From: Hathewaya proteolytica DSM 3090
Lineage (GTDB): Bacteria; Bacillota; Clostridia; Clostridiales; Clostridiaceae
Length of the DNA: 32,000 bases
Direction: 5' to 3'
Assembly: GCF_900142225.1 (NCBI RefSeq)
Contig: NZ_FRAD01000023.1
Coordinates: 1-32,000, forward strand
Part shown: piece after piece, positions 1-32,000 of the stretch
How the letters are laid out: each line of letters begins with the position of its first letter
Position numbering within the stretch: the stretch's first letter is position 1
Translations under genes and position numbers: made by a program
Notes under the pieces: model-generated
Databases searched by the model: none
Seen by the model: the letters and a program-made list of their open reading frames with translations, nothing else
Told to the model about the DNA's origin: nothing

Positions 1-1
1 A

Positions 2-601
2 AAGGCTACTGAAAATGCTACAGTTGCAGTTCAAGCTCAGAGCGAAATAAAAAATGTAGAGCTTGAAGATGGAAAACTTGTAGTTAAAACAGACAAGCAG
101 TATGCAGATAAAGCTTATGCTTTACTTGTAAAAGGAACAGAAAAACAGGAATTAACATTGAACTATGGAAATGGACAGTATGTTTCCAATGCAAAAACTG
201 GAGAAGGATGGAAGGTAAGTTTTGTTATACTTACCGATGCTGCAGGAAATGCAAAGGCAATATACAATAGTGGCGAAAACGGTCTATATGGAGTAAATAT
301 GGATGAAATGGCAACTATAAAATTCCAACCTGTAATTACCGATAAAGCAGTAGAAACTACTTTAGCTTTTGAAAGTGCTTCTACTACAGAAGTTGCAAAA
401 GTATTAGTAGGTGCTTACGATGCTAACGGTAAACTTATAGCTTCATCTGTAAAGAACGTAGAAGTTAAGCCAGGTGAAACAATTAAAGTTGAAAATATAA
501 TTACAATTCCTACAGAAGCTACAACAATTAAGGTATTCTTATGGGAATCAAAGCCTAACTTTGGACCATTAAAGAGAGCCTTCGTTAAGAATCTAAAGTA
601 A
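2..601 (+). CDS. 3' end of a CDS that enters from upstream of the window; uncharacterised secreted or surface-type protein (C-terminal beta-rich region)
   Basis: The frame of the 158..601 ORF stays open back to position 2 (KATENATVAVQAQSEIKNVELEDGKLVVKTDKQ...), so the ATG at 158 is internal. Stop is TAA at 599-601 and a terminator follows. I recognise no family motif. Confidence 0.6.
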   Translation, partial: KATENATVAVQAQSEIKNVELEDGKLVVKTDKQYADKAYALLVKGTEKQELTLNYGNGQYVSNAKTGEGWKVSFVILTDAAGNAKAIYNSGENGLYGVNMDEMATIKFQPVITDKAVETTLAFESASTTEVAKVLVGAYDANGKLIASSVKNVEVKPGETIKVENIITIPTEATTIKVFLWESKPNFGPLKRAFVKNLK

Positions 602-612
602 ATTTATATAAA

Positions 613-647
613 AAGCAGGAACACATATTTAGTGTCTTGCTTTTTTT
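613..647 (+). terminator. Rho-independent terminator of the upstream CDS
   Basis: Stem aagcaggaacac / gtgtcttgctt with one bulge and one G-T pair, followed by a T7 run (641-647). Confidence 0.8.
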
Positions 648-663
648 AATTTGTAAAAAACTA

Positions 664-692
664 TTGACATGTATTTAATAATGTGATACGAT
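664..692 (+). promoter_or_regulatory. Sigma-A type promoter for the metG T-box leader
   Basis: TTGACA (664-669), 17-nt spacer, TACGAT (687-692) preceded by TG at 684-685 (extended -10 form TGnTAnnnT). Confidence 0.5.
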
Positions 693-714
693 AAAATACA
701 ATTTCATATAATCA

Positions 715-981
715 CAAGACGATGATAAGAAGAGTAGTGAATACAAAAGCATATAGAGAGCCAGGGTAGGTGAAAGCTGGTTGCGGAAGTATTTATGAAC
801 ATGGCCTTTGAGTCTGTTTCTTGAGCAAAACTTGTTAGAGAAACATGGTTTCAACCATTAAATTGAAAGCAGTCCCATGTATATGGTGCTGTTATTGAGG
901 CATATACGGCGACGTATATGCAAAGTTAGAGTGGTAACGTGTATATTCACCTCTATGGAATTATCCATAGGGGTTTTTTTA
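715..981 (+). promoter_or_regulatory. T-box leader (tRNA-Met sensing transcription attenuator) upstream of metG
   Basis: Stem I elements are present (AGAGA/AGTA-type motifs and the distal GGTGAAA loop at about 758-775). Candidate specifier is AUG at 795-797 followed by A. The T-box sequence caaAGTTAGAGTGGTAACGTG (922-941) resembles the consensus AAnnnGGGUGGUACCGCG. A terminator hairpin CCTCTATGG-aattat-CCATAGGGG plus T7 lies at 949-980, directly before the metG RBS. Confidence 0.8.
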
Positions 982-1008
982 TTGGAAAAATTAAAGGAGG
1001 AAATAATA

Positions 1009-2955
1009 ATGTGTAAAGGAAAACCGTTTTATATTACAACCCCAATTTATTATCCATCAGCAAAGCTCCATATAGGAAATACCTATACTACCATTGCGGC
1101 TGATGCAATTGCAAGGTATAAGAGACTTACTGGGTACGATGTAATGTTCTTAACTGGAACTGACGAGCACGGTCAAAAAATACAGAGGCTTGCAGAAAAT
1201 AAAGGTGTTACGCCAAAGGATTATGTGGATGAAATTGTAGATAGCATAAAAGAGCTATGGAAACTCATGAATGTCAGCTATGATAAGTTTATAAGAACCA
1301 CGGATTCATACCATGTGGAATCGGTAAAAAAAATATTCCAGAAATTTTACGAGCAAGGCGATATTTATAAAAGCTCTTATGAAGGATTATATTGTACGCC
1401 ATGTGAATCCTTCTGGACAGAGAGCCAACTTGTAGATGGAAAATGTCCTGATTGTGGAAGACCTGTGGAAAATGCAAAAGAAGAAGCGTATTTTTTCAAA
1501 ATGTCGAGATATGCACCTAGACTAATTGAATATATAGAAAGTCATCCTGATTTTATCCAGCCGGAATCTAGAAAAAATGAGATGCTGAACAATTTCTTAA
1601 AACCAGGATTGCAAGATCTTTGTGTTTCAAGAACTACTTTTGACTGGGGGATTCCTGTGGAATTCGATAAGGGTCATGTAGTTTATGTGTGGATAGATGC
1701 TCTATCAAATTATATATCAGCATTAGGTTATGAAAATGACAAAGAACAAATCATGGATAAGTATTGGCCTGCAGATGTTCATCTTATAGGAAAAGACATA
1801 TTGAGATTCCATACAATATATTGGCCAATTATGCTTATGGCTCTTGATTTGCCACTGCCAAAACATGTATTTGGCCATGGATGGCTTATGTTAGAAGATG
1901 GGAAAATGTCTAAATCTAAAGGAAATGTAGTTCAACCGGAATTGCTTGTGCAACATTTTGGAGTGGATGCAGTGAGATATTATCTTCTTCATGAAATACC
2001 TTTTGGAGCAGACGGTATATTTAACAATGAAATATTTATAAAGAAAACAAACTCCGATCTTGCAAATGACCTTGGAAATCTTGTTTCAAGAACTGTAACC
2101 ATGATCGACAAATATTTTGAAGGTGAGATACCAGGTCCAGGTGAGAAGCAAGCAATTGATGATGAACTGGTGAATTTAGCATTGGCGACTCCAGCAAAGG
2201 TTGACAAACAGATAGATTGCTTTAAGATACCATATGCATTGGATGAAATATGGGAATTAATAAGAAGGACTAACAAATATATAGATGAAACACAGCCATG
2301 GGTTCTTGGAAAAGATGAAAATTCTAAGAGCAGACTTGCTACAGTGTTGTATAATCTATCAGAATCCTTGAGATTTACATCTATTTTATTAAGTGCATTC
2401 TTGCCAGAAACCAGCTTAAAAATCAATGAGCAGCTTGGTATAAAAAATATTTCCTATGAAAGCTTACAAAGCTTTGATGGAACAGTGGCAGGAACCAAAG
2501 TTAATAAAAATGGAGTAATATTCCCAAGAATAGATGTGGAAGCAAAACTAGAAGAGTTAGGAAAAATATTAAATAAGCAAAAGGAATCAGCAGCCCAATG
2601 CAAAGAAAAGTTTCTTCCCCTAAAACCTGAAATCGATTTAGAGGATTTTCAGAAAATCGACCTTAGAATAGCAAAGGTTTTAGAATGCGAGACAGTTAAA
2701 AAAAGTGATAAGCTTTTAAAACTTAAAGTAGATATTGGCGGGGAAATAAAGCAGGTGGTTTCAGGAATTGCAAAATTTTATAAACCAGAAGAGTTAGTAG
2801 GTAAAAAGGTTATCATGGTAGTAAATCTAAAGCCTGTGAAGCTAAGAGGAGAAATCTCTGAGGGTATGATACTTTCAGCAGCGGCAGAAGATGATAGTAT
2901 TTTAAGTGTGACAACAGCTTTAAAAGATGTACCTTGTGGATTAATTGTTAGATAA
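1009..2955 (+). CDS. metG: Methionine--tRNA ligase with C-terminal Trbp111/EMAP-like tRNA-binding domain
   Basis: HIGN motif (KLHIGNTYT), KMSKS motif (GKMSKSKGN), zinc knuckle CTPC...CPDC, and a C-terminal DLRIAKVLECE...GEISEGMILSA domain. Start moved to the ATG at 1009, which sits 8 nt after AAAGGAGG (993-1000). The 877-1008 part of the ORF is the T-box leader. Confidence 0.97.
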   Translation: MCKGKPFYITTPIYYPSAKLHIGNTYTTIAADAIARYKRLTGYDVMFLTGTDEHGQKIQRLAENKGVTPKDYVDEIVDSIKELWKLMNVSYDKFIRTTDSYHVESVKKIFQKFYEQGDIYKSSYEGLYCTPCESFWTESQLVDGKCPDCGRPVENAKEEAYFFKMSRYAPRLIEYIESHPDFIQPESRKNEMLNNFLKPGLQDLCVSRTTFDWGIPVEFDKGHVVYVWIDALSNYISALGYENDKEQIMDKYWPADVHLIGKDILRFHTIYWPIMLMALDLPLPKHVFGHGWLMLEDGKMSKSKGNVVQPELLVQHFGVDAVRYYLLHEIPFGADGIFNNEIFIKKTNSDLANDLGNLVSRTVTMIDKYFEGEIPGPGEKQAIDDELVNLALATPAKVDKQIDCFKIPYALDEIWELIRRTNKYIDETQPWVLGKDENSKSRLATVLYNLSESLRFTSILLSAFLPETSLKINEQLGIKNISYESLQSFDGTVAGTKVNKNGVIFPRIDVEAKLEELGKILNKQKESAAQCKEKFLPLKPEIDLEDFQKIDLRIAKVLECETVKKSDKLLKLKVDIGGEIKQVVSGIAKFYKPEELVGKKVIMVVNLKPVKLRGEISEGMILSAAAEDDSILSVTTALKDVPCGLIVR

Positions 2956-2972
2956 GATGAATTTGTTTATTA

Positions 2973-3004
2973 TAGTGCTCTATCAGAAGAATGATAGAGC
3001 ACTA
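2973..3004 (+). other. Perfect 13-bp stem-loop between metG and rnmV (possible processing or partial-termination signal)
   Basis: tagtgctctatca-gaagaa-tgatagagcacta. No T-run follows, so this is not a classical intrinsic terminator. Confidence 0.45.
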
Positions 3005-3024
3005 AATGGAAGAGGGAAATTAAA

Positions 3025-3567
3025 TTGATAAAAGAAGTAATTGTAGTTGAAGGACGAGATGACATAACGGCAGTGAAAAGGGCTGTAGATGCTGAAATCA
3101 TTGCAGTGGGTGGATTTGGAATAAATAAAGCTATTATAGATAAAATAAAATCTGCACAGGAGCGGTGTGGCGTTATTGTGCTTACAGACCCTGATTTTGC
3201 AGGAGAAAAAATAAGGCGTATAATAGCAAAGCGAGTTCCGGGAATAAAACACGCATATATTGGCAGGGATGAAGGAACAAAAAATGGAGACATAGGAGTA
3301 GAAAATGCTGTCCCCCAGGCCATTCTTAGGGCATTAAATGGCGCAAAGTGCGAAACTATTGACAAAAACGAATTTTATGATATAGACGATATGATATATT
3401 TTAAACTTACAGGATGTAGCGACTCCAAGAGGAGAAGAGAGTTGCTTGGAAAAAAACTTGGTATAGGGTATGGAAATTGTAATCAAATAATAACAAGATT
3501 AAATAACTATGGAGTGGACAGAATAGAATTTATTGAGGCTATAGAGTACATAGAAAAGAATATATAG
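3025..3567 (+). CDS. rnmV: Ribonuclease M5 (5S rRNA maturase, Toprim domain)
   Basis: N-terminal Toprim signature VIVVEGRDD...VLTDPDFAGEKIR. Length is 180 aa. TTG start with purine-rich GGAAGAGGG upstream. The conserved rnmV-ksgA pairing of Firmicutes is present. Confidence 0.88.
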   Translation: MIKEVIVVEGRDDITAVKRAVDAEIIAVGGFGINKAIIDKIKSAQERCGVIVLTDPDFAGEKIRRIIAKRVPGIKHAYIGRDEGTKNGDIGVENAVPQAILRALNGAKCETIDKNEFYDIDDMIYFKLTGCSDSKRRRELLGKKLGIGYGNCNQIITRLNNYGVDRIEFIEAIEYIEKNI

Positions 3568-3619
3568 CACAATATTTTTAGAAATCTAAAATAATGAAAT
3601 TCTAATGGAGGAAATATGC

Positions 3620-4465
3620 ATGGAAAAACTAACTACAAGAGAAGTTGTGGCTAGAAATGAATTTAAATTTTCAAAAGCCTTAGGACAAAACTTCCTTACG
3701 GATGAAAAGGTCTTAAAGGATATTGTGGATGCTGGAGAAATTAGTGAAAATGATCTTGTTATTGAAATAGGGCCAGGTGTGGGTACTCTCACAAGAGAAC
3801 TTCTAAAAAAGGCTAAAAAAGTTATAGCTATTGAACTTGATGAAAGGCTAATAAATATCCTTAAGGAAGAACTTTCAGATTTCCCTAATTTTCAACTTAT
3901 ACATATGGATGCTCTAAAGGTGGACTTTAATTCTTTGATTGGTGAAGAAACTAGTGTTAAAATTGTGGCCAACTTGCCATACTACGTAACAACCCCAATA
4001 ATAACAAGGTTGTTAAATGAAAGATACAATTTTAAATCCCTTACAATAATGATACAAAAAGAAGTTGCAGAGAGAATAGCTGCAGATGCCAATAGTAAAG
4101 AGTATGGGGCTTTGTCTTTACTTGTTCAATACCATTGCAATGCAAAGATTGTAAGACACGTTTCACCTAATTGTTTTCTACCAAGGCCTAAAGTAGATTC
4201 TATTGTTATTAAACTTGATAAATTAGATAAACCTAGGGTAAAAGTTGAAAAGGAAGATTTGTTTTTTAAGGTAATTAGAGCAGCCTTCAATATGAGAAGG
4301 AAAACCTTATGGAATGCACTTAAACCTATGGGATTACCAAAAGAACGCATGGAAAAGGCTTTTGAATTAAGCAACATAGATCCATCTAGGAGAGGAGAAA
4401 CTCTTAGTATAGAAGAATTTGCTAGCTTATCAGACAATATACTTAAGCAGAGTGTTGATTTTTAA
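3620..4465 (+). CDS. rsmA: 16S rRNA (adenine1518-N6/adenine1519-N6)-dimethyltransferase
   Basis: KsgA/Erm family motifs: LGQNFL, SAM-binding [12 protein letters not shown], and [10 protein letters not shown]. The ATG at 3620 lies 8 nt after GGAGG (3607-3611). The alternative in-frame ATG at 3605 overlaps that RBS. Confidence 0.95.
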
Positions 4466-4545
4466 AAAAATTTTATATTAATAAGGCATTTTTTTATAGT
4501 CTCTTCATATATTATAGGGAATAAGTAGTATATGGAGGGACTAAT

Positions 4546-5910
4546 TTGGCTTCTAGAAAAAGTTATTCAAGATATTTTATAATTTTACAAGAGGATGAAA
4601 AGGGGTATGTATTAGATAAGGGTAAAAGCTCTTCGGGGTACGTTAAGTTAGAAAGAAAAAATGATAAGTGCAAAGTTTCTTGTTACGCTCAAAATATTAA
4701 TCCTAGCATGGGACCTTATTACGTGGTTCTTATATGCAAAAATGAAAGTCCAGGTAGAATGGTTGTACTAAAAAAAGTTGACGTAGATGCTCAGGGGAAA
4801 GTAGATACTACGTGTGAATATGATGCTGGAAATATTGCAGGGTCCAAAATGTCTATGCAAAATATAATAGGGGCGACTTTAGGCAAAATTGCAGACGGCA
4901 ACGTAATTCCGCTATTAACAGGATTTCTTACTTCTGAGGCACCAAAAAACTGGAAAGAATATGAAATAATTAATGAAAAAAAGACTATTGAAAACGAAGT
5001 AAAGACGCAAGAGGAAATAAAGAAGCAGGATGAAATAAAGCAACAAGAGGAAATAAAGAAGCAGGATGAAATAAAGAAGCAGGATGAAATAAAGCAACAA
5101 GAAGAGATAAAGCAGCAAGAGGAGATAAAACCAAAAGAAGAAATAATTAAGGAAGAAGTGGCTAAACCAGAAGAAGAAATTAAGCCAGATGAAACAGAAA
5201 AACCAAAAGAAACAGAACAACCAAAAGAAGTAGAACAACCAAAAGAAACAGAACAACCAGAGGAAATGGTACAACCACAAGACGAAATTAAACCGGCAGA
5301 AGAAGACGGTAGTATTTCAGGGGAAGTATTTGATAAATACGAAAAAAATGTAGAAAATGTTGTAAAAAATAAAGAAGGCAAGGATTATAGGGGGAATGAA
5401 GACCCTAAACGAGAATTCTACACTCTTCAGGAACATATATTGAGAGAACACAATCTTAGTGATAAAGAGACCTTAGAAGACATGGATATCCCAACAGGAA
5501 GAGTTGGAGCTTATTTTAAAAGTCTTGTATATGAATTCGAAGAGATAAGGGAAATGGGGGAAGAGGTGCCTAATTGTAGATGGTATAAAATACCTGTAAA
5601 TTCCCTAGAAGACCTCTACGACTCCTCACAATTTAACAGATATACCATAATATATTACCCTATGATTTGTTATCATTCATTTATAAAACCATATAAGCAT
5701 TTTTGCATAGGATATCAGTGCGATAAACAGGGCAAACTGCAATATGTTGTATATGCTATACCTGGCATGAGGGATAGAGATAACCAGCCTTATGGAGGTA
5801 AAACGGGATTTGTAACCTGGATTCCTACTAACAAAAATCAGGGCTATGGATATTGGATCATGTTCTATGATGTAAAAAAGTGTACAACTGTTGTTCCTAT
5901 AAAAAGATAA
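4546..5910 (+). CDS. Uncharacterised protein: N-terminal domain, acidic/lysine-rich hexapeptide-repeat linker, and a Tyr/Trp-rich C-terminal domain
   Basis: Long ORF with a TTG start 7 nt after GGAGG (4534-4538). No enzyme motif recognised. The central region is low-complexity E/K/Q/P. Confidence 0.7.
   Translation: MASRKSYSRYFIILQEDEKGYVLDKGKSSSGYVKLERKNDKCKVSCYAQNINPSMGPYYVVLICKNESPGRMVVLKKVDVDAQGKVDTTCEYDAGNIAGSKMSMQNIIGATLGKIADGNVIPLLTGFLTSEAPKNWKEYEIINEKKTIENEVKTQEEIKKQDEIKQQEEIKKQDEIKKQDEIKQQEEIKQQEEIKPKEEIIKEEVAKPEEEIKPDETEKPKETEQPKEVEQPKETEQPEEMVQPQDEIKPAEEDGSISGEVFDKYEKNVENVVKNKEGKDYRGNEDPKREFYTLQEHILREHNLSDKETLEDMDIPTGRVGAYFKSLVYEFEEIREMGEEVPNCRWYKIPVNSLEDLYDSSQFNRYTIIYYPMICYHSFIKPYKHFCIGYQCDKQGKLQYVVYAIPGMRDRDNQPYGGKTGFVTWIPTNKNQGYGYWIMFYDVKKCTTVVPIKR
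5005..5310 (+). repeat. 17 consecutive in-frame 18-bp (hexapeptide) tandem repeats inside the 4546..5910 CDS
   Basis: Units read directly from the sequence: TQEEIK, KQDEIK, QQEEIK, KQDEIK, KQDEIK, QQEEIK, QQEEIK, then PKEEII, KEEVAK, PEEEIK, PDETEK, PKETEQ, PKEVEQ, PKETEQ, PEEMVQ, PQDEIK, PAEEDG. Several DNA units are identical (aagcaggatgaaataaag occurs 3 times). Confidence 0.9.
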
Positions 5911-5919
5911 AAACTTAAA

Positions 5920-5961
5920 GCTCTAGTACTCCTTATATAAGTCATATAGGAGTATTAGAGC
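5920..5961 (+). terminator. Long stem-loop after the 4546..5910 CDS (terminator-like, no U-tract)
   Basis: gctctagtactccttatat-aagtc-atataggagtattagagc gives about 18 bp with one bulge and one G-T pair. It is followed by aaatggg rather than a T-run. Confidence 0.45.
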
Positions 5962-5998
5962 AAATGGGCATATATTTGTGTGGAGGTAGGTATATATT

Positions 5999-6577
5999 AT
6001 GGAAAAAAATAATGAAAGCAGCATGAGCACTGTTTTAATATTATGGTGTCTTGTAGTTATAATGTGCTTTAGCGGTCAATTTTTTTACGGAAAAATAAAG
6101 CCTGCATCTTCGGTGAAAAATGCAAAGGAAGTCGTACAGTATGATTTTTGGAATGATAAAGGCCAAAATAAACATTGCGATTTTCCGGTTCATTGGGAAG
6201 TTGATGAGGATAAAAATAAAGAAACAAATAACGTGAGATTCTATGGGACTTTTAAGAGCCAAGCAGAAAATTTATATGGTTACATTAAAATATTTAACAA
6301 TAAGGATGATTTTCATGGGCTGATTAATAAAGAATGCATGGCTTTATCTCAAAATCACAATGTGTACCATATTAATAATGATAAAATAGAAAATAATAAT
6401 GTAAAAGTTACATACTGTACTGTGGATGTATATAACATGAAAACATATCACGAAAGTTATTTTATAAATAATAAATGTGGAAATGTGGAAATTTCATTTT
6501 CAAAAGCTTATGGTGGATTTGACAAAGAAGATAGAAATAATATAAATACAGTTCTGGAAAGCATAGTGGATAAATAA
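5999..6577 (+). CDS. Uncharacterised N-terminally membrane-anchored protein
   Basis: ATG lies 12 nt after GGAGG (5982-5986). There is one N-terminal hydrophobic helix (STVLILWCLVVIMCFSGQFF), then an Asn/Lys-rich soluble part. No family recognised. Confidence 0.6.
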   Translation: MEKNNESSMSTVLILWCLVVIMCFSGQFFYGKIKPASSVKNAKEVVQYDFWNDKGQNKHCDFPVHWEVDEDKNKETNNVRFYGTFKSQAENLYGYIKIFNNKDDFHGLINKECMALSQNHNVYHINNDKIENNNVKVTYCTVDVYNMKTYHESYFINNKCGNVEISFSKAYGGFDKEDRNNINTVLESIVDK

Positions 6578-6592
6578 TCCACTATGTTTTTT
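6562..6592 (+). terminator. Rho-independent terminator overlapping the stop codon of the 5999..6577 CDS
   Basis: Perfect 10-bp stem catagtggat-aaata-atccactatg followed by T6. Confidence 0.85.
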
Positions 6593-6803
6593 GTCTAAAA
6601 ACATAAATTTTTAAAGGAAATAATAAGTTTTTGTAGAATACAATTTAGTAGGATAAATAAAGTTATTAGTTTTTATCATGGTTTTACTATCCTAAATAAA
6701 AAAATTATAATAATAAAAGGAGGATTATATTTAAATTACCTTTATATCTTAGGAAGTATGACTCAACGTATAATGAAAATTTTAAAGGTAAGGAGTAGAA
6801 AAA

Positions 6804-9347
6804 ATGGCGAAGGGTAAAGTTAGTAAAATTAAAAGCAAAAGAGTATTTCCTGCTATTTGTAGTTTGATTATTTTAGTTTCTTTTATTATCACTTCCAATA
6901 TTGTCTTAGCGGAAGAAATTATTAGCCCCACTGTGGCTAACACTCCTATTATGGGGGAGCAAGTCATGAGTCGTGGACAAGCTTTCACTTTCTTAAGAGA
7001 ACGAAATAAAGCAAAGACAGATATTTATATTGAAGAGTTTGTTCAAATTACATGGGAAGAGGCTAAAATAGAGGGAATAAGACCGGATGTAGCTTTTTGT
7101 CAAATGATGTTAGAAACGGGATTCCTTAAATTTGGTGGCGATGTAAAGGAAGAGCAAAATAATTTTGCAGGAATCGGCGCTACAGGTTCGGGAGCTCCAG
7201 GACATTCATTTCCAAGTATAAGAATTGGAGTAAGGGCAGTAATTCAGCATTTAAAGGCATATGCATCTAAAGAACCATTAAATCAAGAGTGCGTAGATCC
7301 AAGGTACCATCTTGTTAAGAAGGGATGTGCACCTTATGTGGAAGACCTATCGGGAAAATGGGCTGTTGGTTCAGATTATGGTGGTAAGATTATTTCTCTT
7401 ATTAATACAGGAAAAGAATTAATTGATCATCAAGCAGTGAGCTCTTTAAAAGATTTTTACGTTAAAGATGCTAAAACTCAGAAAACCATAGGATTTGAAC
7501 AGTTATTCAACAATAGAGAGTACTATATAACTGCTAAGGCAGAATCTACTAATAAACCATTATATAAATTTTGGACCAAGAATAACAAAACTGGTGAAAT
7601 AAAGATATTAACAGATTATACTGAAAACGACAAATTTTTATGGAGTGCACCAGCTAACACTGATTATTATTCTATTGGAGTATGTGTAAAAGATAAGTAC
7701 GCAGTTCCTGAAATTGAAGTTCAAGATCAGTGGGAGAGAAATGTAAAGGTAGTTGCTGGTAAAGCTAAGGTATCAAATGTTGCTATATACAGTGGTAATA
7801 AGAGAGTAGACAACAATGAAATATTCAATGGAATGCAGTATACTTTAAGAGCTACAGCAAAAGCAGACACAGAGGCACTATATCAGTTCCGCATTAAGGA
7901 TTTAAATACGAACAAGTGGACTGTACTAAGAGATTTCTCAGAGAGTAGCACTTACCAATGGAAAGTAACTTCTGATTCTGACAATTACGTATTAGGAGTC
8001 CGTGTGAAGGATAAACATGGTAATGAAGGAGTATATGGAGAAAAGTATTCCGGTGTTATTATAAAGACCTTAAGTGGCAGCATAGATAATTTTAATGTAT
8101 ACAATGGATCCAATGTGGTAAATGAAGTTAATGTGGGAGATACGTATACAATTAAAGCTACTGCTACAGGAATAAATAATCCGGTTTATAGATTTTGGAT
8201 TAAAGACGTAAACAATAAAAACATATCTGTACTTAAAGATTATAGCACTGCTAGTGAATTTAAATGGGTAGTTAACGGTGTGGGTGAGAGATATATCCTA
8301 GGCGTTGATGTTCGTGGAGATAACATGGATTCGTCTCAAAAGTTCACTAAGCAGGTAGAGGTTAAAGCAATTAATACTGGTGCCAAATTGGAGAGTTTTA
8401 ACTCATACCTTGGCGATATGGAAATAAGCACAGGTATTCATGTTCCAGGTGCTAAGTATACTTTAAAGGCAAAGGCTACGTCGAAAAATAGGCCAATGTA
8501 CCAGTTTTGGGTTAAAGATGTTTTAGCAAATAAATGGACTATGATAAAGGATTATGGATATGAGAATACTTGTCAATGGACAGCTCCTAAAGTGGGAGAA
8601 GATTACCAAATCGGTGTCCATGTAAAGGACGAAAGAAGCATAAGAGATTTTGATGATCATAAATATGTTTCTGTAAAAATATATCAACCTGAAGTAGAAC
8701 CATGTAAGGTTGACATTGTTTTGGATGCTGGCCATGGTAATACAAATTTAAAAACCAATGGTATAGACTCTGGTGCTGTAGGTGTGGGGGGCGTGCTTGA
8801 AAGTAACTTAACTCAGATCTACGTGAAGAAATTAGGAGCATATTTAGAGTCTCTTGGATATAAGGTGCTTTATACAAGGGATTTTCTAAAGGGTTATAAT
8901 CAGGTAACTGACGATTTACAGCAGAGAGTAGACGTAGCCAACTATAATAATGCCTCTTTGTTTTTCAGTATGCATTTTAATAGCTATGCGGATCCATCTG
9001 TAAGTGGCATAGAATCATATTATAGTTCTTTTAGACCTAATTTAGACAACACTGATATTGTAAGTACAGAAAATCTTACTTATGATAAGACACCTACTCA
9101 GGCGGCTATAGATAGCAAACAGCTAGGAGCTGATATATTGAATTCCCTTTCTACATTAGGTTTTAATAATAGAGGTGTAAAGGATAGGGGCTTGTATGTA
9201 ACAAAAAATACAAATATGCCTTCAATATTATTAGAAGGTGGTTTTCTTACTAATTCTGATGAAATAAAAAAATTAACTGATCCGAGTTTCCAAGATAAAA
9301 TGGTGAAGATTATAGGCGATTCAGTAAGGGCATTTTTAGATAAATAA
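6804..9347 (+). CDS. Modular peptidoglycan hydrolase: N-terminal GH73 glucosaminidase, four ~105-aa repeats, and C-terminal N-acetylmuramoyl-L-alanine amidase (Amidase_3)
   Basis: Signal or anchor helix VFPAICSLIILVSFIITSNIVLA. GH73-like block FCQMMLETGFLKFGG...NNFAGIGATG. C-terminal Amidase_3 block VLDAGHG...DSGAVG...ES...TR...ANYNNASLFFSMHFNS...GIESYY...LLEGGFLTN. Confidence 0.88.
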   Translation: MAKGKVSKIKSKRVFPAICSLIILVSFIITSNIVLAEEIISPTVANTPIMGEQVMSRGQAFTFLRERNKAKTDIYIEEFVQITWEEAKIEGIRPDVAFCQMMLETGFLKFGGDVKEEQNNFAGIGATGSGAPGHSFPSIRIGVRAVIQHLKAYASKEPLNQECVDPRYHLVKKGCAPYVEDLSGKWAVGSDYGGKIISLINTGKELIDHQAVSSLKDFYVKDAKTQKTIGFEQLFNNREYYITAKAESTNKPLYKFWTKNNKTGEIKILTDYTENDKFLWSAPANTDYYSIGVCVKDKYAVPEIEVQDQWERNVKVVAGKAKVSNVAIYSGNKRVDNNEIFNGMQYTLRATAKADTEALYQFRIKDLNTNKWTVLRDFSESSTYQWKVTSDSDNYVLGVRVKDKHGNEGVYGEKYSGVIIKTLSGSIDNFNVYNGSNVVNEVNVGDTYTIKATATGINNPVYRFWIKDVNNKNISVLKDYSTASEFKWVVNGVGERYILGVDVRGDNMDSSQKFTKQVEVKAINTGAKLESFNSYLGDMEISTGIHVPGAKYTLKAKATSKNRPMYQFWVKDVLANKWTMIKDYGYENTCQWTAPKVGEDYQIGVHVKDERSIRDFDDHKYVSVKIYQPEVEPCKVDIVLDAGHGNTNLKTNGIDSGAVGVGGVLESNLTQIYVKKLGAYLESLGYKVLYTRDFLKGYNQVTDDLQQRVDVANYNNASLFFSMHFNSYADPSVSGIESYYSSFRPNLDNTDIVSTENLTYDKTPTQAAIDSKQLGADILNSLSTLGFNNRGVKDRGLYVTKNTNMPSILLEGGFLTNSDEIKKLTDPSFQDKMVKIIGDSVRAFLDK
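7440..8684 (+). repeat. Four divergent ~315-bp (about 105 aa) protein-level repeats inside the autolysin gene
   Basis: Recurrent pattern Y-x-F-[WR]-x-K-[DN]...W/I...L/I-x-D-[YF]...[FYC]-x-W...[DR]-Y-x-[IL]-G-V-x-V-[KR]-[DG] at aa 213-317, 318-422, 423-521 and 522-627. It resembles the three-tyrosine (Y_Y_Y) beta-sandwich module. That family assignment is from memory and is not searched. Confidence 0.75.
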
Positions 9348-9390
9348 TTGATTTAAATGTAAGGACGTATTATAATAAAATAAAGTTGAC

Positions 9391-9422
9391 ATGGGAGAGG
9401 CTGTGGCTTCTCCCATTTAATT
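9391..9422 (+). terminator. Stem-loop after the autolysin gene (probable terminator with a weak U-tract)
   Basis: atgggagaggc-tgtg-gcttctcccat (11 bp, one G-T pair) followed by ttaatt. Confidence 0.55.
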
Positions 9423-9434
9423 GGGAGGGAAAAT

Positions 9435-10214
9435 ATGAGACTGTATTTATTCGAAATTTTTGGATTTAAGATTCCATCATATGGGGTCATGATTTGTATC
9501 GGCTTAATTTCTGCGTTCCTTATCACCATGAAAATTGGAAAAAAACATGGCATGGATGAGGATGACTTATATGGTCTTTTTATTCAAACTGTAATATTTG
9601 GAGTTTTAGGTGGAAAACTATTGTGGATTATAACTGAATTTAAAAGTGTTATAGAGGAGCCTATGAGCATAATAACAGAATTCGGTTATGGATTTGTTAT
9701 TTATGGTGCCATAATAGGCGGAACACTGGGGATTTTATTATATGCTAAAAAATTAAAGTGGAGTTTTTTTGATATAACGGATCTTGCAGCACCGGCAGTA
9801 GCAGTTGCTCAAGGTTTCGGAAGGATTGGCTGTTTTCTTGCAGGATGTTGCCATGGTAAGGCCACCCACAGCTCTTTTGGTGTACTATTCCCATCAAATT
9901 CTTTAGCACCATCTACCATGAGATTATATCCTACTCAAATAGCATCTTCCATATTCGATTTTATTTTGGGAGTTTTTTTAATTTGGTATACAAGTAAGAA
10001 TCCCAAAAAAGGTAAAACTACGGGACTATATTTTATTATTTATAGCATAGGTCGTTTCATTGTTGAGTTTTTTAGAGGTGATGAAAGGGGAAATGTAGGG
10101 TTTCTAAGCACATCGCAATTTATAGCCATATTCATACTTATTGGTGGCTTAGTTGTATTCTTTTACGATAAAATAAAAAATAAAAAAAATGCTGAAAGTA
10201 AAAATGAAGATTAA
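9435..10214 (+). CDS. lgt: Phosphatidylglycerol--prolipoprotein diacylglyceryl transferase
   Basis: Polytopic membrane protein with the Lgt signature GRIGCFLAGCCHGK and FIVEFFRGDERG. RBS GGGAGGG at 9422-9428. Confidence 0.93.
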   Translation: MRLYLFEIFGFKIPSYGVMICIGLISAFLITMKIGKKHGMDEDDLYGLFIQTVIFGVLGGKLLWIITEFKSVIEEPMSIITEFGYGFVIYGAIIGGTLGILLYAKKLKWSFFDITDLAAPAVAVAQGFGRIGCFLAGCCHGKATHSSFGVLFPSNSLAPSTMRLYPTQIASSIFDFILGVFLIWYTSKNPKKGKTTGLYFIIYSIGRFIVEFFRGDERGNVGFLSTSQFIAIFILIGGLVVFFYDKIKNKKNAESKNED

Positions 10215-10232
10215 AGTAGGAGTTATGTATAT

Positions 10233-11072
10233 ATGAAAAAACATATATTTATAATAGCCATAATGTGCTTGCTTTCAATAGCCATTACAGGATGTACCAC
10301 TATTAAAAAACTAGAATTGAAGTTAGGTATTAGAAATGAAAGTTTTGAGTACATGAAAAATGAAAGAGAAGTGAAAAAGCTGGTAATACAGAGTGAACGG
10401 GATAAGGGATATAGATTCGAGGTTACCAACAAAGAAGTAATAAATGACATTGCTGAAATTCTTTCCAAAGCTAAAAAAACTAATGTTAAATCAGAGTTCC
10501 AGAATGATTACATAATAGAAGTATATGAAAAAGGTGGCACTGTTAAACAATATAAATATGTAGCTGGCCTTGACAAAAGGTATGGAGGTAACTTCTATAG
10601 CGAAGAACAGGGCGAAATATTTATTGTCTCCTCTAGATTGGATAAGGACATAATAGATAATTTTGGAAACATAAGAAAACCAATAAAATTTAATGAGATA
10701 TATTATGATGGTATCTTGAAAGCCATGGACGCTTACGTAAAAAATAATAAATACAACAAAGATAAAGTCATGGGAATAGACCTTCGTGATGATATGGAGA
10801 TACAGAAATATATGTTGTCTCTTGATATAAATGATTTTCAAGAGAAAATGAAGGAAAGATATCCATTTGTGAAATTTGGAGAAAAAACTTCAGATGATGA
10901 TTATACTTTAAGTGTAAAGACGGAAGGATATACAAATAAAGTATATAAGATGGTCTTAAATTTTATTGATAATAAAACTTCAAAGGAACAGAAATACTAT
11001 GCATGGGGTACACTAGATACCTTTAACGATTGGGTTATTAAGGTGTTTTCATCTAAGCCTAACGATTTCTAG
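10233..11072 (+). CDS. Uncharacterised lipoprotein
   Basis: Signal peptide with lipobox MKKHIFIIAIMCLLSIAITG|C (Cys21). Starts 18 nt after the lgt stop with no intervening terminator, so co-transcription with lgt is likely. Confidence 0.75.
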   Translation: MKKHIFIIAIMCLLSIAITGCTTIKKLELKLGIRNESFEYMKNEREVKKLVIQSERDKGYRFEVTNKEVINDIAEILSKAKKTNVKSEFQNDYIIEVYEKGGTVKQYKYVAGLDKRYGGNFYSEEQGEIFIVSSRLDKDIIDNFGNIRKPIKFNEIYYDGILKAMDAYVKNNKYNKDKVMGIDLRDDMEIQKYMLSLDINDFQEKMKERYPFVKFGEKTSDDDYTLSVKTEGYTNKVYKMVLNFIDNKTSKEQKYYAWGTLDTFNDWVIKVFSSKPNDF

Positions 11073-11114
11073 TGACTAAAATACTAATATAAAATATATG
11101 AAAGGGTGTATTAA

Positions 11115-11975
11115 ATGAGCAGTTGTAGTGAATGTAAAAACAAAGATAAATGTTCAAAGAGCACTGGAACAGCATCATGTAATTTACTAAAAATAAAATA
11201 CGGAGAAGTAAAAAATGTGGTGGGTGTAATTAGTGGAAAAGGTGGCGTAGGGAAATCTACTGTTACTGGTATACTAGCCTCTAAACTTAGAAATGAAGGG
11301 TATAGTGTAGGTGTGTTAGATGCTGATATTACTGGTCCATCTATGCCAAGATTTTTTGGGATAAATGAAAAAAGATCGGAAGTGGTCCCAACAGGAGAAA
11401 AGGATTCTTTTAAATTCATCCCTGTAAGCACTGAAAAAGGCATTGTGGTGAACTCTCTAAATCTTATGACTGAAAGAGAAGAGGATCCTGTTATTTGGAG
11501 AGGCCCTGTTATAAATGGTGTTCTCAACCAAATGTTTTCAGATACGGAATGGGGTGAGCTTGACTATCTTTTAATAGATATGCCTCCTGGGACTGGAGAT
11601 GTGGCGCTGACGGTGATGCAAAGCATGCCAATAGATGCTATGATAATTGTTTCAACTCCTCAAGACATGGTGTCCATGATAGTTAAGAAGGTAGTTAATA
11701 TGGCAAAAAAACTTAACATTTCATTGCTGGGTGTAGTAGAGAACATGAGCTATGTAACTTGTAATTGTGGAGAGAGAATTAGGATATTTTCTGAAAAACC
11801 TGCCATTGAAGCTGCTAAAGAGCTGGGGTTGCCATTGCTTAGCGAGATGCCTATTGATAGAGAAATAACAAAGCATATGGAAAATAAGGACATAGAGAAA
11901 TATCTATGTCAACCTGATTTGTACGATGATTTATTGAACAGTTTTAAAAGTGAATACAAGAAAATTTTAAAATAA
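11115..11975 (+). CDS. Mrp/NBP35 (ApbC-like) P-loop ATPase, putative Fe-S cluster carrier
   Basis: Deviant Walker A SGKGGVGKST, Walker B DYLLIDMPPGTGD, an N-terminal Cys cluster (CSECKNKDKCSKSTGTASC), and the C-terminal MSYVTCNCGERIRIF block, which occupies the position of the family CxxC motif. Confidence 0.88.
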   Translation: MSSCSECKNKDKCSKSTGTASCNLLKIKYGEVKNVVGVISGKGGVGKSTVTGILASKLRNEGYSVGVLDADITGPSMPRFFGINEKRSEVVPTGEKDSFKFIPVSTEKGIVVNSLNLMTEREEDPVIWRGPVINGVLNQMFSDTEWGELDYLLIDMPPGTGDVALTVMQSMPIDAMIIVSTPQDMVSMIVKKVVNMAKKLNISLLGVVENMSYVTCNCGERIRIFSEKPAIEAAKELGLPLLSEMPIDREITKHMENKDIEKYLCQPDLYDDLLNSFKSEYKKILK

Positions 11976-12008
11976 AAAAAAGCTGGTCCATGGGAGACCA
12001 GCTTTTTG
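11973..12008. terminator. Bidirectional rho-independent terminator between convergent genes
   Basis: A7 tract, stem agctggtc...gaccagct, then T5. It serves the plus-strand Mrp gene and the minus-strand gene ending at 12022. Confidence 0.85.
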
Positions 12009-12021
12009 ACTTTAGTAATAT

Positions 12022-13608
12022 TTATTTTGTAAGCCTTAGACAATTCAAAACTATTGGTAGGCAACATAAAGTTTCTATCAGTATCATTGATAGAATAGAG
12101 AAATCAAAAGAGAGATACAGTAAAAGTGACATAAGCTTTACTATAAAACAGAATATAAAGTTTTGTAGTATAATTTTTTTTGTCTTTTTACTGAAGTTTA
12201 TGAGTTTCTTTATTGTTGACATTTCACTATAATTTATTACAATATCTGCAGCTTTAAGAGCTAGCTCATCATTATTTATATAAGAAGTAACTCCTATATC
12301 ACTCATACATAAAAGATGCACATTATTTATATAGTTCCCAAAGAAAATGACATTTGAATATTTGCTTTTGGATGACATAATGTTTTTTAGTATTTTACGG
12401 CGAATAAATGGCATTGGTAAGCAAGAGATTATATCTATGTTAAGGTTGTCTATGGTCAAACTTAAAGATGTATAATTGTCATTGTCATAGGCCTCTGATT
12501 CTAAGGGGAAGTACTTTAAAATCACAATTCGGCTTACATTGCTGCCCTTTAATTCCTTTATTAGCTCCAATTTATCAGATAAAATGTAGTTTTTAAAGTC
12601 CTCTATAGTGTTAATTTGTGTTTCCATTTTTATGAATGAATCATCAATAACTAAGGTATCAATTTTATTTAAACCCTCTAGAACAACGTGATTTCTGAGG
12701 CTTATACCCTTTTTTCTAAGGGATTTTATTATTCCAAGATAAGAGATATATACATTTGTAATTAATGCAATGGGCGCAAATAAAAGCATATATTTATAGG
12801 CTTTTTTTGTATAAAACAAAAGTTGTGCATCTTTATTAAAAATAGGTGGTAAAAAAATGTATAAAATAGCTAGGAAAATTAGTACGGTTATGTACATGTT
12901 AAGAATTCTGTTTGTTACATTTACTTTTTTCGATTTAGCAGAAACACTATTTAATATGGTGTTTTTTGTTTTTATAACAGTGGAGTTAGCGAAGTCTCTA
13001 GTAACTTTTACTGTTATGGTGCTTTCTAAATTAGTAGATCCGTTTAATACTTCATCGTGGATTTTAACAGTTCTAGGTTTTGAATTTCCGGTCAGCTTGT
13101 ATTCGCTTACAGTGGATTGGCCTGATATTACAATGCCATCTAGAGGAATCAGCTCTCCTTCAGAAATGGTGATAGTATCTCCCACAACTATGTCATTTGG
13201 TGATTGGGTAATAAGCTCTCCATTTATCTTTATATTGGCACTTTTTGGCATAAAGTTAAACAGGTTGATAAGGTTTTTATTGTATTGCTTTTTATATATA
13301 TCCTGGGTGATATAGTGGATTTTGAATAAAATACATATTCCAATACACAGTGAGTACTCTTTAAAGACGCAAGCTCCAATAATGCATATTAACATAAATA
13401 TGTTTTCATTGAGGGAATCACCCACTGTTAAATCCTTGAAAGCTTCGTAAATAATATCATAGGATATAAAGATAAGGCTTATTATGTGAATAATATTCCT
13501 TGAAGTCACGGTAAGGTGATTAAAAATTGAGATTATAAATAAAATGATTCCTATGGTCAAAGGCAATATATGCTTTAATAGAATCATGCAAAGTCTAGAT
13601 TTTTTCAT
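12022..13608 (-). CDS. P1B-type (heavy-metal) ATPase homologue with degenerate catalytic motifs and no nucleotide-binding domain
   Basis: Actuator-domain block VVGDTITISEGELIPLDGIVISGQSTVSEYKLTGNSKP and 8 predicted TM helices follow the CadA/CopA/ZntA layout. However, TGES is TGNS (13081-13092), CPC is API (12769-12777), DKTGT is DDSFI (12631-12645), TGDN is KYFP and GDGINDAP is GNYINNVH. Start set to the ATG at 13608, 7 nt after GGAGG. The ORF-track start at 13671 lacks an RBS. Confidence 0.75.
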   Translation of the reverse strand: MKKSRLCMILLKHILPLTIGIILFIISIFNHLTVTSRNIIHIISLIFISYDIIYEAFKDLTVGDSLNENIFMLICIIGACVFKEYSLCIGICILFKIHYITQDIYKKQYNKNLINLFNFMPKSANIKINGELITQSPNDIVVGDTITISEGELIPLDGIVISGQSTVSEYKLTGNSKPRTVKIHDEVLNGSTNLESTITVKVTRDFANSTVIKTKNTILNSVSAKSKKVNVTNRILNMYITVLIFLAILYIFLPPIFNKDAQLLFYTKKAYKYMLLFAPIALITNVYISYLGIIKSLRKKGISLRNHVVLEGLNKIDTLVIDDSFIKMETQINTIEDFKNYILSDKLELIKELKGSNVSRIVILKYFPLESEAYDNDNYTSLSLTIDNLNIDIISCLPMPFIRRKILKNIMSSKSKYSNVIFFGNYINNVHLLCMSDIGVTSYINNDELALKAADIVINYSEMSTIKKLINFSKKTKKIILQNFIFCFIVKLMSLLLYLSFDFSILSMILIETLCCLPIVLNCLRLTK

Positions 13609-13761
13609 ACTTTTTCCTCCTATATAGCCATATAAATATATTCTATCATAATATAGCGTATTTATTAACATAAGTTTTTTTAAATTTTAACTAAAATCAA
13701 AAGAAAATAAGCATAGATAATTATAAACCATTTTAACTAGATTTACAGTAGAATTTTAGAA

Positions 13762-13790
13762 TTGAAATAATGCTTATAAAATAGTATAAT
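13762..13790 (+). promoter_or_regulatory. Sigma-A type promoter of nrdD
   Basis: TTGAAA (13762-13767), 17-nt spacer, TATAAT (13785-13790). Confidence 0.6.
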
Positions 13791-13800
13791 TACAAACATT

Positions 13801-13816
13801 GAACTATATATTGTGC
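13801..13816 (+). promoter_or_regulatory. NrdR box (repressor operator) just downstream of the nrdD -10 element
   Basis: gaaCTATATATTGTGc matches 13 of 16 positions of the published NrdR-box consensus acaCwAtATaTwGtgt, as I recall it. Its position between the -10 and the RBS of a ribonucleotide reductase gene is typical. Confidence 0.6.
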
Positions 13817-13832
13817 GAAAGGGGAAAAAAAT

Positions 13833-15950
13833 ATGCTATATGTTGTAAAACGTGATGGTAGGAAGGTTGCGTTCCACTGGGACAAAATTCGAAATGCCAT
13901 CAAGGGTGCTGCGGAGGAAATAGGAATTACTTTGACTAAGTCCCAGGAGGAAGCTTTAGTTGAAAAGATAATCGAGAATCTTGCTCACCATGGAAATGAA
14001 GTTGTTAGCGTTGAAGAAATACAAAACGAGGTGGAAAAAGTTCTAAAGGACAGTGGCTTTACAGAGATCAGTAGAGCATACTCTGTTTACAGAATTGAGA
14101 GGACGAGAATTAGAGAAATAAAGTCGGATCTTATGAAAGCCATAGAAAAAATAGGTGTAGAGACAGATCGCGACAACGCCAATGTAGGGAACAATTTTAG
14201 TTCAAAGCTTTTGAGGATAGCATCTGAGTCTAATAAATGGCACAATCTTTCTGTTATGCCAAAGAAATTAGCTAAATTACACGAAAACGGAGATTTATAT
14301 TACCATGACCTGGATTCTTACAACCTAACTGTTAATTGTCTTCACATACCTACAAAAGAAGTATTGTTAAGAGGTTTTAACACAGGCTATGGAACAGTGA
14401 ATATGCCAAAGAGAATTGAGTCAGCTGCTGAATTATCTTGTATACTATTGCAATCTACACAAAATGATATGTTTGGGGGGCAGTCACATCCGGATTTTGA
14501 CAATGATATGGCAGAGTTTATACAACCTACTAGAGATGAAATAATGCAGGATTTAAAAGAGATGGGCATAGAAGGGAAAAAAGCCGAAGAGATAACGGAA
14601 AGAAAGCTTGTTAAAACAGTAAATCAAGCTATGCAGGGAATTGTATACAACCTTAATACAATGCACTCGCGAGCAGGCTCACAGGTTCCCTTTAGTTCTC
14701 TAAATATAGGTATTCCCCTTAGCAAAGATGCAGCATTGGTATGTGAATGCTTCTTGAAAGAGTATGAAAAGGGCTTAGGAAAGGGTGAGCAGCCAGTATT
14801 TCCGAATATCATTTTTAGAGTTAAGGAAGGAGTAAATAAAAAGCCAGAGGACCCATATTATTATCTCTACCAGCTAGCTTGTAGAGTTGCAAGTGTTAGA
14901 ATGAATCCAACCTTCATGAACTTAGATTCAGATTTCAATAAAAAATATTATGACATGGGAATTATACCAGCTACAATGGGCTGTAGAACTTATATATGCA
15001 GTAATTGCAATGGAGAACCTGGTACTAAGGGCAGGGGGAATATAGCACCGACTACCATAAATTTGCCTAGGATAGGACTTTTGAGTAAAGGGAATGTGGA
15101 CAAGTTCTTTGAATTACTATCCATAAGGCTAGAAAATGCTAAGGAATCACTTTTACACAGGTATGATGTTTTAAAGAAACTGAGGGTAAAGGACCTTCCA
15201 TTTGTCGCTGGGCAAGGACTCATGAAGGGATCGGAAAATTTAGGACCAGAGGATTCTATTGAACCAATTCTAAAGCAAGGTACCTTTGCTATAGGTTTTA
15301 TCGGATTAGCGGAAACACTTACAGCGTTAATTGGGGAGCACCACGGCCAATCAGATAATGCCAGAAAGCTTGGCATAAGAATTGTACAACATATAAGAGA
15401 CTATACTGACAAACTTATAGATGAAACAAGTCTCAATTGGAGCGCTTATGCAACTCCAGCAGAGGGACTCAGTGGAAGATTTATACTCCAAGATAAAAAA
15501 GTGTTTGGAGAAATAAAAGGCGTTACGGACAAGGAATACTATACTAATAGTTTTCATATACCAGTTGGCTTCCCAATATCTATGAAATCTAAGATAGATA
15601 TTGAAGCTCCATATCACAAATTATGCAATGGTGGTCATATAACTTATATAGAGGTAGATGATAATCCATCGCCAGAGGTGGTTAAGAGCATAATCGATTA
15701 TGCATACAACCATACCAATATAAGCTATATAGGAGTTAACTTCCACATAAGGTATTGTAAAGATTGTGGAACATCATTGTCCTCGGAGCATTGTAAATGT
15801 CCAAAATGTGGAGGCAATAATATCCAAGGTATTTCAAGAGTAACAGGGTATTTAAGTCTTGATGAAAGATTTGGTCCAGGTAAGTACTATGAACGAAAGG
15901 ATAGATTGACACAGGGTAGCAACAAAAATAACTATAGTAGCTGTTGTTAA
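13833..15950 (+). CDS. nrdD: Anaerobic ribonucleoside-triphosphate reductase (class III RNR, glycyl-radical enzyme)
   Basis: N-terminal ATP-cone (VVKRDGRKVAFHWDKIRNAI), a C-terminal zinc ribbon CKDCG...CPKCG, and the glycyl-radical motif SRVTGYLS. Length is 705 aa. Confidence 0.95.
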   Translation: MLYVVKRDGRKVAFHWDKIRNAIKGAAEEIGITLTKSQEEALVEKIIENLAHHGNEVVSVEEIQNEVEKVLKDSGFTEISRAYSVYRIERTRIREIKSDLMKAIEKIGVETDRDNANVGNNFSSKLLRIASESNKWHNLSVMPKKLAKLHENGDLYYHDLDSYNLTVNCLHIPTKEVLLRGFNTGYGTVNMPKRIESAAELSCILLQSTQNDMFGGQSHPDFDNDMAEFIQPTRDEIMQDLKEMGIEGKKAEEITERKLVKTVNQAMQGIVYNLNTMHSRAGSQVPFSSLNIGIPLSKDAALVCECFLKEYEKGLGKGEQPVFPNIIFRVKEGVNKKPEDPYYYLYQLACRVASVRMNPTFMNLDSDFNKKYYDMGIIPATMGCRTYICSNCNGEPGTKGRGNIAPTTINLPRIGLLSKGNVDKFFELLSIRLENAKESLLHRYDVLKKLRVKDLPFVAGQGLMKGSENLGPEDSIEPILKQGTFAIGFIGLAETLTALIGEHHGQSDNARKLGIRIVQHIRDYTDKLIDETSLNWSAYATPAEGLSGRFILQDKKVFGEIKGVTDKEYYTNSFHIPVGFPISMKSKIDIEAPYHKLCNGGHITYIEVDDNPSPEVVKSIIDYAYNHTNISYIGVNFHIRYCKDCGTSLSSEHCKCPKCGGNNIQGISRVTGYLSLDERFGPGKYYERKDRLTQGSNKNNYSSCC

Positions 15951-15998
15951 GTTGAGTAAAAATAATAATCAATAAAAATAATCAATAAAAATAGCAAT

Positions 15999-16046
15999 AA
16001 AAAAAGAATTGAACTCACCATGAAATAGAGTTCAATTCTTTTTTTT
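15999..16046. terminator. Bidirectional rho-independent terminator between nrdD and the convergent TIM-barrel gene
   Basis: A-tract, 11-bp perfect stem agaattgaact / agttcaattct with a 13-nt loop, then T8. Confidence 0.85.
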
Positions 16047-16058
16047 GCATTAGAGGAT

Positions 16059-16790
16059 CTAAAGAAAACTATCATTCTCTTTGTTTTTATTGCTTTCTTC
16101 CTGAGAAAGTGGTTCTCTAAAGTCCATATAGTTATCACGGTACTTTAGCATTATCTCGTTTAGTATTTCAGATGTAGTTGGAGGCGTATAGGTTATAGCA
16201 TTGGCACCTGCCTCTATGGTTTCCTTAATAGTAGCATCGTTTGGACCACCCGTTGCCATAATAGGAAAGTCAGGGAACTTCTCGCGAATTTTCTTTACTA
16301 TATAAGGTGTTCTTTTAGCACCAGAAACGTTTAATATGGTGGCTCCAGCATCTATTCGAGCTTTAATATCTTCGTATTCAGATACAACAGTTACAATAAT
16401 GGGAATATCAATGGTCTCCCTAACCTGTCGAATTACATCATTTGGTGTAGGATTGTTTACAACAACACCTAGGGCACCTTTAAACTCTGCATCTAGAGCT
16501 AAATTTATAACTCTTTTTCCCGTGGTTATTCCGCCTCCTACTCCGCAAAATACAGGAACATCTGAGGCCATGATCAATGAAGCTGTAATTATGGGTTGCG
16601 GAGTGAAAGGGTACACAGCAATGACAGCATCGGCATTGGTGTTTCTGATAATTGCTACATCCGTTGTAAAAACAAAGGATTTAAGCCTTTTACCAAAAAT
16701 AAGTATACCACTGGCATCCCGAATAGAATTAGGCATTTCGATTATGTGATTTCTTAAGTTGCCTTTAAAGATTGGTACGTTTTTACGCAT
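16059..16790 (-). CDS. Uncharacterised TIM-barrel-like protein (phosphate-binding barrel; NanE/ThiE/BtpA-like by motif pattern only)
   Basis: Alternating beta-alpha pattern with Gly-rich phosphate-binding loops (FCGVGGGITTGKR and PIMATGGPND). Start moved to the ATG at 16790, 7 nt after AAAGGAG. The upstream part of the ORF (to 16910) lacks an RBS. Confidence 0.6.
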   Translation of the reverse strand: MRKNVPIFKGNLRNHIIEMPNSIRDASGILIFGKRLKSFVFTTDVAIIRNTNADAVIAVYPFTPQPIITASLIMASDVPVFCGVGGGITTGKRVINLALDAEFKGALGVVVNNPTPNDVIRQVRETIDIPIIVTVVSEYEDIKARIDAGATILNVSGAKRTPYIVKKIREKFPDFPIMATGGPNDATIKETIEAGANAITYTPPTTSEILNEIMLKYRDNYMDFREPLSQEESNKNKENDSFL

Positions 16791-16934
16791 TGATTTCACT
16801 CCTTTGAACAAGTTGATAATGTATATATAAGTATAACATTTTTTTTCCTTCATGACTATTAGCTGCAACACTATCATTTTTTTTCTGATGGCATTGCAGC
16901 TAATGGACACGTTTCTAAAAGGTAAGTAAGAAAT

Positions 16935-17576
16935 TTAATATTCCAGTATAAATACCTTATTTTCTTTATTTTTAATGTTCTGTAGAGAATCCAATTCAAG
17001 GGAGTTACAATTTACTTTTTCAAAATGGTTAAAGCTGAGCAAAAAATCATCCATATTGTCTAAATCAAAGTTCAATGCCGGGGTTTTGTAGTGCATAGGT
17101 ATAATTATATTTGGGTTAATGAGCCTACATACTTCAGCAGCTTCTTTGCTATCAATAGTATAATTTCCTCCCACAGGGATAAATAGTACATTTATTTCTC
17201 CATAAGATTTTATTTCGTCTTTTGTAGGAATATAACCAAGATCCCCCAGATGACAAAAGTTAATGTTATCTAGTGAAAATGTGAATATTGTATTTAGTCC
17301 ACGTTTGGTTCCATGCATGTTATCATGGTATGAAGGATGCCCAGTGAAGAGCGTTTTACTGCATAGGGTTTCTCCAACTTTATCCAATACTACGTAGTCT
17401 CCTTTTACATACTCTAAGCAGTTATGATCGAAGTGGTGATGGCTTATAGTTACTACGTTAGTCCATATGTCATTTGTTTTATAACCTATAGTATTTGGAA
17501 ATGGATCTGTAAGTATTTTAAATCCATCGTTTGAAGTTATTAAAAAACTGGAGTGTCCAAACCATTTTATATTCAA
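16935..17576 (-). CDS. Metallo-beta-lactamase-fold hydrolase (UPF0173-like)
   Basis: MBL motif ISHHHFDHN with downstream His/Asp ligands (FCHLGDLG, IIPMHY). N-terminus is MNIKWFGHSSFLI. It lies 24 nt upstream of the TIM-barrel gene on the same strand, so an operon is probable. Confidence 0.8.
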   Translation of the reverse strand: MNIKWFGHSSFLITSNDGFKILTDPFPNTIGYKTNDIWTNVVTISHHHFDHNCLEYVKGDYVVLDKVGETLCSKTLFTGHPSYHDNMHGTKRGLNTIFTFSLDNINFCHLGDLGYIPTKDEIKSYGEINVLFIPVGGNYTIDSKEAAEVCRLINPNIIIPMHYKTPALNFDLDNMDDFLLSFNHFEKVNCNSLELDSLQNIKNKENKVFILEY

Positions 17577-17779
17577 AAAATCACTTCCTTATAACTTATA
17601 ATTATAATATACCACTTTCATTATACAATTATTATGGGAAGAATTTATTTAAATTATTATAAAATTAGTTAACAATTAGTTAATATATTTTTTCTCATAT
17701 TTTTTATATGCACTTCAATCACTACTTATGCTATTACACATAGTATAATGATATAAACAATTATCAGAGGTGTTATTCT

Positions 17780-18847
17780 GTGCTTTATGCATTAATACTA
17801 GCGGGTGGAAAAGGAACCAGACTTTATCCTCTATCTAGAAATGAAAATCCAAAGCAATTTCTAAATGTAATAAATGATAAAACTTTTTTAGAAAATACCA
17901 TTGAAAGAATTAGTCCCATTGTTCCTAGGGAAAATATATTCATTGTAACTAATGAACTATATTATGATAAAATATGTGGTATTTTACCTTATATAAATAA
18001 ATCTAATATTTTTATAGAACCATACAATAAAGAGACCGCCACTTGTATAGGCTTTTCTGCTATAAAACTTCTAAAGAGAGATAATGATGCCACAATGATT
18101 GTGCTGCCATCAGATCATCATATTGAAAATGTGAAGGAGTTCCAAGATTGTGTAAATCAAGCTGTATCCATTGCTACAAAGCGACGAGGGATTGTTACTA
18201 TGGGTGTGAATCCAGACAGGCCAGAGACCGGGTATGGATATATTCAAATGGGTGATAGAGTGGATAGCAATATCCCAACCTATAGGGTAGAAAGGTTTTT
18301 AGAAAAACCTAATGTGGAAGTGGCAAAGGATCTACTTTGCAAGGGGGATTATTTGTGGAATAGTGGTATGTTTGTTTGGAGAGCTGATGTATTTTTAAGG
18401 GAAATGGAAAAATATCTTCCCAAAATGTATAAAAGACTTATGATGATATATGAAAGCATCGATTCAGACAAAGAAAGTGAAGTTACAAAAGAGCAATATG
18501 AACTTATAGAGGGAATATCTGTGGATTTTGGTATTATGCAAAAGACGAGAAAAGCATATGTGGTGAAGTGTTCATTTCCCTGGGATGATATTGGAAGCTA
18601 TGCTGCTTTGGGCAGGTTTATGAAGCAGTTTAGGGGCAACAATATAAAAGGGAAGGTGTATATGGAAGATAGCGAAGACTGCTCTGTATTTGCCGATAAA
18701 AGGTTGGTAATAGGGTTTGGTGTGAGTAAGCTGGTCATTGTTGATACTGGTGACGTAATACTTGTTATGAATAAAGACAAGGATCAGGAAATTAAGCATC
18801 TTGTAACGAAATTAAAGGAAGAAAGCGATTTTGAGGAATTTCTATAA
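17780..18847 (+). CDS. manC: Mannose-1-phosphate guanylyltransferase (nucleotidyltransferase domain only, no fused isomerase)
   Basis: N-terminal ILAGGKGTRLYPLS nucleotidyltransferase motif, LPSDHHI, GYGYIQ, and FLEKPN...WNSGMFVW. GTG start 9 nt after AGAGG. Confidence 0.85.
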   Translation: MLYALILAGGKGTRLYPLSRNENPKQFLNVINDKTFLENTIERISPIVPRENIFIVTNELYYDKICGILPYINKSNIFIEPYNKETATCIGFSAIKLLKRDNDATMIVLPSDHHIENVKEFQDCVNQAVSIATKRRGIVTMGVNPDRPETGYGYIQMGDRVDSNIPTYRVERFLEKPNVEVAKDLLCKGDYLWNSGMFVWRADVFLREMEKYLPKMYKRLMMIYESIDSDKESEVTKEQYELIEGISVDFGIMQKTRKAYVVKCSFPWDDIGSYAALGRFMKQFRGNNIKGKVYMEDSEDCSVFADKRLVIGFGVSKLVIVDTGDVILVMNKDKDQEIKHLVTKLKEESDFEEFL

Positions 18848-18876
18848 TATTAATATAGCGAAATATGCAGATATTA

Positions 18877-18913
18877 AAAGTGCTGGGGCTAGTAAAAACG
18901 CTTCAGCACTTTT
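18877..18913. terminator. Bidirectional terminator between manC and the convergent HesB-like gene
   Basis: 10-bp perfect outer stem aaaagtgctg / cagcactttt, with A/T runs forming both flanks. Confidence 0.75.
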
Positions 18914-18928
18914 AAGTACATATTTAGA

Positions 18929-19258
18929 TTAGTGGCAATGAGAACAATTTCCGCAACAACCACCCTCAGGTGCTATTTCTGGCTCTATGGAAAGACCACC
19001 GTAGCCGTTTTCTTCTCCTGATTTTATTGTAAGTTCTCCAAACTCTTCATTGATATCCTTATCCACAAGGAAAGTTGTGTCGTTGACAACTACTGCATTG
19101 TCGTTTTCTTTTTGCTCATCTAGAACAAGACCAAAAGCTGGACCACTGCATCCCATGCCAGAGATGACTATTCTAACAACCTTTGTCTCGATATTATTGT
19201 CTATTAAAACCTGCTGGAATTCCTTGTACGCTCCGTCGCTGATATTTACAAATGCCAT
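18929..19258 (-). CDS. HesB/IscA-like small protein, Cys form, with a Cys/Gly/His-rich C-terminal tail
   Basis: 109 aa. Core is RIVISGMGCSGPAFGLVLDE (an IscA/HesB-type G-C-x-G motif). Tail is EGGCCGNCSHCH. RBS GGAGG lies 9 nt upstream of the ATG. Confidence 0.85.
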   Translation of the reverse strand: MAFVNISDGAYKEFQQVLIDNNIETKVVRIVISGMGCSGPAFGLVLDEQKENDNAVVVNDTTFLVDKDINEEFGELTIKSGEENGYGGLSIEPEIAPEGGCCGNCSHCH

Positions 19259-19322
19259 TATTTTAATCCTCCAATGATTATATAATTGTATTTTTAAAAG
19301 TTACATAAATACTTATGCTAAT

Positions 19323-19351
19323 ATACTAATATAAAGTGTAAAAATGCGCAA
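19323..19351 (-). promoter_or_regulatory. Candidate promoter of the Cys-form HesB-like gene
   Basis: Minus-strand reading gives TTGCGC (19351-19346), 17-nt spacer, TAGTAT (19328-19323). The architecture matches the candidate promoter of the Sec paralogue. Confidence 0.4.
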
Positions 19352-19357
19352 TATATG

Positions 19358-19405
19358 TATTTGAAATTCAAATAGAACACAAATTAAATATTTGAAATTT
19401 AAATA
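19358..19405. promoter_or_regulatory. Two 17-bp palindromes (operator-like) upstream of the Cys-form HesB-like gene
   Basis: TATTTGAAATTCAAATA (19358-19374) is a perfect palindrome. TATTTGAAATTTAAATA (19389-19405) has one mismatch. The centres are 31 bp apart, and the proximal site starts 6 bp upstream of the candidate -35. Confidence 0.45.
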
Positions 19406-19449
19406 TAAAAAACTGCCCTAAGCATATAATCTATGCTAGGGCAGTTTTA
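19406..19449 (-). terminator. Rho-independent terminator of the Sec-form HesB-like gene
   Basis: About 15-bp stem aactgccctaagcata / tatgctagggcagtt with one bulged A. On the minus strand it is followed by T5 (plus-strand aaaaa at 19407-19411). It lies 24 nt past the TAA stop. Confidence 0.8.
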
Positions 19450-19472
19450 AAAACTTTTATGTTTATGTTGGA

Positions 19473-19799
19473 TTAGTGACAGCTAGAGCAGCTAGAGCAT
19501 CCGCCACCTACAGAAGTTGCAGGCTCAATTGAAAGCCCTCCATATCCGTTTTCTTCACCAGATTTAATTGTAAGAACACCAAATTCATTAGTGATATCTT
19601 TTTCTACTAAGAATTTTGTTTCGTTGATTTCTGTAACATTGTCATTTTCTTTTTGTTCATCCAGAACAAGGCCGAAGCTAGGGCCACTTCATCCCATGCC
19701 AGATATAACTATTCTTACTGTATTTGTTTCAATATTATTATCAGTTAAAACTTTCTCGAATTCTTTATAAGCTGAATCGCTCATTTTTACAAAACTCAT
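19473..19799 (-). CDS. HesB/IscA-like selenoprotein candidate: in-frame TGA (19689-19691) read as Sec37; absent from the supplied ORF track
   Basis: Hand translation of the minus strand gives MSFVKMSDSAYKEFEKVLTDNNIETNTVRIVISGMG-U-SGPSFGLVLDEQKENDNVTEINETKFLVEKDITNEFGVLTIKSGEENGYGGLSIEPATSVGGGCSSCSSCH*. ATG at 19799 lies 8 nt after GGAGG (19812-19808). TAA stop at 19475-19473. 72 of the first 93 residues match the neighbour 18929..19258, and the TGA aligns exactly with its Cys37 (TGC at 19148-19150). Confidence 0.8.
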
Positions 19800-19879
19800 T
19801 TCAAATACCTCCTTTGTATTGAAATAATAAATAGATAAACAATAAGCTATTTAAAATATCTATAATTGTTTATAGTAAT

Positions 19880-19908
19880 ATATTAATATAAACATGGACA
19901 ATAATCAA
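19880..19908 (-). promoter_or_regulatory. Candidate promoter of the Sec-form HesB-like gene
   Basis: Minus-strand reading gives TTGATT (19908-19903), 17-nt spacer, TAATAT (19885-19880). The surrounding TTTATATTA[G/A]TATATTA and ACAATTATA blocks are shared with the paralogue's upstream region. Confidence 0.4.
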
Positions 19909-19980
19909 GCTAAAATTATGTAAACTTTTAGGGAATATAATCATAGTGTAGTACTAAGACTAATTTTGGAGTGATTATTT

Positions 19981-20808
19981 ATGAGTAAAAGTATATACAA
20001 ATTAGCTCCTATATTTAAGGGAAAGCCATGGGGATATGAAAAATGGATATTATGTTGTCACAAGGAAGGTGAATCCATTGTCCAGAATGATGATGTGCAG
20101 AACAAGAGTTTGTGGAGTCACCTAGATTACAAGCCATTTCCCCTTATGATAAAAATAATAAGAGCTGAAGAAAATCTATCCATACAAGTTCACCCAGATG
20201 ACTTGTATGCTAAAGAAGTTGAAAATGATACGGGCAAAAATGAATTTTGGTATATAATAGATGCCAAACAAGATGCTGCAGTTTACTGTGGGTTAAAGGA
20301 AAAAATGGATAAAGAACAGCTTAAGGACATTCTAAAACAGGGGACTATAGAAAACTATCTTAACAAGATAGAGGTTAAAGCTGGAGATTATATATATATA
20401 CCAAGTGGAGTAATTCACGCCATTGGAAGAAATGTCACCTTATTAGAAGTACAGAAGAATAGCAATATAACCTATAGAATATACGATTACAACAGGGGAC
20501 GACAGTTGGATTTGCAAAAGGCTCTGGATGTAGTAGATATGCGTAAAAATATCCATGTGGAAAAGAAAGAGGACTTTAAGTTTTTCACCAGTGAAAATTT
20601 TATTATAAAAAAAGAGAGGTTAGATGTCATCGCATCTTACTTCAATAGAGACAATTTCGAAGTTGTTTATATAAAGCAGGGTGTAGGAGTGATTTATAGT
20701 CATGAGGAGCAAATAGAAGTGTGTAGTGGAGATACTATATATATAGAAAAAGGAACATTCTACAATATTCAAGGAGATATGGACTATTTTCATATAATAT
20801 GTAAGTAA
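19981..20808 (+). CDS. manA: Class I mannose-6-phosphate isomerase (cupin type)
   Basis: PMI type I zinc-ligand motifs LSIQVHPDD, NEFWYII and VIHAIG. Short Firmicute-type form (275 aa). Confidence 0.82.
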   Translation: MSKSIYKLAPIFKGKPWGYEKWILCCHKEGESIVQNDDVQNKSLWSHLDYKPFPLMIKIIRAEENLSIQVHPDDLYAKEVENDTGKNEFWYIIDAKQDAAVYCGLKEKMDKEQLKDILKQGTIENYLNKIEVKAGDYIYIPSGVIHAIGRNVTLLEVQKNSNITYRIYDYNRGRQLDLQKALDVVDMRKNIHVEKKEDFKFFTSENFIIKKERLDVIASYFNRDNFEVVYIKQGVGVIYSHEEQIEVCSGDTIYIEKGTFYNIQGDMDYFHIICK

Positions 20809-20855
20809 AAAAAAGCTGTGCATAATCATTTTAATTAATTATGCCACAGCTTTTT
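20807..20855. terminator. Bidirectional terminator between manA and the convergent ABC-F gene
   Basis: A8, stem aagctgtgcataat / attatgccacagctt (one bulge), then T5. Confidence 0.8.
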
Positions 20856-20867
20856 ATGATGTTGAAA

Positions 20868-22817
20868 TTAATTTTTTAATTCTTTATTTCTATTTATTTC
20901 TTCTACTAATTCATTTAAATATTCCCAGCGATTCATTTTTTCTTCTAAGAGTTTTTCCGCATTACTTTTTTTCTCTAGTAGCTCTTGAAGTTTTGCATAA
21001 TTTGTAGAATTCTTATTTATCTCATCCTCAAGGGAACAAATGCTATCTTCTATATCTGAAATAACATGCTCTATTTCATCGAATTCACGTTGATCCTTAT
21101 AAGATAATTTTTTTAGAGGTTTTTCTGCGAGAACTTTTTTAGAACATTGAATATCCTTAGAGTTAGGACTAGATTTAGAGGAAGAAGGCTGTGGCATTGT
21201 ACCTTCTTTTTCTTTGCAAATCAATAATTTGTAGTCTAAATAGTCCGAGTAGTTGCCAGTATGATATAATATTTCACCATGGCCCTCAAAGGATAAAATT
21301 TTATTTGTTATTTTATCTAAAAAGTATCTATCGTGTGACACAACCATCACTGGTCCTGTGAAGTTTTCTATATAGTCCTCCAGAACTTCTAAGGTTGAAA
21401 TATCTAAGTCGTTAGTTGGTTCATCCAGTAAAAGTACATTTGGTGATTCCATAAGGACTTTTAAAAGATATAATCTTCTTTTTTCACCACCAGACAGTTT
21501 ATATATAGGAGTCCACTGTTCCGATTCATTGAACAGAAATCTCTCTAGCATTTGAGAGGCTGATATTTTATCTCCCTCTGATGTTGAAATGAATTCTGCA
21601 GTTTCCTTTATGTATTCAATTACCCTTAAGTTTTCATCCATATTGAAATTACTTTGGCAGAAGTAACCTAATTTTACGGTGTCTCCTATATCTACACATC
21701 CAGAGTCTTCTTTAAGCTTACCTGCAATTATATTTAAAAGAGTAGATTTTCCCATGCCATTAGCACCAATAATTCCTATCCTATCATCCTTGCACATCAC
21801 ATAAGAAAAATTACTTATGATATGTTTGCCGTTAAAGGTTTTTGAAAGATCGGTGATATTCATTATTTTGTTGCCTAGTCTGCTATGGGCTGTAGAAATT
21901 TCCATGGTACTAGAAATATTTGAAACTTCAACGGAGTTCAGCTCATTAAATCTGTCAATTCTAGCCTTTTGTTTTGTAGTTCTGGCTTTGGCTCCACGCT
22001 TAATCCATGCTAACTCTCGTCTTAGCAGATTTTGTCTTTTATCCTCATTGGATTTTTCCATAGCTTCTCTTTCTATTCTTTTTTCAAGGAAAACACTAAA
22101 GTTTCCATGGTAGGAATAGAGGTTTCCACCACTGAGTTCAATGGTTTTATTGGATACCCTATCTAAAAAGTATCTATCATGAGTTATCATCAACAAGGCG
22201 CCATTTCTATTTTGAAGGTAATTTTCTAGCCAAGCAATGGTGTCGTTGTCCATATGGTTTGTAGGTTCATCTAATATAAGTAGAGTGCATGGCTTAATAA
22301 GGGCAGCAGCTAAGGCAATCCTCTTTTTTTGACCACCTGACATTTGGCCTATTTTTTTTGAAAAATCCTTTATACCTAGTCTAGTTAAGACAGTCTTTGC
22401 AGAGCTCTCCATATCCCAAGCATTTAGGGCATCAATTTCGGCAGAGATTTCCATTAGCCTATTAGAAAGGTTAGGATCCTCAGGATTTCTTTCTATGTCA
22501 AGTAAAGTACTTTCATATTCTTTTAAAGCTTTAAGTTCCTTAGAGGAACCTTGGAATATCTCATCCATGGCAGTATTTTCTTCATTGAACACGGGAACTT
22601 GGGGTAAATACTCTATAGTAAGCTCTCTACTTTTTATAATAGTCCCACCATCAGCTTCCTCTTCTCCAGTTAGGATTTTGAGAAGGGTGGATTTACCACA
22701 GCCATTTACACCAATTATACCAATTTTGTCTCCATGGTTTATTCCAAAAGAGATATTATTAAAAAGAACTTTTTCTGTAAAACTCTTACATAAGTTCTCC
22801 ACGGAAATTAAATTCAT
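20868..22817 (-). CDS. ABC-F family ATPase (two tandem ABC domains, no TM domain, C-terminal coiled coil; Uup/YfmR-like)
   Basis: Two Walker A motifs (GVNGCGKST and GANGMGKST), two ABC signatures (MSGGQKKRIALA and LSGGEKRRLYLL), two Walker B motifs (LLILDEPTNHMD and VLLLDEPTNDLD) and a charged C-terminal helix. Start set to the ATG at 22817, 8 nt after GAGGA. Confidence 0.9.
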   Translation of the reverse strand: MNLISVENLCKSFTEKVLFNNISFGINHGDKIGIIGVNGCGKSTLLKILTGEEEADGGTIIKSRELTIEYLPQVPVFNEENTAMDEIFQGSSKELKALKEYESTLLDIERNPEDPNLSNRLMEISAEIDALNAWDMESSAKTVLTRLGIKDFSKKIGQMSGGQKKRIALAAALIKPCTLLILDEPTNHMDNDTIAWLENYLQNRNGALLMITHDRYFLDRVSNKTIELSGGNLYSYHGNFSVFLEKRIEREAMEKSNEDKRQNLLRRELAWIKRGAKARTTKQKARIDRFNELNSVEVSNISSTMEISTAHSRLGNKIMNITDLSKTFNGKHIISNFSYVMCKDDRIGIIGANGMGKSTLLNIIAGKLKEDSGCVDIGDTVKLGYFCQSNFNMDENLRVIEYIKETAEFISTSEGDKISASQMLERFLFNESEQWTPIYKLSGGEKRRLYLLKVLMESPNVLLLDEPTNDLDISTLEVLEDYIENFTGPVMVVSHDRYFLDKITNKILSFEGHGEILYHTGNYSDYLDYKLLICKEKEGTMPQPSSSKSSPNSKDIQCSKKVLAEKPLKKLSYKDQREFDEIEHVISDIEDSICSLEDEINKNSTNYAKLQELLEKKSNAEKLLEEKMNRWEYLNELVEEINRNKELKN

Positions 22818-22965
22818 CTTTATCATCCTCGTATAGTAAATTTAACATATGATTTATTTTAACATAGCATCCTTAGGGTAACAATGTCAATATAACCCTT
22901 AATCAATAACATTTACTTAATGTATAACATATAATATTGTAAATTAATAAATGGGAGTATGCGAA

Positions 22966-23163
22966 ATGAAGTTGGCTTTGAATTTTAAAAACGGAAAGAA
23001 AAGAATATTTACCACTGAGGAGAGCGACCAAATAGTTAAAGGTTTGAATTATATGAAGGTAATACAGTTCTTCATGGGAAATAAAGAAATAAAGGGTACC
23101 CTGAATGTATTAGGCAAACAGATACCCGTAAGTGATATTCACTCCATTGAGTTTATATTGTAA
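22966..23163 (+). CDS. Small hypothetical protein (65 aa)
   Basis: The ATG at 22966 lies 8 nt after GGGAG (22953-22957). No recognisable motif. The 3' end overlaps the convergent rimI 3' end by 25 nt. Confidence 0.35.
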   Translation: MKLALNFKNGKKRIFTTEESDQIVKGLNYMKVIQFFMGNKEIKGTLNVLGKQIPVSDIHSIEFIL

Positions 23164-23594
23164 TTCCACATAATAACAGCATTTTCTATGGGATTAGAGT
23201 AGAAATTTTTTCTCAACCCACAACTTACAAAACCGGATTTTTCATAAAGTGAAATGGCGGCTGTGTTGGACTCTCGAACCTCAAGAGTCATAGCATCAGC
23301 CCCTTCACCTTTACATATACTTACAAGAGAATTTAATATCTTTGTGCCTACACCACATCTTCTAGCTTCCTTAGCTACAGCTATATTTGTTACATTTCCT
23401 TCGCCATATATAATCCACATACCGCCAAAGCCCAAAACAGTTCCGCTTTGGTCTTTGCATACCACGTATTTAGCCTTATTGTTGTGAAGTTCAGATTTCA
23501 AACTCTCCATACTCCACGGATTTTTCAAACTTTGCAAATTTATATTATAGACATCATTGATATCTTTATCCGTCATATATTCAATATTGTGCAT
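23139..23594 (-). CDS. rimI: Ribosomal-protein-alanine N-acetyltransferase (GNAT)
   Basis: GNAT acetyl-CoA motif VAKEARRCGVGTKIL. Length is 151 aa. The start overlaps the tsaB stop (TAATG) in the conserved tsaE-tsaB-rimI order. Confidence 0.85.
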   Translation of the reverse strand: MHNIEYMTDKDINDVYNINLQSLKNPWSMESLKSELHNNKAKYVVCKDQSGTVLGFGGMWIIYGEGNVTNIAVAKEARRCGVGTKILNSLVSICKGEGADAMTLEVRESNTAAISLYEKSGFVSCGLRKNFYSNPIENAVIMWNYNINSME

Positions 23595-24313
23595 TAATCC
23601 TCAATTCCTTTATGGTATTTTTCTTCGTACTCACGCTCAGCTTGAGGCTTTCTAAGATATATTGGGTGGAGAGTAAGGGGGTTATCACATTTTCCATCCT
23701 TTAAAAGCATAAAACCAAGTTCTCCTATGGAAGAAGCTCTTACCATATTTAGATGAGTAGGTGCGAAGTTAACTGACTTTGCGTCAAAGCTTTCCATTAT
23801 AAGAGATTTATATTTATAAACCCCATCTCCAAGAAAAGTCGTATGTTGGTGAAATTCATTGAGCATGGTCATCAAGTCTTTAATATTTATAATCATGGGG
23901 TCTACTAAAGTAATCATCTTATCATCATGGAATCTATATACACCCGTATAAACATTTTCTCGCAGAGCATCCATAATAGGACATATAATTCCAGGGGTAT
24001 ATGCAAGGCTAAATGCTATGGCATCTAAAGTTGATATACCTATAATAGGCTTATTACCCCCCGCGGATAAGCCTTTAAAAGTAGCCATGCCTATTCTAAG
24101 TCCAGTAAATGAACCGGGGCCTTTAGATATTGCAAAACCATCAATATCATCGATGGAGGTATCGGTATTTTTTAAAAGTTCATCTATCATAGGCATAATA
24201 AGTATGGAGTGCTGCTTTTTATAGTTGAAGCTGATTTCGCCAAGAAGTTTGTCATCTTCTAGTAAAGCACAAGTGGCACACTCTGTGGCGGAATCGAAAC
24301 TTAAAATTTTCAT
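23594..24313 (-). CDS. tsaB: tRNA threonylcarbamoyladenosine (t6A) biosynthesis protein TsaB (YeaZ)
   Basis: N-terminus MKILSFDSATECATCAL, plus GPGSFTGLRIG (ASKHA fold, YeaZ family). Its position between tsaE and rimI fits. Confidence 0.9.
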   Translation of the reverse strand: MKILSFDSATECATCALLEDDKLLGEISFNYKKQHSILIMPMIDELLKNTDTSIDDIDGFAISKGPGSFTGLRIGMATFKGLSAGGNKPIIGISTLDAIAFSLAYTPGIICPIMDALRENVYTGVYRFHDDKMITLVDPMIINIKDLMTMLNEFHQHTTFLGDGVYKYKSLIMESFDAKSVNFAPTHLNMVRASSIGELGFMLLKDGKCDNPLTLHPIYLRKPQAEREYEEKYHKGIED

Positions 24314-24318
24314 TGCGC

Positions 24319-24801
24319 TTAAATCTCCTTTATATAATTGTATTTTTCGTTCATATATTGAATTTCGATGAGTCTATTATTTATTTGAGATTCATCTTCA
24401 TATAGAGTTTTTTCAAAATCCTTTGTTATTTTTATGTATAATGCATCCTGCTTTGGGATGAGCTCTTCAATGTAATTTGCCCACTCTATTATGGATACGC
24501 CATTACCGAATATATACTCGTCGAAACCTATGGCTTCAATTTCACTGGCATCGCTGACACGGTATACGTCAAAGTGGTACAGTCTTAATCTGCCTTGGTA
24601 TTCATTAACTATAGTAAAAGTTGGGCTTGTAATGTGATCATCTATATTAAGACCTTTTGCAATACCTTTTGTGAGATGGGTTTTGCCAGTACCTAGATCT
24701 CCAATAAGGCATATTATATCTCCGCTTTGGCACAGTGTACCGATTTTTTCGCCAAGGGCCATGGTCTCTTCTGTAGAACTTACTTCATATGTAAATTTCA
24801 T
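24319..24801 (-). CDS. tsaE: tRNA t6A biosynthesis ATPase TsaE (YjeE)
   Basis: Walker A GDLGTGKTHLTKG, plus SPTFTIVNEY and YHFDVYR motifs. Start set to the ATG at 24801, 6 nt after GAGGTG. The GTG start in the ORF track lies inside that RBS. Confidence 0.9.
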   Translation of the reverse strand: MKFTYEVSSTEETMALGEKIGTLCQSGDIICLIGDLGTGKTHLTKGIAKGLNIDDHITSPTFTIVNEYQGRLRLYHFDVYRVSDASEIEAIGFDEYIFGNGVSIIEWANYIEELIPKQDALYIKITKDFEKTLYEDESQINNRLIEIQYMNEKYNYIKEI

Positions 24802-25004
24802 AATATACACCTCGCTTCTATAATATTTTATCTTATGTGAGGCGAAAAGTTAAGTACAATATAACAATAGTGAACTTAAAACTAAAAAAATATGGATATA
24901 TATTTCTAAAATTAAAAAATAGTTAAATAGTTCTATATGAATATCGATATAAATAAGGTATAATATAAATATAATATTATTGGGTAGTAGAAGGAGGATT
25001 GCAA

Positions 25005-25628
25005 ATGTTTGTTAATAATTTAATGTTAAGTAGAGAAAAGTTAATAACTGTTACACCAAAGGACACAGTAAAAAAGGCGCTAGATTTGATACAGAAACAT
25101 AACTTTTTATCCATTCCCGTAGCTGAGGGAGGAAAATTTTATGGTGCTATATCAAAGGAGAGAATATATACATTTTATTTTGAAAAGGATCTAGATAAAC
25201 AGAGCCTTCTAAGTGAATTTTCTGTAGAGGATGTAATGAGGGAAGATGTTCCTAAAATTGATCCAATGAATCAAGTGGAGGAAGCTGCCAATTTCTTAGC
25301 TACTGAAAATACTCCTTTTGTAGCAGTGATAAGCACTATTAACAATGAATTCCAAGGTATAATCACACATAACGCTGTATTTAAACAGTTCACTGAAATG
25401 TTTGGATTATACAGAGGAAAGAGAATATCTGTAATTGCTCACGATGTACCAAACCAAATTGCAAAACTATCTAAGATTGTAGCAGACAGTGAAGCAGATG
25501 TAATAAGCTTTGTGGTGGTTGATCCTAAGAGCGTAACAGATGTAAAAGAAATAGTGGCTAGAGTTAGAACTGATAATTTTGAACAGATAATTGAGAAATT
25601 AAAGAATGAAGGATTTAGAGTAAATTAA
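25005..25628 (+). CDS. CBS-pair plus C-terminal ACT-like domain protein (AcuB-like)
   Basis: Two CBS repeats (TVTPKDTVKKALDLIQKHNFLSIPV and VEEAANFLATENTPFVAVIS) and a C-terminal ISVIAHDVPNQIAKLSKIV ACT-like segment. The ATG at 25005 lies 7 nt after AAGGAGG. Confidence 0.75.
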   Translation: MFVNNLMLSREKLITVTPKDTVKKALDLIQKHNFLSIPVAEGGKFYGAISKERIYTFYFEKDLDKQSLLSEFSVEDVMREDVPKIDPMNQVEEAANFLATENTPFVAVISTINNEFQGIITHNAVFKQFTEMFGLYRGKRISVIAHDVPNQIAKLSKIVADSEADVISFVVVDPKSVTDVKEIVARVRTDNFEQIIEKLKNEGFRVN

Positions 25629-25669
25629 AAATATATTCTTTATATAAAAATCCATAGTATTACAAGATA

Positions 25670-25708
25670 AAAATACCCTAAGATGAGATTTAACCTTAGG
25701 GTATTTTT
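25670..25708 (+). terminator. Rho-independent terminator after the CBS/ACT gene
   Basis: 12-bp perfect stem aaataccctaag / cttagggtattt running into a T-run. Confidence 0.85.
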
Positions 25709-25737
25709 GGGGAAAAAATAAATGCAATAAAAAATAC

Positions 25738-25766
25738 TTGCCAAGGGAAAAATCATATGCTATAAT
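25738..25766 (+). promoter_or_regulatory. Sigma-A promoter of tRNA-Trp
   Basis: TTGCCA (25738-25743), 17-nt spacer, TATAAT (25761-25766), 13 nt before the tRNA 5' end. Confidence 0.65.
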
Positions 25767-25779
25767 AATTCATGTACTT

Positions 25780-25855
25780 AGGGGTATAGCTCAATCGGTA
25801 GAGTAGCGGTCTCCAAAACCGTTGGTTCCGGGTTCAAGTCCTCGTGCCCCTGCCA
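25780..25855 (+). tRNA. trnW: tRNA-Trp (anticodon CCA), with encoded 3' CCA
   Basis: 7-bp acceptor stem AGGGGTA/TGCCCCT, discriminator G, then CCA. Anticodon stem GCGGT/ACCGT with loop CTCCAAA. T-arm GGGTTCAAGTCC. 76 nt with a short variable loop. Closely resembles the Bacillus tRNA-Trp as I remember it. Confidence 0.93.
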
Positions 25856-25887
25856 GGTAATATTTAAAAAATTGATACAGCATTTAA

Positions 25888-25922
25888 ATGACTAAGCCTA
25901 TATTATAGCTTGGTCATTTTTT
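25888..25922 (+). terminator. Rho-independent terminator after tRNA-Trp
   Basis: Stem atgactaagc / gcttggtcat (one G-T pair) followed by T6. Confidence 0.8.
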
Positions 25923-25953
25923 ATGTTATAATTGTATCCAGAGGTGAAACAGA

Positions 25954-27204
25954 ATGAACAATTACGATTTGGTGATAATAGGAGCAGGTGCTTCAGGCCT
26001 ATCAGCAGCCATACAGGCTAAAAAAAAGGGCATAGATAATATTCTTATTTTAGAAAAAGAAGAGTCCCTGGGTGGAGTTTTGAATCACTGTATACATAGT
26101 GGATTTGGAAAGTACATTTTAAAAGAAGAGATGACGGGGCCGGAATACGCTAATATACTGGTTACGGAAGTTGAGAATTTAAACATAGAATATAAATTAA
26201 GCACAGTGGTTCTTAGGATTTCTGAGGAAAAACAGGTTACATATGTGAATAGTAAAGAAGGCGTGGTTACAATTAACTCAAAGGCCATTATAGTTGCCAC
26301 TGGTGCTATAGAAAAAACTAGAGGTGTAGAGAACATATCTGGTAACAGTTTTGCGGGTGTATTTACAGCTGGAATGGTTCAAAAACTTGTAAATGTAGAG
26401 GGTATTTTGCCAGGAAAATCTGTAGTCATCCTGGGTTCTGGTGATATGGCACTAGTAGTTGCCAAAACGCTTATTCTAGAAGGCGCTAAGGTGGAAGCCT
26501 TCATCGAGAAATTGCCTTACTGTAGAGGACTTGAAGAAAACTATATTGATTGTATAAAGTATTTTGATATACCTTTGAAACTTCAGCACACTATCACTAA
26601 TATTTCTGGAAAGGAGAGGGTGAATGGAGTAACTATAGCTCAAGTTAACGATGAAGGGAAAATCATTAAAAATACAGAGCAATTTATGAAATGTGATACT
26701 GTAATTGTAGCTGTAGGAATTGTGCAAGATTATGAGTTATTGAAGGATTTAAACGCAGAATTTGACCCCAATCTTGGAAGTGTAGTGGTGGATGAATGTA
26801 TGCAGACTAGTTTAGAGGGCATATTTATATGCGGAAATGCGGTGAATATAAATGACTTTGTGGACGACGTAACTGTGGAAGGTGCCATGGTAGGATGTAA
26901 AGCAGCTGCATACATCAATGGTGACTTTCACAAAGGGGAACACAAAAAAGTCATCGTGGATGCTGGCATAGAATTTGTAATTCCACAGAAAATAAACACA
27001 AAAAATCTTCTAAATGGTGTGCAATTTAAGTTCCGCACTACTAAGATATACAGAAATGTTATAATTAAAATATGTAGCGGTGAGACGGAATTAGCTTTTT
27101 ATCGAGAGAACATTCTCCCAAGCCGTATGGAGATTTTATATCTTCCAAAGGAAATTCTCGAAGAAACTGGAGATGAAATCAATATTTCCATTAATGAATT
27201 GTAG
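25954..27204 (+). CDS. FAD-dependent pyridine nucleotide-disulfide-type oxidoreductase
   Basis: N-terminal FAD dinucleotide fold DLVIIGAGASGLSAA...LEKEESLGG, a second Rossmann motif VVILGSGDMALVVA, and C-terminal FICGNA. Confidence 0.8.
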   Translation: MNNYDLVIIGAGASGLSAAIQAKKKGIDNILILEKEESLGGVLNHCIHSGFGKYILKEEMTGPEYANILVTEVENLNIEYKLSTVVLRISEEKQVTYVNSKEGVVTINSKAIIVATGAIEKTRGVENISGNSFAGVFTAGMVQKLVNVEGILPGKSVVILGSGDMALVVAKTLILEGAKVEAFIEKLPYCRGLEENYIDCIKYFDIPLKLQHTITNISGKERVNGVTIAQVNDEGKIIKNTEQFMKCDTVIVAVGIVQDYELLKDLNAEFDPNLGSVVVDECMQTSLEGIFICGNAVNINDFVDDVTVEGAMVGCKAAAYINGDFHKGEHKKVIVDAGIEFVIPQKINTKNLLNGVQFKFRTTKIYRNVIIKICSGETELAFYRENILPSRMEILYLPKEILEETGDEINISINEL

Positions 27205-27210
27205 GAGACT

Positions 27211-28215
27211 ATGATGGTATATAAGGATTTAATAAAGGAATTTTGTAAGAGCCATGGACTTGATATTGTAAGATTTTTGCCTTGCCAAAGCTGCAATGAC
27301 GTTGAAAATTATTTTCAGTATAGAAAAGAGAATGGGCTTATTAATGAGTTTGAGGAGAAGGATATAATAGTTCGCTCCAATGCAAATTATAGTATGGAAA
27401 ATGCGAAAACCATCATATCAATAGCCTTCCCATATAGATATAAAATAGATAAAAGCAGTAATAAGTTTTGTGTTTCTAAATATACTTTAGGTGAGGACTA
27501 TCACAAAGTAGTAAAGAAATATCTGACTTGTATATCAGATTTTATAAAAGTAAAGCTAGGTGGAGATGCAAAGGTTTTTGTGGACAGCAATAGTCTCCCA
27601 GAGAGATATATTGCTATGAAATGTGGTGTGGGATTCATAGGAAAAAATAATTGCATTATAACTGAGAAGTATGGATCTTATGTTTTTTTGGGCGAGATTC
27701 TTACAGATTTAGACATAGAGGGAGATAAGCCAATTGAAAACCTCTGTGGAGCTTGTAGAAACTGTATAGAAGCGTGTCCTACAAAAGCCATAAATGGCTC
27801 AGAAAACAACAAAGACAACAATTCTAACATATGCATATCCTATACTTCACAAAAAAAAGATTTAGAGTCTTTTTGGTTTCCATATTTAAAGAACAGCTTA
27901 TGGGGATGCGATATATGTCAAGATGTATGCCCTTTTAATGAAAAAGCACATTACAGCAATATAGTGGAGTTTTCTCCTAAACCCTATATGTTAGATTTGA
28001 ATATAGAAAATATAATTTCCATGAACAATGAAGAATTTAATAGGAATTATAGGAATCTTGCCTGTGGATGGAGGGGAAAAAATCTTATAATACGAAACGC
28101 CATCATATGCGAAAAAAATGTATACGGTGTAGTAAAAAATAGGAACAATATAGCTTCACCTTATGTAAAATCATATTATGATAGACTTTTGAAGGGAAAA
28201 AAATTTATAATATAA
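27211..28215 (+). CDS. queG: tRNA epoxyqueuosine(34) reductase
   Basis: Two ferredoxin-type clusters, CGACRNCIEACPTKAI and WGCDICQDVCPFN, in a QueG-like arrangement after an N-terminal DUF1730-like region (FVDSNSLPERYIAMKCGVGFIGKN). The start could equally be the ATG at 27214. Confidence 0.85.
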   Translation: MMVYKDLIKEFCKSHGLDIVRFLPCQSCNDVENYFQYRKENGLINEFEEKDIIVRSNANYSMENAKTIISIAFPYRYKIDKSSNKFCVSKYTLGEDYHKVVKKYLTCISDFIKVKLGGDAKVFVDSNSLPERYIAMKCGVGFIGKNNCIITEKYGSYVFLGEILTDLDIEGDKPIENLCGACRNCIEACPTKAINGSENNKDNNSNICISYTSQKKDLESFWFPYLKNSLWGCDICQDVCPFNEKAHYSNIVEFSPKPYMLDLNIENIISMNNEEFNRNYRNLACGWRGKNLIIRNAIICEKNVYGVVKNRNNIASPYVKSYYDRLLKGKKFII

Positions 28216-28266
28216 TGTAGTTGTACACAAATACACAACATATCATGAGATATTTGGAGGGATAGT

Positions 28267-28974
28267 ATGATTTCTACCAGAACTGCCAGACTAATATCAA
28301 TTTTACCAGAGAAATTGGTAAGACGCATAGCAGATAAAGTTTTGGATGGTTATATGAAAAGAAATGCTAATATAATAATTGAGGGATTAGATAATGTAAA
28401 AAATGCTAAAAAACCTGTGATTTATGTTTGCAATCACTTGAGCAATGCGGATGCCCTTGTTTTAAAAAGAGTACTGCAAAAATATGATAGCCCTACATTT
28501 GTTGCTGGTGTTAAGTTATCACAGAATGTAATTACCAATTTAGCACTAGGCACATGTAAGACTACAAATATAAAGCCTAACTCTCCAGACAAGGATGGGC
28601 TTAAGCGTATAATTGAATTGGTTAAAGGCGGCGAAAGTATAGTAATATTCCCAGAGGGCACAAGAAGCCGAGAAAAGAAACTAATTGAAGCAAAAAAAGG
28701 TGTGCTTTTAATAGCCAAAATGGCAAAAGCGCAGATCATCCCCATTGGCATGGTGGGTACAGAAATTTTGTATCCAATAAATGAATCAGGTGATATGAGC
28801 GCTGAGGAGTTTCATAAGGCCGATGTACATGTTAAAATTGGAAAACCATTTGAGTTGCCTAAAAAGGCAGAAGATGAGGATAGAAAAAGTTATGAAGAAA
28901 GAGCTATACGCCATATAATGTATAATATAGCTGAACTGCTTCCAGAAAAATATAGAGGTATTTATTCTAAATAG
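28267..28974 (+). CDS. 1-acyl-sn-glycerol-3-phosphate acyltransferase family protein
   Basis: Acyltransferase motif I NHLSNAD (HX4D) and motif III FPEGTRS. RBS GGAGGG at 28256-28261. Confidence 0.8.
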   Translation: MISTRTARLISILPEKLVRRIADKVLDGYMKRNANIIIEGLDNVKNAKKPVIYVCNHLSNADALVLKRVLQKYDSPTFVAGVKLSQNVITNLALGTCKTTNIKPNSPDKDGLKRIIELVKGGESIVIFPEGTRSREKKLIEAKKGVLLIAKMAKAQIIPIGMVGTEILYPINESGDMSAEEFHKADVHVKIGKPFELPKKAEDEDRKSYEERAIRHIMYNIAELLPEKYRGIYSK

Positions 28975-28976
28975 AT

Positions 28977-29024
28977 AAAATTCACCTACAAATGAATTAT
29001 TTTATTCATTTATAGGTGAATTTT
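28977..29024 (+). terminator. Rho-independent terminator after the acyltransferase gene
   Basis: About 20-bp stem aaaattcacctacaaatgaat / attcatttataggtgaatttt (one mismatch) ending in a T-run. Confidence 0.85.
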
Positions 29025-29156
29025 ATTGTATAATATGAATTAATTCATACAACTATTTTGGAATAATGGGCAATAAAGTAGTAAGTTAACATTGAAAATA
29101 TTCCTGCACAGTAGTATATTTAATATGTGGGTTAAAAACTTTTGGAGGTGCATTTC

Positions 29157-30350
29157 ATGTCAAGTAAGATTTTAGAAAAATTTTTAAAGGACAATTTGGA
29201 TGATTTAAAGCAAAAAGGACTATACAATGAAATAAATGTTTTACAGAGTGCCAATGGTCCTGTTATAAAAATTGATGGTAAGGAACTTGTAAACCTTTCA
29301 TCAAACAATTATCTAGGATTAGCTACTAACCCTGAGATGATTGAGGCAAATGTTTCAGCAACAAAGAAATATGGTGTAGGTGCCGGCGCTGTTAGAACTA
29401 TAAACGGAACTCTAGATATTCATATTGAATTAGAGAAAAAACTAGCAGAGTTTAAACATACTGAAGCGGCTATAGCTTTCCAATCAGGTTTTAACTGCAA
29501 TATGGCTGCTATTCAGGCAGTTATGGACAAAAATGATGCTATATTATCAGATGAATTAAATCATGCATCAATCATTGATGGATGTAAATTATCAAAGGCT
29601 AAGATTATAAGATTTAACCATTCCGATATGGAAGATCTAAGAGCAAAAGCTAAGGAAGCAAAAGAAAGTGGATTATACAACAAGCTTATGGTTATCAGTG
29701 ATGGTGTATTTTCTATGGATGGAGATATCGCAAACGTGCCAGGTATAGTTAAAGTTGCTGAGGAATTTGATTTAATTACTTACATCGATGACGCTCACGG
29801 TTCAGGTGTATTAGGCGATGGAGCAGGTACAGTTAAACATTTTGGATTATCTGACAAAATTGATTTCCAAATAGGTACATTATCAAAGGCTATTGGTGTT
29901 GTTGGCGGCTATGTTGCAGGTAAAAAGGATTTAATTGATTGGTTAAAAGTAAGAGGCAGACCATTCTTGTTCTCAACTTCACTTACTCCAGGTGCTACAG
30001 CTTCATGTATAAAGGCTATAGAAATATTAACTAAGAGCACAGAGCTTAACAAGAAATTATGGGAAAATGGAAACTACCTAAAGAAGGGTCTAAAGGATTT
30101 AGGCTTTAATATCGGAAACAGCCAGACTCCAATAACTCCATGTATTATAGGTGATGAGGCTAAAACTCAACTTTTCAGTAAGAGATTATATGAAGAGGGT
30201 GTATATGCAAAATCTATAGTATTCCCAACAGTGCCAAAGGGAACAGGAAGAGTAAGAAATATGCCAACAGCAGCTCATACTAAAGAGATGTTAGACAATG
30301 CACTTCAGGTATATGCAAAAGTAGGAAGAGAATTGGAAATAATAAAATAA
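29157..30350 (+). CDS. kbl: Glycine C-acetyltransferase (2-amino-3-ketobutyrate CoA ligase)
   Basis: Alpha-oxoamine synthase family: [27 protein letters not shown], and PLP-lysine GTLSKA. 397 aa, immediately upstream of a threonine dehydrogenase gene. The ATG at 29157 lies 8 nt after GGAGG. Confidence 0.88.
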
Positions 30351-30387
30351 AAATAAATATTAATGATATAATCGGGAGGCGAACTTA

Positions 30388-31341
30388 ATGAAGAAAATAC
30401 TTGTCACTGGTTCATTAGGACAGATAGGTTCTGAACTTGTTGAAAAGCTTAGAAAAGATTATGGTGCAAACAATGTTATAGCATCTGATATAAGAAAACC
30501 AGAAGGAAACCCAGTTGTAGAAGCAGGCCCTTTTGAAACTATAGATGTACTTGATGCTCAGAAAATGGCTGACGTTGTAAAAAACAATGGTGTTGATACT
30601 ATAATTCATTTAGCTGCATTATTATCAGCAGTGGCAGAAGCAAAACCACAGTTAGCATGGAACATAAACATGGGTGGTCTTGTAAATGCTTTGGAAGTTG
30701 CAAGAGAAACAAAGTGTCAGTTCTTTACTCCAAGTTCTATAGGAGCCTTTGGACCATCAACTCCTAAGAAAAATACTCCACAGGATACTCTTCAGAGACC
30801 AGAAACTATGTATGGTGTAACAAAGGTATCAGGAGAATTATTATGTGATTACTACTTCAAGAGATTTGGAGTAGATACTAGGGGAGTAAGATTCCCAGGC
30901 TTAATCTCTTACGTAGCACCTCCAGGAGGCGGAACTACAGATTATGCTGTAGATATATATTATGAAGCAATAAAAAACAAAAAATATGTTAGTTACATTG
31001 ATAAGGGAACTTACATGGATATGATGTATATGCCAGATGCTTTAAATGGTATTGTTACATTAATGGAAGCTGATCCATCTAAATTAGTTCACAGAAATGC
31101 ATTCAATATAGCAGCTATGAGCTTTGAGCCAGAAGAGATAGCAGCAGAAATAAGAAAGCATATTCCAGAATTCCAGGTTTCTTACGATGTAGATCCAGTT
31201 AGGCAGGCTATTGCAAATAGTTGGCCAGACTGCATTGATTGCACACCAGCTAAAGAAGAATGGGGATTCAAAGCAGAATACGACTTAGCTAAGATGACTA
31301 CAGATATGTTAGAAAAATTGGCTGCAAAAAACCTTAAATAA
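30388..31341 (+). CDS. tdh: L-threonine 3-dehydrogenase, short-chain (UDP-galactose-4-epimerase-like) type
   Basis: Extended-SDR Rossmann motif VTGSLGQIGSEL and catalytic YGVTK. 317 aa and paired with kbl, which forms the threonine-to-glycine pathway. Confidence 0.8.
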   Translation: MKKILVTGSLGQIGSELVEKLRKDYGANNVIASDIRKPEGNPVVEAGPFETIDVLDAQKMADVVKNNGVDTIIHLAALLSAVAEAKPQLAWNINMGGLVNALEVARETKCQFFTPSSIGAFGPSTPKKNTPQDTLQRPETMYGVTKVSGELLCDYYFKRFGVDTRGVRFPGLISYVAPPGGGTTDYAVDIYYEAIKNKKYVSYIDKGTYMDMMYMPDALNGIVTLMEADPSKLVHRNAFNIAAMSFEPEEIAAEIRKHIPEFQVSYDVDPVRQAIANSWPDCIDCTPAKEEWGFKAEYDLAKMTTDMLEKLAAKNLK

Positions 31342-31348
31342 TAAGCTT

Positions 31349-31380
31349 ACTAATGCTGCAAACTATCTTGCAGCATTAGT
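31349..31380 (+). terminator. Stem-loop after tdh (terminator-like, no T-run)
   Basis: 13-bp perfect stem actaatgctgcaa-actatc-ttgcagcattagt. Confidence 0.5.
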
Positions 31381-31413
31381 CATAATGTAAAAATATCTGT
31401 GCGAGGAGAAAAT

Positions 31414-32000
31414 ATGGAAAAAGAAAAAATTGACCATGTGATAAAAATACTTGAAGAGACCTATAGTGACGCCAAATGTGCTTTGGATTTTAAATCTCCT
31501 TATGAGCTCATGGTGTCAACTATATTGTCCGCCCAATGTACAGATGAAAGAGTAAACAAAGTCTGTGGGGAGCTTTATAAGAAATACAATACTCCCTATA
31601 AGATGGTAGAGCTTACAGTGCCACAGCTCACGGAAAAAATTAAATCTTGCGGGCTTTCCAACAACAAAAGTAAAAATATTTTAGGGGCTAGCAGAATGCT
31701 CATTGAAAATTTCCATGGTGAGGTACCTTCCAGTATGGAGGAACTTACTTCCCTTCCTGGTGTGGGTATAAAAACTGCCAATGTGGTTTTATCTAATGCT
31801 TTTAACGTTCCAGCCATTGCCGTGGACACCCATGTTTTTAGGGTATCTAAGCGTATAGGGTTATCTAGTGGTAAAAACGTAGAAATTGTGGAAGAAGATT
31901 TGATGAAAATTATCCCTAAAGATAAGTGGAGCCATATGCACCATTGCCTTATTTGGCATGGAAGAAAAATCTGCAAAGCTAGGAAGCCGCTTTGTGACGA
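31414..32000 (+). CDS. nth: Endonuclease III (5' part; continues past the window end)
   Basis: The ATG at 31414 follows GAGGAG (31403-31408). Translation is MEKEKIDHVIKILEETYSDAKCALDFKSPYELMVSTILSAQCTDERVN...LPGVGIKTANVVL...AVDTHVFRV...HGRKICKARKPLCD, which contains the HhH-GPD motif and the start of the [4Fe-4S] Cys loop. It is not in the ORF track because no stop is reached. Confidence 0.9.
   Translation, partial: MEKEKIDHVIKILEETYSDAKCALDFKSPYELMVSTILSAQCTDERVNKVCGELYKKYNTPYKMVELTVPQLTEKIKSCGLSNNKSKNILGASRMLIENFHGEVPSSMEELTSLPGVGIKTANVVLSNAFNVPAIAVDTHVFRVSKRIGLSSGKNVEIVEEDLMKIIPKDKWSHMHHCLIWHGRKICKARKPLCD

Follow-up and report, generated by a model that had tools for sequence, protein, structure and literature searches.

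The window analysed here is a stretch of 32,000 nucleotides of Hathewaya proteolytica DSM 3090 (contig NZ_FRAD01000023.1, positions 1 to 32,000, forward strand). Two HesB-like genes lie in tandem on its minus strand, the upstream one with an in-frame TGA at codon 37 (hereafter the Sec gene) and the downstream one with a cysteine codon at the equivalent position (the Cys paralogue). Two plus-strand genes flank the pair, a mannose-1-phosphate guanylyltransferase-like gene at 17780-18847 and a type I phosphomannose isomerase (PMI)/cupin gene at 19981-20808, and a PMI-like gene also adjoins the tandem pair in locus L085. The features of the window are as follows.

19808..19812, minus strand: Shine-Dalgarno GGAGG of the Sec gene, 8-nt spacer to the ATG, read from the sequence
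19473..19799, minus strand: predicted HesB-like selenoprotein CDS, 108 residues with Sec at position 37, from translation, TIGR01911 score and dN/dS
19689..19691, minus strand: in-frame TGA, predicted Sec codon 37 in the motif U-S-G-P, from the aligned codon in relatives
19653..19669, minus strand: proposed SECIS hairpin UUGUUC-UGGAU-GAACAA, within the codons for L-V-L-D-E-Q, from comparison of relatives
19407..19444, minus strand: intrinsic terminator behind the Sec gene, with a G+C-rich stem of 12 bp and then TTTTTT
18929..19258, minus strand: tandem Cys paralogue, 109 aa, Cys37 encoded by TGC at 19150-19148, with its own GGAGG at 19272-19268 and its own terminator
19112..19128, minus strand: SECIS-like relic UUGUUC-UAGAU-GAGCAA in the Cys paralogue, loop G replaced by A
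18874..18915, minus strand: terminator-like hairpin after the Cys paralogue, -17.3 kcal/mol, z = -5.0
713-957, plus strand: T-box leader, 105.9 bits, ahead of and overlapping the listed start of a 692-aa frame at 877-2955
25780-25855, plus strand: tRNA-Trp (CCA)

The Sec gene begins with an ATG at 19799-19797, runs through 36 sense codons to the TGA at 19691-19689 and continues in the same frame for another 71 sense codons to a TAA at 19475-19473. The initial annotation had described this layout, from the GGAGG and the 8-nt spacer to the TAA, and every element of it was found again at the same positions. The terminator, which had been called strong, folds with -24.3 kcal/mol (19444-19413 plus the T run; z = -6.5 as compared with shuffles). 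A sigma-70 promoter scan upstream of the gene gave no convincing site above background. In the ORF list of the window the Sec gene appears solely as its 36-aa N-terminal piece. Downstream of the TGA there is no in-frame ATG, GTG or TTG, so standard gene callers drop the remainder, and the six-frame track is empty there. With a G+C content of 33.7%, about 8% of random codons are stops and the probability of 71 open codons in a row is ~0.003. This value, together with a dN/dS of 0.08 relative to the paralogue, excludes a chance origin of the open frame beyond the TGA. A scan of the window for frames extended through a single TGA returned 13, and only the HesB-like gene resembles a protein.

The product of the Sec gene is identical to the Cys paralogue at 80 of 109 positions in a BLASTP alignment (73%). 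Over the core, the first 93 residues, the count is 73/93 when U is scored as Cys and 72/93 when the U/C position is left out, the latter being the hand count of the initial annotation. The TGA stands opposite Cys37 of the paralogue (TGC at 19150-19148) in the motif ISGMG-[U/C]-SGP, which bears out the alignment proposed earlier. The paralogue is deposited as GenBank SHK33616.1 / RefSeq WP_072904249.1 of Hathewaya proteolytica DSM 3090. The name given to SHK33616.1, which carries TGC, is "HesB-like selenoprotein"; the TGA gene sits 215 nt upstream.

What kind of protein is encoded? Translated with U as C, the Sec gene scores 93.1 bits against TIGR01911 (HesB_rel_seleno; cut-off 66.35) over model positions 1-92 of 92, and the Cys paralogue scores 95.2 bits. 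TIGR01911 is thus the dedicated TIGRFAMs model that the initial annotation had mentioned without an accession. The Sec protein stays under the cut-off in two other models, NF038090 (IscA_HesB_Se; 69.8 bits, cut-off 85) and the general IscA model TIGR00049 (35.9 bits, cut-off 58.8), and it has no match at E <= 1 in Pfam, Fe-S_biosyn included. A profile built from 21 relatives matches PDB 1nwb and 2apn, with position 37 aligned to the cysteine of GGCSG. The AF2 model of the Sec protein has a pLDDT of 87 and a disordered tail from about residue 98. In Foldseek comparisons it matches the IscA/SufA structures 1s98, 1x0g and 2d2a with TM values of 0.6-0.67 (0.5-0.67 when 1nwb is included) at probability 1.0. 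The Sec protein is thus modelled as having the IscA/SufA fold. The profile and fold matches place U37 on the first conserved cysteine, in line with the claim that it occupies the IscA/HesB-type ligand position.

The comparison with the A-type Fe-S carriers IscA, SufA and ErpA brings out both the likeness and the divergence. The predicted fold is the same, and position 37 corresponds to their first conserved cluster-ligand cysteine. However, the cysteine would be replaced by Sec, the C-terminal C-G-C gives way to C-x2-C-x2-C-H, TIGR00049 is reached below its cut-off and Pfam gives no match. The classical set of three cysteine ligands, a central one plus the C-terminal C-G-C, is therefore not what the Sec protein carries: its central residue is the predicted Sec and its tail reads C-S-S-C-S-S-C-H, with the C-x2-C-x2-C pattern invariant in the 21 relatives. 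Taken together, fold model and motif suggest that a metal or Fe-S site may be built from Sec37 and the tail cysteines.

HesB-like proteins are among the standard prokaryotic selenoprotein families, and because of this the gene in the window is a further member of a selenoprotein family known for some 20 years and no new kind. The family, which the initial annotation had placed in prokaryotic selenoproteome surveys, is indeed present in those of 2005-2006 (PMC1088965, PMC1794560). The Sargasso Sea survey of 2005 includes it (PMC1088965), and Zhang et al. 2006 reported 11 HesB-like members with Sec-to-Cys conversions and gave a Clostridium perfringens sequence in their additional file 4 (PMC1794560). 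A 2026 review tabulates HesB-like with TIGR01911 and the motif UxGP (PMC13188914), with which the U-S-G-P of the window protein agrees. The C. perfringens HesB-like selenoprotein (PMC1794560) shares 48% identity with the window protein over 103 residues in a gap-free alignment, has Sec at the same position in G-U-x-G-P and the same VLDEQ, and ends identically in GGCSSCSSCH. Unlike this published member, the window gene belongs to another species, stands in tandem with a Cys paralogue and is seemingly unannotated in NCBI. For the Methanococcus maripaludis HesB-like protein MMJJ_08070, an archaeal protein likened to ours by family name, selenium incorporation was demonstrated by mutagenesis and 75Se labelling, and a disruption mutant had no nitrogen-fixation defect (PMC11097638). 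A literature search on Hathewaya proteolytica / Clostridium proteolyticum found nothing on selenium.

The codon usage at position 37 was examined across the family. A scan with one genome per species gave 79 loci, to which tblastn with TGA allowed as Cys was applied, and the codon aligned to position 37 was inspected. Of the 84 distinct relatives, 59 have TGA there and 25 have TGC or TGT, with no other codon seen, which answers the question raised earlier of whether orthologues carry TGA or TGC. Homologues with the TGA form occur across several phyla, and nearly all homologue alignments run through to the C-terminus. TGA forms with the same hairpin (described below) were also met on contigs labelled Bacteroidota and Campylobacterota, namely L075 and L076 (a Lutibacter sp. 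B2 contig) and L071 (a Halarcobacter MAG); contamination, mis-binning or horizontal transfer could account for their presence there.

A single base separates the TGA from the TGC of the paralogue, which could speak for a sequencing or assembly error in which the true codon is TGC. However, two other runs assembled in Logan (SRR4096576 and SRR33868088) have the identical TGA, giving three assemblies with the window, and a TGA reproduced in independent assemblies is not a read error. The gene also has the hairpin specific to TGA forms with its loop G present, whereas the TGC copy has an A there. We regard such an error as having next to no chance of being the explanation.

Another possibility is that the UGA is read as Trp, Gly or Cys without selenium, either by near-cognate read-through or by an altered code. 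Many homologues in the public collection are in fact called with W at this position, under table 4. In other systems the Sec pathway is known to insert Cys at UGA when selenium is short, which would lend this possibility some support. The window argues otherwise. Under table 11 its genes read as long, intact frames; of the 26 main frames checked, 25 stop at TAA or TAG and one (23139..23594) at TGA, and the genome uses the standard code. The Trp codon TGG occurs at position 37 in 0/84 distinct relatives, the codon being always TGA or TGY, and simple read-through would need no SECIS-type hairpin. A standard amino acid at position 37 is accordingly a slim prospect.

The selective constraint on both sides of the TGA was compared by dN/dS. 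Between the Sec gene and its own Cys paralogue the values are 0.106 for codons 1-36 and 0.079 for codons 38-97. Relative to L085, the closest TGA orthologue and one with the same PMI-side synteny as the window, they are 0.255 for codons 1-36 and 0.11 for codons 38-108. Purifying selection acts on the codons past the TGA no less strongly than on those ahead of it. Two outcomes that the initial annotation had set against its own proposal, a TGC on resequencing and decay downstream of codon 37, were not observed: TGA is present in the three assemblies and dN/dS is 0.08-0.11 past the TGA.

These values bear on the idea that the Sec gene is a pseudogene, be it a duplicated Cys form that a nonsense mutation (TGC to TGA) inactivated or a relic from before the species lost Sec decoding. 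With every relative compared, the Sec gene has a dS of about 1 or higher, and a loss of function that happened very recently would therefore be invisible in the ratios. Standard callers find just 36 codons. The state of the Sec machinery can also be read in favour of this idea, as the window and a further 10 kb or so of the contig showed neither selA, selB, selD nor tRNA-Sec, and no SelA named for H. proteolytica was among the best 120 relatives of the H. massiliensis SelA. Against it stand the TGA at the same codon in 59 distinct homologues from several phyla, the 71 open codons after it with their dN/dS of 0.08-0.11, an intact Shine-Dalgarno sequence and terminator, a hairpin equal to the TGA-form consensus base for base, and a second strain that carries the identical Sec gene. 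On balance a pseudogene is improbable.

Searches for the Sec machinery were also carried beyond the contig. SelA is present in H. massiliensis and H. histolytica, as found by protein searches with the SelA of C. perfringens and of H. massiliensis, and two more candidates (P0115 and P0101) stem from other samples. At least ten species with the TGA form also have an annotated SelA, for example C. fallax, C. tarantellae, C. collagenovorans and H. massiliensis. When E. coli SelA, SelB and SelD were compared by tblastn with all fetched loci, matches were found only in Atribacterota.

If the UGA is recoded, a signal for recoding should be sought downstream of it. A bacterial SECIS is marked by a small stem-loop that follows the UGA and carries a guanosine in its small apical loop (PMC1088965). 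The initial annotation had suggested folding the RNA 3' of the TGA, and the outcome was divided: single-sequence folding past the UGA performed no better than shuffles (z = -0.8), while a hairpin conserved in the TGA forms did emerge, the evidence for it being comparative. Across the 59 TGA forms the 17-nt consensus UUG[U/C]UC-UGGAU-GA[A/G]CAA is near-invariant, whereas the 25 Cys forms are variable, and the hairpin of the window equals the TGA-form consensus base for base. Its stem has 6 bp and its 5-nt loop contains GG; 19 nt lie between the UGA and the stem, which starts 22 nt after the U. All six pairs form in 50/59 TGA forms and in 3/25 Cys forms. The GG of the loop is invariant among the 59 TGA forms, 50 of which read UGGAU there, in contrast with the Cys forms, which have no fixed loop. 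The constraint extends to synonymous positions: third-position information reaches 2.0 bits in the 59 TGA forms at both the GUU/GCU and the CUG codons, as compared with 0.73 and 0.50 bits, respectively, in the 25 Cys forms. Paired cells make up 96.6% in TGA forms and 32-64% when the partners are slid. The fourth pair is compensatory among TGA forms (U-A in 30, C-G in 26, one wobble and one break), though this is a single covarying pair in a short stem (4-6 bp) and the kinship of the sequences inflates such counts.

A GGCC...GGCC hairpin directly after the UGA was considered as the SECIS and rejected, as it is not conserved in relatives. No SECIS family nor other credible RNA family in Rfam matches around the TGA. 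A hairpin of comparably small size, again with GG in its loop, lies about 14 nt past the UGA of the selD gene in a related Clostridium (L092). The M. maripaludis HesB-like gene, being archaeal, has its SECIS in the untranslated region and not within the CDS. With bacterial SECIS elements the proposed hairpin shares its location inside the CDS after the UGA and a small loop with an invariant GG; it differs from them in being very short, with 6 bp and a loop of 5 nt, in its sequence conservation across phyla and in matching no Rfam model. Judged from these alignments, the conserved hairpin of the TGA forms fits a bacterial SECIS element.

The Cys paralogue holds a trace of the same structure. 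Its SECIS-like stem is kept while the loop reads UAGAU for UGGAU, and on this ground the sequence suggests that the Cys paralogue descends from a Sec ancestor. SECIS-like relics of this kind have been described for Cys forms derived from Sec forms in the 2006 survey (PMC1794560). Tandem TGA+TGY pairs of the HesB-like family occur in at least nine other genomes, H. massiliensis among them. Methanogens have pairs of Sec and Cys isoenzymes (Fru/Frc, Vhu/Vhc) that are switched by selenium supply. The likeness to the window lies in a Sec gene and a Cys isogene for one protein in one genome, and by analogy a selenium-dependent isoform switch may operate between the two genes of the window.

Given the intact frame, a hairpin that equals the consensus exactly and the identical gene in a second strain, we conclude with a probability of about 0.88 that the locus is a working, monocistronic HesB-like selenoprotein gene of the TIGR01911 family, encoding 108 residues in H. 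proteolytica. The selenoprotein with a Sec/Cys pair put forward in the initial annotation has thus gained support from a passed TIGR01911 cut-off, TGA or TGY in 84/84 relatives, a hairpin confined to TGA forms and purifying selection. Mechanistically, UGA codon 37 would be recoded as selenocysteine, with SelB and Sec-tRNA(Sec) binding the UUGUUC-UGGAU-GAACAA hairpin as the ribosome reaches the UGA. In the protein, Sec37 would stand in for the first cluster-ligand cysteine and the C-x2-C-x2-C tail for C-G-C, and the Cys paralogue would be a selenium-independent isoform from a Sec ancestor. The analysis shows the gene structure, the TGA/TGY pair, the conserved hairpin, purifying selection, membership of the family and the fold; from these we infer the binding by SelB, the insertion of selenium in H. 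proteolytica, the ligand role of Sec37 and the isoform switch.

Then, what would such a protein do? The IscA/SufA fold, the ligand position of Sec37 and the C-x2-C-x2-C tail make metal or Fe-S handling the most likely biochemical role, as judged from modelled fold and motif. The likeliest job would be to bind or pass on a metal or Fe-S centre that has selenium among its ligands, or to serve in a related chalcogen-redox step. The neighbourhoods of TGA-form genes point in part elsewhere. In Atribacterota, selA-selB-selD lie directly upstream of the TGA-form gene on the same strand, as in the following two loci; L072 and L078 have the same arrangement.

L077: selA, selB and selD at ~750-5010, TGA-form gene at 6001-6297
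L080: selA, selB and selD at ~700-5015, TGA-form gene at 6001-6294

This arrangement may link the HesB-like family to the Sec pathway. In seven Tissierellales-type loci (L056, L057, L060, L061, L065, L067 and L074), the immediate upstream neighbours of the TGA-form gene encode a CcdA/DsbD-like membrane protein and a TlpA-like thioredoxin (WCGYC). They share its strand and lie about 1-2 kb ahead of the match at 6001, an arrangement that hints at a thiol-redox rather than an Fe-S role. The Clostridium loci show housekeeping synteny only (LeuRS, a MoxR-like ATPase and a VWA protein on the other strand) and are uninformative. From these neighbours one could propose that the family is no Fe-S carrier but a selenium- or thiol-handling partner, in the Sec pathway or in envelope thiol-redox, with the tandem pair as a selenium-responsive switch. 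We consider this proposal unlikely and retain metal or Fe-S handling as the preferred role.

The annotation state of the family was followed in the protein collection. For the Sec gene it holds two entries, both from Logan, one the 36-residue fragment and the other a 108-residue call with Trp37 that results from translating the TGA with table 4. No NCBI protein for the Sec gene is in this collection, which may not store U-containing proteins, so that a RefSeq selenoprotein record may exist. As far as the collection shows, the gene seems to be unannotated in NCBI, as had been suspected. Elsewhere in the family, NCBI holds 68-residue "hypothetical protein" entries (MFNLVLDEQ...; P0025-P0027, and L026 from 6109 onwards in Clostridium sp. 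CS001). P0025-P0027 are C-terminal fragments of TGA-form genes called from an internal GTG just past the TGA, and the 68-residue entries are a systematic misannotation of the HesB-like family. One further entry, P0004 (a Logan contig of 1395 bp), is identical to the window Sec protein over its first 53 residues and resembles P0011 in the remainder; it is either a chimeric metagenome assembly or the product of recombination between family members.

The practical value of the finding lies chiefly in annotation, in that a very probable selenoprotein gene is absent from the protein sets examined for the H. proteolytica genome. The 17-nt signature UUGYUC-UGGAU-GARCAA, 19 nt after the UGA, could serve to recover such genes automatically. 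For the biology of the family, the tandem Sec/Cys pair in a culturable Clostridium would be a handy system in which to ask what an IscA-like scaffold gains from selenium.
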